Shown here: one piece after another, positions 1 to 64,000 of the stretch
How positions within the stretch are numbered: position 1 is the first letter of the stretch
Layout: each line of letters starts with the position of its first letter
NCBI GenBank assembly: GCA_001000675.1
Contig: LCHW01000003.1
Location: 3,873-67,872, forward strand
DNA length: 64,000 bases
Direction: 5' to 3'
Source: Candidatus Wolfebacteria bacterium GW2011_GWE2_44_13
GTDB taxonomy: Bacteria > Patescibacteriota > Minisyncoccia > UBA6257 > UBA9933
Program-made: the position numbers and the translations under genes
The notes under the pieces: model-generated
Database searches by the model: none
What the model saw: only the letters and a program-made list of their open reading frames with translations
Told to the model about the DNA's origin: nothing

Positions 1-185
1 TCAGTATACGCCAGCATCGGTTCGTCATTACCATTTTTCTGTGGATTTTCAAACGGACACGTTGCCTTAGGCGCACGTGTTCGTTTTTCTTTTCGAGAAA
101 ACTGTTCAAGACTATGCGTTCTTTTTGGTGCTATCACCACCCAGTCCCGAGAAACTGGATCGCGACGAAATTCAGAATTTTGCAT
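1..185 (-). CDS. N-terminal fragment (window edge) of a GalT-like HIT-family nucleotidyltransferase
   Basis: Minus-strand ATG at 185..183 gives MQNSEFRRDPVSRDWVVIAPKRTHSLEQFSRKEKRTRAPKATCPFENPQ. The RDxVxxxWVxIAPxR...CPF pattern resembles the N-termini of galactose-1-P uridylyltransferase / ADP-glucose phosphorylase. The gene runs off the window. Confidence 0.4.
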   Translation of the reverse strand, partial: MQNSEFRRDPVSRDWVVIAPKRTHSLEQFSRKEKRTRAPKATCPFENPQKNGNDEPMLAYT

Positions 186-235
186 GAGGCTGGAGATATT
201 ATAGATATGATCACCCTTTCTTTACGCGGGAATCA

Positions 236-2107
236 TTACTTCATTCTATTCTCATAATACCATTTAAATACATCGTATGCCACGGGAACAGAGTTGCTTC
301 CTCCTTCTCGAGCATCTTCAATAAGCACTAACACAGCGATTCGTTTTTCCGCTCCAATTGGACCATATCCCGTAAAAAATGCATTTGTTTTTTGCTTCAT
401 TGAAACCTGCGCAGACCCTGTTTTTCCCGCCACTACAAACGGTAAATTTTTTAATAATTTTGCAGTACCATAGTCTTTTTGCGTTGTTTCGATCATTCCC
501 TTCTCCACCTCATCCATCGAACTCTTTAGTGAAGAAATGTCTCGGAGCACTTGCGGTTGTTGTTCTCGTATTACGGCTCCTTTTTCATCGACTAATTTCT
601 TCATCACAAATGGCTGGTACATAATACCTCGGGTCGCTATGGATGAAATATAGTTTATTAGTTCAATAGGGGTCATCGTTAGATCCCCTTGTCCAATGCT
701 TATGTTATATGTATCGCCCACGCGCCATGGCAACCCAGTACGCTCTTCCTTTTCTTCTATGCTCGGCAAAAACCCAACCTTCTCTCCTGGCATATCGATG
801 TTTGTTTTTTCATCGAGTCCAAACGTGTGCCAATACTTTCTCAAGCGCTCGATACCAAGCCCTTTTACATCTTCAAATCCACCTCCTGCCGCATAAAAAT
901 ACACATTGCTCGAGCGAGCAAGCGCTGAATATACATTTACCCAACCGTGCGCTTTCCAATCGACAAATCGTGACGGCTGATCGGGGTGATACGGATTGGG
1001 AATCTCTATATACCCTTTCGAAAATACACTCTTATCCGTACTCATCACTCCTTCCTGTAACGCGGCAGTCGCAACGAGTGGCTTAATCGTCGAAGCAGGG
1101 TTATACAGCCCCGACACTACACGATTAAATAACGGCCGGTTAGTATTTGTGAGATCCTCTTTTGTAATTCGATTATTATCAAATGTTGGCAAACTTACCA
1201 TTGCTAAAACTTCCCCCGTATCCGGATCCATAACAATACCCGCTCCAGCGGTTCTTCCCATATTCTCTAGCTGTTCTTTTAACCTTCTATAAAAGTATGT
1301 TTGCAAATCACCGTCAATCGTGAGATGCGCGTTATTTCCGTGCTCTGGAGCTACCTCTGTTTTTTGCCCAAGGCTTTCATTTTTTGCGTTTCGATAATCA
1401 ATTAATGCGCCATTTTTCCCCCGCAAATCATTGTTGTATTGCAACTCAAGCCCAGACTTTCCAATTAAATCATTCAACAATAAACTCGCGTCTTCTTCCA
1501 TATCATCCCCCGAAACAAGCCCCACATATCCGGTAACATGACTAAACATTCCCGGTTCTTCGTATTGCCTTTTAAAATCATTTTCAATATTTACATCATC
1601 TAGCGCAATATTTTTTATTGCGGCAACCTGCTCGATTGTTAAATCACGTGCTACTACGATAGAGCTCTGTCTTTCAAGATTAACGCGTGATAATAGTGCA
1701 CGCATCTCATCTTTATTAATTGTAATGATACGCGCCAATTCTTCAATTTCTTTTTCCTGCGCTTGAATATCTTTTTTAAAAAAGTTCGAAAGACTTAATA
1801 CCGCCCTAAATGTAGGAATATTTCGTACAAGCGGCGTGCCAAACCTATCAAAAAATACTCCTCGCTCAGCGGGTTTTACCGTGATATCGCTTACATTCGC
1901 GATTGCTCGATCCTTATAAAATCCTCCCGCGTTCACGCCAAGAAAGAATACTTTGCCAAAAACAATACAGGCAATAACTGTGGTTGCAACCGCCACTAAC
2001 GTAAAAACCCCTTTCGAAAGCGGCATTTCTACGCAATCCATACTCGAAGCCATGTCGTCAAGTACCGATTCTTCCAGAAAAAGCTCTGTATTTCTTCGCG
2101 GTCTCAT
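236..2107 (-). CDS. Penicillin-binding protein, class B transpeptidase (PBP2-like)
   Basis: 623 aa with N-terminal TM, SxxK (STIKP), SxN (SSN) and KTG (KTGS) motifs, and a PBP dimerisation-like N-domain. Confidence 0.8.
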   Translation of the reverse strand: MRPRRNTELFLEESVLDDMASSMDCVEMPLSKGVFTLVAVATTVIACIVFGKVFFLGVNAGGFYKDRAIANVSDITVKPAERGVFFDRFGTPLVRNIPTFRAVLSLSNFFKKDIQAQEKEIEELARIITINKDEMRALLSRVNLERQSSIVVARDLTIEQVAAIKNIALDDVNIENDFKRQYEEPGMFSHVTGYVGLVSGDDMEEDASLLLNDLIGKSGLELQYNNDLRGKNGALIDYRNAKNESLGQKTEVAPEHGNNAHLTIDGDLQTYFYRRLKEQLENMGRTAGAGIVMDPDTGEVLAMVSLPTFDNNRITKEDLTNTNRPLFNRVVSGLYNPASTIKPLVATAALQEGVMSTDKSVFSKGYIEIPNPYHPDQPSRFVDWKAHGWVNVYSALARSSNVYFYAAGGGFEDVKGLGIERLRKYWHTFGLDEKTNIDMPGEKVGFLPSIEEKEERTGLPWRVGDTYNISIGQGDLTMTPIELINYISSIATRGIMYQPFVMKKLVDEKGAVIREQQPQVLRDISSLKSSMDEVEKGMIETTQKDYGTAKLLKNLPFVVAGKTGSAQVSMKQKTNAFFTGYGPIGAEKRIAVLVLIEDAREGGSNSVPVAYDVFKWYYENRMK

Positions 2108-2185
2108 ATACTTGCTATCATATCGAAGAACGCTTCATAAATCAAAAGAGGCGCGCAGCGCCTCTTTTGATTTCGCTATTGTTAC

Positions 2186-3505
2186 TTATTCATCACTAAA
2201 TGCCATTTCTGTTTGGGGAACAAGTGTTGGATCTGTTGGGATAGTAATATAGAAGGTACTCCCTCGACTTACTTGCGATTCAGCCCATATATCTCCCCCA
2301 TGTCTTCGGACAATATTTTTTGTAATATATAACCCAAGCCCTGTGCCATCGGCAACTGTCTTTTGTGCATTGTCCGCTCGGAAAAATTTCGTAAACAATC
2401 GTTGCATTTCATCCGCCGGGATACCAATACCCGTATCCTTTACGCTCACCTCTACATATGGCTTTTCGGCTACCGCTTTTATTGTCACTACCACTTCCCC
2501 ATTTTCAATATTGTATTTGATTGCATTAGAAACTAGATTCGCCAAAACAATGCCCAATTTCTGTGGATCGATTGTTACTGCGATTGGATTTTCTGATTTT
2601 TGCAAATAGAGCTTGATTCCCATTTCTTTTGCATAGACCATCAGTTCCGCCAAGACTCTCTCGGCAAATTCATTAATGTCCATTGCTTGGAACTTATACC
2701 CATATTTTCCTTCTTCTATCTGAGAAACATCAAGTAGGTCGTTTACTGTCTTTAAAATATTTCCTGCCGCAATTACACCCATGCCAACCATTTCCTTTTG
2801 CTCATCGGGCATGGTTTCTTTTGCAAGTGATTCGAATATCCAGTTAATTGATGTTAGGGGCGTGCGGAGCTGATGTGCCGCAACCTCAATAAACTCACTC
2901 TTTGATTTTAACATCGCCACCTCGCGTGTTCGCTCATGAATAATTTTTACAAACCCAAGTAAGGTGCCGTTTGGATCAACAATGCGATCAGTTGATACGC
3001 GTAGCTCTATTGATGGATTCGTAAATGACATATCGACTATCTGCGGATAGATTCCCCCCTCGGTCCTCCTCACTACCAATGGAGCAATTGATGGATACAG
3101 CACTTGCGCTAATAGCGTAAGCTTTTGATCTTTTACACTTTCCGGAGTTACCCGCTTTCCCATAACCTCAGCAATCGGGGCTCCCAATATTTGCTGCGCT
3201 GCTTTATTCATCATCACTACTTTGAAATTTTGATCGTATGCGATCAATCCATCAAGAAGATTTGCAACAATACTTCCTAGCTCATTTCTTTCGAGCTTTA
3301 TTTCTCCATTAAGTCGCACGATACGAATGCCATTCAAAAAAATAATAGTACCCATTACCAAAAAAATACTCGCGCTAATCATAATCCACACTGGCTGCAA
3401 ATAAATACTATTAATCCCAATCAATACCAGCGCCAGCGGCAAAAAATACCAGAAGGGCCTCATTTCTGGCATTTTTAAATATGCGGTTATTGTTCCCGGT
3501 TGCAT
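2186..3505 (-). CDS. Sensor histidine kinase (membrane, PAS-like plus HisKA plus HATPase)
   Basis: N-terminal TM helices, H-box HQLRTPLTSI, G-box GTGLGLYITKNIVRRHGG. Confidence 0.8.
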   Translation of the reverse strand: MQPGTITAYLKMPEMRPFWYFLPLALVLIGINSIYLQPVWIMISASIFLVMGTIIFLNGIRIVRLNGEIKLERNELGSIVANLLDGLIAYDQNFKVVMMNKAAQQILGAPIAEVMGKRVTPESVKDQKLTLLAQVLYPSIAPLVVRRTEGGIYPQIVDMSFTNPSIELRVSTDRIVDPNGTLLGFVKIIHERTREVAMLKSKSEFIEVAAHQLRTPLTSINWIFESLAKETMPDEQKEMVGMGVIAAGNILKTVNDLLDVSQIEEGKYGYKFQAMDINEFAERVLAELMVYAKEMGIKLYLQKSENPIAVTIDPQKLGIVLANLVSNAIKYNIENGEVVVTIKAVAEKPYVEVSVKDTGIGIPADEMQRLFTKFFRADNAQKTVADGTGLGLYITKNIVRRHGGDIWAESQVSRGSTFYITIPTDPTLVPQTEMAFSDE

Positions 3506-3509
3506 ATGA

Positions 3510-4637
3510 TTATTGCAAATCTAAGCTATATAACTTCTTATCGTATCTGTTTATGAACACAATCTTATCTTCCAATACAGTTAAGTTCGTTGCATCAATT
3601 TTTGGATTCTCATCTTCAAAAATTGCCCGGATTCCATTATTTGTTAGATCGATTTGATAGATACCATCTTGGAAATATACGTCCCGCTTAAGATAGTCAT
3701 CTGGCAATGTCATGCGAGCGAGCGCTGCTTGGTCGCGAGGGATTGCACAATACATCTGCTCTGGTGCTGTTATTGCACACTTGTCTGGCAATGTAATGAA
3801 TCGCAACGTATTTAATTCGTTTCCTTTATCATCGATTAGTGCCAACTTATGTTTACGCCCTTCTGTGGTCGTAAACTTAAGTGCTCGCGTTCCGAATGGC
3901 GCCCATTGCACTATCAATCCCCTGTCTGATAGAAACTTTGCGATTGTTTTTGTTTTAACATCAACCCTCCACATGTCTGAAACATATTCTGCGGATGGTT
4001 TTTGGGTTACATATATTACATCGCTTTGCGGCCACTGTAATGTAAAATCGCTTTGCGAAATTTTCGTAACTTCTAAAAACTTTGCGGTATCGCTTAGCCC
4101 AATCACATCCGCAACCTGCGTTCTTAGCCATCTTACATCTCCTGTTTGAATTATATAAGCCGCATCTTTTCCTTTCGGAGCCCATGTTATCTCCTCTACT
4201 CCGCCAACTGAAGTCCCTGGAAGATTGCTCGTTAAATCAAACGGATTGAATCTAATCCCCTCAGATGATTGCGCTTCAATAAAGACAGCTTCTCCATTCG
4301 CTGACGGACGAACACTTCTTATATTTGCAATCGATTGCTCGTACAACAGCTCATCACTCTCATTATTGACCGTTATTATACTCCCTTCGCTATCTACATA
4401 TAGTATCGCTGGGCTTGATGTTGCATCGGCTATCCAATAGCCCGCAACCGTACGCGAACTAATAGCTCGAAGGCGTTCCTTTTTTTGCTCAAGCGGTTGA
4501 ATTGGCTCATTGTTTATGCCAGGAATATTACTTATTACAACAGCTCTGTTTTGCCATGCAAAATATGCGCCTATTCCTAATGCAATAACTCCCAGCACAG
4601 CACTCGCCCCAATAATTATTTTTTTATTTCTTTCCAT
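3510..4637 (-). CDS. Hypothetical membrane-anchored, secreted beta-rich protein
   Basis: 375 aa, single N-terminal TM, no recognisable catalytic motif. Lies 4 nt downstream of the HK stop. Confidence 0.4.
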   Translation of the reverse strand: MERNKKIIIGASAVLGVIALGIGAYFAWQNRAVVISNIPGINNEPIQPLEQKKERLRAISSRTVAGYWIADATSSPAILYVDSEGSIITVNNESDELLYEQSIANIRSVRPSANGEAVFIEAQSSEGIRFNPFDLTSNLPGTSVGGVEEITWAPKGKDAAYIIQTGDVRWLRTQVADVIGLSDTAKFLEVTKISQSDFTLQWPQSDVIYVTQKPSAEYVSDMWRVDVKTKTIAKFLSDRGLIVQWAPFGTRALKFTTTEGRKHKLALIDDKGNELNTLRFITLPDKCAITAPEQMYCAIPRDQAALARMTLPDDYLKRDVYFQDGIYQIDLTNNGIRAIFEDENPKIDATNLTVLEDKIVFINRYDKKLYSLDLQ

Positions 4638-4654
4638 AGAAGTTTATCGATCCG

Positions 4655-5644
4655 TTATCTCGTGGAGCAATCCCAATGAGGTGCTGCAGGGGGCTTTTCT
4701 GACGAACACGTCACGCCCGTAACTTTATCACGAAAGGTTGCATAACTATCGCTACGCGTCGCTATTCTCTCAAATCTCTGCGGATTATTTACAAAAGCTA
4801 TCTCAACTCCAGGAGAAACTCTCATATCCCACTTATATCCTTCTGCGTGCGGTGTCCCTGGATCGTGCGCCTCTGTTACCGAAGTAATATTAATCGGCAC
4901 TCCCGCATCCGCCATTGATACAATTCCATCAAGCGTTATTTGCTTTACTCCTTGAAAGGATATGCACCCGACAGTACCCCCACCAGGAACACACTCTTTG
5001 AGCATTGCAATACCCCCAATTGACTCTAATCTGCTCCGGATATGCGATACCGGAGTGTCTGCAAGTGGTCTCCCGGCGTAAGCACCGTCACCAACAACAA
5101 CTGGCGTACTTGTTGAGTCTCCTGGCAACTCCATACCAACGGGTATATAGGGCGTTGCATTTATTTTTACCTTTGGCTGGAGTGCATTTTGGATACGCTC
5201 CACATCGACAATATTTGGATTAATCGTATTAAACAATACCTGCGCACCGAATAAAAGCACAATGCCTTTTAATGCATTTTTTATATAATCGTTACTTGCT
5301 TTTATCTTTCCTGGATCTGCCGACATTGTACGCAATATTCCTCCGTACATAATTACTCCAACAGCAACAACACCCACTAAACCCATTAGGTATTGATATA
5401 CCAAAAATACCATGTCCGCCGGCCCCTTTGCACCTAATAACACATTCGGCAAAAAGCGCGGCGTATAAATAAGATCTGCAGCTGCCTGTGGCGTACCTGC
5501 CGTCGTCGTTGCAGCCTCTCCGATTGAAATCATTACACCACTTAAAAGCAAGCAGGCGACTACGATTATCGAGCCGTTTAAAAGTCCTGAGCTCATTCGC
5601 TTTGCCATATATTGTATTGTACTTAAAAGGATTCGCGTTTTCAT
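4655..5644 (-). CDS. Pilin-like (VirB2/TrbC-like two-helix) membrane protein with C-terminal putative M15-like zinc peptidase domain
   Basis: Long hydrophobic leader, then two hydrophobic helices (MVFLVYQYLMGLVGVVAVGVIMYGG ... GIVLLFGAQVLF) as in T4SS pilins. The C-terminal 190 aa carries HAEGYKWD (HxxGxxxD) and PHWD, resembling the peptidase M15 Zn-ligand pattern. Confidence 0.35.
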   Translation of the reverse strand: MKTRILLSTIQYMAKRMSSGLLNGSIIVVACLLLSGVMISIGEAATTTAGTPQAAADLIYTPRFLPNVLLGAKGPADMVFLVYQYLMGLVGVVAVGVIMYGGILRTMSADPGKIKASNDYIKNALKGIVLLFGAQVLFNTINPNIVDVERIQNALQPKVKINATPYIPVGMELPGDSTSTPVVVGDGAYAGRPLADTPVSHIRSRLESIGGIAMLKECVPGGGTVGCISFQGVKQITLDGIVSMADAGVPINITSVTEAHDPGTPHAEGYKWDMRVSPGVEIAFVNNPQRFERIATRSDSYATFRDKVTGVTCSSEKPPAAPHWDCSTR

Positions 5645-5661
5645 ATGCTTATTTTTACTCT

Positions 5662-6366
5662 TTACAATATATCGACGAACATCTTTTTTGTGATATTCTC
5701 TAGCAGCTTCCCCTTATTTATCATCGTTGCCTCGAGTGTATATTTTGCGCCTGTCTTTGCATCATTTCCAATAGTCATTACCAACACTGGATCATTTGCT
5801 CTTCCTGTTTCCAGCGCATTTCCGTTCACTTTCCAGCGCAAGCTTAACGCTTCATTACTCGTGGTATTAAAATAGAACGGCCATGCATAAAATGTATTAT
5901 CACCTTTTTCTACCTTCTTTTGAAAATACGGGACATCGATCACAACCTCTGGTGACTTCACCGGAATATCGAATATTTTTTCTAAAGGCCTTCCTTTATA
6001 ATCTGGGAGTACTATCTTTATATTTAAAACATCTCCACCATATTTTTTATTAAACACAATTACTTTTCGTATTCCTAGCCCGTTCGTCTCATTCTTTATC
6101 AGTTTCCCATCCACATACCAACGAACTGAGGACGTTGCAAGATTTGCTACTTTTCCATCTTCAATTAATTCAAATGCAACATCAATTGGACTTTGATAGG
6201 TTGGGAGCGCTTTACCCGCATACCATGCGGGTACATAGGTTCGCGTATGCCAACTGGTCATAAATTCTACCGCCGCTTCCGCCGATGGAATAAAGATTGT
6301 AAACGCAACGATCAACACGCTTACGATAGTACAGATGTATCCGATTGTTTTATTACTATGTTTCAT
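5662..6366 (-). CDS. Hypothetical secreted/membrane-anchored protein
   Basis: 234 aa with N-terminal TM/signal. Lies in the T4SS-like cluster. Confidence 0.4.
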   Translation of the reverse strand: MKHSNKTIGYICTIVSVLIVAFTIFIPSAEAAVEFMTSWHTRTYVPAWYAGKALPTYQSPIDVAFELIEDGKVANLATSSVRWYVDGKLIKNETNGLGIRKVIVFNKKYGGDVLNIKIVLPDYKGRPLEKIFDIPVKSPEVVIDVPYFQKKVEKGDNTFYAWPFYFNTTSNEALSLRWKVNGNALETGRANDPVLVMTIGNDAKTGAKYTLEATMINKGKLLENITKKMFVDIL

Positions 6367-6411
6367 TTTTATAGATTCCAGCTCAAGACTGGAATGACCT
6401 GGGGTAAGTTA

Positions 6412-7062
6412 CTAAGCCACTTCTTGCTGCAGATTACCCTCTTTGCCGTCATACCGCGTAATCTCTTGCTCTTGCGTGGCTGATTTTTCCATCCTCTTCG
6501 CTCCCATAACACCCGCTTCCGATGCTCGATTTGCCGAAGCCATACGTTGCCGCGCAGCGGAAACACCCTTTTGTTCTACCTTTGTCACCGTAGCACCAGT
6601 GAATTTTCGGGTCGCGATTTTAGTAGCCATACCACCAGCTACTTTTGCAGCGGCGCCGCCAGCCACTCCTCCGAATACAGTCGCCCCGATCTGAATCGCC
6701 TGTCCTGTAACTTTTGCAATAACCCCCATCACCTTTTCCATTTTGTCTGGGTTGTTGATAATCCAGATACCCGCTACTAGCGCGACTGTTTTACCTGGCG
6801 CTAGATTTGCCGTAGCCGCATTGATTGACGTTCCAATTGGCTGAACAATTAACTTCATGACACCCCTACCTCCCCGCAACAGCATGTACGCCTCTATCGC
6901 TAATCCAGTCGCTAAATTCATTGGCTCTGTTACGATTATACCAGTTCCTAGCGTAATTACCAAAATAAGAAACTCAAAAAACTCTTCTGTTCCAACTAGC
7001 AGCACCACAAATATTGTTTCTGCAAGCCCTATTGTTTTTTGCTTAATTTCTTCTTCTGGCAT
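6412..7062 (-). CDS. Hypothetical Gly/Ala-rich membrane protein
   Basis: 216 aa with two N-terminal hydrophobic helices followed by a G/A/K-rich region. RBS-like GGAAGGA upstream. Confidence 0.4.
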   Translation of the reverse strand: MPEEEIKQKTIGLAETIFVVLLVGTEEFFEFLILVITLGTGIIVTEPMNLATGLAIEAYMLLRGGRGVMKLIVQPIGTSINAATANLAPGKTVALVAGIWIINNPDKMEKVMGVIAKVTGQAIQIGATVFGGVAGGAAAKVAGGMATKIATRKFTGATVTKVEQKGVSAARQRMASANRASEAGVMGAKRMEKSATQEQEITRYDGKEGNLQQEVA

Positions 7063-7325
7063 GGTTTTATAATCCTTCCGTTGCTATTTAGGAACTGGAT
7101 ACCGGCCTCTGCGCTCCGTGTGCCACCGCTAAAGCTAAGGCGACACGCGGTCGGCCATAGCCTTTGGCGGCGTGCGACCGGTATGACATCGTATTGTCAT
7201 CCCGTGCCACAATACGGGATCCAGTATTTTGCGTACAGGACTCTGGATTTCAGACATGCTTGCTAACATTCTGGAATGACAATGTGGGGAGTTTGGATGA
7301 CAATACAAGGCATTTTTGTTGTCGG
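7063..7325 (-). other. GC-rich highly structured intergenic element (candidate ncRNA or mRNA structure) inside the T4SS-like operon
   Basis: About 260 nt with visibly higher GC than its flanks. It has multiple hairpins: a 12-bp long-range pairing gtattgtcatcc/ggatgacaatac, cccgt..acggg, atccag..ctggat and the nested ggtcg-gcca..tggc..cgacc. The tgtcat/atgaca word recurs. Confidence 0.3.
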
Positions 7326-9077
7326 TTATTTGTTCTCTTCCGCCTGCTGCAACAACTGCTCTGGATCTGTTGTGATGATTCGATCTTCGAAATATGATGG
7401 GATTATTTTAATTGCAACATGCTTAAGCCCTACTAAAAATATTCCTTCTCCTACTCCCGCAGACAACACTAAGCTTTTTTCTGTTTCACTTAGCGCGAAT
7501 GTTTTTGCAAGCACTTCAATACTCGATGGAGCCTGCTTTAGTAATAATTGCAATGACGAGTTGGATACGATTGGCACTCCATAGGGAGAGTTCATGAAAT
7601 CGTCTACGTTCTGTGTAATCGTTGTCATGCCCAAATAGTATTTTCTGCATCGCTTCGCGAGACCAAACAAGAACGAGGCACTGTCGGGATGCTTCATCAA
7701 TACCCATGCTTCGTCAATAATAAGAATGCGCTTTTTCATTTCAGCGCGAATCAAATTCCATATATAGCTCAACATCATGTACATAGCGATTGGACGCAGC
7801 TCCTCTTCAAGATCGCGTGTCGAGAAAATAACAAGCCTATTTTTAATGTCTACATTCGTTTGTCTATTTGCAAATCCCGCATACGTCCCTTGCGTAAATT
7901 TGTATAGCTTTGCCGCCATACTCTTTCCTCCTTCCATGTTTTCTAACACAGTTTGCAAATCGCTCAATAAAGGCGCTTCCAGCCCGGTAAAATCTTTTAC
8001 ATCACTTGTAATACCTCGTGATGCATATGTTTCGTTGATTGCGCGATCCATGAGCGCGTCTTCTTCTGGCGTTAGTACTCCCATCATCAGCTTTAATAAA
8101 CCAACAACATTTAAAATGTGTGATCGAAAAACGTCTGCAGGATCTTCCCCTACCGGCACAACAGGAATGTCGAGTGGATTTATGGCTGTATCAGATGTTA
8201 GCGAAATTTTTAACAAACTTCCTCCAACCGCGTCTGAAAGTTTTTCATATTCATTCTCTGGATCGATAACAATCACGTCGATGCCCATCATTAATGAACG
8301 CAATATTTCCAACTTTGTTCCGTACGATTTTCCAGCTCCCGACTTTGCGAACACTACCTGGTTTGCATTTTCTAATGAAAAGCGATCGAAGATGATTAAC
8401 GAATTATTGTGCTGGTTGATGCCATAAAGCACACCCTTGTCTGATGTAAGATCTTCTGAAACAAACGGAAATAGTGACGATATTGGACTCGTGTTTAGCG
8501 CGGTATGAATTTGCAACTTGTCCTGTCCAATCGGTAGCGTTGAAATAAATCCTTCGATGTGCTGGAAAATAGATGGCTTTAAATATACCATCTGACTATC
8601 AAGGATCGACGTAATTCTATCTTCTGCGCGCGAGAGTTCCGCTACTGAATTTGCATATACGGTTATATACACGCCAACGTCAAAGAGCTTCTCTTCCGCC
8701 TGTTGTAGCTGGTCGCGAAGCGCTTCTATATCTTGATATGCGGTTTCCAATGCTGGGTCTCGTACAAGGCCTTTTTCATCGCGCTCTGAAAGCTGCGCCT
8801 CAACTTGCGATACCTTTCTTCGTAGCTTACTTAGCGCGGCCGTTGTTTCAACGGGATGCACAAAAATAGAAACGTCTAATAAATTCGGAAGATTGATAAT
8901 AACGTCAAACCATCCTGTGGAAAGATACCGTGGGTACGTAAAAATAAATAACGTTTTTACATAGGTATCTCCCAGTCGTATAAAATTAGGATTTGCTTCA
9001 AGCGCAGCCGGGGCAATGACGTTTTTTACATCTTCCCCTCCGCCTGTATATGCTTGTGGTACGGTTATTTTTTCCAT
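7326..9077 (-). CDS. VirB4/TrbE/CagE-family type IV secretion ATPase (ATPase domain)
   Basis: Walker A SGAGKSYG, DPENEY, Walker B ILIIDEAWVLM. The architecture is typical of VirB4. Confidence 0.75.
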   Translation of the reverse strand: MEKITVPQAYTGGGEDVKNVIAPAALEANPNFIRLGDTYVKTLFIFTYPRYLSTGWFDVIINLPNLLDVSIFVHPVETTAALSKLRRKVSQVEAQLSERDEKGLVRDPALETAYQDIEALRDQLQQAEEKLFDVGVYITVYANSVAELSRAEDRITSILDSQMVYLKPSIFQHIEGFISTLPIGQDKLQIHTALNTSPISSLFPFVSEDLTSDKGVLYGINQHNNSLIIFDRFSLENANQVVFAKSGAGKSYGTKLEILRSLMMGIDVIVIDPENEYEKLSDAVGGSLLKISLTSDTAINPLDIPVVPVGEDPADVFRSHILNVVGLLKLMMGVLTPEEDALMDRAINETYASRGITSDVKDFTGLEAPLLSDLQTVLENMEGGKSMAAKLYKFTQGTYAGFANRQTNVDIKNRLVIFSTRDLEEELRPIAMYMMLSYIWNLIRAEMKKRILIIDEAWVLMKHPDSASFLFGLAKRCRKYYLGMTTITQNVDDFMNSPYGVPIVSNSSLQLLLKQAPSSIEVLAKTFALSETEKSLVLSAGVGEGIFLVGLKHVAIKIIPSYFEDRIITTDPEQLLQQAEENK

Positions 9078-9086
9078 AATAGTTAC

Positions 9087-9752
9087 TTATTGCTTCTTCG
9101 CTATTCCAATTCCCTTCTTTTCTGTTTCAGCTGGATTGTACAAATTATAGAACAGTTCGATGAGCTCTTCGTCATTTAGTGCCACCGCACGCAACCCAAT
9201 ACTCGCAAGCCCTGAGGCAATGTTATCGGCGCGCTGGTTGAGTTGCTCAATTGCTTCATCGAGCGATTTATCCTCCTGCGCTGTGGGTGTCGTATTTGTC
9301 TTTTTCCCAAAAAATGGCAGCCCCGATAATAGCCCTCCCGCGCTCGGCAGCACAACCCTGTCGTAGGGAACGACAACGAAAAACGATTTACCCATAATTT
9401 CACTCTGTTCAACGAACGATTTTATAAATTCTGAATATTCGCTTATTTGTTCGCGTAATAAATCGTTTGTTTCTGTTTCTTTTCGCTTGCTTAATCCATC
9501 GAGATATCCCTGAATATTTAATCGTCGTGAATGCACAATTATCTGTAATGTAAAGTCGAGCGAATTGATAAATTCTTGATATGCGCTAAGAATAATGTTT
9601 TTATCCTCCTCTGATTTCAACGCAAAATTGATCCCACTCACAAGAAGGATTTTTCTTAACGAACCACCTTTCAAAAGGACTGTCCCGTTATATACTCGCT
9701 CTACATCCACAAATTGTTGCGTTGCTTGTGCTTCTTGCGCCATAGGTATCAT
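9087..9752 (-). CDS. VirB4-family N-terminal domain, encoded as a separate ORF in the same frame as the ATPase ORF
   Basis: The VLLKGGSLRKILLVSGINFALKSEEDKNIILSAYQEFINSLDFTLQIIVHSRR pattern matches the VirB4/TraC N-terminal region. Its stop TAA (9087-9089) is followed by 9 nt and then the ATG of the ATPase ORF in the same reading frame. Confidence 0.5.
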   Translation of the reverse strand: MIPMAQEAQATQQFVDVERVYNGTVLLKGGSLRKILLVSGINFALKSEEDKNIILSAYQEFINSLDFTLQIIVHSRRLNIQGYLDGLSKRKETETNDLLREQISEYSEFIKSFVEQSEIMGKSFFVVVPYDRVVLPSAGGLLSGLPFFGKKTNTTPTAQEDKSLDEAIEQLNQRADNIASGLASIGLRAVALNDEELIELFYNLYNPAETEKKGIGIAKKQ

Positions 9753-9838
9753 TATTCTCGTTTAAGCGAGAATGTATATGTTATATCAATATATAAGAAA
9801 TTACCGTACTTCATCGTATTGTACCATACTATCCATCC

Positions 9839-10375
9839 TTATCTAAAATCGACTCGTTTTGCAGTTGCTTGGTCTCCTGTCTGTCTTCGGAAAATACTTA
9901 CCTTTTCTGTATCAACAACGGGCACTCCTTTTTCTCGTTGCGGTATAGGATTTTTCGATGTTGTAAGATCTCCTGATAATTTATTAATTGATGGCATTTG
10001 TGCGGTGAATTTTTTAAGCGTATTCCGTTGATCCACGATGTGCTCTTCTGATACTGGCATTTGTGGAAATTCGGGAACCTCTATCGTCCTCTCTTGCGCT
10101 TCGCGCTTCCAGAGATACAAACGTGGTTTCCAAAAAAATCCAAGGGCAGCAAAGGCTATACGTGGCAACGGTTGTCCATTAACTTTTACCAGCGCAAGTG
10201 CAAGCGCACCTCCCAGCGCAACAAGCCCAATAAGTAATGCGGCAAAAAATGGCAGGAGCGTAAACGCCAAAAAAGTAACTATTCCACCCCCTACGACATA
10301 CAATAATTGTCGTAACGAGAACGGTCCAGCTATTTTATCCTCCATTTCAATGAATTGCGGGATTTGGAATTGCAT
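9839..10375 (-). CDS. Small two-TM membrane protein, VirB3-like by position
   Basis: 178 aa with two adjacent hydrophobic helices. It sits immediately upstream of the VirB4 ORFs, which is the conserved VirB3-VirB4 order. Confidence 0.35.
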   Translation of the reverse strand: MQFQIPQFIEMEDKIAGPFSLRQLLYVVGGGIVTFLAFTLLPFFAALLIGLVALGGALALALVKVNGQPLPRIAFAALGFFWKPRLYLWKREAQERTIEVPEFPQMPVSEEHIVDQRNTLKKFTAQMPSINKLSGDLTTSKNPIPQREKGVPVVDTEKVSIFRRQTGDQATAKRVDFR

Positions 10376-10415
10376 TACAGTAAAGTTTTCGGTTAATCGA
10401 GCAATTCGTTGCTTC

Positions 10416-11714
10416 TTATTTCTTATCGTCTACTCGTTCTAAAATTCGTAAATCAATAACATCGCCACTTACCGGTATCTCAGCTAATCGTGGCTCTTTT
10501 TCTGCAGTGGCTTGCGCCGTCATTGAAGGTTCGCCTCGCTGCGGCGTTTTCATAACTTCTCCTAGTGGTATCTGTGGCGACACGACAGGCGCGACAGCTG
10601 GTTGCATAGGAGTAGTAACTGACTGTTGCATATCCTGTATACTATTGGCAGATTTTTGCTCAAAGTTTACCTCGTGTTCTTGCTTTGTTACGGGCGCAAA
10701 TGCCGTAGCTTGCCGTTGTTCCTGTGCTTGTTCTCTTGCGCTGCTTTGTAGTGTTTCTATCGGCCTTACTTCCTCTGTTTTTTGTTCAGATGCTGGTTGC
10801 TCGTCATGGGCCATTAAGTCAACCATCTTGGGCTCAAAATTAACCTCGTGTTCTTGCTTTGTTACGGGCGCAAATGCCGTAGCTTGCCGTTGTTCCTGTG
10901 CTTGCTGCCCAAAGATATCTTCGGTCGCCTTTGCGGCTGTATAATGCACAACGCGCGGTGCTTGCTGCTCGGTTCTTGCAACATCCCCTGCTTTGCGCTG
11001 GAGCCCTTCTGCCATACTTACTTGCGCCGTAATTGCAGCTCCTCCATTTTCTACTCCCTTTTCCTTTCCAAAGCCAAACATTCCTCCAAACGAACTAAAT
11101 GACCTCCCTTTTCGAGAAACCGTTTTTAGCTCTGTCTCCGAGTGAATCATTGTCGGCGCCGCAATCCCCTCTTCTTGTATTTGATCTTTAGGCGCTTCCG
11201 CTATCACAGCTGCAGACGCATCTTCACCGTCCTGTATTTTTATCTTTCGCACATCAAATTGCGTAGACTCTTTTGTTGTCATTACTGCAGGTTCACCCAG
11301 CTCTGCTGGTGTATATAATTCTCCGCTCGCTTTTGCACGCTCTCTAATTTCAACACTTGTTTCTTCGATAATCCGCGGACCACTTCCAGATACTGTTCTG
11401 TACAATTTTAATATATCCCCTCTAACCGGATCGAATATTCTATGATCAACTTGAAAAATAATCGCATCCGCGGCCTTCTTATCGATACCAGGAATTGACT
11501 GCAATTCTGCCGAAAAATCATTGATGTGCGTAAAGCCGAGCACGATATTCCCTACTACGTTTGCAACATTCTTTATGATGTCCTTGGGCAATCCAGCTTC
11601 TTCGCAGACATTCGAAATAGCCTCTCCGTTTTCGAATGAGAAAAAGGCTTCTCGCAAGCTCTCTGGCGTTGCTTCCCATCGGTCATAAATTTGTTCTTTC
11701 GTAATTATTTGCAT
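10416..11714 (-). CDS. Hypothetical protein with internal tandem repeat
   Basis: 432 aa. The 25-aa unit EQAQEQRQATAFAPVTKQEHEVNFE occurs twice. Confidence 0.45.
   Translation of the reverse strand: MQIITKEQIYDRWEATPESLREAFFSFENGEAISNVCEEAGLPKDIIKNVANVVGNIVLGFTHINDFSAELQSIPGIDKKAADAIIFQVDHRIFDPVRGDILKLYRTVSGSGPRIIEETSVEIRERAKASGELYTPAELGEPAVMTTKESTQFDVRKIKIQDGEDASAAVIAEAPKDQIQEEGIAAPTMIHSETELKTVSRKGRSFSSFGGMFGFGKEKGVENGGAAITAQVSMAEGLQRKAGDVARTEQQAPRVVHYTAAKATEDIFGQQAQEQRQATAFAPVTKQEHEVNFEPKMVDLMAHDEQPASEQKTEEVRPIETLQSSAREQAQEQRQATAFAPVTKQEHEVNFEQKSANSIQDMQQSVTTPMQPAVAPVVSPQIPLGEVMKTPQRGEPSMTAQATAEKEPRLAEIPVSGDVIDLRILERVDDKK
10663..10907 (-). repeat. Intragenic direct repeat (two copies of about 65 bp, identical)
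   Basis: aacctcgtgttcttgctttgttacgggcgcaaatgccgtagcttgccgttgttcctgtgcttg at about 10663 and about 10843. Confidence 0.8.
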
Positions 11715-11760
11715 ATTTTTTCGAGTACGCTCGTGTTATGAGCGTACTCGTTGTTTCGTT

Positions 11761-13863
11761 TTACGCACCACTTTCGAATAATCGACTTGCCATACTGTTT
11801 TCGAATGACTTATTGCGATTGATCATTTTTTTATAATCATGCGCCTTAAGTCTCTCCATCGTCATTGCATTTGCATTCTTTTTTATGGCCTCGTACGCTT
11901 CTTTCATATCCATCCCTTCAATATTCTCTACCCCTGAAGCAACAGACACTTCTTTCAACAATGCCATAGCTTCCTTTTGTGATTCCTCGTGCACGGCTCT
12001 TATTTCACTCGCAAACTTTGCCATCTTTTCTTTGTCTTTCATCTTTCCCGCGACTTTCGCAATTGCGCCAGGGAATTCCGCTACCATGCGCTTACGCGCC
12101 TCTTGTGCAAACTCAGAATCTCCGGTATATGCCGATTCTGGCATATCCGCATAATCCTTAGCCGAAGTGAAGCCTTCGTAGAACTTTGTCATCGCTTCGT
12201 CCAACTCTCTCTGTGCTGCTTCTACCTCTGCTGAAGTTGTCGCCCCTGCTGGCATATTAGCTATCGCAGCCTTCTTTGCTTTCGATGCCTTCACCATAGC
12301 AGCACTCTTTCCGGCTGCCTTTTCCATCTTCCCGTGTGCCTTTCCATCTCCGTACTGGGCAAATGCTGGACCCATTGTCTCGATATCTCGCTCAAGTACT
12401 GTTTCGTTAATCTTGTCCACCTTATTAGCCTTCACAAGTCGATCCATGGCAAATACCTTTTCATCCCTACTCATCGTCGAGTAGCGCAATGCCAAATCAT
12501 CATCGGACATTTTCCCAAAGCTCTCATCAAATGCTTTCTTTACCGCTGCTTTCTGACCTTCTGAAATTGCGCCTCCTGCACGACCCAGCTTTCCAGCGGC
12601 CCAGCCCTTTACTCCGCCTTCTCCTTCCATCTTACGCAATCTTTCTGCTCTGTCTGCCAGGCCTACTTTACTACTAAGAGCCGTTACTCCTCGATTCTTT
12701 AAACGCAATGATTCTCTTCGTCCATACGCGGCTGTTCCAGCGGCAGCGCCAACTGCAGCTCCTCTTGCACCTTTACCCCATCCTTGAATCTTTCCTTGAC
12801 CCCATCCGGTCATCGATCCCATCATATCCTTCCCTCCTTTTGCTCCGGAAATACTAATACTGTTTGCGGCAATTAATGACATAATCATCAACATAACAGC
12901 TATTACCATTTGGATAATCGCGCCAGTCATCGATGGCGCGAGCCCATCACCAAAAACAGCTGCTGCCGTTCCTACTGCAGGAGCTTCTTCATTTCCCTTT
13001 AACGCGCTCAACGATGTGAGCGAAAGCCACATGAAAAATATCATAACCGGAGGGAACATGGTCCAACGCACAAAGTCATTCCACCATTTATCCCAGTGCT
13101 TTTTTGTACCTGGGAATATCCACGCGACAAAAATGATCGGGGTTAACGTCAATAAAAACGTGAGGATAAAGAACCGTACAAACATCATCGCTGCGATTGT
13201 AAGCATAATAACCGATGCAATGAGCGTAAATATAACGACAAATGCTCCGCTTATTAAAATCATCAGCATCGCAGTCCCGAACTTATCCATTGCTCCTTGA
13301 CCCCCGACACCCGAAGTACTTAATAAGCCCGATATGTCAAACGCAGACGCAAGCGCTGATGAAATATTATCGCCCGTTAAGCCAGATTGATTCGCAAAAA
13401 ACTCAGTGGCCATACCCGACATATCTAAAAATACGCCAGGGATTACTAAGCTAAAGTTTACCAACAACGCAATAACGATTAACCGTGGCAATGCCTTTTG
13501 CATGCCATAGGTTTGCGAATTCAGCATTGTTGCAAATGCAATAATGATTAATGCGACAACGAGTGCAAGGTCGGCAACGTTTACAAATACTGTCCATCCA
13601 TTAAACAAGAACGCATTTGATTCTGGATCGAGAATATTATTATTGAGCCGCATTGCCACTTCGATCATCCATCCACCCGCCATAAATATCTTTTGCGCGA
13701 GTGCGGTAAGCAATGTAAGCAATACTAAGACGAGCTTCGTGACTACATTTGTTGAAAGTGACGTAAGGTCAAAAAATCCCGCGTGCGCCTTGGTTGTAAG
13801 CGCAAATTCAAAAAGCACAGCAAGTAACCCAACCGAAATAAATTTTTTATAGATTGATTGCAT
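11761..13863 (-). CDS. VirB6/TrbL-like polytopic inner-membrane protein
   Basis: 700 aa, signal peptide, more than 8 TM helices in the N-terminal 350 aa, G/A/K-rich and coiled C-terminal half. The topology is typical of T4SS VirB6/TrbL. Confidence 0.55.
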   Translation of the reverse strand: MQSIYKKFISVGLLAVLFEFALTTKAHAGFFDLTSLSTNVVTKLVLVLLTLLTALAQKIFMAGGWMIEVAMRLNNNILDPESNAFLFNGWTVFVNVADLALVVALIIIAFATMLNSQTYGMQKALPRLIVIALLVNFSLVIPGVFLDMSGMATEFFANQSGLTGDNISSALASAFDISGLLSTSGVGGQGAMDKFGTAMLMILISGAFVVIFTLIASVIMLTIAAMMFVRFFILTFLLTLTPIIFVAWIFPGTKKHWDKWWNDFVRWTMFPPVMIFFMWLSLTSLSALKGNEEAPAVGTAAAVFGDGLAPSMTGAIIQMVIAVMLMIMSLIAANSISISGAKGGKDMMGSMTGWGQGKIQGWGKGARGAAVGAAAGTAAYGRRESLRLKNRGVTALSSKVGLADRAERLRKMEGEGGVKGWAAGKLGRAGGAISEGQKAAVKKAFDESFGKMSDDDLALRYSTMSRDEKVFAMDRLVKANKVDKINETVLERDIETMGPAFAQYGDGKAHGKMEKAAGKSAAMVKASKAKKAAIANMPAGATTSAEVEAAQRELDEAMTKFYEGFTSAKDYADMPESAYTGDSEFAQEARKRMVAEFPGAIAKVAGKMKDKEKMAKFASEIRAVHEESQKEAMALLKEVSVASGVENIEGMDMKEAYEAIKKNANAMTMERLKAHDYKKMINRNKSFENSMASRLFESGA

Positions 13864-13890
13864 GTGCTTTTTACTACTTTTCTTCTTCTA

Positions 13891-15444
13891 TTACTGACCG
13901 ATAGGCGCTGTACTTTCTATTGTTCGACATGTTGTCAAACGAGTTAACACGAGATTCAAATCGCCAGCCAGAGCAACTGCCTGACTTTTTGCTTCTATAA
14001 GGACATTTGGCTCCGGAGCACTCGGGTCTTCACTTAACCCCTCGCCAGCGAGCGTGTATTTTTCGTTAAATTTCTTTAGTGCAGTTTTTATGAGTGTTAA
14101 TTCCCTTGTTTTTGATAGATCCGCTGCATTTATCTTATTTATCAATTCATTCGCCTCATCAAATTTTGCTTGGTATATTGCAATTGTCGCTACAAGCTTA
14201 TTTCCTTTGGTGCGCGCATCACTTACTTCGCCGTCGGTCACAGTAGGAGGGCATTCGTATACAATGAATGGGTTGGGTGATGGTATGGCCGCTAATTTTT
14301 CTTGAATTGTCTTTATCGCTCCTAAATTTGAAACAATTTGAGCGTTATATGTTGCGGATTCGTTCTTTGCAGCAATCATCGCCTTCCATAGGTCATAGAA
14401 TGGCTGTACTTGGTCTATAAAATCATCTTTTGTAGCGTTATTAAGCGCGTCTATCTGGTCCTGAAAATCGTCCGATGGATTATATCCACTTCCCGGAGCA
14501 GGTTTACCTGTCATCAACGAAAGTCCTTCGCTCATCATTCTGTTTATGCCAGCGTTGATTGCTGCAGAAATAATACTTTGCACTCCTGACACATAAATAT
14601 TATCAGATCCGATCATATTTTTAACCGTTCCCGCAACTGCATCTCCAGGGGTTTGTACCTGCTCTTTTGTACACGATTTATTTTGATCGGCGTAATCGTA
14701 GCAATAGTTAGGGTTACCTGTGTCGAAGTAATTATTTTCAACACAATAATCGTATAGCTTTTGGCTGTCATCCTCGACACACTTACTTACCGATAAAAAT
14801 CCACTTCCAGCCCCTGCCTCCTGCTTTTTCTTTTCTTCAGTAGCTGTTGACCGGATTTTCATATCATCATCAAACATTGCCAGCTGCATGTATAAATTAT
14901 TCTCCGGCTTTAATGACTCACCGTATGCAAGCCATCCACCATTTTCAAAATTTTCATAAAAATCTTCGACGTTCGCTACGATGTCCGAGATAGTACATTT
15001 TGCCTTTTGACTTATTGGCTTTGTTTCAGGAATCAATGCTAGCTGCAGCTGAAATGCAAACGGAACACACAAATCAGCCATTTGTGATTGGCTTATTGTT
15101 TGGTTCACCCCCTCCATGGCGGCGTCCTTTAAGAACCCTTGCCAGTCATCAACGAATCGCGGACTTCCATTCCCCTGAATCCACGCGACGGTCTGCTTAT
15201 TTATTTCATCAACCATCGCCTTTACTATTTGGTCACGTAACGTCTTCATTAACTCCTCCTTGACCCATTGCCCGAGCTGCGTAACCCAATTCGCCACGTC
15301 CTTGTATATCTCCATTTTTTTCAACGCAATTAACCCAGCGTCAACAACCGGAATAGCGTACGTTTTTTGAGGAGTTGCTAATCCAACGAACAGCACCGAC
15401 ACACATACGAACAATGCAACAATTTTTTTAAGAGTATTAGACAT
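13891..15444 (-). CDS. Hypothetical secreted protein (signal peptide, Cys-containing)
   Basis: 517 aa, N-terminal signal ending at the YA/IP cleavage-like site, several Cys pairs, coiled-coil segments. Confidence 0.45.
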   Translation of the reverse strand: MSNTLKKIVALFVCVSVLFVGLATPQKTYAIPVVDAGLIALKKMEIYKDVANWVTQLGQWVKEELMKTLRDQIVKAMVDEINKQTVAWIQGNGSPRFVDDWQGFLKDAAMEGVNQTISQSQMADLCVPFAFQLQLALIPETKPISQKAKCTISDIVANVEDFYENFENGGWLAYGESLKPENNLYMQLAMFDDDMKIRSTATEEKKKQEAGAGSGFLSVSKCVEDDSQKLYDYCVENNYFDTGNPNYCYDYADQNKSCTKEQVQTPGDAVAGTVKNMIGSDNIYVSGVQSIISAAINAGINRMMSEGLSLMTGKPAPGSGYNPSDDFQDQIDALNNATKDDFIDQVQPFYDLWKAMIAAKNESATYNAQIVSNLGAIKTIQEKLAAIPSPNPFIVYECPPTVTDGEVSDARTKGNKLVATIAIYQAKFDEANELINKINAADLSKTRELTLIKTALKKFNEKYTLAGEGLSEDPSAPEPNVLIEAKSQAVALAGDLNLVLTRLTTCRTIESTAPIGQ

Positions 15445-15448
15445 GAGA

Positions 15449-16267
15449 TTATAATCCTACTTCGGCGTACATTTTCACTAACGACTTTTGTAATGTGTCT
15501 GAATTTTTTATAAAGTCTGGTAATACCTGTGTCGCTAGTAGTCCTTTTAGCGGATCATTATAGCAATTTGCAATCGAGTTAAAAATTATATTCCCTTTCC
15601 GATAATGTGTGATTATTTGTCGATGGAATTCAGCCCACTGAGACGGCACCTGTATGCGAATAACGTCGTCTGCAGTTTCAGTATATGTCGTAGCCATTTC
15701 TCTCCCAACACCGCTTTCCTTCCCTGCACACGCGCGCTCGATTAGTCCTTGCACTCCTCCTTCTACGTTTTCGTAGCTCTTCTTGGCTGGGTGTCGCGCT
15801 AGCGCAGCTTCTAAATCACTGAGGTATCTTTTTTTTGCATCTTGCGTGTTATTTGCAATTATTTTTAGGTCCTTATCGGTTACCGAGATTGTCGCAAATA
15901 GCGATTCAGTCGATGTATCTACTGAGCGAGTAATTGAGCTCTGCACTGCAAATGAATTTGCAGTATCTTCGTCAAAGGGATTTTTCCCTTCCTGGTCAAG
16001 CTGCTTCATTTGCTCAAAAGTTGCGAGGGCAACGCTTTCTGTTACATTATTTTTATCCCCCTCCTTCTCACTCGTAACCGCTGCAAGCCAATCTGTTGAG
16101 ACTCCTATATCTTCGAGAAATCCGGATGCAGAAGAACCATCTAATGATGGTTGTGATTTTTCATTTACTTGCTGTTGACTATCCTCTCCTCGATTGACTA
16201 CGGCATACGATCCAAATAACACAATCGCAATTGCCGCAAATATAATTGCCATTCGATTTCTCTGCAT
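15449..16267 (-). CDS. Hypothetical membrane-anchored protein
   Basis: 272 aa with N-terminal TM. It is the first gene of the minus-strand cluster, with a possible TTGCGG-17-TATACT promoter just upstream. Confidence 0.45.
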   Translation of the reverse strand: MQRNRMAIIFAAIAIVLFGSYAVVNRGEDSQQQVNEKSQPSLDGSSASGFLEDIGVSTDWLAAVTSEKEGDKNNVTESVALATFEQMKQLDQEGKNPFDEDTANSFAVQSSITRSVDTSTESLFATISVTDKDLKIIANNTQDAKKRYLSDLEAALARHPAKKSYENVEGGVQGLIERACAGKESGVGREMATTYTETADDVIRIQVPSQWAEFHRQIITHYRKGNIIFNSIANCYNDPLKGLLATQVLPDFIKNSDTLQKSLVKMYAEVGL

Positions 16268-16313
16268 AATAGTTATAGTATACCTTTTAATCTCTTTGTC
16301 CGCAATATTAGCA

Positions 16314-17864
16314 TCACTCTCCTTGTCCAGTCATCGTTGAATAATACGTGGGTATATACTGATTAAAATAATTGTTCATAAGTGGCATCATTAAGCGCTC
16401 TACGGGAGCATGGTTATCTTTTAATAAAACTCCCTTGCTGGCGACAATACTATCGTCAATAAGCAGCTTCGATAAAAATTCTCCATTTTCTCCCCGTGCT
16501 ATTTTTTCTCGTATCTCTTGTATATTTATCGCGTTATTTGTGTTTACCCCTACAAGAACAATATTTTGCGGCGCATATTCACTTTCCCCATATGCAAACA
16601 TTACATATTGGCTAAAGGTTTCTCTAAATGTTTTCCCTATACTCTCAAAAAGTCCGGCATTTTCTCCTGCTCGTGCTGAAATAAAATTTACTGCGTATAA
16701 ACCATTTTCATTTAAATGATTTTTCACCTCTTCATTAAACTCCCTTGTTGTCATATGCCATGGCACAGAAACAAACGAGTTATACGCATCAGAAAATATG
16801 AGGTCGTATTTTTTATCCGTTCGCTGTAAAAAAACTCGCCCATCGGCAACTTCAGTCTGCATTGGGTATTCTCTTAATTTAAAATAGTCTTCTGCGACCT
16901 GCTGTACTTTTGGGTCGATTTCTACGGTTGTCACATTTGCATCTTTATATGCGGAGACGATTTTTTTCGAAAGCGTGTACGATCCTCCTCCTATCACAAG
17001 AACATCTTTCATCGAACTCCCCATTGCAGAAAATATCGGGTATATATCGGGGTAAAGATTAAGCTTCTGCCCTTCCAGGCCTTCTACACTATGCGAATCG
17101 GCGTCTAAAAATAATGTTCGCACCTTGCCGTTTTTCTCGGTACTACTGTCTACTACTTGAATCTTATAATACTCACTTTCCGCAGCGAACACTTTTCCCC
17201 GCACATCGGTGAATAAATGCATTACGTATGTCACCACCCCTACGCATAAAAACAGTACTGCGATCCATGCTAATCGTTTTTTAGATGTATACAGGATAGC
17301 TGCATTTATTAATAGCACTATAGCAATTAGTAGTATCGTGGCAGAGCTCCCTACATATCCGATAAAATAAAAGCCGGCAAGAAATGTACCGACAATACTC
17401 CCTAGTGACCATGTAGCTGATATTTGTCCTGATTTAATGCCCGTTGTTTCCGTTGTTTTAAGATGAAGCTTTAAAATACTCGGGTATAGTGTTCCGAAAA
17501 GTACCGCTGGCACAAAAAATAGTACTAATGCTAATAATAATGTTGTTATCGAAATAGGTAATCCCAAAAGCGCAACTACTGGGGAAAAATACGCCCCCAA
17601 TGGTATTAAGAATGTCACTATCGAGGTTATCGCAAATAATAACGAGAGCTCTTTTCTCGATCCATATTTATCCGCATATATACCACCTCCATAGTTTCCG
17701 ATTGCCATGCCGAACAACACGACACCAATAACTGACGTCCATGTGTAAATTGATGACCCTACGTATGGCGCCATAATACGCGTCGCGATTAGCTCGATAA
17801 CCATCAAGGCAAATCCTGCGATAAAAGCCGACCCGATTAATATATTGCGATCATTTTTTATCAT
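16314..17864 (-). CDS. speE: Polyamine aminopropyltransferase (spermidine synthase) fused to an N-terminal multi-TM domain
   Basis: The C-terminal domain has VLVIGGGSYTLSKKIV ... VEIDPKV ... DLIFSDAYNS. The N-terminal 200 aa has multiple TM helices. Confidence 0.7.
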   Translation of the reverse strand: MIKNDRNILIGSAFIAGFALMVIELIATRIMAPYVGSSIYTWTSVIGVVLFGMAIGNYGGGIYADKYGSRKELSLLFAITSIVTFLIPLGAYFSPVVALLGLPISITTLLLALVLFFVPAVLFGTLYPSILKLHLKTTETTGIKSGQISATWSLGSIVGTFLAGFYFIGYVGSSATILLIAIVLLINAAILYTSKKRLAWIAVLFLCVGVVTYVMHLFTDVRGKVFAAESEYYKIQVVDSSTEKNGKVRTLFLDADSHSVEGLEGQKLNLYPDIYPIFSAMGSSMKDVLVIGGGSYTLSKKIVSAYKDANVTTVEIDPKVQQVAEDYFKLREYPMQTEVADGRVFLQRTDKKYDLIFSDAYNSFVSVPWHMTTREFNEEVKNHLNENGLYAVNFISARAGENAGLFESIGKTFRETFSQYVMFAYGESEYAPQNIVLVGVNTNNAINIQEIREKIARGENGEFLSKLLIDDSIVASKGVLLKDNHAPVERLMMPLMNNYFNQYIPTYYSTMTGQGE

Positions 17865-18735
17865 ATTTTTTCATCAAAATAACTATCTCTTCCATGGACA
17901 AATCTTGGGGTCGCTTTCGCTCATCAATGCCAATTTCGTTCAATATTTTTATTACCCGCTCTTTACCCTCTTCTTTCCCTGTGAGATTATTCGCAATTGT
18001 TTTGCGGGGTTGGGTGAATAATTTTTTTATAAACGTATAATATTTTTTACTATCTTCTTCTGTTGGCTGCACATCCAGTCGAATTGTGGCACTGTCTACC
18101 TTCGGAGGCGGGTTAAAATCCTTCTTCGGAACGCTTTCTACGATATCCGGATTTGCCCAAAATTGCACACTCGCGGCAAGCAAATTCATCTGTGGAGCTT
18201 TTGCGCAAATACGCTCGGCAACTTCTTTTTGAATTGTCATTACTACTCGTGTTGGTTTCTGTTCTAACTCTTCGATAACACGCAACAAGTACCCTGTTAT
18301 ATAATATGGAATATTCCCCGCTATTTTATAAGAGGGCATCTCTGTTTGGCGATCTACTGCGTTGCCTTCTCGTTTTCTCCCTCGAGGTAGCATTACTACA
18401 TCTCGGTCGCAAGCCTCGCCGGCGCCTTGTATCTCATCCAAACATACACGCCCCTCGCTTAATGCGTTTACTATAATAGGAAGTGTTTCCAGTGCGTTTC
18501 CTCCAATGACTGTAAATTTCTCTTTTGCAAACTTTTTTCGTAATGCAGGAATGAGCTGTGTATCACGTTCTAATGCAATAATCTGTGCGCCTGCATCTAA
18601 TAAATACTGCGTCAGCTCACCGTGCCCAGGACCAACTTCAATCACAATGTCGCGCTTGCGAATACCAAGTGCCTTTGCTACGTTTTCCAGCTTCTCGTTA
18701 TTGATTAAAAAATGTTGCCCTAATCGCTGACCCAT
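17851..18735 (-). CDS. rsmA: 16S rRNA (adenine1518/1519-N6)-dimethyltransferase
   Basis: MGQRLGQHFLINNEKL ... IEVGPGHGELT ... AGNIPYYITG. It has a central insertion of about 40 aa. Confidence 0.85.
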   Translation of the reverse strand: MGQRLGQHFLINNEKLENVAKALGIRKRDIVIEVGPGHGELTQYLLDAGAQIIALERDTQLIPALRKKFAKEKFTVIGGNALETLPIIVNALSEGRVCLDEIQGAGEACDRDVVMLPRGRKREGNAVDRQTEMPSYKIAGNIPYYITGYLLRVIEELEQKPTRVVMTIQKEVAERICAKAPQMNLLAASVQFWANPDIVESVPKKDFNPPPKVDSATIRLDVQPTEEDSKKYYTFIKKLFTQPRKTIANNLTGKEEGKERVIKILNEIGIDERKRPQDLSMEEIVILMKKYDKK

Positions 18736-18835
18736 AATACTTTTTATTATATAGTAGACAACCGAAAGAAAAAAGTTCGGCAGCTATCTATTCGGCAACC
18801 GTATTGCCGAATTGCCGAACCTTTCCTTTGCCGAT

Positions 18836-18866
18836 TAAAAAACAGGCCTTTGGGCCTGCTTTTTAA
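18836..18866 (-). terminator. Rho-independent terminator (bidirectional hairpin)
   Basis: caggcc tttg ggcctg with T-runs on both sides. It lies downstream of the helicase gene. Confidence 0.6.
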
Positions 18867-20680
18867 TCCATATCAATATACCGCTCCTCGTCGTCAAAAC
18901 TTCTCCCTCCCCCTCCTTCGAACTGCATCAGCCCTGAGGGTATCTCGCTTAAAAAGCGAGACGGTAAGTTATAGAACGTTAGGTATAATTCTTTTCTAGC
19001 ACGCGTCATAGCAACATACATTAATCTCCTCTCTTCTTCGATTTCATTTTCGTTATTATACGACATCTGATGCGGTATCAACCCATCATTTACTCCCACC
19101 ACAAACACCGCGTCAAATTCCGAACCCTTTGCCATGTGAATGGTCATGAGATTTACCACGTTGTCTTTGAGATTTCGTAAATCCTTTTTCTTTACTGTAT
19201 CGGTCGATTCGAGTAACGAGATGCGCTCCAAGAAATCTTCCATTCTTTCGAATCGTGTAGCAAATTCTATCAACTCCTTGATGTTTTCAATACGTTCAAC
19301 GGAATTGGTTTGTGTGCGTTCGATATAATTAAAGTAATCGGTCGCCATCAATATATACCCAAGCAATTCTACTGGTCTCAGTACAGCAGCCTTTTGGGGA
19401 AGCTCTTCCTTTAACTGTGTGTACGGTTTTTTCAAGAAGCTTTTCTTCAACCGATCAAGACTTATCGTATCTTGCGGATTCGATCCGTATCGCAACGCAG
19501 CAACTAAATCTTTGATTTCTTTTCGCTCGTAGAACTTTAGTCCGCCAAAAATGCGATAGGACATCCCCCGCTCAATTAAGGCTTGTTCAATGGCGCGCGA
19601 TTGCGCATTTGTTCTATAGAGGATCGCTATTGAACCTTGTTCTGTTGAAAATAACCGCATCGCGTCGATATGCCCCGCAATCCATTCTGCCTCCCCATCG
19701 GCACTATATTGTTCAACAACACGCACTTTTCCACCCTCGGGATTATTTGTCCACAAGGTCTTTGATTTCTGCAAATGGTTATGGCTAATAACTGCCGAAG
19801 CTGCCTTGATGATATTTTGTGTCGAACGATAATTCTCTTCCAATAATACTACCTTTGCATCTGGCCAATCTTTCTCAAAGTTGAGAAAGTTTCGAAAATC
19901 AGATCCTCGAAACTTAAAAATAGATTGTTGATCATCCCCTACAACACTTAAATTTCTATACTTGCTCGCTAAGAGCTTAATGAGCATATACTGCGCGGTA
20001 TTTGTATCCTGATACTCATCTACCAAGATATACCGAAATCGCTCCTGATATTCGTTTAATATTTCCGGATTACCTAAAAATAGCATCCCTGGCTTTTGAA
20101 TAAGATCGTCGAAATCGAACGCATTATTGTTTTGCAATGCCAATTCGTATAGCTTGAACAATTTGTACACAACCTCGTCCTCTGCCTGTTCTGGATCGAT
20201 CATCTCATCCTTAATTTTCGAAAACTCCCTTCGCAATACGAGTGGGGTTAAACGCTTTGCATCGCGTTCGGACAATTCGGCGCCTGCGGCAACTTTTTTG
20301 ATTAATGACTTCGAATCGTCTGCATCAAAAATCGTGTAATTCGAATTGCGCCCAAAGATACGCGCTTCCTTTTTCAATATACGCGCCCCAAATGAATGGA
20401 ATGTTCCTAAAAACATACTCTTAAACGCTTCTTTGTCCTTATCGAGTATCTTTTCCGTTCTTTCTTTCATCTCTCCTGCTGCCTTATTTGTAAAGGTAAT
20501 TGCCACAATATTTTCTGGCTTTACGCCGCTGTGCAACAATGCCGCCAGCCTACTTGTTAGCGTCTTTGTCTTTCCCGATCCTGCTCCCGCAACAATAAGT
20601 AATGGTCCCTCGCCATGCTCTACTGCTGATCGCTGTTTATCATTCAATTCATCAAATTGCATCATATATAAATAATTCAC
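18863..20680 (-). CDS. UvrD/PcrA/Rep-family ATP-dependent DNA helicase
   Basis: Walker A AGAGSGKTKTL, and helicase motifs throughout. Confidence 0.85.
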   Translation of the reverse strand: MNYLYMMQFDELNDKQRSAVEHGEGPLLIVAGAGSGKTKTLTSRLAALLHSGVKPENIVAITFTNKAAGEMKERTEKILDKDKEAFKSMFLGTFHSFGARILKKEARIFGRNSNYTIFDADDSKSLIKKVAAGAELSERDAKRLTPLVLRREFSKIKDEMIDPEQAEDEVVYKLFKLYELALQNNNAFDFDDLIQKPGMLFLGNPEILNEYQERFRYILVDEYQDTNTAQYMLIKLLASKYRNLSVVGDDQQSIFKFRGSDFRNFLNFEKDWPDAKVVLLEENYRSTQNIIKAASAVISHNHLQKSKTLWTNNPEGGKVRVVEQYSADGEAEWIAGHIDAMRLFSTEQGSIAILYRTNAQSRAIEQALIERGMSYRIFGGLKFYERKEIKDLVAALRYGSNPQDTISLDRLKKSFLKKPYTQLKEELPQKAAVLRPVELLGYILMATDYFNYIERTQTNSVERIENIKELIEFATRFERMEDFLERISLLESTDTVKKKDLRNLKDNVVNLMTIHMAKGSEFDAVFVVGVNDGLIPHQMSYNNENEIEEERRLMYVAMTRARKELYLTFYNLPSRFLSEIPSGLMQFEGGGGRSFDDEERYIDMD

Positions 20681-20728
20681 GCTTCGTGCGTGAATTATAT
20701 CTTACTCGACTATCGACAGGTTGTCATC

Positions 20729-22261
20729 CTATGCCTCTCGTATCCTATATTGGAATGCTTCGCTTAGGTGGTCATTCGTCACCTTTTCAACCCCTGCTAA
20801 ATCGGCAATTGTGCGCGCTGTCTTGAGCATGCGGTAATAGCCACGAGCGGAAATGAATGACTTATCAAGCATTTGTTTTACAAACTTTCTCCCATCGTCG
20901 TCTAGTTGTACTACGGTATCTACTAACTTCGATGGCATTTCTGCGTTTACATAAATGCGGGGCGTTATATCTACAAACCGACGCGCCTGAATTAATCGAG
21001 CGCATAACACCTGCTCGCGAATTGCGTCGCTTTCATCCTCCTCCTTTTCTTTTGCCAATGCTTCTATTTTTACCCGAGGCACTTTTATTTGGATGTCGAT
21101 GCGATCAAGCAATGGGCCGGATAATTTTCTTTGATAACGCGTCACCTCATGTGCGCCACAATGACACATTTTTTCATCGTCTCCATAATATCCACACGGA
21201 CACGGGTTCATCGCTGCAACTAATGTAAACCGCGCAGGAAATGTTAGCACGCTCTTTGCGCGTGCTACACACACATCACCATTTTCCAATGGTTGGCGCA
21301 ACGACTCAAGTAAATCTCGTCGAAATTCGGGAAGTTCATCAAGAAATAGCACACCTCGATGCGCCAAACTAATTTCTCCTGGACGTGGATTTGCTCCACC
21401 CCCAATGACTGATGCGGGTGATGCACTATGATGCGGCGCACGAAAAGGTCGTGTCATCGCGAATACATCACTATTTGTTATTCCCGCTGCGCTATATACC
21501 TGCATAACTTCTACCGCTTCGTGCATCGTGAGCGGCGGCAAGATAGATACTAATGCCTGCGCAAGCATTGTTTTTCCTGCTCCAGGAGAACCACTCATCA
21601 GAAGATTGTGCCCACCTGCGGCGGCGATCATCAACGCACGCTTTGCATTTATTTGTCCTTTTATTTCTGAAATATCCGTACTGTATCCACCTTTATCCCA
21701 CACGAGCTCCGTTGTTGGATGCGCCGCGATAATGGCCTTGTTTTCCAAATGATGCATCAGCTCGGTGATATCCGCAACGGGAATAACTTCTATGTCGGAT
21801 ACAATCGCTGCTTCGCGTGCATTTTCACACGGAACAAACACGCTATTAAGGTGAAGCTCTTTTGCAAGCCGTGCAATCGCCAGCACGCCATTTACTGGAC
21901 GAACTTTCCCATCAAGTGATAACTCCCCTACAAACAGCTTATCCGCGACATCGAATTCTTGAATTTGCTTAGTTGCCAGTAAATACCCTACTGCAATAGC
22001 AAGGTCATATTGCGATCCTGTCTTTTTAATATCAGCGGGAGCAAGGTTGACCGTTATGCGTCTATTTTCTCTATTTGGGGGCTTGATGTTCGAATTCTTT
22101 AGTGCAGCATTAACACGTTCTTTTGCTTCGTTCAGTGCTTTATCGGCAAGACCCACTATTGTAAACGAATGAAGACCGACGTTTATGTCGGTCTCCACTT
22201 CGATCAATTTTGCTTCAATTCCTTCAAGTTCGGCTGAGTATACTTTTGAAAAATTTTGCAT
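20729..22261 (-). CDS. comM: Mg-chelatase-like AAA ATPase YifB/ComM
   Basis: N-terminal Lon-like domain, Walker A GSPGAGKT, zinc-ribbon-like C-x-C region, C-terminal ChlI-like domain. Confidence 0.85.
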   Translation of the reverse strand: MQNFSKVYSAELEGIEAKLIEVETDINVGLHSFTIVGLADKALNEAKERVNAALKNSNIKPPNRENRRITVNLAPADIKKTGSQYDLAIAVGYLLATKQIQEFDVADKLFVGELSLDGKVRPVNGVLAIARLAKELHLNSVFVPCENAREAAIVSDIEVIPVADITELMHHLENKAIIAAHPTTELVWDKGGYSTDISEIKGQINAKRALMIAAAGGHNLLMSGSPGAGKTMLAQALVSILPPLTMHEAVEVMQVYSAAGITNSDVFAMTRPFRAPHHSASPASVIGGGANPRPGEISLAHRGVLFLDELPEFRRDLLESLRQPLENGDVCVARAKSVLTFPARFTLVAAMNPCPCGYYGDDEKMCHCGAHEVTRYQRKLSGPLLDRIDIQIKVPRVKIEALAKEKEEDESDAIREQVLCARLIQARRFVDITPRIYVNAEMPSKLVDTVVQLDDDGRKFVKQMLDKSFISARGYYRMLKTARTIADLAGVEKVTNDHLSEAFQYRIREA

Positions 22262-22446
22262 TGTTTAGCGGTTTACTAATTCAGCGAACTCCTTTGTTGC
22301 GGGCCCCTGTTGTCTCGGTCGCCGTACAATTAGCACGGCTTCCTCGCCAACTTTCCCGCGCCTCGTATTTCATCTGAATAAGTAAACCTTTGTATTAGTA
22401 CCTCCTTTGTACTTTCCGTTTTGCTATACATTTACCACAATATTTT

Positions 22447-22797
22447 TTATGCAATATCGTTTTCACGCTCCAGCTTCTTACACGTCCTGCAAAGCTTTGA
22501 CGTGCTATTAACTCGTAGCATGTCTTCTCCAATGGCCTCGCCACATTCTCCGCATACTCCGTATGTTCCTTTTTCTATTCGCTCAATAGCAAATTCAACT
22601 TCTGCCAATCGTCCACGCAACTCTTGTGCAGCAGATGATTGATTTTCCCATGCCTCAGATTCATCTGTTTCTTCTTCAAGCGAATCAACGTCGCTTCCAA
22701 AATCTTCTCCCTTTTCAAGGGTATCGATCTTTACTTCAAGCATTGCTTTTTCATCCTCAAGTTCATCTTTAATTGTTGCGAGTTGTTCTTTGTTCAT
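22447..22797 (-). CDS. DksA/TraR-family C4 zinc-finger protein
   Basis: Coiled-coil N-terminus, C-terminal CGECGEAIG ... CRTCKK. Confidence 0.7.
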   Translation of the reverse strand: MNKEQLATIKDELEDEKAMLEVKIDTLEKGEDFGSDVDSLEEETDESEAWENQSSAAQELRGRLAEVEFAIERIEKGTYGVCGECGEAIGEDMLRVNSTSKLCRTCKKLERENDIA

Positions 22798-22804
22798 ATA
22801 TACG

Positions 22805-23212
22805 TTATCCGATTAATTTAAATAATTGTGGGAATAATACGAAATATCCCAATAATCCTATTCCGACTATTCCAATAATAATACCGATTGTTACGAGTGC
22901 TACCTTTAGCGTTCCCGATGAACCCTGTGCGGGTGCTTGCGGTGCGCTTACTGGCGCTGCGGGTGTTTCAAACATTGCTTTCTCAGGCCCAGAATATGCA
23001 GGAGCCACGCCGGCTGTCGTTTGTTGCATTTCATCTTCTCTCTGTGATACAAATGATTCTTTTGCGCCCCCTGTTGGAACCTCACCTCCGCCCTCTTTAA
23101 ATGCTTTCACATCCGACTCCATTGTACGAATATCTATTTCAAGCGCTGGCGGTTCGGGAATTTTTGATTCCTGCTTTCCTGGCTCTGTTGTTGGAATTGT
23201 TTGCATATCCAT
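22805..23212 (-). CDS. Hypothetical protein with C-terminal TM anchor
   Basis: 135 aa with a hydrophobic C-terminus. Confidence 0.4.
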   Translation of the reverse strand: MDMQTIPTTEPGKQESKIPEPPALEIDIRTMESDVKAFKEGGGEVPTGGAKESFVSQREDEMQQTTAGVAPAYSGPEKAMFETPAAPVSAPQAPAQGSSGTLKVALVTIGIIIGIVGIGLLGYFVLFPQLFKLIG

Positions 23213-23329
23213 ATGCTCTATTATACGGCAAAATGCTTAAAGACAAAAGAGTATGTGCTTCGTTCCATAAGCCCTCTATTCATATTGATTTTTTTACAGC
23301 GATGCGATAAGGTGTAAAGGCATTTTATT

Positions 23330-23401
23330 GCCCCCATCGTCTAGTGGTCAGGACAACAGGTTTTCATCCTGTAAAGCGGAGTCCGATTCTCCGTGGGGGC
23401 A
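23330..23401 (+). tRNA. tRNA-Glu (anticodon TTC)
   Basis: Cloverleaf with acceptor gccccca/tgggggc, anticodon loop ttttcat and T-loop tccgatt. Confidence 0.85.
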
Positions 23402-23410
23402 CATATATAA

Positions 23411-23436
23411 AAAGCCGCTTAATGCGGTTTTTTATA
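23411..23436 (+). terminator. Rho-independent terminator
   Basis: aagccgc ttaat gcggttt followed by a T-run. Confidence 0.6.
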
Positions 23437-23489
23437 TACCTACCCGGCATCTTCCATTTTCCCCAATTTTACCCCTATAATAGACACAT

Positions 23490-24983
23490 ATGAAACGATT
23501 TTTTGAGATTCTTCCTGCCATCCTGTCATGGTCTACTTTGATTGCAATCGCCTTCTTATCTTGGCTTACCCCCGTTGGTATGGCAATTTTTATCATCTTT
23601 TTTGATGTCTATTGGTTCTTAAAGACCCTGTACCTCTCAATCCATCTTCGCATCAGCTATAACAAAATGCAGGAAAATATGCAGATCAATTGGCTCGAAA
23701 AGCTAAAGAGTAATTCTACAACTGCCCAATGGCCAGAAATCTATCACTTAATTGTATTTCCTTTTTATAACGAGCCCTACGAGGTTATTAAAGAATCCTT
23801 TGATGCGTTAATTGGCATTAACTATCCGCTTGATAAATTCATCATCGCTATCGGCACAGAGGAAAGGGCTGGAGAAGAATCCATAGAGACACTCGATCGC
23901 ATCGCTGCAGAATATTCTGATAAGTTTTTCAAACTTATTGCAACAGTACACCCGAGTAATTTACCGGGAGAAACCCCTGGAAAAGGTTCAAACGAAGCGT
24001 GGATTGCTCAACAAGCAAAGAACGAGATTATCGATCCACTGCACATTCCGTATGAACGTATCGTCGTTTCTTCGTTCGATATAGATACACAAATATTTCC
24101 TGAATATTTCGGCATTTTAACCTATACATTTCTTACAACCGAAGATAACCTTCACGCAAGCTATCTTCCGATCCCATTTTTCTTAAACAACATCTTTCAA
24201 GCCCCTGCGATTGCACGTGTTATTTCTTTTTCTGCATCCATCTATCATATGATGCAACAGGCACGCCCGCATCGACTCACAACATTTTCCTCGCACTCGA
24301 TGCCTTTTAAAGCCCTCGCTGATGTAGGATTTTGGAAAAAAGACATTGTCAGTGAGGATTCCCAAATCTTTTGGCAATGTTACCTGCATTACAATGGCAA
24401 CTACCGCGTTGTACCGCTTAACTACCCGATATCAATGGATTCTAATGTAGCACCTACATTTTGGAAGACACTGCTCAACCAATATAAACAACAGCGTCGT
24501 TGGGCATGGGGAGGAGTTGAGAATATTCCCTACCTCATGACTGGATTCATTAAAAATAAAAAAATTCCTTTCAAGAAACGATTTTCTTGGGCGTTCTTCT
24601 ATATTGAAGGGTTTCATTCTTGGGCAACAAATGCGCTCATTATCTTTACCCTTTCTTGGTTGCCAATCATGCTTGGAGGTCCTGAGTTTCGTTTTTCTCT
24701 TATTTCCTATTCTCTCCCTAAGGTTACAAATATGATTATGAACCTTGCGGCTATTGGTATTGTTACCTCTGCGTTTCTTGGTATCGTCCTTTTACCGCCT
24801 AAGCCAGTTTGGTTCAAAAAATATCACTATGTTTGGTATGTATTGCAATGGGTATTCCTTCCATTAACCATGATTATCTTTGGATCAATTCCTGCATTGG
24901 ATGCACAAACACGAGGTCTCTTTGGCGGAACGTTTCGTCTTGGTTTCTGGGTTACTCCAAAACACCGAGACACGACGAAATAA
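23490..24983 (+). CDS. Processive family-2 glycosyltransferase (cellulose/chitin/hyaluronan-synthase-like) integral membrane protein
   Basis: N-terminal TMs, GT2 domain and C-terminal TMs. It has the QQRRWAWG (QxxRW) motif that is diagnostic of processive GT2 synthases. Confidence 0.7.
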   Translation: MKRFFEILPAILSWSTLIAIAFLSWLTPVGMAIFIIFFDVYWFLKTLYLSIHLRISYNKMQENMQINWLEKLKSNSTTAQWPEIYHLIVFPFYNEPYEVIKESFDALIGINYPLDKFIIAIGTEERAGEESIETLDRIAAEYSDKFFKLIATVHPSNLPGETPGKGSNEAWIAQQAKNEIIDPLHIPYERIVVSSFDIDTQIFPEYFGILTYTFLTTEDNLHASYLPIPFFLNNIFQAPAIARVISFSASIYHMMQQARPHRLTTFSSHSMPFKALADVGFWKKDIVSEDSQIFWQCYLHYNGNYRVVPLNYPISMDSNVAPTFWKTLLNQYKQQRRWAWGGVENIPYLMTGFIKNKKIPFKKRFSWAFFYIEGFHSWATNALIIFTLSWLPIMLGGPEFRFSLISYSLPKVTNMIMNLAAIGIVTSAFLGIVLLPPKPVWFKKYHYVWYVLQWVFLPLTMIIFGSIPALDAQTRGLFGGTFRLGFWVTPKHRDTTK

Positions 24984-25017
24984 AAAATCCCACAAGGGAT
25001 TTTTTATTTCGTCGTGC
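24971..25017. terminator. Perfect 21-bp inverted repeat (bidirectional terminator between the convergent GT2 and recG genes)
   Basis: cacgacgaaataaaaaatccc acaa gggattttttatttcgtcgtg. It overlaps the last codons of the GT2 gene. Confidence 0.6.
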
Positions 25018-25047
25018 AATTTCAAATTTATAATTTTTAATTTCAAA

Positions 25048-27228
25048 TTACTCCAAATGCACCTTATCATGAAATCGCGCTACGATTCCTTTTAGCTGTG
25101 CGTGCTGTTTCAACTCTGGATCTATTTTCAATACCCCTTCTGCGGCCCCACGAGCGCTTTTGACGAGCTTTATATCGTGCAATGAACGCATAGCCAAATC
25201 GGGCAATCCTGTTTGTGATTGACCCATAAATTCCCCAGGACCACGCAACGCAAGGTCTTTCTCGGCGAGTTCAAAACCGTTCCTCGCATGCACCAATGCT
25301 TCGAGTCTGTCTTTTGTCGGTTGTGACGATGAATCGGTAAATAATAAACAAAATGATTGATGCTCGCCTCTCCCTACACGCCCCTTGAATTGATAGAGTT
25401 GCGCCAACCCAAATCGTTCTGCGCCTTCGATCATCATAATCGTTGCGTTCGGAATATCTACGCCCACTTCAATTACTGAAGTCGCCACTAACACATCGAT
25501 TGTGCCTTTTTTCATCCGCTGCATCACCTCAGCTTTTTCTGCTGGTTTTAGTTTCCCATGCAACATCTCCACACGCATGTCAGGAAAAATCTTCTTGGAC
25601 AATTTATCGTATTCTTCCTTAACTGTTTTCGTTTCCGCGGCAAACCAATTTTTCCCCTTCCCGTCTTCATCTTCATTTTTTTCTATACGCGGACAGATAA
25701 CAAATATCTGCCGTCCTTTCTTTACCTGCCCACGAATAAACGCATACGCGTCGGTACGGCTCGCAGGGGGCACAATCTTTGTCATAATCGCCTTTCGCCC
25801 TTTCGGTAATTCTTCGATAATTGAAACGTCGAGATCGCCAAACAACGTGAGTGATAATGTACGCGGAATCGGCGTTGCGGACATGGATAAGAAGTGTGGC
25901 AAGTATTCCCCATTTCCCTTTTTATGCCCTGCGAGTGCCTGACGCTGCTTCACACCAAAACGATGTTGCTCATCGATTACTACAAGACCTAGCTCATCAA
26001 ACGTAACCCCTTTCTGTATTAATGCGTGTGTACCAATAGCGATTTTTATTTCGCCGGTTGCGAGCTTTTTAATTACATCCGCTTTTTTCATCTCACTCTC
26101 CAACCCTTCTCCAAAAAATACCCTTGCGCCCGATGCGGTTAATAGTGCAACTCCTTTTTCAAAATTCCCGAATATTTTTTTAAACGTATGGTAGTGCTGT
26201 GTTGCAAGAATTTCTGTCGGTGCCATAAAAGAAGCTTGTTTTCCCGCTTCAGCAATAATAATTGCCGAGAGTACTGCGACGATTGTTTTTCCTGAGCCTA
26301 CATCCCCTTGTAGTAGACGATTCATGGGGTGCGGGCGTGCTATATCATTCATAATCTCACGCATCACCTGTGCCTGTGCCTCTGTTAATTCAAATGGCAA
26401 CTGTTTAAGTAGCTCGCTGAATTTTTCTTCTTCCATTTCGCATGCATATGCATTCTCTTTCGCAAGTCGCAGCCGTTCGAGCATGTTTACTAATTGGAGG
26501 TAAAAAATATCTTCGAATGCTATTCTTCGCCGTGCGCGGGTTACGTCTTCCATTGTCTCCGGAAAATGAATCCCTCGAAGTGCATCGTTAATGTCCATAA
26601 CAGCAGCACGTTCAAGCATACTCGCTGGCAAGGTTTCAGGGACTCGATCAATGGCATCGAGTAATGGTTTTATCAAAAACCGCAGCCCTTTTGAAGTGAC
26701 TCCTTTTGTTTCCGGATACATCGGTACAAGCCTCCCTGTATGCTTACATGCCTCTATTTCTTCGCGATAATCCGCTGCGTTTTCTATAAATTGCTCATCG
26801 TCTTCTGAAAACCCTACGATTTCATATGATGGGTGTGAAAACCCTATTCCCGCTTTTCCATCGCTCACTTTTCCGGCAAGATTAATTACCATCCCTTTTT
26901 TAAGCATAGCCACAAGAAACTTTTGATTGAACCACGTAGCGCGCACGCTCCCTGTCGCGTCTGCAACAGTAGCTTGAATGATAAACATCTTTTTCCTAAA
27001 TGATCGGAGTATTTTTATCTCTTGGATTACCCCTTGGATTGTTGCTGGTTCTCCAGGTATTAAATCAACAATATTTGCGATGTTCGAAAAGTCCTCATAC
27101 CGAGATGGAAAATGCCACAGTAAATCTTTTACTGTTTTTAAACCCAATTTTTGCAATCGGACAGCAAATGCAGGGCCAATGCCTTTCACATATCGTAATT
27201 CGGTTTCCAGTTGTGTTCCCTGCGTCAT
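25048..27228 (-). CDS. recG: ATP-dependent DNA helicase RecG
   Basis: N-terminal wedge domain, DEAD-box helicase motifs (GDVGSGKT, DEQH). Confidence 0.9.
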   Translation of the reverse strand: MTQGTQLETELRYVKGIGPAFAVRLQKLGLKTVKDLLWHFPSRYEDFSNIANIVDLIPGEPATIQGVIQEIKILRSFRKKMFIIQATVADATGSVRATWFNQKFLVAMLKKGMVINLAGKVSDGKAGIGFSHPSYEIVGFSEDDEQFIENAADYREEIEACKHTGRLVPMYPETKGVTSKGLRFLIKPLLDAIDRVPETLPASMLERAAVMDINDALRGIHFPETMEDVTRARRRIAFEDIFYLQLVNMLERLRLAKENAYACEMEEEKFSELLKQLPFELTEAQAQVMREIMNDIARPHPMNRLLQGDVGSGKTIVAVLSAIIIAEAGKQASFMAPTEILATQHYHTFKKIFGNFEKGVALLTASGARVFFGEGLESEMKKADVIKKLATGEIKIAIGTHALIQKGVTFDELGLVVIDEQHRFGVKQRQALAGHKKGNGEYLPHFLSMSATPIPRTLSLTLFGDLDVSIIEELPKGRKAIMTKIVPPASRTDAYAFIRGQVKKGRQIFVICPRIEKNEDEDGKGKNWFAAETKTVKEEYDKLSKKIFPDMRVEMLHGKLKPAEKAEVMQRMKKGTIDVLVATSVIEVGVDIPNATIMMIEGAERFGLAQLYQFKGRVGRGEHQSFCLLFTDSSSQPTKDRLEALVHARNGFELAEKDLALRGPGEFMGQSQTGLPDLAMRSLHDIKLVKSARGAAEGVLKIDPELKQHAQLKGIVARFHDKVHLE

Positions 27229-27316
27229 ATTTTCTTATTGTACGAGATATCTCCTTGAAGCGCTATTGCTACCTCTATAACAACATACTCACGGCGTTAG
27301 CCGTGAGTATTTTGTA

Positions 27317-27483
27317 CTTTTTGTGCCCCTGTGTGGCACCCTCTTCGCACGATAGCATAACATGCTATCGTGCTCGGGGGCAGGCCCAATCTCACTGTGT
27401 CTGCGACGTTCGATTCCACGCAGGGGCAAAGAAAAAAGAGTGGCTTTGAAGCCACTCCTTTTTCTTTTTGTGCCCCTGTGTGG
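27317..27483. repeat. 20-bp direct repeat of a tRNA 3' end (ctttttgtgcccctgtgtgg at 27317-27336 and 27464-27483) flanking a 127-bp segment
   Basis: Exact duplicate of the 3' acceptor/T-stem region of the adjacent tRNA. The intervening segment holds a perfect 12-bp hairpin (gcacgatagcat aac atgctatcgtgc) and an inverted copy of the tRNA T-arm/acceptor. Confidence 0.7.
27421..27478. terminator. Long palindromic terminator module mirrored onto the tRNA acceptor
   Basis: caggggcaaagaaaaaagagtggc tttgaa gccactcctttttctttttgtgcccctg. Confidence 0.55.
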
Positions 27484-27542
27484 AATCGAACCACAATTTT
27501 AACTTCCGCAAAGTCATGTCCTATCCATTGAACGACAAGGGC
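27471..27542 (-). tRNA. tRNA with apparent anticodon GCG (nominally Arg); identity uncertain
   Basis: Good cloverleaf. Acceptor gcccttg/caggggc, D-loop aatggata, anticodon loop ttgcgga, T-loop ttcgatt. Confidence 0.7.
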
Positions 27543-27639
27543 TTTTATTGCAACTTTCCTACTATACCCATAGGGCTCATTTTTTGCAACCCTCTAGTGC
27601 CTCCCTATTACCAGCAGGCACTAGCGTGCAAATCTCCTA

Positions 27640-28281
27640 TCAAAAACCGAGTGATCGTTCGAGCGTTTCGAGTAGTGAAACTTCTATTTCTCCATGCTTT
27701 ATTTTTCCATCCAATACCTCCCGTATTTCTTCTTCGTATTCTACGGGGATAAATATTTTTACGTAATGGTGTACCTTCGATTTTGTTTGTAGCACCAATT
27801 CAGCATATTCATCTGAAAATTCGTGCACATCGTACAGCGTAATATCTTTGTACTTATATGTTTTATGTCCTTCAATAGTGACACCCACTTCGTCAATCGT
27901 AAACTCCCACATTTTAGGCTTCTCACCCGCAAACATAAACACGGCCAATTCAGCAATCATGACAAAGACTGCGAACAAAAAGTTTTTTTGCCACAACGCG
28001 ATCGCAATCAACACAATGGCAATAGCCATACTTACCCAATACCATGTTGTGCTTTTTTCAACGTATTCTATTTCCGGAGCTTCCCACATAATCACGCCTT
28101 CTTCTTCGTATATTTCTTCTTGCACATCTTCGACGATTTCTGGTTCATTATGCGTATCTCCAGTAGTCACATCTTCTGCGACTTCCTCATGATATTCTTC
28201 CGCAGCAATTTCTTCATCGGATTTTTTGAAAAGCATTGAGTTTTCGTTTTCCATGAGTTTATTATACCGCAAAGAACGCAA
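27640..28281 (-). CDS. Hypothetical membrane protein with acidic N-terminus
   Basis: 213 aa with a central TM pair. Confidence 0.4.
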   Translation of the reverse strand: MRSLRYNKLMENENSMLFKKSDEEIAAEEYHEEVAEDVTTGDTHNEPEIVEDVQEEIYEEEGVIMWEAPEIEYVEKSTTWYWVSMAIAIVLIAIALWQKNFLFAVFVMIAELAVFMFAGEKPKMWEFTIDEVGVTIEGHKTYKYKDITLYDVHEFSDEYAELVLQTKSKVHHYVKIFIPVEYEEEIREVLDGKIKHGEIEVSLLETLERSLGF

Positions 28282-28358
28282 AAAAACATCAATACCAATT
28301 CTCCCTATCCTTTTTTATAAAAATAATACACCCCGCAAGAGTGTATTATTTTTATTTG

Positions 28359-28443
28359 AGGAGGCGAGAGGATTCGAACCTCCGATGCCTTGCGGCATAC
28401 TTGTTTTCAAGACAAGCCGTTTCAACCACTCACGCACGCCTCC
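28359..28443 (-). tRNA. tRNA-Ser (anticodon TGA)
   Basis: Acceptor ggaggcg/cgcctcc, anticodon loop cttgaaa, long variable arm. Confidence 0.85.
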
Positions 28444-28470
28444 CTCTTTTATATATATTGCTTTTTAAGT

Positions 28471-28532
28471 TGGCTTAAGACAAGCCGTTTTAACCCCTGC
28501 CTGCCGGCAGGCAGGACTCACGCACGCCTCCC
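28471..28532 (-). pseudogene. Truncated duplicate of the tRNA-Ser 5' half with a palindromic insertion
   Basis: gacaagccgtttTaacccctgcctgccggcaggcaggactcacgcacgcctccc repeats the 5' half of the neighbouring tRNA-Ser. It carries the 20-bp palindrome cctgcctgccggcaggcagg and has no T-arm. Confidence 0.55.
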
Positions 28533-28570
28533 AATTATTGTTTTCCACTGAACTGCATAACTCAGCAGAG

Positions 28571-28643
28571 TGGACCTTACCGGGATCGAACCGGTCACCT
28601 CTTCCATGCCATGGAAGCGCTCTACCAGATGAGCTAAAGGCCC
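28571..28643 (-). tRNA. tRNA-Ala (anticodon GGC)
   Basis: G3:U70 Ala identity pair, anticodon loop atggcat. Confidence 0.8.
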
Positions 28644-28710
28644 TCACATCACTGACAAAATCAATCTTATCTAAAAAATACCTAATTGGCAAGAATTAGA
28701 TGGACCAAAC

Positions 28711-28745
28711 AAAAACCGCCAATCCTTGCGAACTGGCGGCTTCTG
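28711..28745 (-). terminator. Rho-independent terminator downstream of tRNA-Ala(TGC)
   Basis: ccgcca..tggcgg hairpin followed by a T-run on the minus strand. Confidence 0.5.
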
Positions 28746-28755
28746 CCAAATATTG

Positions 28756-28828
28756 TGGACCTTACCGGGCTCGAACCGGTCACCTCTACATTGCAAATGT
28801 AGCGCTCTACCAGATGAGCTAAAGGCCC
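28756..28828 (-). tRNA. tRNA-Ala (anticodon TGC)
   Basis: G3:U70 pair, anticodon loop tttgcaa. Confidence 0.85.
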
Positions 28829-28931
28829 TGATAGTTTTTCTATTCTATAAAACTTTTTAGAAACTTGCAACAGCAACTTAAACAATATAATCTATGTAAA
28901 TGCCCGTTGCAAGAGGGCGTATCCCAGCCTT

Positions 28932-29003
28932 GCCTTCGTAGTTCAATGGATAGAACAAATCCGTCCTAAGGATAAAATGGGGGTTCGATTCCCTCCGAGG
29001 GCA
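28932..29003 (+). tRNA. tRNA-Arg (anticodon CCT)
   Basis: Acceptor gccttcg/cgagggc, anticodon loop gtcctaa. Confidence 0.75.
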
Positions 29004-29064
29004 CAATTTCTTGAAAAGCATAGGTGTTTCTGCTATCTTCTATAGGTATCTTTATTGCGACATA

Positions 29065-29136
29065 GTCCTCATCGTTCAACGGATAGGACACAAGGTTCCG
29101 AACTTTGTAATGGAGGTTCGATTCCTCCTGAGGGCA
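29065..29136 (+). tRNA. tRNA-Arg (anticodon CCG)
   Basis: Acceptor gtcctca/tgagggc, anticodon loop ttccgaa. Confidence 0.85.
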
Positions 29137-29148
29137 CAATTTATATAA

Positions 29149-29237
29149 GGAGGCGTGCCAGAGCGGTTGAATGGGACGCACTCGAAATGCGTTATACTGG
29201 TCAAACAGTATCGGAGGTTCGAATCCTCTCGCCTCCT
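29149..29237 (+). tRNA. tRNA-Ser (anticodon CGA)
   Basis: Acceptor ggaggcg/cgcctcc, anticodon loop ctcgaaa, long variable arm. Confidence 0.85.
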
Positions 29238-29239
29238 CA

Positions 29240-29368
29240 AATATATTAGGACACCCGCCAAGGGTGTTTTGATATATCGGGCGAGTGGATGAGAAGTTTA
29301 CCCTGAACATTTCGGCGAGCTCAATGCGAGCCTCTGCCGAAGGGAATCCTCTCGCCTCCTCAAAAATA
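29240..29368 (+). pseudogene. Degenerate tandem copy of the tRNA-Ser(CGA) 3' end plus downstream hairpin
   Basis: A second gaatcctctcgcctcctcaaa at 29344-29364, with a degenerate body, followed by a hairpin that parallels the one after the intact tRNA. Confidence 0.45.
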
Positions 29369-29471
29369 CAGTAATGCGCCCCACAAGAGTGCGTTGTTGT
29401 ATATACTTTTATTAAAATAAAGGCCCCAGCAGATTATGCCGGGGGCTTAGGTTGCATACGAACGTTTCGTT

Positions 29472-30413
29472 TCAATCAAGAGCAAGTCTCGCCTTAACGA
29501 TTTCGACAAGTTCTTGCCATGAAAGACCACTCCCCATTTCTCTCGACGATCCGCCGATAATTGTCGACCCGCTCCATCCATTTACTCGGGTAAGTCCTTC
29601 AGCGAGATTAAAATCATCGTAAAGCGTTTGAATTGGGAATGGTATATATTGCGATCTTCTTCCGATGGTATAAACATGTCGCCCATCCGTTCTTTGAGCA
29701 ACCACGCTTATGAATGCGTTCATGCCTTTCCCGTAAAGGTGGTAGCGCGCTTCATTCCCCCCGATTTCGTTCACAATTTTAAATATCGGCGAGTCGTACA
29801 GTATTTCGTGACGAGTGTCGAGTGTTTTTCCTCCGGCCTGGCCCATAAGAAGCATGTCTAATCTTTTCATGACCGCCTCTATATTATCCCGAAGCATGTT
29901 TTCATCTGCTTGCGATAGCTTTCCCGTTTTCCGCAAATCGGTATACGGTTCGAAAATCCAGCAATGTTGCCTGACAATCTCCTCGTCGAGATTTATCGGA
30001 TATGCACCGCCCGTTATATCCCACTTATTAGTAAGATCGAGCAAGCGGTTGATGTGCGGTAGGCTTTGCACTCCCTCAAAAAGCTTATAGTTATTAAGAA
30101 GCCAAACAGCCATAGCCGTGTCCTGATCCGTGTCGTTAATAAACACGTTTAAACAAGGCATCCCATTTTCACGGAAAGATTCCATGAGCCCGCCTTTGAT
30201 GGCCATGTAGGCCTGCATGCATGTACTCATGGTCGCATCCCTGTTGACACCATCGTGGTGATCAAAATTTGCATGCATTGTACGTTCGTCAAATCGAGGA
30301 CCTCCTGAAACCACTCCATCAAGCGCGACGGAATTACGAGGTGTCATCGCTACGAACTCTTCCCATGACATAGTTCTTCTTGGCAAAATACTCAGGGTCA
30401 TTCCTTTTTTCAT
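29472..30413 (-). CDS. Hypothetical protein
   Basis: 313 aa with an FDHHDG motif near the N-terminus. No confident family. Confidence 0.45.
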   Translation of the reverse strand: MKKGMTLSILPRRTMSWEEFVAMTPRNSVALDGVVSGGPRFDERTMHANFDHHDGVNRDATMSTCMQAYMAIKGGLMESFRENGMPCLNVFINDTDQDTAMAVWLLNNYKLFEGVQSLPHINRLLDLTNKWDITGGAYPINLDEEIVRQHCWIFEPYTDLRKTGKLSQADENMLRDNIEAVMKRLDMLLMGQAGGKTLDTRHEILYDSPIFKIVNEIGGNEARYHLYGKGMNAFISVVAQRTDGRHVYTIGRRSQYIPFPIQTLYDDFNLAEGLTRVNGWSGSTIIGGSSREMGSGLSWQELVEIVKARLALD

Positions 30414-30469
30414 TACACTCTCCTCTAGGTTGTTTATTTATTTTTTAAGTTCTTCTTTTTCCTTTATAC

Positions 30470-30500
30470 AATTTATCTATTAATTCTGTCAAATTTAATG
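30470..30500 (-). promoter_or_regulatory. Sigma70-like promoter (TTGACA-17/18-TATAAA) on the minus strand
   Basis: ttgacagaattaatagataaattgtataaa read on the minus strand, upstream of the 313-aa gene. Confidence 0.45.
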
Positions 30501-30588
30501 TGGCTACACTATAATTCATAGTCTTGACGCTTATCTTTTTTTATTCACAAAACGACGCCAATAGGGCGTCGTTTTGTGTTTCGCTATA

Positions 30589-30849
30589 TTAATTATCTTT
30601 GTGAGTGCGCTGCAATACAACAAAGTCTGACCCTCGCTTAAAAACTTCCCAGCCTTCCTCTTCTAATTCCTTTATTCTACTTTCCAAATTAACCATACTG
30701 CTCCTCAGCGTTTTCATATCATTCCCCTCTTGATTAATAACTGTCTCCTCGCCTGGCCTGTTTTGCACCGCATGCCATGGTTCAAAGGCATTCATCATTG
30801 GTCTATCTTTTGATTCGAATGATTCGTTCATATAGTTAGTGTATACCAT
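30589..30849 (-). CDS. Hypothetical small protein
   Basis: 86 aa, with the terminator hairpin 30551-30580 downstream. Confidence 0.4.
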   Translation of the reverse strand: MVYTNYMNESFESKDRPMMNAFEPWHAVQNRPGEETVINQEGNDMKTLRSSMVNLESRIKELEEEGWEVFKRGSDFVVLQRTHKDN

Positions 30850-30875
30850 ATTTCCATTTTCTCGTCCACGGAGGC

Positions 30876-30913
30876 AAAGAAAAAAGAACGGCGTCCGCCG
30901 TTCTTTTTTCTTT
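30876..30913. terminator. Palindromic terminator module next to the tRNA-Glu 3' end (same core as 27431-27470)
   Basis: aaagaaaaaagaacggcg tccg ccgttcttttttcttt. The flanks imperfectly mirror the tRNA acceptor. Confidence 0.55.
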
Positions 30914-30916
30914 ACG

Positions 30917-30988
30917 TGCCCTCACGGAGAATCGAACTCCGGTTTATAGGATGAGAACCTATTGTCCTAACCACTAGACGATGAGGGC
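30917..30988 (-). tRNA. tRNA-Glu (anticodon CTC)
   Basis: Acceptor gccctca/tgagggc, anticodon loop ttctcat. Confidence 0.85.
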
Positions 30989-31089
30989 AAATCGAGTACC
31001 GTATTATGGTACCCGAAAACGCAGGAAATGCAAGATTACTGATACTGGATTCCCGCCTGCGCGGGAATGACAGTGCAAGAGCCTGGATC

Positions 31090-32400
31090 TTATGCTAGGT
31101 TTTGAATCTCGTCGACCACTCGATCAAGCCCTATCGCTCGTGATGCTTTTACCAATACAATATCTCCCTTTTGGATTGTGTTTTGCACTTCTTGCAACAC
31201 TTCTTCAGCAACATCAAAAACATGTACATGCGCCTTTGTCATACCATTTTTAATTGCAGCTTCGGCAATTAATTTACCCCGTGGCCCTACGGTAAATAAC
31301 TCATCGACAACGCCTGCGGCCATTTTCCCAATGCTTTCATGCGCTTCCACACTCAACTTACCCAGTTCAAGCATATCGCCTAATACCGCTATTCTACGCA
31401 CCGCGGTGAGCCCTTCTAGGGTCGTAAGCGCTTCTCGAACAGAAAGTGGTGCTGCGTTATAGCTATCATCAATGATCCACGATTCTTTAATACCCTCCAC
31501 TACATTCATTCTTCGTTTTGCAGGAATATAATAGCGCTCTACGAGTTCTGCGATTTCAACCAAATTCAAGCCAAACGCAATACCGACTGCAAATGCACCC
31601 GCAATGCTATATGCTTGTGCTCGCCCAAATACATTCTTTACCGTTACTGGCACAAAGCTTCCCTCGTGCTCAATCTTAAACGTTATTCCTTCTGGCCTTC
31701 CGTCTATCGAATGATTTTCGAAGTTTGTTATACGCACATCGGCATCTTCACTGAATCCAAATGTCTTAACGCGTGCTCGCGTTCGTTCTCGCATTGCGAG
31801 CACTAGCGCATCATCATGATTTAATATCGCCCACCCACCCACAGGAAGCGATTCGACAAGCCTTCCTTTTTCTCGCGCTACTGCTTCGGTGTCTGGATAA
31901 TATTCTCCATGCGAAGGCATTTCTCCAATCGCTGTAACTACGCCAATCTTAGGGCGTGCCAATGTAAGAAGATACTTAATATCCCCTGGCCTATCTGCAC
32001 CGTATTCCAATACCAACACCTGCGGATATCTCTTTTTATGCGTAACTATACTACTTGCTGTTGCGCGTAATAAAACACGTGTCCAAAACATTGCCTTTTC
32101 TATACGCCTTGTACCCGCTGGCGTATCACGACTGATTAATGCTAAGTCGCCATCGCTCCACTCGCCGATAACGGTAAGGGGGGTTCCAATTTCATTGTTA
32201 AAATTCCCTTTTGACCTCCGTACGCGCCACCGTTCTTTCTCACTAAGACTCGACTCTCCTTTATTTGAAAGTACTGCGAAAATAGCGTCTTTTGTTGACG
32301 TCTTTCCCACACTCCCCGTAATCGCAACAACCTCTGGTCTATAATTCCAGATGATAATGCGGGCATATTTTCGTAACAGTTTTTTCAATATATGAGTCAT
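31090..32400 (-). CDS. murF: UDP-N-acetylmuramoyl-tripeptide--D-alanyl-D-alanine ligase
   Basis: ITGSVGKTSTKD and Mur ligase middle and C-terminal domains. Follows ftsI in the dcw order. Confidence 0.85.
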   Translation of the reverse strand: MTHILKKLLRKYARIIIWNYRPEVVAITGSVGKTSTKDAIFAVLSNKGESSLSEKERWRVRRSKGNFNNEIGTPLTVIGEWSDGDLALISRDTPAGTRRIEKAMFWTRVLLRATASSIVTHKKRYPQVLVLEYGADRPGDIKYLLTLARPKIGVVTAIGEMPSHGEYYPDTEAVAREKGRLVESLPVGGWAILNHDDALVLAMRERTRARVKTFGFSEDADVRITNFENHSIDGRPEGITFKIEHEGSFVPVTVKNVFGRAQAYSIAGAFAVGIAFGLNLVEIAELVERYYIPAKRRMNVVEGIKESWIIDDSYNAAPLSVREALTTLEGLTAVRRIAVLGDMLELGKLSVEAHESIGKMAAGVVDELFTVGPRGKLIAEAAIKNGMTKAHVHVFDVAEEVLQEVQNTIQKGDIVLVKASRAIGLDRVVDEIQNLA

Positions 32401-32405
32401 TTTTT

Positions 32406-34061
32406 TTATCGTGCGTTTTCTGGCTTATCAGGAGCTATATTATAATAGTTCAAGATGAATTGCGAGAGCTCCTTAAATGCAGGAACAACTGTCTGCCCTG
32501 CGAGGGGCGAACCCTTTGGTCGTTCTATTTTAATAAGAATAACGAACTTCGGATCATATGCGGGGGCGAACCCTTCGTATGTGTTTACTACATCGTCACT
32601 ATATCCCCTTCCTCCGAAATTTGGCACATATGCCGTACCTGTTTTCCCTGCAACTTGATAGTTGGGTATTTCGGCTAACTTATTCACATACACAGCACTC
32701 ACCATCATATCCGTAACTGTTCTTGCTGTGTCATTACTTACCACTCTTCGCACCTCGGTTGGCTGTTCATCTGCCGTAATGATTGGCTTCATCAGTACTC
32801 CGTGATTTGCGATTGCCGAAATTGCACTCAACATTTTAATTGGCGTGATTGCGATACCCTGCCCAAATGCAGCAGTTGCATAGTTCACATCTTTTCCTTC
32901 TCGCAATGCAGTTAAATTGCCATCGCGCTCTCCTGGCAATGCAATGCCTGTTGGTTCTCCGAATGTGTACTTGTTAATGAAATAATCTTTAAAAATCTCA
33001 TTACCCATTGTCCGCTGCGCAAAAACCGTGCCCACGTTCAATGAATGCTCGATGACTTCTCGCATTGTTGTGTGTCCATACGCCTTCAAGTCCCAATTCT
33101 TGATTGTTCGTTTGTTTAACGTAATCGAACCTGTGTCGTTATACGATGTTTCCGTAGTTATCTTACCGGTATCGATACCTGCAGACATGGTAATCGGCTT
33201 CATAACCGACCCTGGCTCATACACTGATTGCACAGCCTGGTTAATAAACACCTTCATTTCGGCGTCCTGATAATTATTCGGGTCAAACGTTGGATAATTA
33301 CCCATCGCAAGAATCTTTCCCGTCTTTGGCTCTTGCACGATTACCGTAGCACTTTCTGCCCCCCATGTTTCTACCAATTTTTTAATAATCTCTTCACCTT
33401 GTGCTTGAATGTTTCTATCTATCGTCAATACGATTTCTTTTCCATCTTTTGGATATTCAACGCGATCACCTTTTACTTTTCCTACCGTCCCTGCTAACTC
33501 GCTGTTAAACTGCTTTTCGATTCCGTAGCGGCCTCGCTCGCCTGTTCCGCTTTCTTTTTCACTATCGCTTGTAGGGCTTACGTAGCCTAATACATGGCTT
33601 GCCAATGATCCAAGTGGGTAATATCGTCCGATTTCTTTTGTTATATAAATACCACGAATGCCAAGCTTTTTAATGGCGTTGGCTTCTTCTTGCGATGCTT
33701 TAAATTTAAGCAGTTCATACTGATCGTTACTCTTTGAAAGCATCCTTTTCACCTCTGGCTGCGATAAATCCAATATTTTACTAATATTTAACGCAACGAC
33801 ATCGGGATCGGCAACCTCTTTTGGCACTGCATAAATAAGATTAAATTCCTTGTTCAATACAGCTGCAATGCGATTACCATTCTTGTCGGTCATATATACA
33901 GCTCCGCGATTTGGCTGCAATACTCCGGATGCAATTTGCTGTGATTCAGCCTGTGCTTCGTAAAATGCATTCTTGTTGAACTGCAAATTATAGAGCTGAA
34001 AAACAAGCGCTAAATAGACTATTCCGAAAGATGCAATTAACGATCGTATGCGCCACTTCAT
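32406..34061 (-). CDS. ftsI: Peptidoglycan transpeptidase FtsI (PBP3-like)
   Basis: SxxK (SVMKP), SxN (SLN), KTG (KTGT), N-terminal TM. It sits in the dcw cluster after ftsL. Confidence 0.8.
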   Translation of the reverse strand: MKWRIRSLIASFGIVYLALVFQLYNLQFNKNAFYEAQAESQQIASGVLQPNRGAVYMTDKNGNRIAAVLNKEFNLIYAVPKEVADPDVVALNISKILDLSQPEVKRMLSKSNDQYELLKFKASQEEANAIKKLGIRGIYITKEIGRYYPLGSLASHVLGYVSPTSDSEKESGTGERGRYGIEKQFNSELAGTVGKVKGDRVEYPKDGKEIVLTIDRNIQAQGEEIIKKLVETWGAESATVIVQEPKTGKILAMGNYPTFDPNNYQDAEMKVFINQAVQSVYEPGSVMKPITMSAGIDTGKITTETSYNDTGSITLNKRTIKNWDLKAYGHTTMREVIEHSLNVGTVFAQRTMGNEIFKDYFINKYTFGEPTGIALPGERDGNLTALREGKDVNYATAAFGQGIAITPIKMLSAISAIANHGVLMKPIITADEQPTEVRRVVSNDTARTVTDMMVSAVYVNKLAEIPNYQVAGKTGTAYVPNFGGRGYSDDVVNTYEGFAPAYDPKFVILIKIERPKGSPLAGQTVVPAFKELSQFILNYYNIAPDKPENAR

Positions 34062-34149
34062 TTCATTTCAAGATACTATAATTTTTTTACCCAACGATTT
34101 TTAATTGTAACCGATAATATGAAAAATCTGAAATTTTTTTACTGCTCTC

Positions 34150-34458
34150 TTATAAATTAATGCTTACTTCTTGCCGTCGTACGTAATTTGGATTTTTTTC
34201 TATTACTAATCCATTACTTGTTGCAAACGCTTGTATCTTCTGTGTGTCAGTTAATGCATATAATGCACTCTTTAATTCTGCGTTCTTTACTTCGATACTG
34301 CGCAAATCATCTCTGCGCTGCGTCATTTCGTGGCTATTGTTAACAACTTGATTGTAGAAAAATACTCCGCTTACGGCAGCGCATCCAGCGCCAATCGCTA
34401 GCCCAATAGCCCATCTTCGTAGCAATTCGCCATCCTTTTTTTGTCGAATGATTGTCAT
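34150..34458 (-). CDS. ftsL: FtsL-like cell division protein
   Basis: 102 aa, single TM plus coiled coil, between rsmH and ftsI. Confidence 0.5.
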   Translation of the reverse strand: MTIIRQKKDGELLRRWAIGLAIGAGCAAVSGVFFYNQVVNNSHEMTQRRDDLRSIEVKNAELKSALYALTDTQKIQAFATSNGLVIEKNPNYVRRQEVSINL

Positions 34459-34484
34459 AGTAATAGAGAATTTAGATTATATGA

Positions 34485-35375
34485 TTACGAAACAGTTATT
34501 TCGAAGCAACGCATTTTTGCAGAGCGCGATCGTGGATTTTGTTTTATCTCTTCTTCGGTTGCCGTAATTGGTTTTTTAGTGATAATTTTCCCTATCTTTT
34601 CCTTTTCTTTTTCTCTGAACCGTGTTTTTACAATTCTGTCTTCTAATGAGTGGAACGAGATGATTACAATGCGTCCTCCTGGTTTTATTATTTCTTCACA
34701 CTCTGTGAGTATTTTTTCTAGATTATCTAATTCCTTATTTACATAGATGCGCAAAGCCTGGAATGCGCGAGTAGCGGGGTGAATTCTTCCTTTTTCGTAT
34801 CCCCTTCCTACTGCTGCCAATATCACATCGGCAAGCTCTTTTGTTGTTTCTATTTTCTTCTTCTTTCTCTGTTCGACGATATGTTTTGCCATTCGCCTCG
34901 ACATACGCTCCTCTCCGTATTGATAAATCACATCAGCAAGGTCTTTTTCAGAAAGACCGTTGACCACATCTGCTGCAGTTGGCATGCCGCCAGTTAAGTC
35001 ATACCGCATATCTAACGGTTCATCTTTTTGAAAACTCATCCCTCGTTCATCTTCTAACTGTACTGACGAAAATCCGAGGTCAAGCAACAAGCCATCTGCT
35101 TTCGGTAATGCGAGGCGCTGCATCACTTCTTTCACATCTGCGTAGTTTGCATGCTCCAACATTATCTTTCCATTCGTCTTTTTAAACTTTTCTCGTAGTC
35201 GCTCTACCATTCCCTTGTCCCAATCCAATCCAAGAAACATTCCGCTCTTCCCAATTTTTTCAATCACCGCAGCCGCATGCCCTCCCCCATCAGTCGTACC
35301 ATCGATGAAAAACTGTCCCGGCTTTGGGTCAAGTAATTCCAGTGTTTCATTGAATAGAACGGAGATGTGTGCCAT
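34485..35375 (-). CDS. rsmH: 16S rRNA (cytosine1402-N4)-methyltransferase
   Basis: FIDGTTDGGGHA ... LLDLGFSS motifs. Confidence 0.9.
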   Translation of the reverse strand: MAHISVLFNETLELLDPKPGQFFIDGTTDGGGHAAAVIEKIGKSGMFLGLDWDKGMVERLREKFKKTNGKIMLEHANYADVKEVMQRLALPKADGLLLDLGFSSVQLEDERGMSFQKDEPLDMRYDLTGGMPTAADVVNGLSEKDLADVIYQYGEERMSRRMAKHIVEQRKKKKIETTKELADVILAAVGRGYEKGRIHPATRAFQALRIYVNKELDNLEKILTECEEIIKPGGRIVIISFHSLEDRIVKTRFREKEKEKIGKIITKKPITATEEEIKQNPRSRSAKMRCFEITVS

Positions 35376-35413
35376 CGATAGAGGTAGCGTTACGGGGTGT
35401 GTAAGTATTTTTG

Positions 35414-35845
35414 TTATATTCCGAGATCAGAGAGTTTTTCAGCTATTTCATCAGAAGATGCTTCTGTTTTTTCTTTATATTCTTTCCATTGTGCGCTATC
35501 CCAAATTTCAATTCGATTATACAACCCGGTTACTACGACCTCTTTAGAAAGGCCTGCGTACGTTCGAAGATAATCCGGAACTAATATTCTGCCCTGCTTA
35601 TCTATTTCAACATCCATTGCACCTGCAAGCATGAGTCGAGTAAATGCTCGAGAGTTTGCTTGTGTAAGCGGGAGTGAAACAATTTTCTCCGCAAGTTTTG
35701 CCCATTCATCAGCACTAAATACAAACAAACACTTATCAAGGCCACGCGTTATAATCGCTTCTCCAGAAAGTTTCGTACGAAATTTAGCGGGCAATGCCAT
35801 GCGTCCTTTTTCGTCTAGGTTGTGTGCAAATTCGCCGATAAACAT
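35414..35845 (-). CDS. mraZ: Transcriptional regulator MraZ
   Basis: 143 aa, two MraZ repeats (DEKGRMALPAKFR; DKQGRILVPDYLR). Confidence 0.85.
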   Translation of the reverse strand: MFIGEFAHNLDEKGRMALPAKFRTKLSGEAIITRGLDKCLFVFSADEWAKLAEKIVSLPLTQANSRAFTRLMLAGAMDVEIDKQGRILVPDYLRTYAGLSKEVVVTGLYNRIEIWDSAQWKEYKEKTEASSDEIAEKLSDLGI

Positions 35846-36038
35846 ATGAGTGAGCTATGCAGATAAGAAGTGTGAGATAACTATTTTCTATATTCTCCCC
35901 ACTTTTCACCACTTTCCTCCATTCTACTCTATTTGCGATATCTATGCAACAAAAAAACCGTCAATCAATGGGTGGCAGCTTTAAAATAATACAATGTCTA
36001 TGCGGTTATTTTTATAATTACAAAAAGTTATCCACTTT

Positions 36039-36296
36039 TTATTTTTCCGTCAGTAGATCCAACTCAATGTCCAGATCGTCCATTCGTTCCTTCAATAACT
36101 TTTTTACATCGCCAACCGCTTTTTTATACACATCATCCCCTATTGTTTGTAAAAAGAAATCCAGTATTTCTCCTGCAGCGATGATGCCAATTTCTTCATC
36201 GCGCTCGTCTTGAAAAAAAGCGGTGATCGCCTTTAATGCGTCCATGCGCTTCTCTTCCGTTACAAAATCAAATTTTTGGCTTCTTTTTTTCGTCAT
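36039..36296 (-). CDS. Hypothetical small acidic protein
   Basis: 85 aa. Confidence 0.4.
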   Translation of the reverse strand: MTKKRSQKFDFVTEEKRMDALKAITAFFQDERDEEIGIIAAGEILDFFLQTIGDDVYKKAVGDVKKLLKERMDDLDIELDLLTEK

Positions 36297-36331
36297 ACTC
36301 TTCTAATGATGAAACACTCACCATTGAATGA

Positions 36332-36460
36332 GGTGCGAGACACTGGGGAATTGATGAGGAAGCTGTATTTAATAATACAGCGACCGAATCAATGGGGCCC
36401 CACCATGTAAAGTCCGCCCGAAGCGGACCACGTGGCAAGTAACGAAGCAGTTCGCAAAAC
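36332..36460 (-). ncRNA. Structured RNA-like repeat element, copy 1 (with a 38-nt insertion)
   Basis: Shares the gtgcgag..gggaat..gatgaggaagctgt..gcgaccgaat..ggggccc..gtaacgaagca..gcaaaa backbone with the copies at 40399 and 40911. Orientation is assumed from the surrounding operon. Confidence 0.45.
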
Positions 36461-36469
36461 CTATGCGTT

Positions 36470-37699
36470 TTATCTTGTTTTGAATGCTTCTTTTGGAGAA
36501 AGTGTCGTCGACCTATGCGCTGGCCAGAACCCTGCAATTAATCCAATCATAGAGGACAAGATGAGTGTCGTAATAACGAACCATATTGGGGTAATAAACA
36601 ATCGTATAGGGGCGCCTCCAAGGCGTTGCGCGAGAATGCTTAAAATAAAGTTTACCGTCTCTCCCGCCGCAATACCCAACGCAACACCCCCTAGCCCGCC
36701 TGATAATCCCATCAATAATGATTCCATGAGGAATAGGTTTTTAACATCACGGTCTGTAGCACCTAATGACTTCATAATACCCACCTCGTAAATACGTTCC
36801 AAAAATCCTACGATCATTGTGTTGAACATACCGATTGCCGATACGATAAGTGCAGCAATACCAAAAACACCAAGAATAGTTGTAATGATGTTCATAACCT
36901 TCTTTGCTTGGTTCACAAGGTCCACGCGAGCTGAAATAATAAACCCTTGTTCAATCAGCTCATCGCGCAATGATTCAACTGCATCAATGTTTGTTGCCTT
37001 TAACAACACTTCCTTGTAGAACGGTGGCTTTTGATCAACCGCAGAAGCAGACACAAAAGCAAACGGGGCTTGCGTATCATCGTTAATAATTCCAACGAGC
37101 TTGATTGGTTCTCTTAAAATTACCTCCTGTCCAGCTCCTTCTTGATCATTCAACCCTTGGTAGGTCAGCTTTAGCCCAAGCTCTTTCCCTATTGAGCTTT
37201 GATCGGGCACAAGGTTGAGCAGCTTTGCGGCTTGACTCGAAAGCACAATCCCCTTTTCATCTTCCTTAAATGCTTTCCCCGTGTCCGGCATAAGTCCAGA
37301 CAATCGAAAATAACTTGGGCTGATTATCTTTGCCACAACCAACCCAGTAGCTCCTTCGATTTTAATTTCTGCAGGAAACTCTGCCATCGTACTAACCTCG
37401 CCTACGTTTGGCATTTTAGTAATCGATTCGATTGTTGCCGGGTTAATATTCAATTCGCTCTCCGCTGGATAGCTTACCCCGAGCGCCATAAGAGAATCCT
37501 CTGTTGTTACCAATTTACCAATCAAAATAAATTGCAAACCATATCCCATAGAAATCAAAAACATAACCGTTCCGATGCCCACAGACATACCCATGATCGT
37601 CAAAAAAGTTCGAACTGGTTTCGTTTTAAATACTCGGAATGATAGCCGAAAAAGATCTGTTACCGATAAATGATTTCTTGTTTCTTCCATATGCTCCAA
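36470..37699 (-). CDS. ABC transporter permease (MacB/LolE-like, FtsX domain)
   Basis: 409 aa. N-terminal TM, periplasmic MacB-like domain, three C-terminal TMs. Confidence 0.75.
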   Translation of the reverse strand: MEHMEETRNHLSVTDLFRLSFRVFKTKPVRTFLTIMGMSVGIGTVMFLISMGYGLQFILIGKLVTTEDSLMALGVSYPAESELNINPATIESITKMPNVGEVSTMAEFPAEIKIEGATGLVVAKIISPSYFRLSGLMPDTGKAFKEDEKGIVLSSQAAKLLNLVPDQSSIGKELGLKLTYQGLNDQEGAGQEVILREPIKLVGIINDDTQAPFAFVSASAVDQKPPFYKEVLLKATNIDAVESLRDELIEQGFIISARVDLVNQAKKVMNIITTILGVFGIAALIVSAIGMFNTMIVGFLERIYEVGIMKSLGATDRDVKNLFLMESLLMGLSGGLGGVALGIAAGETVNFILSILAQRLGGAPIRLFITPIWFVITTLILSSMIGLIAGFWPAHRSTTLSPKEAFKTR

Positions 37700-37705
37700 T
37701 AGTTA

Positions 37706-39013
37706 TTACAGCTTTATTGCTTTTGTCACTGCATCACTCCCTGCCAAGATTGACTCCAGCTTTTCTGACATCTGGCTTGAAGCACGCATCGAGAGTCCTA
37801 TCCCGAAATTTTTCTTTGATAAATTCAACACCTGCGCAACGTTATGTGCAGTAATGATATTACGTAATCGTTCAGTAATTATTTCATCCAATCGTAACTG
37901 TTGCTGCTCATCTATCTTTCCTCTATATTCCCCCAAAAGCCATCGTCGAATTTTTTGCGCTTCTTCAACGAGCGGTGACTCGGGATTTTTCTCAAGCATT
38001 GCATATACCTGCTCTACGGTATGTCGCTGTTCCATAATACCTTCAATGATAAAGCTTATCTTGGCAGCCTTCCCCTTCCATAAGCCCACCCCTCCTCTGC
38101 GATAGGATCGATCCAAAACTTCTTGAAATACATCACCGTCGATATGGTCAGTCAATCGCTGTAGCAAAAAGAACTCAAAGCGCTTTACTTCGTCACTTGA
38201 ATACCCGCGCAATAATAAATTGGATAACGACTTTGCCATAACCTGCCCTGGCTCCATATTAGGATTGAGCTGATTATACATCAATTTAGAAACCGCTTGC
38301 GCAATATCGCCCTGTTCTTTTGGCTCTTCAACGCGCAACAAAACACCGTCTTTCATGTAGAAGATTTTACGCGCATCTCGCAAGCTCCACGCTTCATGCG
38401 TTACCATAATAATAGTTCTTCCATCCTTGACGTTTAACTCTTTCATGAACTCGAGCACCTTGTTTGCATTCTCAGAATCAAGGTTTCCTAATGGCTCATC
38501 ACAAATAATAATCGGCGGGTTATTTGCCAATGCACGCGCAATACCTACACGCTGCTGCTGCCCCCCTGAAAGCTCTGCGGGTAATCGATTTGCGTATGGC
38601 GCAATATTTAAGCGCTCGAGCAATTTCATTCCTTCAGTTCTGCGTCGTTCAAGTGAAATACCTAAAAATGCCATTGGCAAAGAAACGTTATCGAGCACAG
38701 AAATTGATGGGATAAGGTTGAACTGTTGGAACACAATTCCAACTCCGATTTGGCGGAATACTGCGAGCTCTCGCTTAGAAAACTGAGCAATGTCTCTTCC
38801 GTTTACCAAAACTTTTCCGCTTGTTACTCGTTCTGATTCCATACCGCTCAATACGTACAAAACAGTTGTTTTGCCACACCCAGACGGACCAAAAAATGCG
38901 CAGTATTCGCCTTTATTTATCTCAAGACTGACGTTCCGTAAAGCCCAGACCTCTGTAGGCTTTCCTTGGTCGTAGTAAAGATTTATCCCCTCCAATTTTA
39001 TGATTGGCTCCAT
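37706..39013 (-). CDS. ABC transporter ATP-binding protein with C-terminal extension of about 200 aa
   Basis: Walker A GPSGCGKTT, signature LSGGQQQRV, Walker B IIICDEP. Confidence 0.8.
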   Translation of the reverse strand: MEPIIKLEGINLYYDQGKPTEVWALRNVSLEINKGEYCAFFGPSGCGKTTVLYVLSGMESERVTSGKVLVNGRDIAQFSKRELAVFRQIGVGIVFQQFNLIPSISVLDNVSLPMAFLGISLERRRTEGMKLLERLNIAPYANRLPAELSGGQQQRVGIARALANNPPIIICDEPLGNLDSENANKVLEFMKELNVKDGRTIIMVTHEAWSLRDARKIFYMKDGVLLRVEEPKEQGDIAQAVSKLMYNQLNPNMEPGQVMAKSLSNLLLRGYSSDEVKRFEFFLLQRLTDHIDGDVFQEVLDRSYRRGGVGLWKGKAAKISFIIEGIMEQRHTVEQVYAMLEKNPESPLVEEAQKIRRWLLGEYRGKIDEQQQLRLDEIITERLRNIITAHNVAQVLNLSKKNFGIGLSMRASSQMSEKLESILAGSDAVTKAIKL

Positions 39014-39019
39014 AAATAC

Positions 39020-39469
39020 TTATTTAGAATACTGATATACCGAGCTATCTTGCTTTGCTAAGCTATCGAATATTTTAATTAAATCTTGTGGCAAGTGCTC
39101 TTCTTTTGCCAAATACATATCAGCGCCATTTTTCTTTGCCTCTTCAATGTCTTTTTTATCAGTGTACCCCGAAAAAACAATCACTTTAATGTGCTTTAGA
39201 TTCGGGTCTGCTTTTATTGTTCGCAAAATACTCATCCCCGCTTCGGAGGTTGTCATTTCTTTACCATCCTTCTTAAACGGCATTACAAGATCTAAAAATA
39301 CGACGTTGATATTCTTTGTTGAGTCGCGTAGAATAGCCCATGCTTCATCAACACCCGGCGCAACTTCCAAATGAAATTGTCCTTCAAGGCCATGTAGCCA
39401 AAATATATCCTTGAAAAAAATTCTAATGACCTCGTTATCGTCAACGAGGAGAATGTTTATTTTATCCAT
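39020..39469 (-). CDS. Single-domain response regulator (CheY-like receiver)
   Basis: LLVDDNEV ... VFLDLVMP ... receiver fold with no output domain. Confidence 0.75.
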   Translation of the reverse strand: MDKINILLVDDNEVIRIFFKDIFWLHGLEGQFHLEVAPGVDEAWAILRDSTKNINVVFLDLVMPFKKDGKEMTTSEAGMSILRTIKADPNLKHIKVIVFSGYTDKKDIEEAKKNGADMYLAKEEHLPQDLIKIFDSLAKQDSSVYQYSK

Positions 39470-39595
39470 AAATAATATACGTATGTCACTATTCCTTTTA
39501 AGTATACACTAAAATGGCGTTATTGAACAATGCATAACTCTTCTTACTCCCATTGAAAACAAATGCGAATGGTCTATACTAAAATATCGTTTACA

Positions 39596-39669
39596 TGGAC
39601 TCATAGCTCAGCTGGTTAGAGCGTTCGATTCACATTCGAGAGGTCACAGGTTCGAATCCTGTTGGGTCC
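39596..39669 (+). tRNA. tRNA-Val (anticodon CAC)
   Basis: Acceptor ggactca/tgggtcc, anticodon loop ttcacat. Confidence 0.85.
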
Positions 39670-39817
39670 ACCCGTATTAGAGATGGGAGGTTTGAGATAA
39701 GAGATGTGAGACGGAAAATTCGACGGGACTCATTATTTCTCTTGGTTCGAATCCAGTAGCGACACTAGTTTTTCATAAGGCTATTAAATTTTGCATAAGT
39801 AAGCTAATGTATAAAAT

Positions 39818-40273
39818 ATGATACATGTAGAATTTATCACTCCATCTTCTTTAAATTGGAATACTTTGGGTAGCCAAATATACAACATAGAGGTGAGCAT
39901 CTTTGGCGAGGAGTCGCTTAGTGAAGAAATGATGAGAGATGACATAAATGACCCCGAGGTTACTTTGGTTTTGTTAAAAAAGGATGAATCTATTGTCGGA
40001 TTTACCTATGCACTTCCTGAAAGCGGTGGAGTTGCCCGTATCGTTGATACGGTAATTATAAAGGAGCGCCAGAGCAAAGGTCTTATTTCTATGCTCATGA
40101 CATGCCTAGAGACAGAATTGCGCAAGAAAGGCTATGAGTATGTCACAAGAGATGCGATGGTTGATAATGGGTATGCGGATAAAATCACGAGAAATTATAG
40201 CTCTCGGATTATTGAGACGAGGGACTTTATTGGAGAATGGGGTAAGCAAAGGTATTTCAAAATTCGCATTTAA
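39818..40273 (+). CDS. GNAT-family N-acetyltransferase (putative)
   Basis: 151 aa with an acetyl-CoA-binding-like ERQSKGLISMLM segment. Confidence 0.5.
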   Translation: MIHVEFITPSSLNWNTLGSQIYNIEVSIFGEESLSEEMMRDDINDPEVTLVLLKKDESIVGFTYALPESGGVARIVDTVIIKERQSKGLISMLMTCLETELRKKGYEYVTRDAMVDNGYADKITRNYSSRIIETRDFIGEWGKQRYFKIRI

Positions 40274-40398
40274 CTAATGGCTAGTTAGCCCCACTTCCAG
40301 AAGTCGTCAAAAAGGTTCCAACATCGTCCCATAGCGCCGACTAAAAAACAACCCACGCAAGTGGGTTGTTTCTTGTATTAAATTAATATATTCAGATA

Positions 40399-40486
40399 AA
40401 GTGCGAGGCACGGGAATATCAATGAGGAAGCTGTGCAGAAGTACTGCGACCGAATTGATAGGGGCCCGTAACGATGCAATTTGCTG
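40399..40486 (-). ncRNA. Structured RNA-like repeat element, copy 2 (downstream of rplL)
   Basis: Conserved backbone with stem tatcaat/attgata (compensatory relative to copy 3). Confidence 0.45.
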
Positions 40487-40504
40487 AATATATTATATTT
40501 AAAT

Positions 40505-40870
40505 TTATTTCAACTCTACTACTGCACCTACATCTTCCAACTGCTTCTTCAAGGCTTCGGCATCTTCCTTCTTCATGCCTTCCTTTACTGCCTTTGGAGC
40601 TGCGTCTACGATATCCTTTGCTTCCTTAAGACCCAATCCGGTTACTTCTTTTACAACCTTGATTACGTTGATCTTCTGGTCGCCTGCTTCTTTCAAGATA
40701 ACGTCATATGCAGACTTCTCTTCCTCTTCAGCTGCTCCTGCTGCTGCGCCTGAACCTGCTGGCATTGATGCTGATACGCCAAACTTTTCTTCCAATACTT
40801 TGACCAATTCCGCCAATTCAACAACGGTCATTGACTCAATCTTTTCGATGATGTCTTTAAACTTTTCCAT
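40505..40870 (-). CDS. rplL: 50S ribosomal protein L7/L12
   Basis: 121 aa with the classic L12 N-terminal and C-terminal domain sequence. Confidence 0.92.
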
Positions 40871-40910
40871 AAAAATAAATTAATTAATTATTCTACCCCT
40901 AAGATGCACA

Positions 40911-41000
40911 TATTTTAATGGAGTGCGAGGCATGGGAATATCGATGAGGAAGCTGTACAAGAAGTACTGCGCCGAATCGATAGGGGCCCATAACGAAGCA
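40911..41000 (-). ncRNA. Structured RNA-like repeat element, copy 3 (rplJ-rplL intergenic)
   Basis: Stem tatcgat/atcgata, inner hairpin gtac aagaa gtac, conserved ggggccc and gtaacgaagca. Confidence 0.45.
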
Positions 41001-41019
41001 ATCCGCAAAATATACAATC

Positions 41020-41520
41020 TTACTTCGAACCCATTTCTGCTTTTTGACTAAGTACATACATAAACATACGAATCGGTGCGGCAAGCATACCAACGACCTG
41101 TCCAATAAGAACTTCTCGTGATGGCAACTGACCAATCTGCTTCGTTGTTTTTGCATCCATGAATACCTTCCCTTCCATGTCATATGCTCCATAGATATCA
41201 CATCCTTTCTTTTCCTTCGATTTGAAGAATTTATAGACAGGGGCTGCAACATCGGAGATATTTGCTGAAGAAAAGATTGTTGCGAGCTGTGTTTCGAATT
41301 GTTCTGGGTTGATATCAACTCCTGCCTTTTCGAGAGACACGCGCAACAGCTTTTTGTTCACAACTCGTACGGTTGATCCGAGGGGACGCAAGGTCTTTTT
41401 CAATTCCTTGATATCTTCCACGCCAGTTCCAGAGAAGTTGATGAACATTAGATTCTTGCTATTCTTTAGCAATTCTTGCGTTTCCGCAATGATTACTTTC
41501 TTTTGATCTCTTGTTTTCAT
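41020..41520 (-). CDS. rplJ: 50S ribosomal protein L10
   Basis: 166 aa, L10 family. Confidence 0.9.
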   Translation of the reverse strand: MKTRDQKKVIIAETQELLKNSKNLMFINFSGTGVEDIKELKKTLRPLGSTVRVVNKKLLRVSLEKAGVDINPEQFETQLATIFSSANISDVAAPVYKFFKSKEKKGCDIYGAYDMEGKVFMDAKTTKQIGQLPSREVLIGQVVGMLAAPIRMFMYVLSQKAEMGSK

Positions 41521-41760
41521 TGTATTCTGCTTTTTGGTTTTTTAACTTCTCGACCTTTCATACCGTTTCTATATTCCTTCGGTTTTACTCAGGATAAATA
41601 AAAAACGGCATACCGCCGCAGAATCGTCCTAAATTAGGAGTTTCCTCGGTAGGGTTTACTCGGTTGAGGCCAGCCCATTTACAATGGGCTGGATCCTCGC
41701 TGTTGCAACCGATCGCTTCGCTTTCGGGCAACGCCGGGACCTACTGTCTACGGTATTGGC
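41521..41760 (-). ncRNA. Long structured 5' leader of rplJ (candidate L10 leader autoregulatory element)
   Basis: About 240-nt leader between a canonical promoter and the rplJ start, with several GC stems (gcccatttacaatgggc; ccggcgttgcccgaaagcgaagcgatcgg). Confidence 0.4.
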
Positions 41761-41763
41761 TCT

Positions 41764-41792
41764 ATAATAGTTTAATGCTGTTCTTTTGTCAA
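41764..41792 (-). promoter_or_regulatory. Canonical sigma70 promoter, TTGACA-17-TATTAT
   Basis: Minus strand ttgacaaaagaacagcattaaactattat. The -35 is at 41787-41792 and the -10 at 41764-41769. Confidence 0.65.
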
Positions 41793-41797
41793 CAAAA

Positions 41798-41819
41798 AAG
41801 GGCCTCTTGCGAGGCCCTT
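41798..41819. terminator. Rho-independent terminator
   Basis: aagggcctc ttgc gaggccctt with A/T runs on both sides. Confidence 0.65.
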
Positions 41820-41844
41820 TGGGAATATCTCCCGTGTTTCATAA

Positions 41845-42138
41845 TTACCAGAAGGAAATGATTCCCTCCACGATCGGCTGGATTTTTCCCCTAACCGCAA
41901 GTTGATCGGCATGAGAGATAGTCTCCACGTTTACCGATGTTGACTTCCCCTCCCGTTTATATTTCCCGACCTTATACCCCGGAACCACTGCGTAGGGATT
42001 CCTGCTCCCCCCAGGATGCGCCTGCATGAACACAACCGTTCTTCCATCATGGAGAATCTCTTGAAGCGATCCCCAATTCACGCTTATGTTTCCTTCGAGA
42101 CTTCTTCCGGTGGTGTGGCGCAATTTCCGATTCGCCAT
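41845..42138 (-). CDS. Hypothetical basic protein
   Basis: 97 aa. No confident family. Confidence 0.4.
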   Translation of the reverse strand: MANRKLRHTTGRSLEGNISVNWGSLQEILHDGRTVVFMQAHPGGSRNPYAVVPGYKVGKYKREGKSTSVNVETISHADQLAVRGKIQPIVEGIISFW

Positions 42139-42208
42139 GCGTCTCTCCTTCTTGTTATCGAATTTTTAGTGCTGATTATATTAAACACTATTTTTAATAT
42201 TTGTCAAC

Positions 42209-42733
42209 TTATTCTTCAGCCCTCCCAGCCTCTTCTTTCTTTCTTCTTTTCTTAATCACAACTCCCAAATCCCTGGCAACTGATACGATTGCGGCCTCCC
42301 CTTCTTTTGAAACTGTCCATGCAAATACCAGTGTCTCTTTTGGTTTATTTTCTGTAATTTCCATAACTTGCGCTATGGTCATTTTTTTTACATACCCTTT
42401 CCCTCTATATTCCGGTTTCGTAAATGCGGCAAATAGATAGAGCGCGTCGTGCGTGTTGCTGTACTCAGTTTTATCAAGTAATTCTTGTTCCGTTATTCGC
42501 CGCTCGATAAAATCATTTGCCAATTCTTTTGACGTCGGGATTACAACTGTCCATGCAATCAGCTCTCCCTGCTCATTTACCGCAAACTTATACGCCGAAG
42601 GATGCAACGAAGAAATCTTCTCATAATTTTCGCGTGTTGCTTTAATCTCTGTGGGGTCATTAAACTGCGCAAAAAATTCGCCTCCTACCTTTAGCACTTC
42701 TTCAATATATTTTTCTTTTATAATTTCATTCAT
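42209..42733 (-). CDS. GNAT-like acetyltransferase (putative)
   Basis: 174 aa. YRGKGYVKKMTIAQVM resembles GNAT motif A (R/Q-x-x-G-x-G/A). Its start overlaps the upstream ORF by 8 nt. Confidence 0.4.
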   Translation of the reverse strand: MNEIIKEKYIEEVLKVGGEFFAQFNDPTEIKATRENYEKISSLHPSAYKFAVNEQGELIAWTVVIPTSKELANDFIERRITEQELLDKTEYSNTHDALYLFAAFTKPEYRGKGYVKKMTIAQVMEITENKPKETLVFAWTVSKEGEAAIVSVARDLGVVIKKRRKKEEAGRAEE

Positions 42734-43067
42734 ATCGTTCGTTCAATTCGCTTAGAATTTCCGCTGGCAATGGTTCACCTATTTTTGTTTTCCCTGGATA
42801 TCTCCACGCAGAAATAACTCTTCGCTCGCTTGGCGTCTCCACAATCATAACCCATATTTCTTGATTCCAATCTTCTGTTCCTTTCCCTGTATTTGTCATC
42901 GATACTGGTTGCATCAATGCAATTGTGTTTTCCGCAATGCCCTCTTCTATACGCCGCGGTGTATGTAAAACACGCCGCACTCGTCCTTCGGACAATCGGT
43001 AATATTGCATCTTCATCTTTGCGTGACTAGTCCACTTCAGTGGTTTTATTTTTTTGATTGCAAACAT
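42726..43067 (-). CDS. Hypothetical small protein, translationally coupled to the GNAT-like gene
   Basis: 113 aa. Confidence 0.4.
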   Translation of the reverse strand: MFAIKKIKPLKWTSHAKMKMQYYRLSEGRVRRVLHTPRRIEEGIAENTIALMQPVSMTNTGKGTEDWNQEIWVMIVETPSERRVISAWRYPGKTKIGEPLPAEILSELNERYE

Positions 43068-43190
43068 ATTTTTTTCTACAACGATAAGGACGGAAATGAA
43101 ATCTTTTGCTATAATTATAGCAAATCACATGCCGTTTATCGGCATCTTCGTGTATACACCTAATTCATTATTGCATCTTTTACTCACCTT

Positions 43191-45110
43191 ATGAATCTAT
43201 CAAAATTCTTCGCTTCCGCACAATACGTTCTCCTCGCAATTATTCTTTCGGTTTCGTTTCTCTTGATGTATGATTCGTCACAAAAGGAGGCTGCGATTAT
43301 GGACGAGCTTGCGCATATTCCTGCGGGATATGGGTATGTAAGTGAACTTGATGCGCGTCTTAATCCAGAGCATCCGCCATTAGTCAAAATAGCGGCTGCG
43401 TTACCCCTATTATTCCTCGACCTTAACTTTCCTACCGATAGTACTGCATGGAAAGATGATGTAAACGGACAATGGGTCATGGGGTCGCAATTTCTCTATG
43501 AATCCGGCAATGATGCGGATAGAATTCTTGCAGTATCGCGCCTTGGACCAATAATACTCATGCTTCTTCTCTCTTTGCTCGTGTTCGTATGGTCACGCTC
43601 ATTGATGGGTTCTTGGTGGGCGCTTCTTCCAACCACGCTCACTGCGTTTTCTCCGTCCATGCTTGCCCATGGGCACTATGTCACCACCGATGTTGGCGCA
43701 TCACTTGGTTTTATTTTGGCGATCTACTTTTTCGGCAAGTTTATGCTGCACAATACGAAAAAGAATCTTGCCTATGCCGGTGTTGCCTATGGTATCGCAC
43801 AGCTTCTTAAGTTTTCTGCGGTGCTTCTTATTCCGCTTTTCCTTTTCCTTATCGCAATATTTGTGTTTGTAAAAGCGTTTAATCATCGCGTTTCCCTTCT
43901 CTCGAAGCTTGGCTATGTTGTTAACTATAGCTTCCGCTATCTTGGCTACCTTGCTGGTATTTTCGCTGTCGGTTATTTCCTTGTGTATTTGGTATATATC
44001 CCTATCACAATCAATTATCCGATGGAAAAACAGAAGTCGGATACTACCTATATCCTTTCTAACTTTGGTGGAGAAAATAACACTATCCCCGAGTGCACTA
44101 TCACTGCCCCAAAGGCACGCTGCTTAGCAGACCTTACGATTGCAATGACGACCAATACCATTGCACGTCCGTTTGCACAATACATGCTCGGCGTATTGAT
44201 GGTTACCCAGCGTGCTGCAGGAGGCGCTACCGGATACTTTATGAATGAGGTTTCTAATGCTGGCTGGTGGTACTACTTCCCTGTCGTCTTCTTCTATAAA
44301 GAGCCGCTTCCTTCTCTTATCCTTATTGGATTTGCATTGCTTCTCGGCATTGGGACGTTCCTCAAAAACTTCCGTGGGCCGTCACGTCTCAAAGAACGAT
44401 TCTTTACGTACGTCAATCTCAATTTTGCTGAGTTCTCTATGCTCTCGTTTATTGCCTTGTATTGGCTGTACAGCATGAGTAGCCCCCTTAATATCGGAGT
44501 TCGCCATGTGCTCCCGACAATTCCGCTAATGTATATTCTTACTGCGGGACGGATTAAGCAATGGACACGACAAGAGCTCGATCTTTCGTATGGATTACTA
44601 CGTAATATACTTACTGTTATTTGGAGCACGCTTAAGTCATCCTTTAAAACAGCGATTATCCTCTTCTTCGTACTCTGGTATATCGCTGAAGCGTTTCTTG
44701 CTGGCCCTTATTTCATCTCCTATTTTAATGAGCTCGCCGATGGCACTCCTAATGGATACCGCATTGTAACCGACTCTAACTATGACTGGGGGCAAGATCT
44801 TAAACGTCTCGCAGAGTTTACCGAACAAAATAATATCTCCAAGATTGCTGTCAATTACTTCGGCGGAGGAAGTCTCCCCTACTATTTTGGCGACAAGGCC
44901 GTTGCATGGAACTCTACAATGGGCAATCCAAAGCAAGAAGGTATTGAGTGGTTTGCTATATCTATTAACAATCTACAAAGCAGTATTGCCCCGATCGTTT
45001 CTGACTTGCATCGCAATCCTGAAGATGAGTACCCTTGGCTTCTCAAAGATAAGTCGCCCTATAGTCCAGATGCTCGAGCTGGAACGTCGATATTTATCTA
45101 TAAGTTGTGA
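43191..45110 (+). CDS. GT-C-family glycosyltransferase (ArnT/PMT-like, lipid-carrier dependent)
   Basis: 639 aa with more than 10 TM helices. The first periplasmic loop has a DE..AH-like motif (MDELAHIPAGYGY). Confidence 0.7.
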   Translation: MNLSKFFASAQYVLLAIILSVSFLLMYDSSQKEAAIMDELAHIPAGYGYVSELDARLNPEHPPLVKIAAALPLLFLDLNFPTDSTAWKDDVNGQWVMGSQFLYESGNDADRILAVSRLGPIILMLLLSLLVFVWSRSLMGSWWALLPTTLTAFSPSMLAHGHYVTTDVGASLGFILAIYFFGKFMLHNTKKNLAYAGVAYGIAQLLKFSAVLLIPLFLFLIAIFVFVKAFNHRVSLLSKLGYVVNYSFRYLGYLAGIFAVGYFLVYLVYIPITINYPMEKQKSDTTYILSNFGGENNTIPECTITAPKARCLADLTIAMTTNTIARPFAQYMLGVLMVTQRAAGGATGYFMNEVSNAGWWYYFPVVFFYKEPLPSLILIGFALLLGIGTFLKNFRGPSRLKERFFTYVNLNFAEFSMLSFIALYWLYSMSSPLNIGVRHVLPTIPLMYILTAGRIKQWTRQELDLSYGLLRNILTVIWSTLKSSFKTAIILFFVLWYIAEAFLAGPYFISYFNELADGTPNGYRIVTDSNYDWGQDLKRLAEFTEQNNISKIAVNYFGGGSLPYYFGDKAVAWNSTMGNPKQEGIEWFAISINNLQSSIAPIVSDLHRNPEDEYPWLLKDKSPYSPDARAGTSIFIYKL

Positions 45111-45114
45111 TACC

Positions 45115-45145
45115 AAACCCATGCGCCTTAGGCGCATGGGTTTTT
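45115..45145 (+). terminator. Rho-independent terminator
   Basis: aaacccatgcgcc ttag gcgcatgggttt followed by a T-run. Confidence 0.7.
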
Positions 45146-45213
45146 GTTTACATCCTTCCTATTATATGGTATTTAAAAAGTAGCACCATATCACGATTCA
45201 AAGGAGGCAATAT

Positions 45214-45573
45214 ATGCCGCAAGTTTTAATTTTAGACAGTACGGGCGGAGCACTTACCGCTCGCAACCTCAAGGATACCCTTGAGACAGCCCTTCACACT
45301 ATCGTCGCAAAGGAGCTCGGCACAAGCGACATTTTACTGGACCCGAGTAAAGTAGGGGTAGTGACAATCCCCTGTAGCATGAATTACTTCGAAGCCGGCC
45401 CCACGAGCCAAATCTGCATTATGGTTTTCGCGCATTGGTCTCAAGAGCGCGAGGACAACCTGGAGTCTGTTCGCGTGCCGCAAATTGCAGCGGGTGTTAG
45501 GGAAATTCTCCCCGAGGACATTTGCGGCGGCGTCTTCGTGCGTCTCGCTCCTGGCGGCTTCGCTAAATTTTAG
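45214..45573 (+). CDS. Hypothetical protein (Pro-1 start; tautomerase/MIF-like is a weak guess)
   Basis: 119 aa beginning MPQVLILDST. GC-rich codons. Strong SD (aaaggagg) 8 nt upstream. Confidence 0.4.
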   Translation: MPQVLILDSTGGALTARNLKDTLETALHTIVAKELGTSDILLDPSKVGVVTIPCSMNYFEAGPTSQICIMVFAHWSQEREDNLESVRVPQIAAGVREILPEDICGGVFVRLAPGGFAKF

Positions 45574-45591
45574 CCACAGTCAGCCACACCA

Positions 45592-45625
45592 AAACAGGCT
45601 CCTGAAAGGGAGCCTGTATTTTTTT
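45592..45625 (+). terminator. Rho-independent terminator (cassette 1)
   Basis: acaggctcc tgaaa gggagcctgt followed by ttttttt. Confidence 0.75.
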
Positions 45626-45698
45626 ACTTGCATAACTAATATCTTTATGGTATTAAGAAATCAGCACACTATCTTTCTAGAAAAAGGAGCTTATCCGT

Positions 45699-46109
45699 AT
45701 GAGTAAACCCCGCTGTATCACGTGGGATCTGGCAGCCACAAGAATCCTCGACGCACTCTCATCGCCCGAAGCAAACAAAGCAGTCGCCGATCTTACAGAA
45801 TTTCTTACTGGGACTGATGGGCGAAACGCCATTCATTGCCTCCTTAATTTTACGGGACGGCATATTGTCTTTGCCGAAGTAATAGAGGTTCATCCCGTCA
45901 TACCCCGCACTGTTTATGCTCTTACGAAAGTGGGGCTCGTAAAAACTGGCGCATCCTCAACGCTGCCAGGTGGCTTTCCTGAAACAATTCCCATTTCTGC
46001 TGCCGAGATAGTTGGAGCTACTATTCAGTTTGGGAATACAAAGCCCGAGCAAATCATGCCCTGGCTCCTCGCCGAGCTCGATACCATTGCCGCAGAAACG
46101 CTCCCATAA
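45699..46109 (+). CDS. Hypothetical protein
   Basis: 136 aa, GC-rich. SD (aaaggagc) upstream. Confidence 0.4.
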   Translation: MSKPRCITWDLAATRILDALSSPEANKAVADLTEFLTGTDGRNAIHCLLNFTGRHIVFAEVIEVHPVIPRTVYALTKVGLVKTGASSTLPGGFPETIPISAAEIVGATIQFGNTKPEQIMPWLLAELDTIAAETLP

Positions 46110-46124
46110 TCGCATCACGTAACA

Positions 46125-46157
46125 AAACAGGCTCCCGAAAGGGAGCCTGCATTTTTT
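46125..46157 (+). terminator. Rho-independent terminator (cassette 2; near-identical to cassette 1)
   Basis: acaggctcc cgaaa gggagcctgc followed by attttttat. Confidence 0.75.
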
Positions 46158-46165
46158 ATACTCTT

Positions 46166-47074
46166 TTACAATTTCAAATATTTCCTTACTGCAATATAGC
46201 TCGACAATACGCCAAGCCCAACGCCGAAGAATACTTGTGCGAACATAAATGAGAAAAAGTTCGAAAGATAATATGTCCAGCCATTAATATCCGGAACAAA
46301 TATACTTGCATACGGTGCGGTATAGAACACCGCAATCGTAACCACAATAATACTCATAATACTCCCTGTTATTCCGTATATTATTCCTTCCACCATGTAG
46401 GGCCCACGGATAAAGAAGTTTGATGCTCCTACAAGCCGCATAACTGCAAGCTCGTCTCGATTGGAATAAATTGCAAGTCGAATGGTATTAAAAATGATAA
46501 GTGCTGCAATAAGGCTGATAAACACAACGAGTAGTAGCCCGCCCTGCTCTACCGTACCCTTAATCTTCTTTAGCCGATCAATAACTCCAATATTCTGTGT
46601 ATATGATATTTTGTCGGTAATTTCCTTATACGTATCTTTTTCAAGATATCCTGCAATTGCTTCGTAATCTCTTAGCTCTCGTGCCTTAATGTTAAGCGAC
46701 GCAGCAAGTGGGTTTGAATCAATTGCTTCCAATGCTTGTGATACCGTGGAATCGTCTTTGTGCTGTTCTTTAAATTCTTCCAGAGCCTTGTCTCGCGAAA
46801 TATATTCCACTGACTTCACCTCGGGCAAGCTTTCAAGCGAACGCTGCACTTCTAACATACGATCTTCTGGAGCATCTACTTTAAAATAGACGCTGACGTC
46901 GATCTTATCCTGAATATCAGTTAAGACGATGTTTGCCAATGAATTAAACATTAACAAACCGCCGAGCCCAACCAACACAAGGAATACGATGGCAATTGTC
47001 GCAGTGGACAGCCAGCCGTTTCTCCAAAATCCAACGAGCCCATATTTTATAACACGTGATAGTGTGGTTAGCAT
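46166..47074 (-). CDS. ftsX: Cell division ABC transporter permease FtsX
   Basis: 302 aa. N-terminal TM, periplasmic domain, three C-terminal TMs. Adjacent to ftsE. Confidence 0.85.
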   Translation of the reverse strand: MLTTLSRVIKYGLVGFWRNGWLSTATIAIVFLVLVGLGGLLMFNSLANIVLTDIQDKIDVSVYFKVDAPEDRMLEVQRSLESLPEVKSVEYISRDKALEEFKEQHKDDSTVSQALEAIDSNPLAASLNIKARELRDYEAIAGYLEKDTYKEITDKISYTQNIGVIDRLKKIKGTVEQGGLLLVVFISLIAALIIFNTIRLAIYSNRDELAVMRLVGASNFFIRGPYMVEGIIYGITGSIMSIIVVTIAVFYTAPYASIFVPDINGWTYYLSNFFSFMFAQVFFGVGLGVLSSYIAVRKYLKL

Positions 47075-47098
47075 AGAATAAAATTTCTAGTTTTCTCG

Positions 47099-47791
47099 TT
47101 ACACAAGAATATACTTTCCTTCCTCCTCATCTCGAATGACCCGACCATCTTCGATACTGATAACGCGCTTGTTAATACTATTAACAATCTCCTTGTTGTG
47201 TGTGGTTAAAATAACTGTTGTTCCCAACTCGTTAATCTTAAGGAGTAGCTTGAGAATTTCCCATGTGTTCACTGGGTCCAAATTTCCCGTTGGCTCATCC
47301 GCGATAATAACATCTGGATGGTTGATCATTGCTCGTGCAATGGCTACCCGTTGCTTTTCTCCGCCCGACAATTCACGAGGGAAGTTGCGCATCTTATCCT
47401 TTAATCCAACCATTTCAAGTGCCTGTGGTACAAACTCCATAATCTCCTGCTGTGTTCGTCCGGCAACTTCTAGTGCGAACGCAACATTTTCATATGCATT
47501 CTTATTTGCAAGTAATCGAAAATCTTGGAATATAACTCCCATCTTGCGTCGTAAAAATGGCAGCTCATTTGGCTTTAACTTATTTACATTGTATGAACCA
47601 AAACTTACCTTTCCTTTGGTCGGCTTTTCTTCGCCGGTCAATAATTTTATCAATGTAGACTTTCCCGCTCCCGACTTTCCTACCATAGACACAAATTCCT
47701 TTTGATGAATGTGTAGATTGATGTCCTCTACTGCGACCGTTTCATGATCGTCTATGTTGTAAATCTTCGTAACGTTTTGAAAAATAATCAT
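47099..47791 (-). CDS. ftsE: Cell division ATP-binding protein FtsE
   Basis: Walker A GKSGAGKST, signature LSGGEKQRV, Walker B IIADEPT. Confidence 0.9.
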   Translation of the reverse strand: MIIFQNVTKIYNIDDHETVAVEDINLHIHQKEFVSMVGKSGAGKSTLIKLLTGEEKPTKGKVSFGSYNVNKLKPNELPFLRRKMGVIFQDFRLLANKNAYENVAFALEVAGRTQQEIMEFVPQALEMVGLKDKMRNFPRELSGGEKQRVAIARAMINHPDVIIADEPTGNLDPVNTWEILKLLLKINELGTTVILTTHNKEIVNSINKRVISIEDGRVIRDEEEGKYILV

Positions 47792-47883
47792 TGGTGCGTA
47801 AATAATGAATCAACCAATATGAATTGAGGGGTCTCAAAAGAGCTCCTTTATTCGTACTGTGTACTTCGCTATCTGTATTTATA

Positions 47884-47912
47884 ATTATACTCCTTGCCTA
47901 TCGATAATTCAA
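47884..47912 (-). promoter_or_regulatory. Sigma70-like promoter, TTGAAT-17-TATAAT, upstream of ftsEX
   Basis: Minus-strand ttgaattatcgataggcaaggagtataat. Confidence 0.5.
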
Positions 47913-47914
47913 TA

Positions 47915-47945
47915 AAATACCACCAGCCCTAGGCTGGTGGTATTT
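47915..47945 (-). terminator. Rho-independent terminator downstream of prfB
   Basis: taccaccagcc ctag gctggtggta flanked by A/T runs. Confidence 0.65.
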
Positions 47946-49031
47946 TTATCCTAACTCTGCATCGATAAATTCATCCAATTCTCCACCCAGTACTCGCTCT
48001 GCCTGCGATGTTTCAACTCCTGTTCGATGATCTTTAACCATCTTATACGGATTCAACACATACGAACGAATCTGACTTCCCCATTCTACTTTTACTCTTG
48101 TTTTTAAATCAGTTACTTCTTTTGCCTGCTGCTCTTCCATTAACTTTACCAATCGTCCACGCAATAAGTTCATTGCAAGCATTCGGTTTGCCATCTGTGA
48201 TCGCTCAACGCGCGACGACGCAATAACTCCGGTTGGAACGTGCGTAATGCGCACTGCAGTTTCCACCTTGTTTACATTCTGTCCTCCTGGACCCCCTGCG
48301 CGGGAGAATTCTACCTTTAGATCGTCTTCTGGGATAACAAACGTTTCCAAATCTACTTGTGGCAAATCTGGCATAACTTCAACAAGACAAAATGATGTAT
48401 GGCGCTTGTCTTCTGCAGAAAATGGCGACACCCGTACCAATCGATGCACACCGTACTCCTTTTTTAAATAGCCATATGCATACTTTCCTTTTACTTCAAA
48501 AGTCACTCCCTTATATGCGTGTCGGGCTGTCTTTGATTGCTCTCCTTCGCTCTCATCGATAATAGTAAACTTCCATCCTCGACGTCGCGCATATCCCTCG
48601 TACATTTCGCACAACATTCCTGCCCAATCTTCTGATTCATTGCCTCCTGCACCCGCCTGAATCGTTACTACGGCAGATTGTATATCATACTTTCCGCTAA
48701 ATAACTTTTCCGTTTCTATTTTGTTTAATTTTGCCTTTAATGCCGCTAGTGCATCGGTGATTTCTCCCTCTTCTTTTTTATCATCCATGACCAACTCGAT
48801 CATTTCTATCTCTTCCCCTATTTCCTTAAACTTCTTTACCATTTCGTTTGTTTCCCCTAGTTCCTTAATCTTAGCATCGGCATTTTCCCGATTGTTCCAA
48901 AAATCAGGATCTCCCATTTCAGCCTCTAGCTCTTTTACGCGAATTGCTTTTGTATCGATATCGAAAGAAGCCCGCAAGGCTGCGGCTTCTGCATGAATAT
49001 CCTCTAGTTGTCTTTTTTGTTCTTCTGTCAT
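47946..49031 (-). CDS. prfB: Peptide chain release factor 2
   Basis: SPF tripeptide ([12 protein letters not shown]) and GGQ ([10 protein letters not shown]). Encoded as one uninterrupted ORF. Confidence 0.85.
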
Positions 49032-49049
49032 ATATATTTTAAAATCTGG

Positions 49050-49122
49050 AGCCAGTGGCCGGAATTGAACCGGCGACCTACGCGTTACGAGTGCGTTGCT
49101 CTACCAACTGAGCTACACTGGC
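49050..49122 (-). tRNA. tRNA-Thr (anticodon CGT)
   Basis: Acceptor gccagtg/cactggc, anticodon loop ctcgtaa, T-loop ttcaatt. Confidence 0.85.
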
Positions 49123-49198
49123 GTGTTTCTTTATCTATTATAACGATTGGGCCTTCCTCTGCTCAGTATTCGCAAGCGCCCTATCGGGTGCAGTGCTC

Positions 49199-49315
49199 TC
49201 GTCGGAGCCGTTGTATATGAACGGCTCCGACATCACGGCACGTTGCACGCTCTTCGTCCGTCGGCTGACGAACGAATCCCTAGCAACGCCGAGTGTCCAA
49301 CTGAGCTACACTGGC
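49199..49315 (-). pseudogene. Truncated duplicate of the tRNA-Thr 5' end (49297-49315) plus perfect 12-bp hairpin (49199-49231)
   Basis: ccaactgagctacactggc repeats the 5' acceptor/D region of tRNA-Thr with no T-arm. The hairpin is gtcggagccgtt gtatatga aacggctccgac. Confidence 0.5.
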
Positions 49316-49492
49316 ATACAAAGGGCTCCCCCTCACAGGGAGCCATTCGAATCGCAAGATTTTTCCATGGCGCATATATTTGGCGAACTACTTCGTTGCC
49401 ATCTCCGTTTGTTTCCGCGAAGGAGATTTCTCCATCTTAGTCACAATCCTCGCTGGCGCCTCGTATTTCATCCAAATATATGTGTCATGACC

Positions 49493-50815
49493 TCACTTAC
49501 GTCTTTCAATTTTGGCAAATCCCGTGTATTTTTGCAACACCTCAGGAATGAGCACGCTTCCATCTGCTTGTTGATAATTCTCCAATATTGCAATGAAGCT
49601 TCGTGGGCTCGGTAGTGCGGTATTGTTCAACATATACACATACTTTCGATCACCATTCTTATCGATATACTTCACATTCAATCGACGTGACTGCCAATCT
49701 ACAAAATTACTTGCTGATCCCGTCTCCCCCCATCGATTCATTCCTGGCATCCATGCTTCGATGTCGAATGCGCGAAACTTTCCTGCGCTCATATCGCCTG
49801 TACAGATTTGAATCTGTCGATATGGCAATCCAAGTTCTTCGTGCATCTCGCGCGAAACATCCATCATCTCCTGCTGCAATTTATTTGCTTCGTCTTCGTC
49901 TGCCTTTGCAATAACTACCTGCTCAACTTTCATAAATTCGTGCACGCGATACATTCCTTTTGTATCTTTTCCATAGCTCCCGATTTCACTTCGATAGCAC
50001 TGGCTATATCCTGCCAATCGAATTGGAAGCTGCTCTTCTTTTAATACTTCGTCAGAATAGTATGCAAGCAACGAAGGCTCAGAGGTGCCTACTAAAAACT
50101 TTTTATCTTTTGTGGTCGAGCCTTCGGAATCCTTGTCCGCTGATGCGACCTGATAAATTTCATCGATTTCTGGGTCATATTCCAACCCCTTGAAATATCC
50201 GCTACCGAATAGTGAGAATCCTTTTACCAGTGTTGGGGGAATCATTGGTGTGTACCCCTTCTGCACCATTTTGTTAACCGCATACATCATCAACGCCATC
50301 ACCAACTGCATACCCTCATTCTTTAAATAATATCCTCGATATCCACTTATCTTTGCGCCTTTTTCAAAGTCCACTAAATCAAGATCTTCCGCAAGTTGTA
50401 CGTGATCCTTTGGTTCGAAGTCAAATTTCTTTTGCTCGCCCCAGCGATATATTTCTACGTTTTCATCTTCACTTGTGCCAATCGGCGTGTCACTTGATGG
50501 AACGGTTGGTACGCGAACCATTAGCTCGTCAAACGTCTGCTTTGCTTCGCGATAGCTTGGCTCCGCCTCTGCGAGTTCATCTTTTACCTTTTTTCCTTCC
50601 TCAATAATCGGATTTCGTTCTTCCTGCGTTTTTGCGGTCTTCATCTTCTCATTGAGTTCATTCTTTAATGCACTCAACTTTTCTACTTTCTGCTGCAAAT
50701 CAACACGAACTTTATCCGCTTCCAATACTGCATCCAAATCCAAGGCAATTCTCTTGTTTTTTATCGCTGCACGCATCTCTTCTTGGTGCTCACGAATAAA
50801 CTTAATGTCTACCAT
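49493..50815 (-). CDS. serS: Seryl-tRNA synthetase
   Basis: N-terminal coiled-coil arm plus class II core, 440 aa. Confidence 0.9.
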   Translation of the reverse strand: MVDIKFIREHQEEMRAAIKNKRIALDLDAVLEADKVRVDLQQKVEKLSALKNELNEKMKTAKTQEERNPIIEEGKKVKDELAEAEPSYREAKQTFDELMVRVPTVPSSDTPIGTSEDENVEIYRWGEQKKFDFEPKDHVQLAEDLDLVDFEKGAKISGYRGYYLKNEGMQLVMALMMYAVNKMVQKGYTPMIPPTLVKGFSLFGSGYFKGLEYDPEIDEIYQVASADKDSEGSTTKDKKFLVGTSEPSLLAYYSDEVLKEEQLPIRLAGYSQCYRSEIGSYGKDTKGMYRVHEFMKVEQVVIAKADEDEANKLQQEMMDVSREMHEELGLPYRQIQICTGDMSAGKFRAFDIEAWMPGMNRWGETGSASNFVDWQSRRLNVKYIDKNGDRKYVYMLNNTALPSPRSFIAILENYQQADGSVLIPEVLQKYTGFAKIERRK

Positions 50816-50903
50816 AATATGGCAATTGTACGTCAGAAAAGCCTAAAAATAAAGGGGTGTTGGCAAATAGCGTCGGCATGCAGTACAATTATTCCATACC
50901 AGT

Positions 50904-52016
50904 ATGTTAGCACTCTACCGAAAATACCGCCCAAAGCGGTTCGAGGACGTTCTTGGACAAGAATCCATAGTCCGAATTATTAGAAATGCTGCTAAAACAG
51001 ACCGTCTTAGCCACGCCTATCTTTTTTACGGCGCACGCGGATCAGGGAAAACCTCCATGGCGCGACTTATCGCAAAAATTGCGAACTGCCAAAAAAGACA
51101 ATCCGACCCTGCGTTTAAGCAACTCGGAGAACCTTGCAATAGCTGCCAAGCATGTATTGAGATCGATAGCGGCAATGCTATGGATATTATCGAAATCGAT
51201 GCGGCTTCAACCCGTGGTATTGATGATATTCGTAGCCTTAAAGAAGGCGCACTTCTCTCCCCTTCTTCGTATGCATACAAAGTGTTTATTATCGATGAAG
51301 TCCATCAGCTAAGTAAGGACGCATTTAATGCACTTTTGAAAATTCTTGAAGAACCCCCACAACACGCTATCTTCATTCTCGCAACCACTGAATACGAAAA
51401 AGTTCCTCCAACCATCGCATCACGCGCACAACGATTCCATTTCAAAAAAATACCACTCAAGGAATTAGTAGAAAAATTGAAAAAGATTGTTGCCGAAGAA
51501 TCTATCACGTTCGAAGAGGAGGCAATTGAACTAATTGCGGCAGGTGCAGATGGAAGTTTCCGTGACGCCGAATCGCTTCTCGACCAGATTGCGGCAATGG
51601 AAGAAACTATTACTGTTGAAAGTGTTGAGCGGATTCTAGGTCGCGTTGCATTCTCACGCGTAAGCGATCTTGTCGATCTTATTATCGCCAATGATCTTGC
51701 GGCCGCACTTGCCAATATCAATACTGTTCATGAGGACGGCTACAACATTGTTCAATTTGCAAAAGATCTCATCCATTACTATCGCCGCGTGTTGGCAATT
51801 CGCTTTAGTCCTAAGCTTGAGCATGACTTCCGTCAACTCTATACTGCACGAGAGGTAGACACAATTCTCCGTCACAGCAAAGTTATCGATGAGCGATCGA
51901 CTATTGCGTTGATAAAAGCGCTTATCGTTGCCTATACGGAAATGCGCTACAGCCCGTTTGCAATTGTTCCACTTGAACTCGCACTTATCGAAAACATAAA
52001 AACCCACTCAAGCTGA
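50904..52016 (+). CDS. dnaX: DNA polymerase III subunit gamma/tau (short form)
   Basis: RYRPKRFEDVLGQ ... GARGSGKTS, zinc-binding Cys cluster CNSCQAC, DEVHQLS. Confidence 0.85.
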   Translation: MLALYRKYRPKRFEDVLGQESIVRIIRNAAKTDRLSHAYLFYGARGSGKTSMARLIAKIANCQKRQSDPAFKQLGEPCNSCQACIEIDSGNAMDIIEIDAASTRGIDDIRSLKEGALLSPSSYAYKVFIIDEVHQLSKDAFNALLKILEEPPQHAIFILATTEYEKVPPTIASRAQRFHFKKIPLKELVEKLKKIVAEESITFEEEAIELIAAGADGSFRDAESLLDQIAAMEETITVESVERILGRVAFSRVSDLVDLIIANDLAAALANINTVHEDGYNIVQFAKDLIHYYRRVLAIRFSPKLEHDFRQLYTAREVDTILRHSKVIDERSTIALIKALIVAYTEMRYSPFAIVPLELALIENIKTHSS

Positions 52017-52040
52017 GTGGGTTTTTATGTTTTCTTATTG

Positions 52041-52361
52041 TTATTCAACGATAACTGCTGTTCCGCTCATGTTTACCATAAGCATACTTGACCCTTTCCC
52101 TACAGTTTCATAATCAAAATCTACTCCGATAACCGCATTGGCTCCTAATTTTTCTGCCTGTTGCATCAGCTCATTGGTCGCGAATTTTCTTGCATTAACG
52201 AGCTCTTTTTCATACGCAGCCGACCTTCCCCCTACAATATCCCGAATACCTGCGAAAAGATCTCTGAAGATATTCGCTCCGACAATTGCATCTCCTGTAA
52301 CAATGCCGAGATACTGCGTAACTTTTTTCCCTTCCACTGTTGTCCCTGTTGTTAAAATCAT
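52041..52361 (-). CDS. YbjQ/UPF0145-family protein
   Basis: 106 aa. The [14 protein letters not shown] ... VIGVDFDYE pattern is typical of YbjQ. Confidence 0.75.
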
Positions 52362-52440
52362 TTTTGTTTTTAATTAGTATGTGAAACGAGTACTATTTTT
52401 TCGAATAAAAATACTTCCTATGGAAGTATTTTTATTTTAC

Positions 52441-52662
52441 TTACAATTCGTTAATCGCTGCATCAACATCTTTAAACTCTTCATCTATATCTCCAATGTT
52501 GATATCCGCAAGATCTTCTTGAATTGCATCGGTTGTATCGATTGGCATTGCACTTTCCTGTGGCTCTGGAGCTTCTGCCTTTTTCATATCACTCCACCAG
52601 ACAAAACCGATAATGGCCACGAGAATAACTACTGCGATAATTATGTAATTCTTTTTTGTCAT
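52441..52662 (-). CDS. Hypothetical small membrane-anchored acidic protein
   Basis: 73 aa with N-terminal TM. Confidence 0.4.
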   Translation of the reverse strand: MTKKNYIIIAVVILVAIIGFVWWSDMKKAEAPEPQESAMPIDTTDAIQEDLADINIGDIDEEFKDVDAAINEL

Positions 52663-52674
52663 ACAAATATACTA

Positions 52675-53646
52675 TTAATTATTAGTTGAGGTACTTGTTG
52701 TGGCGGTTGAAGTTGCGGCAGGAGCTACATCAACTGTATTTATGCCAGAAATCTTTGCCAAATCGGTCGCTACCTTTCGAATTGCTTCGTGCGCTGCTTT
52801 TACCACGTCCTGCACTCCTTTTAAGTCTGCCTGCAATACTTGCCTTGTCTTCCCTACATCGGTTCGTAATGCGCTTTCACTATTTACCGTTGGTACATAT
52901 GTCTTTGCTGTCTGCGTTGCGATTGCAGTACGTGCACTTGCAATTGCTGTTTGTGCGACAGCTATCCCTGCCTTTACACTCACAACATCCTTTCCCGCCT
53001 GTTCTGCCTTCGCTACACGAGAACTAACATTCTCTAGTATCTTTTCTAGCTGATTAAGTACGTTAGAAAAATGTGCCAATTTGTCTACATTAATTTTTTC
53101 TAACTGCTTATCGATTGCCTCTACCGTAGATCGCTTTTTCTCATCCTTGATTGTTTTGAGCTTTTCTTTTAGCTGTGTGCGATTTGCTTCGATGGCTTTT
53201 TTTGCTTCTTCTCGCCTCGCCTCTACTGTTGTTTTAAATTCTTCTCTTCGAGTTTCAATGGCTTTTTTGGTTTCTTCCATTTTTTGCTTCACCGCCTCTC
53301 GCTGCTCTTCAATGGATTTCCTGACTTCTACGCGCGTTGACGTTGCAACACCCTTAAGCTCTCCCCGCTTTTCTTGTATTTCTTTTTTCGTCTCCTGCTG
53401 CAATGTTCGCGCTTCTGTCTTTACTGCCTCGTTCACTTTCTGTGCCTCCTTGCGCAAGTAGTCTGCTTGCTGTATTGCATCCTGCCTAATTGCCTTATTT
53501 GCTTCTCCGGCATTGCGAATCATCTCCTGCCGAATTGGCCTTGGAGCTGTTGTTGATGAACTTGTCGCAGATGTTTGCGCTTCTTGTGCCGATACCTGCC
53601 CTGCGGATAGCAGTATCGCCACGATTGCAATGGTGTATTTATTCAT
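52675..53646 (-). CDS. Secreted K/E-rich coiled-coil protein
   Basis: Signal peptide MNKYTIAIVAILLSAGQVSAQ, then long charged helical repeats. Confidence 0.45.
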   Translation of the reverse strand: MNKYTIAIVAILLSAGQVSAQEAQTSATSSSTTAPRPIRQEMIRNAGEANKAIRQDAIQQADYLRKEAQKVNEAVKTEARTLQQETKKEIQEKRGELKGVATSTRVEVRKSIEEQREAVKQKMEETKKAIETRREEFKTTVEARREEAKKAIEANRTQLKEKLKTIKDEKKRSTVEAIDKQLEKINVDKLAHFSNVLNQLEKILENVSSRVAKAEQAGKDVVSVKAGIAVAQTAIASARTAIATQTAKTYVPTVNSESALRTDVGKTRQVLQADLKGVQDVVKAAHEAIRKVATDLAKISGINTVDVAPAATSTATTSTSTNN

Positions 53647-53759
53647 ACCATTATTATACTCCTTTTTACTTTTTTATTGCATATACTTATCCACATCCCC
53701 TCTTGTTATATATTTCGAACACCGATTATGGTATAATTTAATACATAATCGGTGTTCAT

Positions 53760-54449
53760 ATGGATTACGCAGCGCTAAAAACTCAAGCGATCAATTTACG
53801 GAAAGAAGGCTTCACCTACTCTGAAATACTCAAGCAAATTCCCGTAGCAAAGTCTACGCTTTCTTTATGGTTACAAGATATTGGATTATCTAAAAAGCAG
53901 ACTCACCGAATAACCACCAAGCAACTCATCGCCGCACAGCGAGGAGGCGAGGCTAAGCGGCAACAACGTATTACAAGAACCGAGCAGATACATAAGGACG
54001 CGCTAAAGGATATTGGGGTAATTTCTAAACGCGAGCTTTGGCTTATCGGCGTAATGCTTTATTGGGCCGAGGGGTCTAAGGAAAAATCACACCATTTCGG
54101 GTCGGGGGTTCGCTTTACTAATTCCGACGCTGCAATGATTCGCCTATTTCTTCGGTGGCTTGCAGATATCTGTAATATCGAAAAGCAACATATTATCTTT
54201 GATATAACTATTCATACGAACCATAAGCACCGCACGCCCGATATAATCCAGTATTGGGCAAATAAAACCGGATATGATCCTGAATACTTTACCCATATTT
54301 ATTACAAACAGGGTAACCCAAAAACCAACCGCACGAATGTCGGCGAGTCGTACTATGGTATTATTCGTATCAGCGTGCGTGCAAGCTCGACACTTCTTCG
54401 CAGGATTGCAGGATGGACAAAGGGTGTGATAGAATGGGCTGAGCAATAA
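53760..54449 (+). CDS. HTH-domain protein, possible LAGLIDADG-like endonuclease fold
   Basis: N-terminal HTH (GFTYSEILKQIPVAKSTLSLWL). The middle LWLIGVMLYWAEGSKEKS segment resembles a degenerate LAGLIDADG motif. Sits immediately 5' of tRNA-Gln. Confidence 0.35.
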   Translation: MDYAALKTQAINLRKEGFTYSEILKQIPVAKSTLSLWLQDIGLSKKQTHRITTKQLIAAQRGGEAKRQQRITRTEQIHKDALKDIGVISKRELWLIGVMLYWAEGSKEKSHHFGSGVRFTNSDAAMIRLFLRWLADICNIEKQHIIFDITIHTNHKHRTPDIIQYWANKTGYDPEYFTHIYYKQGNPKTNRTNVGESYYGIIRISVRASSTLLRRIAGWTKGVIEWAEQ

Positions 54450-54454
54450 CCTAA

Positions 54455-54525
54455 TGCTGGGTCGTCTAATGGTAGGACTCGGGACTTTGAATCCCGCTAT
54501 TTAGGTTCGAATCCTAGCCCAGCAG
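54455..54525 (+). tRNA. tRNA-Gln (anticodon TTG)
   Basis: Acceptor tgctggg/cccagca, anticodon loop ctttgaa. Confidence 0.85.
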
Positions 54526-54541
54526 CATTAATGTTCACCAA

Positions 54542-54570
54542 CAAAAAACAGCCCTTTGGGCTGTTTTTTG
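54542..54570. terminator. Bidirectional rho-independent terminator
   Basis: aaaaaacagccc tttg ggctgtttttt. Confidence 0.75.
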
Positions 54571-54581
54571 ACTAGCGATTC

Positions 54582-54803
54582 TTATGCCGCTATTTCTTCT
54601 TCTGTTGCAGGAGCTTCAGCTTCTGCTACTGGGGCAGCTTCTTCGGATACAGGAGCTTCTTCGGCTACTGCAGGAGTTTCTGCAGCTGCTTCTTCGGCTA
54701 CAGGAGCTTCACCTACGGTCTCTTCTACTGCAACCATATCGATTTCGCACGCTTCACACCTAATTCCTTCTGAAGTTGCTTCGCAATTTGTACACTTGTT
54801 CAT
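54582..54803 (-). CDS. Small zinc-ribbon protein with acidic Ala/Glu-rich tail
   Basis: CTNCEA ... CEAC followed by an EEAAAE-rich tail, 73 aa. Confidence 0.45.
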   Translation of the reverse strand: MNKCTNCEATSEGIRCEACEIDMVAVEETVGEAPVAEEAAAETPAVAEEAPVSEEAAPVAEAEAPATEEEIAA

Positions 54804-54906
54804 ATTGTTTTTATATTTTTTTAAGGGTAATTACTATCACCACTTGCATTACTTTTCGAAGGCAATAGCGTACCATAACACATAAACTCGTGAAAGCAAA
54901 CCGCCC

Positions 54907-55422
54907 TTGTTTATTTCATTACCTATTATGTGGTATCCTTATTATACTATGGAACATAAAACTGAGTTATTTACTTTTTTAAAGTCTCAAAATCTTATGT
55001 CGCTTGCAACCTTTGGAGATACTATCTCCAACTGTTATATTTACTTTGCTATCGATGAAGATTTTAACATGTATTTTATTAGCGAGCCAGACAGCACGCA
55101 TTGTAAAAATATCGCGATTCATAATCAAGTTGCCTGTGTCGTTGCTGACTCTCATCAACTTGTACGCTCAAAGAAGATCGGCGCCCAAATACTTGGCGTC
55201 GTCGAAGACGTTAGTGGAATCGACAGATTTGAAGCTATCCTTGAACTTTGGAATTCGACTAATCCAGGTATGGAATCGCTTATCAGTATTAATAATTTCC
55301 GAAACAAGATTCTTAATTCTCGAGCATACAAAATACGTCCAACAGAAATAAAGTTCTTTAATGAAGAACTGTACGGAGAAGAAGGGTTTGAAATACTTTC
55401 GCTTGATCAGTCTAAAAAATAA
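54907..55422 (+). CDS. Pyridoxamine 5'-phosphate oxidase-like FMN-binding split-barrel protein
   Basis: LMSLATFGD ... YFAIDEDFNMYFIS ... VACVVAD pattern. The start may be at the internal Met (MEHK). Confidence 0.55.
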   Translation: MFISLPIMWYPYYTMEHKTELFTFLKSQNLMSLATFGDTISNCYIYFAIDEDFNMYFISEPDSTHCKNIAIHNQVACVVADSHQLVRSKKIGAQILGVVEDVSGIDRFEAILELWNSTNPGMESLISINNFRNKILNSRAYKIRPTEIKFFNEELYGEEGFEILSLDQSKK

Positions 55423-55472
55423 TATTGCATTCCATAAAACTCCCGCCAATTGGCGGGAGTTTTATGTATTTC

Positions 55473-58187
55473 TTATTTTCCTTCGCTTTTCCCCTCGGCC
55501 TCCATTGGTGCCACTGGTAACAATATAGTGAATGTACTTCCTTCATTCACTATGCTCTTTTCAAGTCGAATAGACCCTCCCATTGCTTCCGTAAAAGTTT
55601 TTGCTATGTACAAACCAAGCCCACTTCCATACTCTTTTGTATGCAAGAATGTTTTTTGTACCGTAGAAAATTTTTGGAATAACGTCGCCCTGCTCTCTGG
55701 CGCGATGCCAGCACCTGTATCCGTAATCGATAATTGCACAAAATCCCCATTTGCTTCTTTTGTTGTGCTAATCAAAATAGTTACTCCTCCTTTTTCTGTA
55801 TAGTGTATAGCATTCCCTATAATATTCACAACCACCTGCCTCGTCTTTTCCGAATCCGCAATTATCATTGGAATGCTTGCCTGCGGTTCTTCGAGCTTTA
55901 GAAAAAGCTTTTTCTTTGCCGCAACTGGGCTTAGATCAGCTACTATCTCCTTTGTTAATTGCACAAGATCAAATGTTTCTTTTTCAACGGTGATAGTATT
56001 CCCCTCAAGCTGCATAACGTCGATGAAGTCATGAATAATATCGATAAGCCGGACGCTATTTCGTTGAATTGCAGTGAGTGATTTTATTGTGTCTGCGTTT
56101 TCTGGCTTGTTCTCAGTATCCTGCAGCATTAATTCAGCATTTCCTCGAATAACGGTAAGTGGCGTGCGCATTTCATGCGATGCGATTGCCATAAAATTAT
56201 TCTTTGATTCCGCAAGCATTTTTTGTTCTGCAATCTTTTGTGCAAATTCTTCCGGAGTAATTTTAATATCCGATGCCATTTGCGTATAGATATTACTCAG
56301 CTGTGCTGCTTCTTCTGGAGAAAACAAGCTCTCTTTCTCAAGTACATCTCGAGCTGCAGGACTACCAATAAATCCAGCCAAAATATTTTCTACACTATTC
56401 TCTAAATCAATTAGTGCATTGATTGAAATCACCTTCTTGCCCTCTACTTTCGCTTTTCGGATACATTCGTTTGCCTCCTTTTGCGCCTCTTCCTCACTAA
56501 GATATTTCCCGAACACCGCAACAATAATTTTTCGTTTTGCCTCTAATTCTATGTATTCTTTTTGCGCAATGATTGGTAAAAACGCCTTCTTTCCTCCTCG
56601 TATTATATTAACGATATTATATGCGATACGCTGTTCATCTTCGCTTTGTTTCGTCGCGAGCGACACTAGAACATATAGCCCTACGTTGACCAATACGGTA
56701 AATATAATCGACATCGATAATGGATCGATCGTGGTCACTCCGAATAAATTCTCTGGCCGGAGAAAGCCAACGCCAAACGGACCTTCTAACAACAAAGATT
56801 CCGGCATCCAACCGCTTCGAATAAATGCGGGCATCAGCGATGTGTACCCCCATACTGCAAATCCACCAATCAATCCTACTATTGCTCCAATTCGATTCCC
56901 TCGTTCCCAATATAAGCCCCCAATAACTGCTGGGGCAAATTGCAACACCGCAACAAAAGAAATAATACCAATCTTTACGAGAATATACGATTCCCCTGTT
57001 AAGATTTCAAATACATACCCAAGCGAAAGAATGAGCACCGCGATAAGCCATCGCAACTGTAATAACCATTTTCTTAAGAAACCCAGTATGCTAATTTTTT
57101 CGATCACTGGCACAAGCACGTTATTCGCTACCATTGTCGTTATGGCAACGGTTGAGACCATAATCATACTAAATGCCGCGGAAATGCCGCCCAAAAATAC
57201 CAGCATAGTCAGCCAAGTATTTTCTGCCATTGCAGAAACAAGCAAAATAAATATATCAGCCAACGCAATATCGTACCCTTTTAAAATACCTGCTATTGCA
57301 ATTGGAAATACAAACGCCGTAATAAGAAATAAATACGCTGGCAATGCCCATGCAGCAGTTCGAATGTGTCGCTCATCCGAGTTCTCTACAACTGCCAAAT
57401 GAAACTGTCTCGGAAGGAGCAGGATAGCGAACATCGATATAATAATATACGACAAGAATAGCGAGTACTCAGGCTTCCCTGCATTTACTGCTTCTAGTAA
57501 CTCAGGATTTGCTTGTACTTGCGCTAAAATATCAAACGGTCCATTGAATAGAAAGAACGTAACGAATACCCCTACCGCTAAAAATGCAACCAATTTGATA
57601 ACCGACTGGATAGCAACCACCATTACCATTCCTGGATGCCGTTCTGTCTGCTCCAACTTTCGAAATCCAAACGCGATGGTAAAGATAATGATCATGCCCA
57701 GCATAATCAAACGAATAAACCCGGAATCAAACCCAGCCCCTCCCCCTACCATAAATGAAAACGACTGAAAAATTGCTTTAAATTGTAGTGAAAAATAAGG
57801 CGTTATCCCGATTAACGCAATAAGCGTAGCGATAACTCCAACGCCATAGGAACGGTCGTAGCGTGTTGAAAGGAACCCAGAAATACTTGCTACTCCATAT
57901 TCATTTTTTATTTTTACCAGCTTTCGAATAACTGGCCACCCAAAAAGCATTGCGAGTGTCGGCCCAATATAAATACCAAGAAATGCATAGCTCGTTGTTG
58001 CCGCCAATCCTACGTTTCCATAAAACGTCCATGCCGTTGCATAAATCGCAAGCGATAGCGTATAAATTATTGCGTTATTTGTCAGGTTCTTTCCTTGCTC
58101 ATATTTACGTTCAACATATACAGCGATTGCGAACAACGCAACAAAATATGCTGCCAATATTCCAATAATTGTAGTTAGATTAACCAT
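55473..58187 (-). CDS. Sodium:solute symporter (SSS/SLC5) domain fused to a histidine kinase (CbrA-like sensor)
   Basis: About 13 TM helices in the N-terminal 520 aa, then HisKA (ASHEMRTPLTVIRGN) and HATPase (GSGLGLYIAKTFTEAMGGSI). Confidence 0.8.
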   Translation of the reverse strand: MVNLTTIIGILAAYFVALFAIAVYVERKYEQGKNLTNNAIIYTLSLAIYATAWTFYGNVGLAATTSYAFLGIYIGPTLAMLFGWPVIRKLVKIKNEYGVASISGFLSTRYDRSYGVGVIATLIALIGITPYFSLQFKAIFQSFSFMVGGGAGFDSGFIRLIMLGMIIIFTIAFGFRKLEQTERHPGMVMVVAIQSVIKLVAFLAVGVFVTFFLFNGPFDILAQVQANPELLEAVNAGKPEYSLFLSYIIISMFAILLLPRQFHLAVVENSDERHIRTAAWALPAYLFLITAFVFPIAIAGILKGYDIALADIFILLVSAMAENTWLTMLVFLGGISAAFSMIMVSTVAITTMVANNVLVPVIEKISILGFLRKWLLQLRWLIAVLILSLGYVFEILTGESYILVKIGIISFVAVLQFAPAVIGGLYWERGNRIGAIVGLIGGFAVWGYTSLMPAFIRSGWMPESLLLEGPFGVGFLRPENLFGVTTIDPLSMSIIFTVLVNVGLYVLVSLATKQSEDEQRIAYNIVNIIRGGKKAFLPIIAQKEYIELEAKRKIIVAVFGKYLSEEEAQKEANECIRKAKVEGKKVISINALIDLENSVENILAGFIGSPAARDVLEKESLFSPEEAAQLSNIYTQMASDIKITPEEFAQKIAEQKMLAESKNNFMAIASHEMRTPLTVIRGNAELMLQDTENKPENADTIKSLTAIQRNSVRLIDIIHDFIDVMQLEGNTITVEKETFDLVQLTKEIVADLSPVAAKKKLFLKLEEPQASIPMIIADSEKTRQVVVNIIGNAIHYTEKGGVTILISTTKEANGDFVQLSITDTGAGIAPESRATLFQKFSTVQKTFLHTKEYGSGLGLYIAKTFTEAMGGSIRLEKSIVNEGSTFTILLPVAPMEAEGKSEGK

Positions 58188-58425
58188 TATTCTTGCTATC
58201 GTTAGAATCGTCTTTATTGCGACTTCCTATCATGAGCACGAGAATGCATAATCCCCAAACTGCAAATAAATACGTAAACGGCACAACATAATCAACCTGC
58301 TCAAGAAAAGACATATATGGCCAACTAAACACGATTACAAAAAAAACAAGGATGAATAACCTATACGCATTCGTATCGATCATCTTCGCGATTTTTGTGA
58401 GCTTATTTAGTTTCAGGTCGTCCAT
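58180..58425 (-). CDS. Small two-TM membrane protein (DUF485/CbrX-like), translationally coupled to the SSS-HK gene
   Basis: 81 aa. Its stop overlaps the SSS-HK start by 8 nt. The arrangement is typical of YjcH/CbrX upstream of SSS transporters. Confidence 0.45.
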   Translation of the reverse strand: MDDLKLNKLTKIAKMIDTNAYRLFILVFFVIVFSWPYMSFLEQVDYVVPFTYLFAVWGLCILVLMIGSRNKDDSNDSKNNG

Positions 58426-58533
58426 ATGCCATTACACTTCCCTATTTTAATTATCAATAGTATACCATATTTATTGTTTCATATAAAAAACACTAGGGTG
58501 CACGCGCATCCTAGTGTTTTTTATTATTTGTAT

Positions 58534-58905
58534 TTAGCGAACAAACATCATCGGCACTCCTTCACCTGCTCCGCTCATCATACCCCCACGATAATATGCA
58601 CCGGAGTTTATTCCTCCCCCTCGCTGCATCATGTTATACCGTTCTTGCGTTGCGTATGATCCACGATTTGTTCCGTAGCCACTATTACGCATACCTTCCT
58701 TGAATTCTCCTACTTTTATCCCCGCGAGAAAAATGAACACTATGATCAAAATTCCAAGAATCCAACGCATGTGATAATACCGACCACCGCAATGCATGCC
58801 ATACATTTTCTGGCACCCTGTACATGCCCCGCGTCGGTCTTCACCCTCGCGTCGATCACACATCCCTCCCATACACATTCCTCCTTGTTGTTCTTTATTT
58901 TCCAT
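58534..58905 (-). CDS. Cys/Gly/Met-rich small membrane protein
   Basis: 123 aa with an N-terminal CxGGxC, CxGC, HCGG cluster, a central TM and a Gly/Met/Arg-rich tail. Confidence 0.4.
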   Translation of the reverse strand: MENKEQQGGMCMGGMCDRREGEDRRGACTGCQKMYGMHCGGRYYHMRWILGILIIVFIFLAGIKVGEFKEGMRNSGYGTNRGSYATQERYNMMQRGGGINSGAYYRGGMMSGAGEGVPMMFVR

Positions 58906-59057
58906 GTTGTTTATTATGTTATATAAACGACCTTTTATATAGTATATCCTTTTTTAAACCATTCTTCACGCCCGCCCCCTTCTTTCTCTGATGCCTTTCT
59001 CTTTTTTATGCTATACTTATAAAAAGGTCGGGTATATCTAATGCTATTTATCCAATC

Positions 59058-59291
59058 ATGAAAACACTTCATTATATTGCGTTCACACTGCTTGTAGTCG
59101 GCGGCCTTAACTGGCTTCTCGTCGGGCTGCTTAAGTGGGACGTAGGAATGCTGTTCGGTGGTCAGGAAGCAATTGTTTCCCGCATCATCTATGTTCTTGT
59201 TGGTCTTTCTGCCATCACCATCTTGGCGACACACAGAAAGGACTGTAAAACCTGTATGGGCGAAATGCCTATGCCAGAGAATAAGATGTAA
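59058..59291 (+). CDS. DUF378-family small membrane protein
   Basis: GGLNWLLVGL motif, two TM helices, 77 aa. Confidence 0.6.
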   Translation: MKTLHYIAFTLLVVGGLNWLLVGLLKWDVGMLFGGQEAIVSRIIYVLVGLSAITILATHRKDCKTCMGEMPMPENKM

Positions 59292-59305
59292 TACCTTGTT
59301 CTATA

Positions 59306-59336
59306 AAATAACCCGTCATTCGACGGGTTATTTTTT
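59306..59336. terminator. Bidirectional rho-independent terminator
   Basis: aataacccgtc attcg acgggttatt followed by tttttt. Confidence 0.75.
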
Positions 59337-60768
59337 ACTTTAACTTTATAATCGGGCCTTGGGCGGTGTCGTCTACGACTAATCCATGTGCTGCAAGCTT
59401 GTCGCGCATTTCATCTGCTTTTGCATAATCCCCTGCCTTGCGTGCTTCATTGCGCTTCGCAACTAATGTATCCGCTTGTGCCTCATCAATTTTCTTCGTC
59501 AATTCAATGCGATACTGATCATACAGCGGCTCAATAAATCCAAGCACTTCGTCAAGCTCAAACATAAAGACTTTCACGTCTTTTGCTTGTTCGGTATTGA
59601 TGATATCCATGCTTTTGTTGACTTCGTTCATGAAATCAAAAATAGCTGCGAACGCACTACTCACATTAAAATCATCGTCCATTGCCTCGATAAACGCACC
59701 GCGGTGCTCCGTGATTACCGCCTCCATATCGATGTCGTTGTATTCAATATTTGTAACAGTATCGATTGTAAGCATAAACTGCACAAATCGATCGGCAATT
59801 GCTTTTACTTCTACAAAATCATCAAAACTAAAATCCATTGTTGTTCGATAGTGTGCCTTTAGCAATGCAATACGCCACAACAACGGATTATATCCTTTTT
59901 CAATGATATCTCGTAAGCCATATACATTCCCTACGGACTTTGACATCTTCTGCCCACTCAAAATAACATGTGCATTGTGCATCCAATAATTCGCAAACGG
60001 CTTGCCGGTTGCTGCTTCTGATTGCGCAATCTCATTCACATGGTGTGGGAACATTAAATCCACTCCACCGCAATGAATATCGAATGTTTCCCCTAAATAC
60101 TTCATTGCCATTGCAGAACATTCAATGTGCCATCCTGGACGCCCCTTTCCTAGCCGTGTCTCCCAGTAGACATCACCATCTTCTTCGCGATACCCTTTCC
60201 ATAACACAAAATCATTGCTTTCTTCTTTTTCATATTCATCGGCATTGCTTAGGCGCCCTTCTGCATTTTCTTTTAATTCCTGTTTTTCTAAACCAACAAG
60301 CTTTCCGTAATTGGGAAATTTTGCAATGCGGAAATAGACTGAACCATCAGCTTTATATGCATACCCTTTTTCTAACAGTAGCTCGGTAAGCGCAACCATT
60401 TCTTCGATATGGTCGGTTGCCTTTGGCATTACATCGGGCAATTCTATATTTAACTTTTCTAGGTCTTCTAAAAAGGCTGCTAGATATTTCTCGGTAAACG
60501 TCTTTAGACTTTCTTGTGCTTTAATACTCCCCTTGATTGTCTTGTCGTCCACATCGGTTACGTTCATAACGTGCTGTACTTCATAGCCGCTATATCGTAA
60601 ATATCGTTTTAATAGATCGTTAAATACATATGCACGCAAATTCCCAATGTGTACATAATTATATACCGTCGGTCCACAACCATACATACCCACCTTTTCC
60701 GGGTCGATCGCTTCAAATTCTTTATTCTCTTTACTTATTGGATCGTATATCTTCAACATATTAGCCAT
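59335..60768 (-). CDS. cysS: Cysteinyl-tRNA synthetase
   Basis: HIGH (HIGNLRAY) and KMSKS motifs. The start is taken at MANMLKIY, because the ORF track's N-terminal 33-aa extension is unlikely to be real. Confidence 0.85.
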   Translation of the reverse strand: MANMLKIYDPISKENKEFEAIDPEKVGMYGCGPTVYNYVHIGNLRAYVFNDLLKRYLRYSGYEVQHVMNVTDVDDKTIKGSIKAQESLKTFTEKYLAAFLEDLEKLNIELPDVMPKATDHIEEMVALTELLLEKGYAYKADGSVYFRIAKFPNYGKLVGLEKQELKENAEGRLSNADEYEKEESNDFVLWKGYREEDGDVYWETRLGKGRPGWHIECSAMAMKYLGETFDIHCGGVDLMFPHHVNEIAQSEAATGKPFANYWMHNAHVILSGQKMSKSVGNVYGLRDIIEKGYNPLLWRIALLKAHYRTTMDFSFDDFVEVKAIADRFVQFMLTIDTVTNIEYNDIDMEAVITEHRGAFIEAMDDDFNVSSAFAAIFDFMNEVNKSMDIINTEQAKDVKVFMFELDEVLGFIEPLYDQYRIELTKKIDEAQADTLVAKRNEARKAGDYAKADEMRDKLAAHGLVVDDTAQGPIIKLK

Positions 60769-61154
60769 TGTATAGTTCTTTTCTGTAAAAATAAATGGGC
60801 CCCAAAGGAGCCCACTGCTCATCCCCATATCCACCGAACGAGATACCACAGCACTCGGACGCCACACCCCATAATAATGGCGATTTGTTTTGCGAGCGGA
60901 AGGAACATAGCGAACGGGTCGCTTATGTTCTTCCGTATGGCAATCCCTGCGGCTTTTGCCGCTGCCAGACCTTCTGTCCGCGCTACCCGCATATCGGGCT
61001 CAAACGTTGTATAGGCCACGCGCACCTCCCTTGTTCATATCGATATAAAAGCTACCTACCTCATACCACACCCCTTCTCCTATGTCAATTTCTTGCAAAA
61101 TTTTTGCTTCCTCCCTATACTGAAATTTCAATACTCATTTAAATTATATTCATT

Positions 61155-61367
61155 ATGAAAACACGCAAAGACCTTATTCAGGAGTTTCTCGACAATGCAA
61201 AGGAATCCCTTATTCGCATTGAGTTGACCGAAGCATATCTTCAAAAGAAATACGGCGAAGAACAGCATCAGCACATCCTCGACGAGATGGCAAAGCTTGC
61301 AGCTAACAAGAAAGAAACCACTGATTGGATTTCTTTCATGGAAGACCAGCTTGTTTCAGAAAAATAA
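61155..61367 (+). CDS. Hypothetical small protein
   Basis: 70 aa, followed by a terminator. Confidence 0.45.
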   Translation: MKTRKDLIQEFLDNAKESLIRIELTEAYLQKKYGEEQHQHILDEMAKLAANKKETTDWISFMEDQLVSEK

Positions 61368-61373
61368 AGTAAA

Positions 61374-61402
61374 AAATTGCCCCGCACTGCGGGGCTTTTT
61401 AT
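61374..61402. terminator. Bidirectional terminator
   Basis: aattgccccgc actg cggggcttttt. Confidence 0.7.
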
Positions 61403-61406
61403 ACCA

Positions 61407-61769
61407 TTACGGACGCTCCAGAATTTCTTTGGCAAGCGCTCTCAATGCTCGGTAGTCGAAGGGTTTTTTGATGACTGTCTCTGCAATCCCTCGTGCCACC
61501 ATCGGGATTTCATAGCCCGCAAATCCAGTCACCATCACAAAGGGCACCCGGCATCCCTTGTCATGCATCAAGATAACAAGTGCTCCACCGGACATCTCCC
61601 CTGGCAGTCCGTGGTCGACGATTGCAAGATCAAATGGCTCATCGGACAAGAGCTTGTACCCATTTTCTCCGTTGTCGGCAATGGTGATTGTTGCTCCCAG
61701 AGGCTCGAGACACCTAGCCAGCAATGCTTGCATGACGATACTATCTTCCACGATTAAAATCCGCTTCAT
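61407..61769 (-). CDS. Stand-alone response regulator receiver (CheY-like)
   Basis: ILIVEDS ... DLAIVDHGLPG receiver motifs, 120 aa, no output domain. Confidence 0.75.
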   Translation of the reverse strand: MKRILIVEDSIVMQALLARCLEPLGATITIADNGENGYKLLSDEPFDLAIVDHGLPGEMSGGALVILMHDKGCRVPFVMVTGFAGYEIPMVARGIAETVIKKPFDYRALRALAKEILERP

Positions 61770-61882
61770 GCTCTCCTCTCTTTCTTCCGACGCATAGCCA
61801 GAATACTCTGCTAAATTTCTTTATTTGCTATTTTCCTTATACAAGCCAACGACGCATGTGTCAACTGTTTTATATGGCTTTA

Positions 61883-61915
61883 AAAAAATTGCCCCGCACA
61901 TAGTGCGGGGCTTTC
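61883..61915 (-). terminator. Terminator (near-duplicate of the one at 61374)
   Basis: aattgccccgcaca tag tgcggggcttt. Confidence 0.65.
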
Positions 61916-61930
61916 TCACCCGAAATTGTT

Positions 61931-62296
61931 TTATGCGGCTGGTTCTGCCGCCCCCTCCACCAACCGATCGATGAGGTCGATGAGTGACTGGGTTTCGTAC
62001 GGCTTCGACAAGAAGCCGTCGATCCCAAGGGATACCTCTTCTGCCTCGGAAGTTGAGGACACCATCACAATAGGCGTCTGCAACCCTTGTTCGCGAAGCC
62101 GCCGCACCATTTCCCCTCCCTTCATCACGGGCATGTCATAGTCAGTGATGATGAGGTTGAAGCCACCCTGCATTGCAACAGCTTCCCCTTCCTGCCCATT
62201 TTCAGCAGTGACGGTCACGTACCCGAATTCCTCGAGTACGGACACCATTAATCCCCTGAGAAACATGTCGTCGTCGACATATAGAACCTTCTTCAT
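61931..62296 (-). CDS. Stand-alone response regulator receiver (CheY-like)
   Basis: VLYVDDD ... LIITDYDMPVMKG receiver motifs, 121 aa. Confidence 0.75.
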   Translation of the reverse strand: MKKVLYVDDDMFLRGLMVSVLEEFGYVTVTAENGQEGEAVAMQGGFNLIITDYDMPVMKGGEMVRRLREQGLQTPIVMVSSTSEAEEVSLGIDGFLSKPYETQSLIDLIDRLVEGAAEPAA

Positions 62297-62395
62297 ATCT
62301 ACCCTCCTCTTCCTTTGGCTGTAGCCAGATTTATAATTTAACTGCTAAATATAGTATGCAAGGTAATAGTAAATATGTCAATACCATTTACGCAA

Positions 62396-62427
62396 ACAAA
62401 AACCGCCCCTCACAGGCGGTTTTTTAG
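62396..62427. terminator. Bidirectional terminator
   Basis: aaaaccgcc cctcaca ggcggtttttt. Confidence 0.7.
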
Positions 62428-62473
62428 CACATGCTGTCATTATACAGCATTATGTTTTTTCATGCAAACAATT

Positions 62474-63148
62474 TTACAAGGCTGCATTAATTACATTAAG
62501 TTCACTCTGTAATTCTGCATCTATTCCTCCAATATTAAATGCATTAAGGTCTTGTTCGATAACCGATACATCATCTGCCTCTGGCGCAACAATTGGCTGC
62601 ATTTCCTGTATTTCTATTACAGGCGTTGCATCTTCTACTATTGGCGCTACTTCTGGCGTTGGTGCATTTGTTGTTCTCCAAAATAGGAATGCTCCCAACC
62701 CTACCAACAATCCTGCCACGATCACAGCGATGATTATGATTATTTTCTTTTTACCTCCCTCTTCTGGAATGCCACCTTGCATCTGCATCCCTTGTCCAGA
62801 CAAATCAATCGGCTGCATCGTTGTTTCCATCGGTGTTACGATAGTGTTAACAACGGGCTCTAGTACTTGCGGCTGCTGCATCACTGGAGGCGCCATATCA
62901 ACTGGAGTCATTATTGGTGCTTCTGCTACCGGCTGCGGTTGTACGGGAGCTGGTGTTGGCATTTCTACTGGCTGCTGTGGTTGCATCGGAGCGGGCACTG
63001 GCATTTCTACTGGCTGCTGCGGTTGAGCTGTGCCCTCCCCTACTGGCATGGTATTTTTTTCTATTTCTAGATTATCCATTTTTTTATTCGTTACTACGTT
63101 ATTATCGAGCAGTTGATGTGCTGGTCGTTGCCGTTGCTGGCATACCAT
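62474..63148 (-). CDS. Pro/Gln-rich repeat membrane protein (PQQPVEMP repeats)
   Basis: 224 aa, single TM near the C-terminal third. The start may be the internal Met at about 63079, which would avoid overlap with the upstream gene. Confidence 0.4.
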   Translation of the reverse strand: MVCQQRQRPAHQLLDNNVVTNKKMDNLEIEKNTMPVGEGTAQPQQPVEMPVPAPMQPQQPVEMPTPAPVQPQPVAEAPIMTPVDMAPPVMQQPQVLEPVVNTIVTPMETTMQPIDLSGQGMQMQGGIPEEGGKKKIIIIIAVIVAGLLVGLGAFLFWRTTNAPTPEVAPIVEDATPVIEIQEMQPIVAPEADDVSVIEQDLNAFNIGGIDAELQSELNVINAAL

Positions 63149-63644
63149 TACCCGCTCCTTTCATACTTACGATTGTTTCGACCAATGCCTTATGGGCTAC
63201 TTTTATTTTAGTAGTCACGTTCTTGGCGAGTTTATTTTTGATATTTGCGAATGCCGTTGCAGGCTTTGTCGATGCGACCATTGCTACATTCGCTTTCTTC
63301 ATTGTCGCCAATTCTGTCTTTGCTCCTGTGATTGCTTTTTGTGCCTCTACGAGCTTAGCGCTTGCGATTGTCATATCCTTCCCCTCAAGCTGTAGCTTTG
63401 CAATGCGCGACTGTATTCGCATCGCAACTTCCTCAAGCGTTGCGATGCGTACTTCTAAACTTCGCTCCAACCCCGTAACTGTTTCTTGTAAGCGTGCCTT
63501 TTTCGCAGCAGGTGTTAATGGCTTCTGCGTTGCTGTTACTGCTGGTTGTGGCGTTGTCGTTGTTGGTACTTGTGCATATGCAACGGCAGAAAATCCTGCA
63601 ATTGCCATACATCCAACAACTAAATATATATATTGTTTTTTCAT
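63102..63644 (-). CDS. Secreted coiled-coil protein (possible lipoprotein)
   Basis: Signal peptide with a VVGC lipobox-like sequence, then an Ala/Thr/Lys-rich helical region. Confidence 0.45.
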   Translation of the reverse strand: MKKQYIYLVVGCMAIAGFSAVAYAQVPTTTTPQPAVTATQKPLTPAAKKARLQETVTGLERSLEVRIATLEEVAMRIQSRIAKLQLEGKDMTIASAKLVEAQKAITGAKTELATMKKANVAMVASTKPATAFANIKNKLAKNVTTKIKVAHKALVETIVSMKGAGNGMPATATTSTSTAR

Positions 63645-63725
63645 ATGATTAGTTCTCCCTACGACCTTTTTATTTTAATGTATACGTATCTTTATTATAC
63701 ACTCTTCCAAAATAATTACGAATAT

Positions 63726-63760
63726 AAAAACATCCCTTGTTTAATAAGGGATGTTTTTAT
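63726..63760. terminator. Rho-independent terminator
   Basis: aaaaacatccctt gtttaata agggatgttttt. Confidence 0.7.
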
Positions 63761-63788
63761 ATTCCATTTTATTATCTCCTGCTTTCTA

Positions 63789-64000
63789 TTATCTCGCCTG
63801 TACTCCTTTTCCATCCCAATACAACGCTGGAACGAATACAGAAACATTTGCCGCAGTTTTTTGTTCAGTGAGCCAATCGTTAAACACTCCATTCTGGAGG
63901 GTTATATTCCCTTCGAGTATCTCTTGTTTTGCTTTTGGCAAAAGCACAAGCTCCTTAAACTGCCCTGGCGTTAACCCATACATCAACCCTGTAGCCTTCC
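63789..64000 (-). CDS. C-terminal part of a gene that continues beyond the window
   Basis: ORF open to the window edge. The Met at 63986 may be internal. Confidence 0.3.
   Translation of the reverse strand, partial: KATGLMYGLTPGQFKELVLLPKAKQEILEGNITLQNGVFNDWLTEQKTAANVSVFVPALYWDGKGVQAR

Follow-up and report, generated by a model that had tools for sequence, protein, structure and literature searches.

A probable mobile repeat family with a conserved hairpin fold in Wolfebacteria-like CPR bacteria

Introduction

The spacer between a gene for an FtsX/MacB-type permease (36470–37699, − strand) and a DUF2164 open reading frame (36039–36296, −) holds a sequence that raises the question of what kind of element it is: a functional RNA, a mark of transcript ends, a protein-binding site in the DNA or a repeat that moves. 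A sequence-only reading had placed it correctly between these two genes, had described it as one of three copies of a repeated, structured, RNA-like element, the other two flanking rplL (40505–40870, −), and had proposed a covariance-model search for further copies and an Rfam scan. To our knowledge, the genomes of CPR bacteria are tiny and streamlined, and they are not generally seen as repeat-rich. The comparisons made here cover the window, by which we mean the whole 64-kb stretch of DNA that was analysed, together with partial genomes and loci of relatives, labelled L023 to L098.

Results

Six copies of the repeat in the window

Searches with a covariance model and with nhmmer revealed six copies of a hairpin-forming repeat of ~126 nt in the window, three on each strand; for the three copies first described, E-values from the two methods are 1e-13 to 1e-27. 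The element near the permease gene, copy 1, is of type A; its core (36328–36455, +) runs from AUGAG to UUCGC and spans 128 nt including a 36-nt insertion, which depresses its covariance-model score (58.9 bits, E = 5e-15, model R1; nhmmer E = 3e-22). Copies 2 and 3 are the two that flank rplL, both of type A. Copy 2 (40378–40502, core 40396–40484, +; 96.4 bits), with arms of ~18 nt, is situated between the rplL stop codon and a bidirectional terminator at 40346–40371 and is antisense to rplL, and copy 3 (40900–41022 with its arms, core 40918–41006, +; 95.2 bits) occupies the rplJ–rplL spacer, antisense to both genes.

The remaining three copies, with cores at 22284–22373, 49383–49471 and 18349–18437, all on the − strand, were missed by the sequence-only reading, whose count was thus real but understated. 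Copy 4 (22270–22388; type A, 98.9 bits, nhmmer E = 3e-13), with arms of 14–15 nt, lies in the sense orientation in the spacer that separates a DksA/TraR zinc-finger gene from a ComM-like gene and ends 22 nt 5′ of the start codon of the latter. Copy 5 (49365–49490; 48.9 bits, E = 5.5e-12 with the covariance model), also in the sense orientation, begins 21 nt past the SerRS stop codon, upstream of tRNA-Thr; it is of type B, with the basal scaffold of type A and a different apical domain. Copy 6 (18330–18456; 44.6 bits, E = 1e-10 with the covariance model) is likewise of type B, has 19-nt arms and lies in-frame inside rsmA/ksgA. The neighbours of the copies are core housekeeping genes (rplJ, rplL, ksgA, serS), with no tie to any particular gene class. 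The pattern GAGGAAGC-N(8-30)-CCGAA occurs three times, against 0.05 occurrences expected by chance.

Structure of copy 1

The bounds originally given to copy 1, 36332–36460, need to be shifted: the conserved body extends 4 nt further upstream, to ATGA at 36328, and stops at 36455. The proposed backbone, GTGCGAG..GGGAA..stem..GAGGAAGCTGT..hairpin..GCGACCGAA..stem′..GGGGCCC..AACGAAGCA..GC, is indeed common to copy 1 and the two copies flanking rplL, and its stem ATTGAT/ATCAAT does differ by compensatory changes from ATCAAT/ATTGAT in copy 2 and ATCGAT/ATCGAT in copy 3. This stem is helix P3 (36350–36355 with 36388–36393, +; pair counts from alignments A3 and A6). Together with an internal loop of GAGGAA (36356–36361) and GACCGA (36382–36387), in which GG pairs with CC, and the P4 hairpin (36362–36381), it makes up the apical module (36350–36393, all on the + strand).

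An extra GTCCGC-CCGAA-GCGGAC hairpin is present as claimed, with its inner stem at 36412–36428; the aligned insertion (36403–36438, +) measures 36 nt rather than 38 nt. Fold and alignment show that it interrupts the 3′ strand of helix P2, which makes a three-way junction of the fold. This extra hairpin is found nowhere else in the window, and the orthologous copies of L094 (15425–15514) and L096 (8078–8167) lack it. Downstream, the 3′ outer arm (36456–36474, +) begins AAAACCTATGCGTT; its homologue is still paired in L094 and L096. The partner 5′ arm (36308–36327) has decayed in the Wolfebacteria window, where the duplex has a z of −1.2, compared with −3 to −12 for the outer arms of most copies (−5.2 in copy 2 and −6.5 in copy 5).

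Conserved loops and covarying stems

The element strand reads AUGAA-RYGC-GAGGC...GAGGAAGC...GACCGA...GGGGCCC...AAC...UUCGC and folds as a single long irregular hairpin. At the base, a scaffold combines the helix AUGAA/UUCGC with P1, of 3 bp, and the loop GAGGC/AACRNA. The apical module above it can be exchanged and comes in types A and B; its internal loops, rich in purines, are conserved, and the stems of the hairpin vary in sequence. The type B apex is not the reverse complement of the type A apex, which disposes of the idea that one is the other inverted; it looks more like type A minus P4 plus a new hairpin.

Across 20 distinct copies the proposed pairs are formed in 91.4% of cells, compared with 22–47% when the partners are slid, and both sides have changed at 21 of the 28 pairs; none of 500 shuffles reached the observed score. 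RNAalifold found the same fold independently. At the pairs of P3, both sides have changed in 2–8 of the 20 copies, and even a loop pair, G31–C58, is replaced by A–U in L096. Conservation of the pairing and of the loop sequences far exceeds that of neutral sites. We conclude that the description of the element as repeated and structured, with compensatory stems, is borne out.

An outer stem of ~18–19 bp surrounds the core, its sequence different in each copy and its complementarity kept. The arms are unrelated between loci, as illustrated by AATATATTCAG, GGTTTACTTATTCAG and GTAAAACACATGAAGTTGG, and the only stretch that recurs is a semi-conserved AUUYRG/CYRAAU of ~6 bp beside the core. This variable outer stem, present around every copy, had been overlooked in the sequence-only reading.

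In 27 of 28 copies the more stable fold is that of the strand on which the element was first read; the mean advantage is 7.6 kcal/mol, calculated with energy parameters that favour purine-rich loops. On this strand 13 G·U pairs are found against 6 A·C mismatches, a count that leaves out the pairs U2·G91 and A1·C92. The U2·G91 wobble was dropped as evidence for the strand because the neighbouring A1·C92 mismatch is the mirror-image wobble on the opposite strand.

Gain, loss, inversion and exchange at orthologous sites

Comparison with relatives revealed both filled and empty orthologous sites at four loci. The rplJ–rplL spacer is filled in the window and in L094, where it measures 149 and 153 nt, and holds no copy in L096, L097 and L098, where it measures 25, 19 and 82 nt, respectively. 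The site after rplL shows the same distribution, with a copy in the window and in L094 and none in the other three relatives. There the empty site consists of the stop codon, ~10 nt and an intact terminator, and this terminator still stands beside the filled copy. The difference in size between filled and empty sites, ~125 nt, corresponds to the core plus both arms. Since the empty sites after rplL contain no pre-existing palindrome, the arms arrive with the insert, and insertion into an existing terminator hairpin as their source is rejected at this site. The region after SerRS in L094, orthologous to the site of copy 5, holds no copy.

The DksA–ComM spacer carries a type A copy in the sense orientation in the window and in L093, an inverted type A copy in L091 and a type B copy in L086; the sense, inverted and type-swapped versions share homologous arms. 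The repeat unit, arms included, is therefore gained or lost at orthologous sites and can turn round where it sits. Its apical module spreads as well. Apices are 92–93% identical at unrelated loci of different genomes; between copy 3 and L094a, which are true orthologues, identity is 93% in the base and just 70% in the apex. The apical module is thus exchanged or overwritten between copies.

Search for marks of mobility

In 20 of 24 copies the longest direct repeat at the ends is no better than that found in shuffled flanks, so that target-site duplication is not evident. The exceptions are the ksgA orthologues of L084 and L089, in which the repeat contains the palindrome GGCGCC, L047, in which the repeat is itself a palindrome, and L023, in which it is locus-specific. 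Neither is any conserved terminal inverted repeat common to the copies; with both features missing, the classical MITE mechanism is inapplicable. Among the ~50 open reading frames of the window we found no transposase, integrase, reverse transcriptase or HUH nuclease, and no RAYT or TnpA domain. A longer element with matching ends, which might represent an autonomous parent, was found neither in these reading frames nor in ~1 Mb of the loci compared.

The orientation of the copies with respect to neighbouring genes is mixed, most being antisense to the gene that they abut. A link between orientation and the direction of replication was considered and rejected, the GC skew being uniform and the window copies evenly split between the strands. 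Inspection of the sequence upstream of the copies, which is the variable arm, revealed no conserved promoter. With mixed, mostly antisense orientation and no promoter by inspection, the 'RNA-like' part of the sequence-only description is not demonstrated.

A copy inside ksgA

Copy 6 lies within rsmA/ksgA (17851–18735, −), an essential gene that encodes a 16S rRNA dimethyladenosine transferase of 294 aa and in which the copy would encode approximately EGRVCLDEIQGAGEACDRDVVMLPRGRKREGNAVDRQTEMP. The domain PF00398 is present in all of the ksgA homologues. The site is filled in five species (those of the window, L084, L086, L088 and L089) and empty in L091, L092 and L093, relatives at 60–65% protein identity. 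The insert adds 111–114 nt net, a multiple of 3, with boundaries that are ambiguous by ~4 codons; it has no stop codon in its own frame, the other two frames not being open, and a 3-nt indel in L086 leaves this frame intact.

Identity at third codon positions is 0.68–0.90 in the insert, compared with 0.39–0.60 across the remaining gene, and the ratio of synonymously to non-synonymously changed codons is 28/81 in the insert and 913/729 elsewhere. These sequence comparisons indicate that the ksgA copy is conserved as nucleic acid and not as protein, its peptide evolving freely. In an AlphaFold model of KsgA, pLDDT values are 81–97 either side of the insert and fall below 50 at residues 103–130, inside it. 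The insert, an open and stop-free stretch of the reading frame, is predicted to form a disordered surface loop, and we infer that it is translated. A match to 'EGR' in ksgA, together with the flanks of L023, suggests that insertion may have been accompanied by inverted duplication of the target flank.

Distribution and comparison with known families

Beyond the six copies in the window, ~25 further distinct copies are present in Wolfebacteria/Parcubacteria contigs. The host of the window copies is itself Wolfebacteria-like, its L10 being 83% identical to Candidatus Wolfebacteria. Of 81 pattern hits in two public collections, those that are relatives of the element all lie in CPR contigs. The Rfam scan returned no family match: against Rfam 15 at the gathering score only tRNAs in the window reach threshold, and at E ≤ 10 three loci gave only noise (snoRNA, miRNA and sRNA models at 9–24 bits, with cut-offs of 43–67). 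The families covered include the hammerhead, twister, pistol, hatchet and HDV-like ribozymes, group I and II introns, SRP, 6S and r-protein leaders. Full-text literature searches returned no description of the element.

An origin in phages or plasmids is rejected: pattern scans of viral sequences turned up no genuine copy, and phage and plasmid collections gave no match by BLAST. The copies are not a small coding gene, because the indels between them are not multiples of 3 and would break the frame. We conclude that the repeat family is previously undescribed. The sequence-only reading had named identification as a known repeat family (REP or MITE) as an outcome that would refute it. The element matches no described REP or MITE family by name, but it behaves like a small mobile repeat of the kind of MITEs and of the Rickettsia palindromic elements (RPEs).

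Discussion

Taken together, these observations make it probable, though well short of certain, that the element belongs to a family of ~126-nt non-autonomous mobile repeats in Wolfebacteria-like CPR bacteria of the Parcubacteria group, constrained as a single-stranded fold. The repeat unit would be propagated through, or recognised as, a folded single strand of DNA or RNA, with the conserved loops serving as the contact surface and the stems needing just to pair. The enzyme that moves it would be encoded elsewhere in the genome. Where the hairpin is transcribed together with its neighbours, it probably has an effect on the 3′ ends or the processing of the RNA as well, which would be a by-product and not the raison d'être of the element. 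Against this explanation count the failure to find a mobilising enzyme in the reading frames of the window and the copy-specific complementary arms of 18–19 nt, for whose acquisition it gives no account. Moreover, the strong conservation between orthologues, in ksgA above all, is unlike that of decaying selfish DNA and would require ongoing gene conversion or a function at the level of the host.

On our best reading, the behaviour of the element is closest to that of RPEs and MITEs. MITEs are defined by terminal inverted repeats that are common to all copies and to a parent IS, and by target-site duplications. The CPR element shares with the MITEs (Correia/NEMIS, ERIC, Chunjie) its short, non-coding, multi-copy and dispersed nature, the formation of hairpins and insertion polymorphism between relatives; it differs in that its arms vary from copy to copy and that no target-site duplication and, in the window and the loci compared, no parent IS or transposase is seen. 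In-place inversion is a further likeness, since Correia elements can invert; the hairpins that MITEs form in transcripts can be cut by RNase III (PMC10969869).

RPEs insert in-frame in genes where the encoded peptide seems compatible with the protein fold (PMC10969869). They and the CPR element both form hairpins of ~100–150 bp in small, reduced genomes, both between genes and in-frame in housekeeping genes, and the ksgA insert is just such a palindromic repeat in-frame in a gene. Going by their description, the two differ: the hosts are CPR bacteria and not Alphaproteobacteria/Rickettsiales, RPE families conserve the encoded peptide whereas the CPR element conserves nucleotides, and the arms of the CPR element vary, its apex is modular (types A and B) and its conserved loops are specific to one strand.

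As a mechanistic model, we consider single-strand transposition by RAYT (HUH Y1) or IS200/IS605 enzymes to be the most similar. In this analogy a folded single strand would be recognised, no target-site duplication would arise, and the conserved structure would be strand-specific, as in REP/BIME-RAYT and IS200/IS605 systems. REPs are simple hairpins of 20–40 bp with a GTAG or CGTC tag (PMC3733652); the CPR element is ~126 nt long with three internal loops, carries no such tag at the foot of its stem and has an orientation that is unlinked to replication direction. Arms that vary yet stay complementary, conserved asymmetric loops, strand specificity and the lack of target-site duplication together suggest that an uncharacterised activity reads the structure in recombination or processing. 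More tentatively, the repeats might represent a class of mobile element defined by structure, in which a folded core of ~90 nt, as single-stranded DNA or RNA, is the active entity, either recruiting a recombinase or being itself catalytic. Such an element would insert with a de novo, copy-specific stem of 18–19 bp and no target-site duplication, its apical module would overwrite older copies by homing into them, and some copies, such as that in ksgA, may have become domesticated for use by the host.

If the mobile-repeat explanation is true, it would provide a second independent case, in a distant phylum, of the RPE phenomenon of selfish DNA in the genes of reduced genomes. Some of the extra segments in CPR proteins would find an explanation in it, and the repeats would offer a marker for typing metagenomes at the level of strain and lineage. 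Annotation, too, will mis-call the hairpins as small ORFs, terminators or candidate riboswitches.

The alternative that survives best, although we judge it unlikely, is that the repeats are non-coding RNAs whose structure serves the host, as sRNA genes or cis-acting modules; their loops would bind protein or RNA, and changes in copy number would reflect turnover of a gene family and not selfish mobility. Loops that are conserved while stems covary to saturation are a hallmark of functional RNAs. The orthologues at the FtsX–DUF2164 site illustrate this well, keeping their loops despite a P3 that is AUUGAU, ACGGCAC or AUCGAC; the strand-specific folding asymmetry and the nucleotide-level conservation of the ksgA copy would also be expected. 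Such a function is harder to reconcile with copies that lie mostly antisense to the abutting gene behind a variable arm with no common promoter motif by inspection, that show no association with a class of gene, and that occur in sense, inverted and type-swapped versions at one site and, in one case, within a coding region with the reading frame open throughout.

It is improbable that the copies are primarily RNA punctuation, that is, intrinsic or bidirectional terminators, 3′-end stabilisers or RNase III sites placed after stop codons. In most intergenic copies the outer stem starts only a few nucleotides from a stop codon, the core being 13–21 nt away, but such proximity is expected anyway in spacers of 19–25 nt. 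The hairpins have energies of −40 to −87 kcal/mol, and there are precedents in terminator-like SPRITE repeats and RNase III-cleaved Correia elements (PMC10969869). At least 5 T residues in the 8 nt past the stem are found in 7 of 28 copies, against a background of 5%; three quarters of the copies nevertheless lack a T-tract, only 1 of 28 has an A-tract, and some T-tracts are no more than Lys and stop codons of the neighbouring gene read in reverse complement. A scan with the intrinsic-terminator consensus does not call the copies, their loops being too long. Copy 2 already has a true terminator (40346–40371) at its side, and termination or cleavage would be harmful at copy 3, inside the rplJ–rplL operon, and at copy 6, inside a gene. 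The CPR element resembles SPRITEs and similar terminator-like repeats in forming a long hairpin directly downstream of stop codons, with a T-tract in some copies, and departs from them in its mostly T-tract-free copies, its presence inside an operon and a gene, and its conserved asymmetric loops, which have no role in termination and which a plain terminator does not need.

Hardly likely either is a site that acts as DNA, a cruciform or double-stranded motif that would be bound by a protein of the nucleoid, of recombination or of replication, much as REP/BIME are by gyrase or IHF. Such a site could be tolerated in any orientation to genes and conserved even within one, and the inversion of copies and exchange between them imply frequent DNA recombination at the repeats. 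Strand-specific wobble pairs and stability are, however, unexpected for a double-stranded site; the freely varying stems would confine a sequence-specific binder of double-stranded DNA to the loops, and orientation is independent of replication direction, as judged from the uniform GC skew and the even strand split.

A self-cleaving ribozyme or small intron-like element removed from transcripts, although it would explain why the ksgA insert is kept as nucleic acid rather than protein and would suit a compact fold with conserved loops and a superficial GAUGAG...CGAA likeness to the hammerhead core, is highly improbable given the lack of any ribozyme or intron match in Rfam even at E ≤ 10 and an insert in ksgA whose length, stop-free frame and frame-keeping indel would be needless if it were spliced out. 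As for the hammerhead itself, the bases corresponding to its invariant CUGAUGA...GAAA are UUGAUGA, UCAAUGA, UCGAUGA and UGGCGA in copies 1–4; the hammerhead is rejected because these 'core' bases (UUGAU, UCAAU, UCGAU, UGGC) covary as helix P3. The flanks, moreover, pair with each other and form no separate helices I and III. An integron attC site is likewise rejected, the conserved AAC facing GAGGC rather than GTT and the neighbours being core housekeeping genes. Alignment also rejects a kink-turn: the loop GAGGAA/GACCGA, which has no bulge, is symmetric, with the succession G·A, A·G, G–C, G–C, A·A and A·G.

Copies of the element and their relatives

The sequence at 36332–36460, read directly, matches its sequence-only description as a structured repeat between a permease gene and a small ORF, the neighbours being an FtsX/MacB-type permease (36470–37699, minus strand) and a DUF2164 ORF (36039–36296, minus strand). 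The backbone of this copy (copy 1) was said to recur on either side of rplL (40505–40870, minus strand), and it does so in copies 2 and 3 at 40396–40484 and 40918–41006. The sub-pattern GAGGAAGC-N(8–30)-CCGAA occurs three times where 0.05 occurrences are expected, and the folding of copies 1–3 is far above that of shuffled sequence (z −3.9 to −5.2). The extra hairpin reported in copy 1 is present, although its size by alignment is 36 nt (36403–36438) and not 38 nt. This insertion, within the 3′ strand of helix P2, is the sole instance in the window and is missing from the orthologous copies of two relatives.

A profile built from copies 1–3 revealed copy 4 (22284–22373, minus strand). One pattern scan each of a genome and a metagenome collection, neither of which includes the window's own genome, returned many chance matches in high-GC genomes; true relatives came solely from CPR bacteria, namely Candidatus Wolfebacteria GW2011_GWB1_47_1, Wolfebacteria RIFOXYD12_FULL_48_21, a Parcubacteria MAG and some 12 metagenome contigs of 38–61% GC. 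The window L10 protein shares 83% identity with that of Candidatus Wolfebacteria. A covariance model of 14 distinct copies, run without filters, retrieved copies in related CPR contigs and two more in the window, copy 5 (49383–49471) and copy 6 (18349–18437), both on the minus strand; the model was drawn from the family that it then retrieved, and its E-values are rough owing to a shortened calibration. These two copies, termed type B, retain the basal scaffold AUGAR-AUAC-RAGGCGC ... GGCAAC-GNAG-UAG-NUCGC with a different apical domain from that of copies 1–4 (type A). More copies were present in every syntenic locus fetched later. The data are genome fragments, to which all counts and orientations refer.

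There was no trace of the element in the viral contigs, annotated phages and plasmids searched, and an Rfam scan gave no family match at gathering scores or at E ≤ 10. Its description was not found in the searchable literature, an absence that is no proof of novelty. Two weaker matches are worth recording. In a Parcubacteria MAG (L014), a 24.5-bit match at 2304–2391, directly downstream of a strong copy at 2176–2263, may be a tandem or degenerate copy. A 33-bit match on contig L070 (10310–10398, minus strand) has the basal scaffold ends ATGAAC... and ...CAACAATGGAGTTCGC around yet another apical sequence, suggestive of a third apex type.

Secondary structure and covariation

The structure tested was derived by hand, and the MAFFT alignment used sequence only, with ends hand-trimmed and the copy 1 insertion removed before pairs were counted. 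Among 14 copies, 92.1% of cells are paired, compared with 23–46% in slid controls, and 17 of 28 pairs have changed on both sides; with 20 copies, the values are 91.4%, 22–47% and 21 of 28. None of 500 shuffles equalled the observed value in either alignment. The structure is thus strongly supported, and RNAalifold predicts an essentially identical fold.

From the outside inwards, the hairpin comprises the outer stem P0, different in sequence in every copy; a helix AUGAA/UUCGC, whose GAA/UUC portion also appears as AAA/UUU, GGA/UCC and GGG/CCC; a purine–purine mismatch; P1, of 3 bp (UGC/GCA, CGC/GCG, CGU/ACG or UAC/GUA); a loop of GAGGC opposite AACRNA; P2 (RYGGG/CCCRY); a loop of AA opposite GGGG; P3, fully variable in sequence; a loop of GAGGAA opposite GACCGA, in which GG and CC pair, one pair becoming A–U in the related locus L096; and the P4 hairpin (GCYGU...). 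The stem described as compensatory in copy 1 is P3, and the description holds: it reads ATTGAT/ATCAAT there, against ATCAAT/ATTGAT and ATCGAT/ATCGAT in copies 2 and 3, respectively. Flank duplex energies confirm the outer stem, lying at z −3 to −12.5 relative to shuffled flanks in almost all copies. Its arms are 18–19 nt each in most copies, and the unit is therefore about 126 nt.

The U·G pair at columns 2–91 was rejected as evidence of strand, the adjacent A·C mismatch (columns 1–92) being a mirror-image wobble on the complement. With these two column pairs excluded, there are 13 G·U against 6 A·C. The strand originally written for copy 1 folds at lower energy than its complement in 25 of 28 cores (mean difference 4.6 kcal/mol) and, once the arms are included, in 27 of 28 copies (7.6 kcal/mol); part of this gap is due to energy-model bonuses for purine-rich loops, beyond which the loop-free arms account for 3 kcal/mol. 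We conclude with moderate confidence that the 'GAGG' strand is the constrained one.

Genomic setting, gain and exchange

Both orientations occur among the copies. Most intergenic copies place the 3′ end of the core 13–21 nt from a neighbour's stop codon, antisense to that gene; others are sense-oriented, closely preceding a start codon or following a stop codon. A tie between orientation and replication direction is ruled out because GC skew is uniformly negative over the window while the copies are split three on each strand.

The rplJ–rplL spacer holds a copy both in the window (149 nt) and in the related locus L094 (153 nt); in L096, L097 and L098 it measures 25, 19 and 82 nt, respectively, and holds none. 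Downstream of rplL, the window and L094 each carry a copy that separates the stop codon from a conserved terminator; in L096 and L097, some 10 nt separate the two, and the insertion point shows no palindrome. These empty sites rule out the idea that the variable arms are an older hairpin invaded by the element. In combination with size differences near 125 nt, they show that the arms arrive with the element or arise during insertion. The terminator-like hairpin itself (40346–40371; AAACAACCCAC GCAA GTGGGTTGTTT) is perfect and bidirectional, with an A-tract before and a T-tract after it; it is common to the convergent GNAT and rplL genes, is conserved in L094, L096 and L097, and adjoins the copy 2 insertion site.

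At the copy 1 site, the FtsX–DUF2164 spacer, the window, L094 and L096 all have a copy; among the three, P3 and the arms are wholly different yet still paired, and the loops are nearly identical. The DksA–ComM spacer (copy 4 site) holds a sense type A copy in L093, an inverted type A copy in L091 and a type B copy in L086 on recognisably homologous arms, and the core is therefore invertible and exchangeable in place. The apical module is 92–93% identical at unrelated loci of different genomes (L023, L028, L047 and window copies 2 and 3), whereas between copy 3 and its true ortholog L094a the identity is 93% in the base and only 70% in the apex. Older copies are being overwritten by a spreading 'master-like' apex.

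Neither a general target-site duplication flanking the copies nor a longer element carrying the same ends was found. At L023 alone (4961–5100), a 15-nt direct repeat (CATGTGTTTTACTTT) flanks the element besides 19-bp inverted arms; the 5′ arm has an alternative partner in the upstream repeat, with which it forms a hairpin.

The copy inside ksgA

Copy 6 lies within the ORF at 17851–18735 (minus strand), which encodes RsmA/KsgA (PF00398). The four closest homologs (59–72% identity) have the same insert of about 37 residues at the same position; relatives of 253–261 aa and 60–65% identity lack it, and their empty-site DNA encodes ...E-Q-E-G-R/K-S/P-Y.... The insert adds 111–114 nt net in the only stop-free frame of three, a frame that a 3-nt indel in L086 leaves intact. 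AlphaFold models the methyltransferase fold flanking the insert with confidence (pLDDT 81–97); residues 103–130 within the insert fall below 50 and lack secondary structure, pointing to a disordered surface loop.

Between species, third-codon-position identity is 0.68–0.90 in the insert core and 0.39–0.60 in the rest of the gene; changed codons are 28 synonymous and 81 non-synonymous in the core, against 913 and 729 elsewhere. The insert is conserved as nucleic acid, not as protein. Four of the five species retain the outer stem inside this coding region, its arms differing in a compensatory manner. Such conservation calls for either locus-specific selection on the fold or recurrent conversion by other copies. 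The exchange of apices and cores shows that conversion occurs, but the ksgA orthologous copies are mutually more alike than are the two type B copies of the window.

Other inserts and hairpins occur nearby. The ksgA gene of L089 (4715–4850; also P0004/L088) also has, some 25 codons upstream of the element, a second in-frame insert unrelated to it, which encodes ...IPVKTGISSDAIDSRLRGNDIKREGNN... and consists of two short GC-rich hairpins, UUCCUGUGAAAACAGGAA and UUCCCGCCUCCGCGGGAA; this is a further repeat family that ksgA tolerates. The homolog P0012 (61% identity) has a different GC-rich insert of about 44 residues (CHPGEPCPEPAEWVAEGSVVNETDSSATPPAGGVARNDKHCKIN) at exactly the element's position, and it seems that inserts repeatedly land, or are tolerated, in this surface loop. 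In the spacer between a UvrD-like gene and ksgA (18780–18860, minus strand), GCCGAA/TTCGGC-type inverted repeats (ttcggcaattcggcaatacggttgccgaatagatagctgccgaac) precede a T-tract; a similar motif at the equivalent position of L089 (4306–4404) is present, and these may be a separate conserved hairpin or terminator.

Nature of the element

Overall, the element behaves as a small non-autonomous mobile repeat. The main reason that our confidence in this reading is not higher is that it might instead serve the host as a non-coding RNA. Some copies might act in termination or processing, 7 of 28 having a T-tract, but this would leave the conserved loops and the intra-operon and intragenic copies unaccounted for. 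That it is a ribozyme or intron is unlikely.

As a mobile repeat, it most resembles two known kinds: Rickettsia palindromic elements, which are found in frame within genes in a reduced genome, and MITEs of the Correia type, which undergo inversion and whose hairpins are processed in transcripts (PMC10969869). MITEs are defined by shared terminal inverted repeats and target-site duplication, and the element has neither; it also departs from the Rickettsia elements, having another host and a constraint on its nucleotides instead of its peptide. Because the stems vary provided that they remain paired, the asymmetric loops are strictly conserved and stability is strand-specific, the mobile repeat would be recognised as a folded single strand. 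We infer that the nearest mechanistic analogy is to REP/RAYT or IS200/IS605-type systems, although no such enzyme is seen among the window ORFs; these, about 50 in number, are housekeeping or type-IV-secretion-like genes and include no transposase, integrase, reverse-transcriptase or HUH-nuclease domain. The complementary 18–19-nt arms could be made by inverted copying of the flank at insertion or by later hairpin-templated correction.

Other observations

In L094 (984–2279), seryl-tRNA synthetase is called as two ORFs (303 and 116 aa), and in the near-identical contig L095 (985–2280) as one of 431 aa, a frameshift or assembly difference. In the window, the first 19 nt of tRNA-Thr(CGT) (GCCAGTGTAGCTCAGTTGG) are exactly duplicated at 49296–49314 (minus strand), about 190 nt upstream of the real gene (49047–49122), with a GC-rich, hairpin-bearing stretch of about 175 nt between; it looks as if the 5′ half of the gene had been either partly duplicated or interrupted by an insertion.

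Follow-up and report, generated by a model that had tools for sequence, protein, structure and literature searches.

Hairpin elements on both sides of rplL in a Candidatus Wolfebacteria genome are probably members of a new REP/RPE-like repeat family

In a 64-kb stretch of DNA from a Candidatus Wolfebacteria genome (the window, i.e. the whole stretch that was analysed), the ribosomal protein gene rplL lies between two copies of a structured element, referred to here as A and B. We found that both belong to a family of dispersed palindromic repeats whose copies share a covarying core, occur at unrelated genes, lie mostly antisense to a gene and close to its stop codon, and are dispensable at both rplJL sites in a sister lineage. 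Our preferred reading, which we consider probable, is that A and B are ordinary members of a new REP/RPE-like repeat family of a Candidatus Wolfebacteria subgroup. They are not a dedicated L7/L12 dosage device. A full-text literature search found no description of such repeats in genomes of the candidate phyla radiation (Patescibacteria). A structured palindromic repeat family in Wolfebacteria, whose genomes are about 1 Mb in size and thought to be poor in repetitive DNA, thus appears to be undescribed.

Element A occupies positions 40385-40495 of the plus strand, with a core at 40391-40489 that is flanked at either end by some 6 bp of outer stem private to the locus. Element B spans 40900-41022 of the same strand, with its core at 40912-41011. 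The first-pass annotation of this DNA had described two direct structured copies, about 80% identical, bracketing rplL. We found them at those places on the plus strand, with 83% identity over the aligned columns (90% for the best-matching 82 nt and 83% across the stretch bounded by the outer stems). Their sites had been drawn correctly but their extents, given as 90 nt, were too short: the cores measure approximately 100 nt and the whole hairpins 110-125 nt. The cores are lengthened by an extra conserved stem (ATTCAG/CTGAAT in A, ATTTTA/(C)AAAAT in B). Element A lies antisense to rplL, 15 nt from its stop codon and ahead of a bidirectional terminator. The spacer between rplJ and rplL is filled by element B, which is antisense to both genes and whose outer stem pairs TAAGAT (40900-40905) with ATCTTA (41017-41022), the latter including the stop codon of rplJ.

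A and B folded at -32.7 and -34.8 kcal/mol, respectively, well below dinucleotide shuffles (z of -4.7 and -4.8). The whole hairpin of A folded at -47.2 kcal/mol as the plus strand (z of -8.5) and at -33.0 kcal/mol as the mRNA strand; the corresponding values for B were -42.1 and -36.8 kcal/mol. Two covariance-model searches scored A at 117.7 and 111.1 bits and B at 114.9 and 107.0 bits. The compensatory difference reported earlier between the two copies (tatcaat/attgata versus tatcgat/atcgata) proved to be a true A-U to G-C swap in stem P3. In contrast, the supposed exchange of the inner hairpin (gcag..ctgc versus gtac..gtac) resulted from mis-registration, as the apical stem of the family is GUAC/GUAC. 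In copy A, a single A-to-G change relative to the family gives GUGC/GUAC with a G.U pair, and the loop is one base shorter.

Both elements lie inside the rplJL transcription unit, as had been proposed, with a promoter and leader upstream and a terminator downstream of A. The unit is read from the minus strand. It starts with a promoter-like site, TTGACA-17-TATTAT (41792-41764, 11 of 12 positions matching), followed by an L10 leader (41771-41591), rplJ (L10, 41520-41020, identified by domain scan and homologues), element B, rplL (L7/L12, 40870-40505, with Ribosomal_L12 and L12_N domains), element A and a hairpin with T-rich tails on both sides (40371-40346). This hairpin is the terminator of a GNAT acetyltransferase gene on the plus strand. 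It probably also ends the rplJL unit on the minus strand, judging from a T run read from the sequence; the scan flagged the plus strand only. The leader, which carries its own leader terminator, matched the Rfam family L10_leader (RF00557) at 34.4 bits and E of 5e-4, a sub-threshold match given the gathering score of 44. Elements A and B had no L10_leader match, in agreement with the earlier view that they differ from the rplJ leader. Since the elements are on the plus strand, the rplJL mRNA carries their reverse complements: that of B as a hairpin in the rplJ-rplL spacer and that of A in the 3' untranslated region. The RplJ protein had a 100% identical match labelled "uncultured bacterium", and its identity to the RplJ of Candidatus Wolfebacteria GW2011_GWC2_46_275 (CP011209) was 83%.

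The covariance model, run with filters off, returned six copies from the window and no more, with scores of 64-116 bits; the next match scored 13 bits. Copies A, B and C lie on the plus strand, and D, E and F on the minus strand. Element C (36324-36460, 63.9 bits) is antisense to a macB/ftsX-type permease gene, 9 nt from its stop codon, and contains a private nested 32-nt hairpin (36404-36435). Element D (22272-22380, 115.6 bits) is in sense orientation in the spacer between a dksA-type zinc-finger gene and comM (Mg-chelatase-like), with its 3' end 17 nt ahead of the comM start codon. Elements E and F represent a variant subfamily. Element E (49371-49478, 82.5 bits) follows the serS stop codon by 15 nt in sense orientation, upstream of a terminator-like hairpin, and element F (18337-18444, 84.9 bits) lies in frame in ksgA/rsmA.

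The third copy came from a repeat scan and the fourth from BLAST; the covariance model was built first on seven copies and then on 38 hits. A strand-neutral pattern scan of metagenome contigs yielded 24 loci, every one with true copies, and further copies were obtained from contigs fetched via RplJ and KsgA homologues. A loose DNA pattern scan of genome contigs was discarded, all of its 119 matches being due to chance. Further copies were present in every close relative examined, all within Candidatus Wolfebacteria, a lineage of the candidate phyla radiation. The gene contexts of the family are unrelated: rplJ, rplL, macB, tuf, secA, pilB, pilT, a pilin-like gene, serS, comM and ksgA. The density in the clade is roughly one copy per 10-20 kb, a figure that covers 64 kb plus fragments selected through hits, so that any copy number per genome is an extrapolation. 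Scans of viral contigs and of 20 kb from L124, a less closely related Wolfebacteria genome (RplJ 60% identical), gave no copies. With Rfam release 15, a scan of the whole window at gathering threshold returned tRNAs only. Relaxing E to 10 over 40300-41100 gave eight matches, all far below threshold and most on the neighbouring terminator hairpin, none of them modelling the element. A miniature-repeat family, which the first-pass annotation had named as an alternative, fits these six copies in the window and the further ones in relatives.

The core, approximately 100 nt long, is a sequence-conserved rod with conserved purine-rich internal loops. Over 24 distinct copies, 95.8% of the base-pair cells pair, and 26 of the 32 pairs show compensatory changes. 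None of 500 shuffle controls reached the observed pairing and covariation, and structures slid by 1-3 columns paired in only 27-41% of cells. The covariation claimed from the two rplL copies thus holds for the family as conserved nucleic-acid structure. On the modelled strand, 21 of 22 sequences have a U.G pair in the rod, which also contains a mismatch between purines and a pair of small internal loops with GAGGC facing AAC. Beneath the GUAC/GUAC apical stem come two tandem purine mismatches (5'-CGAG/3'-GAGC; AA opposite GA). The variant subfamily (E, F, the copy L129:5464 and the ksgA copies) has the same architecture, again with several tandem G.A loops. Hammerhead, K-turn and loop-E motifs, compared by eye with the conserved loops, were rejected: the hammerhead core sequence is unmatched, a 3-nt bulge is missing, and Rfam has no match.

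The modelled strand is more stable than its complement in 25 of 26 copies (mean difference 7.4 kcal/mol), and the covariance model separates the two strands by about 100 bits. To weigh the strands by their mispairs, we compared G.U with A.C cells, leaving out the conserved U.G wobble. The counts were 19 versus 16 in the core and 18 versus 10 in the outer stems; with the two so near balance, strand-specific selection on an RNA is not clearly shown.

Outside the core, the 5' flank of every copy is complementary to its 3' flank over 6-14 bp, and the sequence of this outer stem is private to the locus. Flanks from the same copy paired at -12.4 kcal/mol versus -5.4 kcal/mol for flanks from different copies, and none of 20,000 permutations gave a value as low. 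The outer stems are 82% Watson-Crick (201 Watson-Crick, 18 G.U and 10 A.C pairs) and often take in the stop codon and final codons of the neighbouring gene. The outermost conserved stem covaries as well (AUUCAG/CUGAAU, GGUCAG/CUGACC, CGCUUGG/CCAAGAG and others). The four copies in ksgA orthologues show outer-stem covariation from species to species, which exchange with other copies cannot account for. No sequence-conserved terminal inverted repeats were found between copies. There was also no sign of target-site duplication: the longest direct junction match averaged 2.0 nt (1.8 outside the extended stem) versus 1.76 nt (1.6) for mismatched flank pairs.

Twelve of the 15 distinct gene contexts have an element oriented antisense to a gene and with a core whose 3' end falls between -2 and 15 nt from the stop codon of that gene. 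These genes are rplJ, rplL, macB, tuf, secA, a pilT-like ATPase gene, a pilin-like gene, an HTH_25 gene, a DUF11 gene, a dksA-like gene and two small ORFs. On the 5' side, the antisense copies leave 19-116 nt to the next gene. For this count, contexts were collapsed by eye where the same site recurs in close genomes, and gene boundaries in the metagenome contigs were taken from the longest ORFs. Departures from this pattern are F, E (sense, after serS) and D with its counterpart L153:4485, both in sense orientation with 16-17 nt left to the comM start. Counting only the copies behind a stop codon, 12 are antisense and one is sense (two-sided binomial p of about 0.003). Replication direction was rejected as the cause of this orientation: the GC skew of the window is uniformly negative, yet each strand carries three copies, so orientation is independent of it.

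The flanks showed no target motif by eye. Scoring for a promoter of the sigma-70-like type at a set distance upstream gave a best match of 7.6/12 versus 7.0/12 on the control strand, at scattered positions. No U-tract follows the hairpin in either direction, the next nine bases containing on average 3.6 T on the element strand and 2.2 on the mRNA strand. We therefore rejected a terminator function in both directions; the canonical terminator behind A is a separate structure.

Positional orthologues of A, B and C are present in CP011209, and that of C also in the L126 lineage and probably in the L148 lineage. The sister lineage L126-L128 has an RplJ that is 89% identical to that of CP011209 and 82-83% identical to that of the window. 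Its rplJ-rplL spacer is 25 nt long, no copy follows rplL, and each of the two empty sites keeps one arm of the outer stem. The most parsimonious reading of these sequences is that both rplJL copies were lost in this lineage. Insertion into pre-existing hairpins was dropped, as the empty sites in L126 lend it no support; these sites, each with one arm left, probably reflect secondary loss and so are not decisive on this point.

Exchange between copies is suggested by several observations. At two sites one genome has a main-type core and another a variant-type core within the same outer stem or position, and in L155 the element of the dksA-comM spacer is in the opposite orientation. Moreover, A and B are 85-88% identical to the tuf copy, compared with 83% to each other and 69-75% to their own positional orthologues. 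Core swaps, the opposite orientation in L155 and the similarity of A and B to the tuf copy all point to turnover or gene conversion among copies. At the same time, species with proteins no more than 60-85% identical have kept copies at orthologous sites, and even the coding copy has held its structure, a retention that looks like purifying selection in place.

We propose that the maintained form of the repeat would be the single-stranded hairpin. Its conserved loops may be read by a trans-acting factor, or the palindrome may correct itself by intrastrand template switching, and copies would turn over through re-insertion or gene conversion. The family may well be selfish in origin. Because the termini are not conserved and no target-site duplication was detected, we infer mobility rather than show it. 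The bracketing of rplL would then be incidental, and the rplJL mRNA would carry two passenger hairpins of about -33 to -37 kcal/mol, perhaps acting as passive barriers or processing sites; a side effect of A and B on the processing or stability of this mRNA is possible. However, the 12-to-1 orientation bias and the tight spacing from the stop codon are not explained by a purely selfish model. In addition, the conserved asymmetric loops argue for specific recognition by a partner, which could equally serve a host function. A related reading, which we hold to be unlikely, is that the repeat is something other than plain selfish DNA, namely a structure-specific module homing to gene ends. A lineage-specific protein would read the G.A-rich rod, and the stem would be completed by an inverted copy of the local flank including the stop codon. 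If true, it would represent either a new insertion mechanism, with inverted instead of direct flank duplications, or an exapted antisense marker of gene 3' ends.

Other explanations place the function in an RNA. As the main alternative, the elements could be exapted cis-acting host modules of the mRNA, such as RNase III sites or barriers to 3' exonucleases that set the relative stability of individual cistrons (e.g. uncoupling rplL from rplJ); comparable cases are certain REP sequences and, in E. coli, the RNase III site that lies behind rplL. Placed directly behind stop codons, the base of the hairpin does offer at least 20 bp of near-perfect duplex in either orientation, extended on whichever strand by the near-pure Watson-Crick outer stems. 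The copies lie within transcripts, between stop codon and terminator or between cistrons, several of the host genes are highly expressed (tuf, rplJ, rplL, secA), and orthologous sites have kept their copies through long divergence. In the mRNA direction few T follow the hairpin, which preserves read-through into the next cistron. On the other hand, a plain duplex would not need a conserved 100-nt core with conserved asymmetric loops, and in 25 of 26 copies the mRNA strand folds less stably than its complement. Moreover, the in-frame ksgA copy and the copy before comM misfit a role in 3' untranslated regions, and the sister lineage does without both rplJL copies. We consider an mRNA module somewhat unlikely on this balance. 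The better folding of the element strand (25 of 26 copies, mean 7.4 kcal/mol) and the strand separation of about 100 bits would suit instead a structured non-coding RNA expressed from that strand, acting antisense over the stop-codon region, in trans, or as a protein sponge through its G.A-rich loops. So would the conservation of the U.G pair (21 of 22) and of the tandem G.A mismatches, the latter in both subfamilies, as well as the fixed orientation relative to the neighbouring gene, whose stop codon is reached by the 3' end of the element. Such an RNA is nevertheless quite improbable: no promoter-like site stands at a consistent upstream distance (7.6 versus 7.0 for the control), no terminator follows the hairpin, and no Rfam relative was found. 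The near balance of G.U and A.C cells (19 versus 16; 18 versus 10) is atypical of a strand-specific RNA, and one copy is translated in frame.

Finally, the first-pass annotation had favored a function tied to rplJL, in which A and B form a dedicated pair that defines or stabilises the rplL segment of the mRNA and thereby raises L7/L12 output. Both copies are indeed transcribed within the operon and both have counterparts at these positions in another species (CP011209). However, over a dozen loci with no relation to one another carry this element, and it is missing from both positions in the L126-L128 lineage and from the more distant L124. Furthermore, A and B share no derived features that set them apart from other copies and are closest to the tuf copy, and the rplJL mRNA contains the complement of the strand with the better fold. 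With roughly one in ten gene ends occupied, two adjacent occupied ends would be expected by chance several times per genome. We regard a dedicated pair as highly improbable. The generic repeat that the first-pass annotation had itself set against its proposal largely agrees with what was found, namely copies elsewhere and absence in the sister lineage. Thus, the covariation is real yet is no mark of an rplJL riboregulator, and a tempting false lead is removed. Repeats of this kind can mislead both RNA-motif discovery and gene calling in metagenome-assembled genomes.

Among known systems, the preferred reading as a repeat family draws on REP, BIME and REPIN elements, which are likewise dispersed imperfect palindromes located mostly past stop codons, within transcripts, and devoid of terminal inverted repeats or target duplications. 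A REP is an imperfect palindrome of 20-40 nt behind a GTAG-like tetranucleotide, and a REPIN consists of two inverted units that form hairpins of about 100 nt. REPs and REPINs are recognised as hairpins, and REPINs are mobilised by RAYT, a Y1 HUH transposase. A REP can stabilise the mRNA that precedes it, and one situated within about 15 nt of a stop codon influences translation of the preceding gene. The Wolfebacteria repeat is unrelated to them in sequence. The consensus of the 24 distinct copies shows no GTAG-type 5' tetranucleotide at the arms, the outer stem is locus-specific, and the element is a single 100-nt rod with a conserved asymmetric G.A-rich center rather than two short inverted REPs. 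REP hosts are proteobacteria, whereas the host here is a bacterium of the candidate phyla radiation with a genome of about 1 Mb. No RAYT, HUH protein or transposase was found among the 20 window ORFs scanned against Pfam or among ORFs at the loci of a few relatives. The family could be a tractable case for the spread of hairpin repeats without recognisable transposases. Its unusual traits are the asymmetric conserved core, the locus-specific stems that include stop codons, the strong antisense bias and, beside the catalytic motif of KsgA, an in-frame insert of old date.

Miniature inverted-repeat elements (MITEs such as Correia/NEMIS, ERIC, RUP and QMITE2), defined as non-autonomous derivatives of DDE transposons, resemble the repeat in being small, non-coding and multi-copy, in forming hairpins when transcribed and in varying in presence among relatives; Coxiella QMITE2 is found mostly in 3' untranslated regions (PMC10969869). 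In contrast to these, the ends of the Wolfebacteria repeat covary without conserved terminal inverted repeats and there is no target-site duplication. We know of no parent insertion sequence for it.

A different parallel is provided by the attC sites of integrons, imperfect palindromes of 57-141 bp located directly past a stop codon, in which structure counts over sequence, unpaired bases matter, and the functional strand is the complement of the coding strand. The Wolfebacteria repeat is also an imperfect palindrome just past a stop codon whose structured strand is complementary to the coding strand. However, its ends lack the R''/R' sites (RYYYAAC ... GTTRRRY), its conserved AAC (alignment columns 87-89) lies in an internal loop with no GTT partner, and it has variable ends around a conserved center. 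Its hosts are syntenic core genes, not cassettes. RNase III hairpins of ribosomal-protein and rRNA operons and of 23S rRNA intervening sequences are similar as long stems within transcripts, some of them sporadic between relatives; a processing hairpin of this type lies downstream of rplL in E. coli. They differ in being locus-specific rather than a dispersed family with a conserved core.

Rickettsia palindromic elements (RPEs), the other namesake of our preferred reading, are palindromes of 100-150 bp that occur in a reduced genome both between genes and in frame in housekeeping genes, to which they add a peptide segment (PMC10969869). The Wolfebacteria repeat is similarly a palindromic repeat of a reduced genome that is translated in frame (copy F, five orthologues). 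In-frame insertion is the exception here, restricted to ksgA; the host phyla are unrelated, and the sequences probably are too. To our knowledge, neither anchoring at stop codons nor an antisense orientation bias has been reported for RPEs.

The ksgA/rsmA ORF carrying element F (17851-18735, minus strand) encodes 294 amino acids and matches Pfam RrnaAD at E of 1e-42. The reading frame stays open across the element, which contributes about 38 amino acids immediately before the catalytic NIPY motif. The insert is common to five KsgA orthologues, 59-72% identical overall, and is missing from the next closest ones (253-260 amino acids). When the 43-aa insert peptide was searched exhaustively against 1.84 billion representative proteins, only the KsgA cluster and one unrelated repeat protein were recovered. 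As the peptide occurs in no other protein family, in-frame insertion is rare for this repeat.

In related genomes (loci L132/L138/L145, L141, L133 and L129), copies of the hairpin repeat immediately follow tuf (EF-Tu), secA and genes of the type IV pilus (pilB-like, pilT-like and pilin-like). Several of these host genes are expressed at high levels, and elements A and B, the two copies that bracket rplL, have their closest relative in the tuf copy.

Element B fills the rplJ-rplL spacer, and its end supplies the -35 hexamer of a promoter-like site ahead of rplL (TTAAAA-17-TAGAAT, 40890-40918, minus strand), which matches at only 9 of 12 positions; chance alone would account for that many such sites in the region. 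The corresponding spacer of L124, a locus from a Wolfebacteria genome that is less closely related (its RplJ is 60% identical), comprises 82 nt (10505-10586) of unrelated sequence with inverted repeats of its own and may host a different palindromic element. Besides rplL, the 136-aa ORF at 45699-46109 is a second example of a gene between near-identical hairpins: it is bracketed by two terminator-like hairpins (45590-45624 and 46123-46157; CAAAACAGGCTCC..GGAGCCTG.ATTTTTT) that are 94% identical.

Additional lineage-specific in-frame inserts are present in the KsgA orthologues P0109, P0110, P0116, P0127 and P0117 (alignment A5), which suggests that repeat families other than that of element F, the copy lying in frame inside ksgA, also insert in frame in this gene. 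Peptides of the 'VIPAKAGIQ / RLRGND' type occupy a second insert site in the alignment, and P0117 carries a different insert of ~43 aa at the site of element F itself.

Element C, the copy behind the macB/ftsX-type permease gene, contains a private nested hairpin of 32 nt (36404-36435, plus strand; CATGTAAAGTCCGCCCGAAGCGGACCACGTGG) that the orthologous copies lack and that has no second occurrence within the window. Just downstream of element E, the copy after serS, the serS-prfA spacer holds a second copy (49297-49315, minus strand) of the first 19 nt (GCCAGTGTAGCTCAGTTGG, 49104-49122, minus strand) of the tRNA at 49050-49122, placed 193 nt upstream of that tRNA. This duplication could be an att-like remnant of an integrated element or a broken tRNA copy. 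A 73-nt direct repeat with 97% identity (10658-10730 and 10832-10904, spaced 174 nt) lies within a 432-aa ORF (10416-11714, minus strand) of a type IV secretion-like gene cluster.

Follow-up and report, generated by a model that had tools for sequence, protein, structure and literature searches.

Two small neighbouring genes of Candidatus Wolfebacteria, here named g1 and g2, are real genes under purifying selection and represent two unrelated, lineage-restricted and fast-evolving families of small cytoplasmic proteins. We judge it probable that they are two stand-alone single-gene units, that their orphan families occupy a reshuffled chromosomal slot, and that the pair of terminators behind them derives from a local rearrangement. 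The genes lie on the plus strand at 45214-45573 (g1, 119 aa) and 45699-46109 (g2, 136 aa), where an earlier note had placed two hypothetical open reading frames; both ORF calls were confirmed and are backed by a family of homologs.

The host belongs to the Parcubacteria/CPR and its genome comes from groundwater; the window analysed, to which all positions refer, is a stretch of 64 kb. The upstream anchor of the slot is the gene of a PMT_2 membrane glycosyltransferase of the GT-C type (PMT; 639 aa, 43191-45110, plus strand), assigned through Pfam PF13231 at 1.6e-9 and synteny. It is followed by an intrinsic terminator (45115-45149, plus strand; -23.1 kcal/mol) with a 13-bp stem and a T-run that extends into the beginning of the -35 hexamer of g1. 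The downstream anchor is the convergent ftsX gene (46166-47074, minus strand), which constitutes the 3´ (downstream) end of a prfB-ftsE-ftsX gene run. FtsX and FtsE sequences identical to those encoded here are on record under Candidatus Wolfebacteria GW2011_GWC2_39_22, which supports the assignment of the host. The identity of these nearby genes to their counterparts in relatives is 98% for FtsE, 90% for PrfB and 86-89% for FtsX, and that of PMT is kept at 73-78% across related Wolfebacteria. A 1071-bp region is 100% identical across nine strain contigs, so the comparison of strains is uninformative on selection.

The g1 family comprises 10 members of 119-127 aa, plus one 138-aa record with an internal Met-Pro start, and the protein is only 36-47% identical to its own homologs. 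In the alignment of the 10 members, M1, P2, R79, R87 and G115 are invariant and Glu-78 is nearly so, while the C-terminus of g1 bears the motif RLAPxGFAEF. Pairs of g1 homologs yield dN/dS values of 0.19-0.24. The dN between g1 homologs is around 2-2.5 times that of neighbouring genes when the relatives L021 and L028 are compared, and 7-10 times for L017 against L022. At least 11 proteins of approximately 140 aa make up the g2 family; g2 is 42-48% identical to its homologs, and the conserved features of the family are W9, an HIVFG motif and a C-terminal helix, PExVMPWLxxELDKIA. A third orphan family, g3 (around 135 aa), is absent from the slot in this genome. As previously claimed, g1 and g2 are mutually unrelated (BLASTP E 0.48; profile-profile probability 0.2%).

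Both families were found by an exhaustive phmmer search with the concatenated g1+g2 pair. When g1 or g2 was used in a word-indexed protein search, nothing but the query came back, and zero matches were obtained for g1, g2 or g3 in Pfam, NCBIfam, PHROGs, PADLOC or PDB sequences and profiles. The option of a genus-specific mini-family was borne out, in that both genes fall into small lineage-restricted families. The lack of annotated homologs, the yield of the word-indexed searches and a g1 homolog left unannotated in the closed genome CP011209 would be in line with open frames that arose by chance in a spacer rich in GC. However, this reading is refuted by the invariant residues of two conserved families and by the dN/dS values; moreover, each homolog is equipped with a strong Shine-Dalgarno (SD) site at the correct distance and with its own predicted promoter and terminator. 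We give it practically no credence.

Upstream of both genes there is a predicted sigma-70-type promoter with an extended -10 element (TGG-TATTWA). The g1 promoter (45147-45186, plus strand), suggested by its match to g2 and by its orthologs, consists of a -35 hexamer TTTACA at 45147-45152, a 17-nt spacer, TGG at 45167-45169 and a -10 hexamer TATTTA at 45170-45175. That of g2 (45628-45667, plus strand), for which the same architecture is found before its homologs, has a -35 hexamer TTGCAT at 45628-45633, a 17-nt spacer, TGG and a -10 hexamer TATTAA at 45651-45656. An AGCAC block, the putative transcription start, lies 6 nt past the -10 hexamer on the plus strand in each case (45182-45186 for g1 and 45663-45667 for g2). 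The two upstream regions show an ungapped match at 22 of 28 positions (TATGGTATT..AGCAC..TATC), a score reached by around 0.1% of shuffles and better than that of any of 29 other upstream regions of the window; their -35 regions are unlike each other. The earlier note had described matching promoters, which holds for this shared block but not for the box as written, TTTACN-17-TATRGT: it fits g2, whereas in g1 the spacing from TTTACA to TATGGT is 12.

The register of -35, 17 nt, TATTWA, 6 nt and AGYAC precedes g1 and g2 homologs in six to seven genomes, with orthologous g1 promoters in L017, L022 and L049 and the g2-type architecture before g2 homologs in L018, L023, L024, L025 and L049. With respect to TATAAT, the -10 hexamers agree at only 3-4 of 6 positions and do not end in T, and because of this weakness a consensus scan did not call the g1 and g2 promoters. 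The likeness between them would derive from an architecture of promoter and leader common to both families throughout the genomes examined, the leader probably starting near AGCAC and spanning around 32-36 nt. A much stronger conservation of the promoters than of the coding regions was considered and dropped, as upstream identity and coding nucleotide identity both amount to 57-71%.

The strong SD sites attributed to the two genes are both present on the plus strand. That of g1, AAAGGAGG (45200-45207; -11.8 kcal/mol), is the second strongest of 56 genes, and that of g2 is AAAGGAG (45683-45689; -8.1 kcal/mol); SD sites this strong are found in only 8 of the 56 genes of the window. With its own predicted promoter, strong SD and Rho-independent terminator, each gene would be transcribed independently of the other.

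A 35-nt direct repeat, CAAAACAGGCTCC[T/C]GAAAGGGAGCCTG[T/C]ATTTTTT, follows both genes. Its first copy, T1 (45590-45624, plus strand; hairpin at 45594-45617), was recognized from repetition and folding after g1, and the second, T2 (46123-46157; hairpin at 46127-46150), lies between the convergent g2 and ftsX and scores as a terminator on both strands. The near-identity reported for these terminators was upheld, with 33 of 35 positions identical. The repeat occurs exactly twice in the 64-kb window, where no third cassette ends in this terminator, and 100 shuffles produced not a single copy; the search for further copies covered these 64 kb and the same locus in other strains. In both hairpins, the stem measures 9-10 bp, of which 6-7 are GC pairs, the loop is GAAA and 6-7 T residues follow; the folding energies are -18.8 and -19.8 kcal/mol, and the hairpins start 21 nt (g1) and 18 nt (g2) past the stop codon. 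A GC-rich stem-loop with a T-run just past a stop codon characterizes Rho-independent terminators, and T1 and T2 are predicted to act as such.

T2 is predicted to be bidirectional and to end the convergent ftsX transcript as well. T1 retains the A-tract that a bidirectional terminator has upstream, yet no gene converges on it. In L017, L022 and L049, the terminators of g1 homologs by ftsX (CAAAAGGCTCC..GGGAGCC) agree with T1 and T2 in type, and by its position T2 is orthologous to the terminator that relatives have between the g1 homolog and ftsX. Elsewhere in the window, a second tandem pair (61407-62296), made up of CheY-like genes with 31% identity, has homologous terminators as well, which indicates that local terminator copying or homogenisation recurs in the genome.

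The content of the PMT-ftsX slot varies among relatives. With arrowheads giving gene direction, it reads PMT> <zn83 <g3 g1> <ftsX in L017, CP011209 and L029-32, PMT> <g3 g1> <ftsX in L022, PMT> g2> bPH_2> in L018 and g2> <g3 in L023. All three families occur at once in L049 (bPH_2> g2> <g3 g1> <ftsX), so that all three pairwise adjacencies of g1, g2 and g3 are seen, together with the full trio. In L033-37, g1, g2 and g3 are all missing and one gene of 169-189 aa stands in their place. With their homologs in the corresponding slot of relatives, g1 and g2 are accessory genes, specific to the lineage and fast-evolving, of a slot with variable content; they are not integron-like and most probably not foreign cassettes. 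The notion of modular cassettes is therefore retained for self-contained promoter-SD-ORF-terminator units and finds no support as far as mobile or foreign elements are concerned.

Reshuffling and gene loss would have affected the slot time and again in the various Wolfebacteria, leaving this genome without g3 and with g2 placed between g1 and ftsX. Judging from the arrangement of the sequences, the most likely origin of the terminator pair is a local rearrangement, in which the change to the present gene order would have copied the bidirectional g1/ftsX terminator to give T1 and T2, although the order of these events is a reconstruction.

The GC-richness ascribed to both genes was confirmed by a windowed GC analysis (53.6% for g1 and 50.6% for g2 vs 42.6% for the window), which places g1 in the 99.7th and g2 in the 98.7th percentile among sliding windows of equal length. 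At third codon positions, the excess is seen in g1 only. The GC3 of g1 is 0.592, around 2.7 sd above the mean of the window genes (0.405, sd 0.07), whereas that of g2 is a normal 0.453, its GC excess residing mostly in codon positions 1 and 2, i.e., in amino-acid composition. In relatives with 47-53% GC, the g1 and g2 homologs match their neighbours in GC3. The vertically inherited neighbours PMT and ftsX have a GC3 here that is 0.09-0.29 below that of relatives, while the GC3 of g1 is not lowered and resembles that of GC-richer relatives. Purely vertical inheritance fails to explain the GC3 of g1, and this excess alone leaves room for a possible import from GC-richer Wolfebacteria.

Recent horizontal gain would make one or both genes mobile cassettes, coming from outside or from GC-richer Wolfebacteria, with recombination at the hairpins and the 35-nt repeat as its scar. 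The compositional excess of both genes, the GC3 of g1 relative to PMT and ftsX, the hypervariability of the slot and the existence of a 533-bp unit bounded by direct repeats speak for it. The same can be said of the strain contigs, among which the g1/g2 region is free of SNPs and a SNP cluster begins at 46193; however, SNP-free stretches as long or longer are also found elsewhere on the same contigs. Furthermore, both families are present in the same slot of relatives, where their promoters are orthologous to those of g1 and g2 and the g1 terminator likewise has an ortholog, and the GC3 of g2 is normal. No known donor exceeds 48% identity, a scan of viral contigs detected no relatives of g1, and integrase, transposase and attC-like sites are absent within +/-6 kb of g1 and g2. 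Horizontal gain is thus doubtful as a general explanation: transfer from outside the lineage is unlikely, while an exchange of g1 within Wolfebacteria is plausible.

It could also be argued that the terminators and promoters share no history and reached the same optimal consensus independently. The hairpin core CAGGCTCC.GAAAGGGAGCCTG was found as single copies at 18 loci of unrelated bacteria, including Lachnospiraceae, Oscillospiraceae, Sphaerochaeta and Nocardioides, in genome and metagenome collections that did not contain the locus of this organism itself, so part of the identity of T1 and T2 could be convergence. A third GGCTCCC..GGGAGCC hairpin is located at 49324-49344, and other small stand-alone genes of the window have a TTGACA-type promoter, AGCA at the start and a strong SD. 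Nevertheless, the identity of T1 and T2 extends to flanks beyond the stem and was not matched by any shuffle, the relatives use a terminator of the same type behind g1 homologs, the A-tract of T1 has no evident use at its position, and the promoter match surpasses all of the other upstream regions compared. Convergence as the only cause is therefore improbable, and a local rearrangement within a reshuffled slot is the reading that we prefer.

Regarding function, the earlier note had taken the Met-Pro start of g1 as a hint of the tautomerase/MIF superfamily. The start itself withstood scrutiny, being kept in 10 of 10 homologs (Pro-1 if Met is removed). The view of g1 as a distant member of the tautomerase superfamily (4-OT/MIF), with Pro-1 as catalytic base, would also agree with a length of around 120 aa and a predicted beta-alpha-beta-beta-alpha-beta order, as in fused two-unit members. 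In addition, Glu-Arg 78-79, with its invariant Arg-79, and the invariant Arg-87 lie at the start of or within the second helix and recall the catalytic arginines of 4-OT, MSAD and cis-CaaD, and the hhalign matches, although not significant, align segments of equivalent topology. However, none of the 10 members matches Tautomerase, Tautomerase_2/3, MIF or CHMI of Pfam at E<=10, and the PDB profile search returned no tautomerase. The hhalign probability is around 1% against both MIF/DDT and 4-OT, and the same program detected no internal repeat between the two halves of g1. The single-sequence AlphaFold2 model of g1 is of medium confidence (pLDDT 69.5), and Foldseek found no significant match to it in PDB or BFVD; no tautomerase is among the best 50 PDB matches, the best E-value being 0.03 with TM-scores of <=0.47. 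Moreover, the same order of secondary structures is a common ferredoxin-like pattern. Membership of the superfamily is thus unlikely. The corresponding model of g2 (pLDDT 46.5) is too poor for use.

Distant g1 homologs adjoin glycosyltransferase genes and a gene for a large polytopic membrane protein, although no direct relationship was detected between the PMT protein and this DUF6541-like neighbour. Our best guess, a tentative one, sees in g1 a small protein of the alpha+beta type whose invariant N-terminal proline takes part, perhaps as in tautomerases, in a process linked to the neighbouring genes of envelope glycosylation; g2 and g3 may perhaps be partners in this process. It is a bolder and rather improbable proposal that g1, g2 and g3 make up an unrecognised and rapidly evolving functional module specific to Wolfebacteria and Parcubacteria, with g1 as a new branch of Pro-1 enzymes, acting with the GT-C glycosyltransferase or in the interaction between episymbiont and host.

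Many small genes of the CPR are annotated without function and mostly dismissed as noise. Here, two of them are real, selected and assignable to definable families, one of which the annotation of a closed Wolfebacteria genome overlooks. The slot that they share adjoins envelope and cell-division genes, and it provides testable candidates, namely the protein whose Pro-1 is invariant and two partner families, together with strong stand-alone signals of expression in a genome poor in SD sites. No new kind of genetic element is revealed and the finding is real but fairly ordinary, the locus being a small worked example of how terminators may be copied locally upon a change of gene order.

In comparison with known systems, the locus resembles integron cassettes in its compact modules of ORF and hairpin, in one orientation and with differing cargo beside similar hairpins. 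The attC sites of integrons measure 57-141 nt, and the ORFs of their cassettes are promoterless and arrayed next to intI/attI. In contrast, the g1 and g2 units each have their own predicted promoter and SD, their hairpins are short, perfect 24-nt terminators with a T-run, intI and attI are absent nearby, and their homologs reside in the same chromosomal slot of relatives. With the tautomerase superfamily (4-OT, MIF, CHMI, MSAD and cis-CaaD), g1 shares the invariant N-terminal proline, the length and two predicted beta-alpha-beta units with conserved arginines in the second, but no significant similarity of sequence, profile or fold and no internal repeat.

T2 corresponds to bidirectional Rho-independent terminators in its GC-rich stem, GAAA loop, A-tract on one side and T-tract on the other, whereas the T1 copy lies between genes of the same strand and its A-tract has no evident role. 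The CheY-like pair is similarly composed of adjacent small GC-rich genes on the same strand with strong SD sites and mutually homologous terminators, although its genes are paralogs and g1 and g2 are unrelated. Finally, in comparison with variable slots that harbour fast-evolving orphans, the slot described here contains a recurring g1/g2/g3 trio plus occasional others rather than unrelated imports, and lacks mobility genes. Nonetheless, it shares with them the conserved flanks (a PMT-type glycosyltransferase and ftsX-ftsE-prfB), a set of small genes that differs in each relative, and occupants that diverge several-fold faster than the flanks.

The matching terminators that follow two small orphan genes, g1 and g2, are best read as the scar of a local rearrangement in a variable slot of the chromosome. 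Both genes lie on the plus strand between PMT (a PMT_2, GT-C type glycosyltransferase gene, 43191-45110) and ftsX (46166-47074, minus strand), and their open reading frames had been placed correctly in the earlier note: g1 at 45214-45573 (119 aa, 53.6% GC) and g2 at 45699-46109 (136 aa, 50.6% GC). Windowed GC and a codon-position check confirmed that they are richer in GC than the background (42.6% in the 64-kb window), ranking at the 99.7th and 98.7th percentiles, respectively, among sliding windows of the same length. The GC3 of g1 is 0.592, against a mean of 0.405 (sd 0.07) over the window's 62 ORFs with 90 codons or more. That of g2 is 0.453, its GC excess sitting in codon positions 1 and 2 and reflecting amino-acid composition. 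The strong Shine-Dalgarno (SD) sites claimed for both genes were also found, AAAGGAGG at 45200-45207 and AAAGGAG at 45683-45689 (both plus strand). Such sites are unusual, since only 8 of 56 window genes reach an anti-SD pairing of -8 kcal/mol or stronger (median -0.45). Five of these eight are small, GC-rich, stand-alone genes: g1, g2, a 97-aa ORF and two response regulators.

The most informative result is the comparison of the PMT-ftsX slot in related Wolfebacteria. The surroundings are conserved and syntenic (rplJ-rplL, a 113-aa gene and PMT, then ftsX-ftsE-prfB-serS-dnaX), and the content between PMT and ftsX varies genome by genome. With arrowheads giving gene direction, and g3 standing for a third orphan family of about 135 aa, the window reads PMT> g1> g2> <ftsX. 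The closed genome CP011209 and the related loci L017 and L029-L032 read PMT> <zn83 <g3 g1> <ftsX; L022 reads PMT> <g3 g1> <ftsX; L018, PMT> g2> bPH_2>; L023, g2> <g3; and L049, bPH_2> g2> <g3 g1> <ftsX. The loci L033-L037 carry a single gene of 169-189 aa, without g1, g2 or g3. In CP011209 and related assemblies the g1 homolog is present and uncalled, only a 30-aa or 55-aa ORF being annotated there; in CP011209 (L031) it occupies 7738-8103 of the locus, on the minus strand, and is 99% identical to P0012. Identity to the window proteins is 98% for FtsE, 90% for PrfB, 86-89% for FtsX and 73-78% for PMT; g1 and g2 reach only 36-47% and 42-48%, respectively.

Judged from these sequence comparisons, g1, g2 and g3 are a recurring, lineage-specific trio that evolves fast and is reshuffled and lost. 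Their recurrence, together with the varied slot content and the low identities, led us to reject the idea that they are unrelated foreign cargo, and agrees with the option, raised in the earlier note, of a genus-specific mini-family, insofar as these families are lineage-specific. More distant g1 homologs (L021 and L028) are found among glycosyltransferase genes, and the gene directly after them codes for a polytopic membrane protein of 661 aa with a weak DUF6541 match; kinship of this protein with PMT was looked for and none was shown. Distant g2 homologs in other Parcubacteria (L024 and L025) occupy other gene contexts.

The near-identical terminators reported after both genes are indeed present, as a 35-nt direct repeat, CAAAACAGGCTCC[T/C]GAAAGGGAGCCTG[T/C]ATTTTTT, whose copies T1 (45590-45624, plus strand) and T2 (46123-46157, both strands) match at 33 of 35 positions. 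There are exactly two copies in the 64-kb window, no third being found, and the repeat did not occur in 100 shuffles. Both form hairpins with 9-10 bp stems and GAAA loops (-18.8 and -19.8 kcal/mol). T2 scored as a minus-strand terminator as well; in that direction the convergent transcript of ftsX would stop there, with the A-tract of T2 serving as the U-run. T1 retains the same A-tract without any convergent gene. In L017, L022 and L049, the g1 homolog beside the ftsX stop codon is followed by a terminator of the same type, CAAAAGGCTCC(loop)GGGAGCCTTTTT, which implies that T2 is the positional ortholog and T1 its copy. Convergence has to be weighed here, as the core is an easily reached terminator sequence: CAGGCTCC.GAAAGGGAGCCTG occurs in single copy at 18 loci of unrelated bacteria in genome and metagenome collections that do not include this organism's own locus, and another GGCTCCC..GGGAGCC hairpin lies at 49324-49344 in the window. 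However, the 33/35 identity extends into the flanks and relatives carry the orthologous terminator, sequence features that favour a common descent of T1 and T2.

The gene order in L049, L023, L017 and L022 points to a probable older arrangement g2> <g3 g1> T <ftsX, T being the terminator, while the window has g1> T1 g2> T2 <ftsX, without g3. The most likely history would be a local rearrangement that duplicated T, which would account for the altered gene order as well as for the repeat and for the A-tract left as a vestige in T1. Either the block could have been duplicated in tandem and then trimmed by complementary deletions, or a promoter-g2 unit could have been re-inserted at the terminator. 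The dissimilar -35 regions of the two promoters speak against the entire junction having simply been duplicated. A parallel case in the window is a pair of adjacent, single-domain CheY-like response-regulator genes on the minus strand (61407-61769 and 61931-62296; 31% identical; GC3 0.55 and 0.66), each preceded by a strong SD and a promoter of the TTGACA type (region 61373-62296). Their homologous terminators, AAAGCCCCGCA(CTAT)GTGCGGGGCAATTTTTT, differ by a symmetric 2+2-nt stem extension.

The promoter box proposed for both genes, TTTACN-17-TATRGT, holds for g2 but not for g1, where TTTACA and TATGGT are 12 nt apart. The register common to both is a -35 element, 17 nt, TGG plus TATTTA or TATTAA, 6 nt and AGCAC, with putative -35 hexamers TTTACA at 45147-45152 (g1) and TTGCAT at 45628-45633 (g2), both on the plus strand. 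An ungapped block matching at 22 of 28 positions, TATGGTATT.A.AAA..AGCAC..TATC, lies at an equal offset from the preceding terminator in the two upstream regions. Its score is reached by about 0.1% of shuffles, and when each of the two regions was compared with 29 other upstream regions of the window, neither found as good a match. Owing to their non-canonical -10 hexamers, both promoters escaped a simple sigma-70 consensus scan, and they remain inferences from sequence. Upstream of g2 homologs (L018, L023, L024, L025 and L049) we found a -35 element, 17 nt, TG-TATTAA, 6 nt, AGYAC and a strong SD. The g1 homologs (L017, L022 and L049) are preceded by TTGACA, 17 nt, TATTTT or TAGTTT, 6 nt, AGTACCAC.ATC and a strong SD. 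Orthologs are about as similar upstream (57-71% identity) as in their coding nucleotides (57-71%), and the two window promoters are 62% identical, so their likeness is at the level to be expected of a conserved architecture common to both, and no recent copying need be assumed.

Neither protein matched Pfam or NCBIfam, a word-indexed search of 5.8 billion proteins returned only g1 and g2 themselves, and profile searches of PHROGs, PADLOC and the PDB gave no match for g1, g2 or g3. An exhaustive phmmer search with concatenated g1 and g2 against 1.8 billion cluster representatives yielded 10 proteins related to g2 (about 140 aa, 31-45% identity) and three related to g1, and a profile search enlarged the g1 family to 10 members. 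Invariant in the latter are M1, P2, L23, L27, A32, R79, L83, R87, L111 and G115, with a C-terminus RLAPxGFAEF; the g2 family conserves W9, A12, A28, G79, P116 and a C-terminal helix PExVMPWLxxELDKIA. The two proteins are unrelated to each other, as had been stated (BLASTP E 0.48; profile-profile probability 0.2%). The dN/dS values of two pairs of g1 homologs (0.19 and 0.24) indicate purifying selection, although neighbouring genes have a dN lower by a factor of about 2-2.5 (first pair) and 7-10 (second pair). The genome belongs to the CPR/Parcubacteria, and FtsX and FtsE sequences exactly matching those of the window are on record for Candidatus Wolfebacteria bacterium GW2011_GWC2_39_22 and for ACD_81 of the Rifle aquifer. 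Nine other contigs of the same population carry g1; their flanks differ by up to 0.4%, but over a 1071-bp region all nine are 100% identical, so strain variation is uninformative on selection. Among strain contigs there are no SNPs at 44007-46192 and a cluster of five at 46193-46226, in the last ftsX codons, starting 36 nt past T2. SNP clusters occur elsewhere in the same contigs, which suggests recombination tracts.

The N-terminal proline of g1 had been taken as a hint of the tautomerase superfamily. Met-Pro is indeed invariant in all 10 members, the length (about 120 aa) is suitable, Arg-79 and Arg-87 are invariant and Glu-78 nearly so, and a single-sequence AlphaFold2 model (pLDDT 69.5, pTM 0.62) predicts a beta-alpha-beta-beta-alpha-beta order. 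However, the common ferredoxin-like pattern has the identical element order, no internal repeat was found between the g1 halves, and no search by sequence, profile or fold gave a tautomerase match: none of the 10 members matched the Pfam tautomerase, MIF or CHMI models even at E<=10, PDB profile searches returned none, hhalign gave about 1% probability against MIF/DDT and 4-OT reference sequences, and Foldseek against the PDB retrieved, among its top 50 hits, only generic alpha/beta sandwiches (E>=0.03, TM<=0.47).

Other features of the window deserve mention. Three minus-strand copies of a structured element, each about 110-120 nt long, lie at 36310-36430, 40380-40504 and 40902-41022, in each case directly 3´ of a minus-strand gene (rplJ, rplL and the gene at 36470-37699). 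RNAalifold folds the element into one long hairpin of 37 pairs, 11 of them kept through two-sided changes, and no Rfam family matches at the gathering threshold. It could be an undescribed repeated RNA or 3´-UTR element. The 97-aa ORF (41845-42138, minus strand, region 41797-42200) is a third GC-rich orphan (GC3 0.57), with TTGACA in its promoter, a likely transcription start at AGCAC, a strong SD (AAGGAGA) and a terminator at 41797-41820 (minus strand); L017 and L022 have no counterpart. The region upstream of rplJ (41591-41771, minus strand) matches the ribosomal protein L10 leader (Rfam RF00557) below threshold, scoring 34.4 bits where the gathering score is 44. The gap that separates serS from a tRNA gene (49050-49122) contains a GC-rich unannotated minus-strand stretch (49123-49492) with the hairpin at 49324-49344, and the first 19 nt of the tRNA (GCCAGTGTAGCTCAGTTGG) recur at about 49296-49314, roughly 190 nt upstream. 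This stretch may be the remnant of a tRNA-targeted insertion or a disrupted tRNA; in relatives the gap is occupied by a NUDIX gene or by an ORF of roughly 183-188 aa. Finally, a 73-nt direct repeat (10658-10730 and 10832-10904; 97% identical, 174 nt apart) lies within the ORF 10416-11714.

The observation of the earlier note is real and statistically sound, and its interpretation partly right. Self-contained expression units around unrelated proteins do exist, but their description as mobile or foreign modular cassettes does not stand. Relatives have 47-53% GC, and the GC3 of their g1, g2 and g3 equals that of the neighbours. Here, in a genome of lower GC, the GC3 values of PMT and ftsX lie 0.09-0.29 below those of relatives, while g1 is not lowered (0.59 against 0.57-0.65) and g2 is slightly high. 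The pattern is consistent with g1 having come in fairly recently from GC-richer Wolfebacteria through within-slot exchange, although no known donor exceeds 47% identity and the sample is small, at 119 codons. Transfer from outside the lineage is unsupported, as homologs occupy the same slot in relatives and no viral relatives of g1 were found, and so is an integron-like mechanism. What the analysis documents is two, or with g3 three, unannotated fast-evolving Wolfebacteria protein families, one with an invariant N-terminal proline; the interest is modest, no new kind of element being revealed. In comparison with integron cassettes, g1 and g2 have neither an integrase nor an attC-like site within 6 kb on either side, and each gene is equipped with its own promoter.
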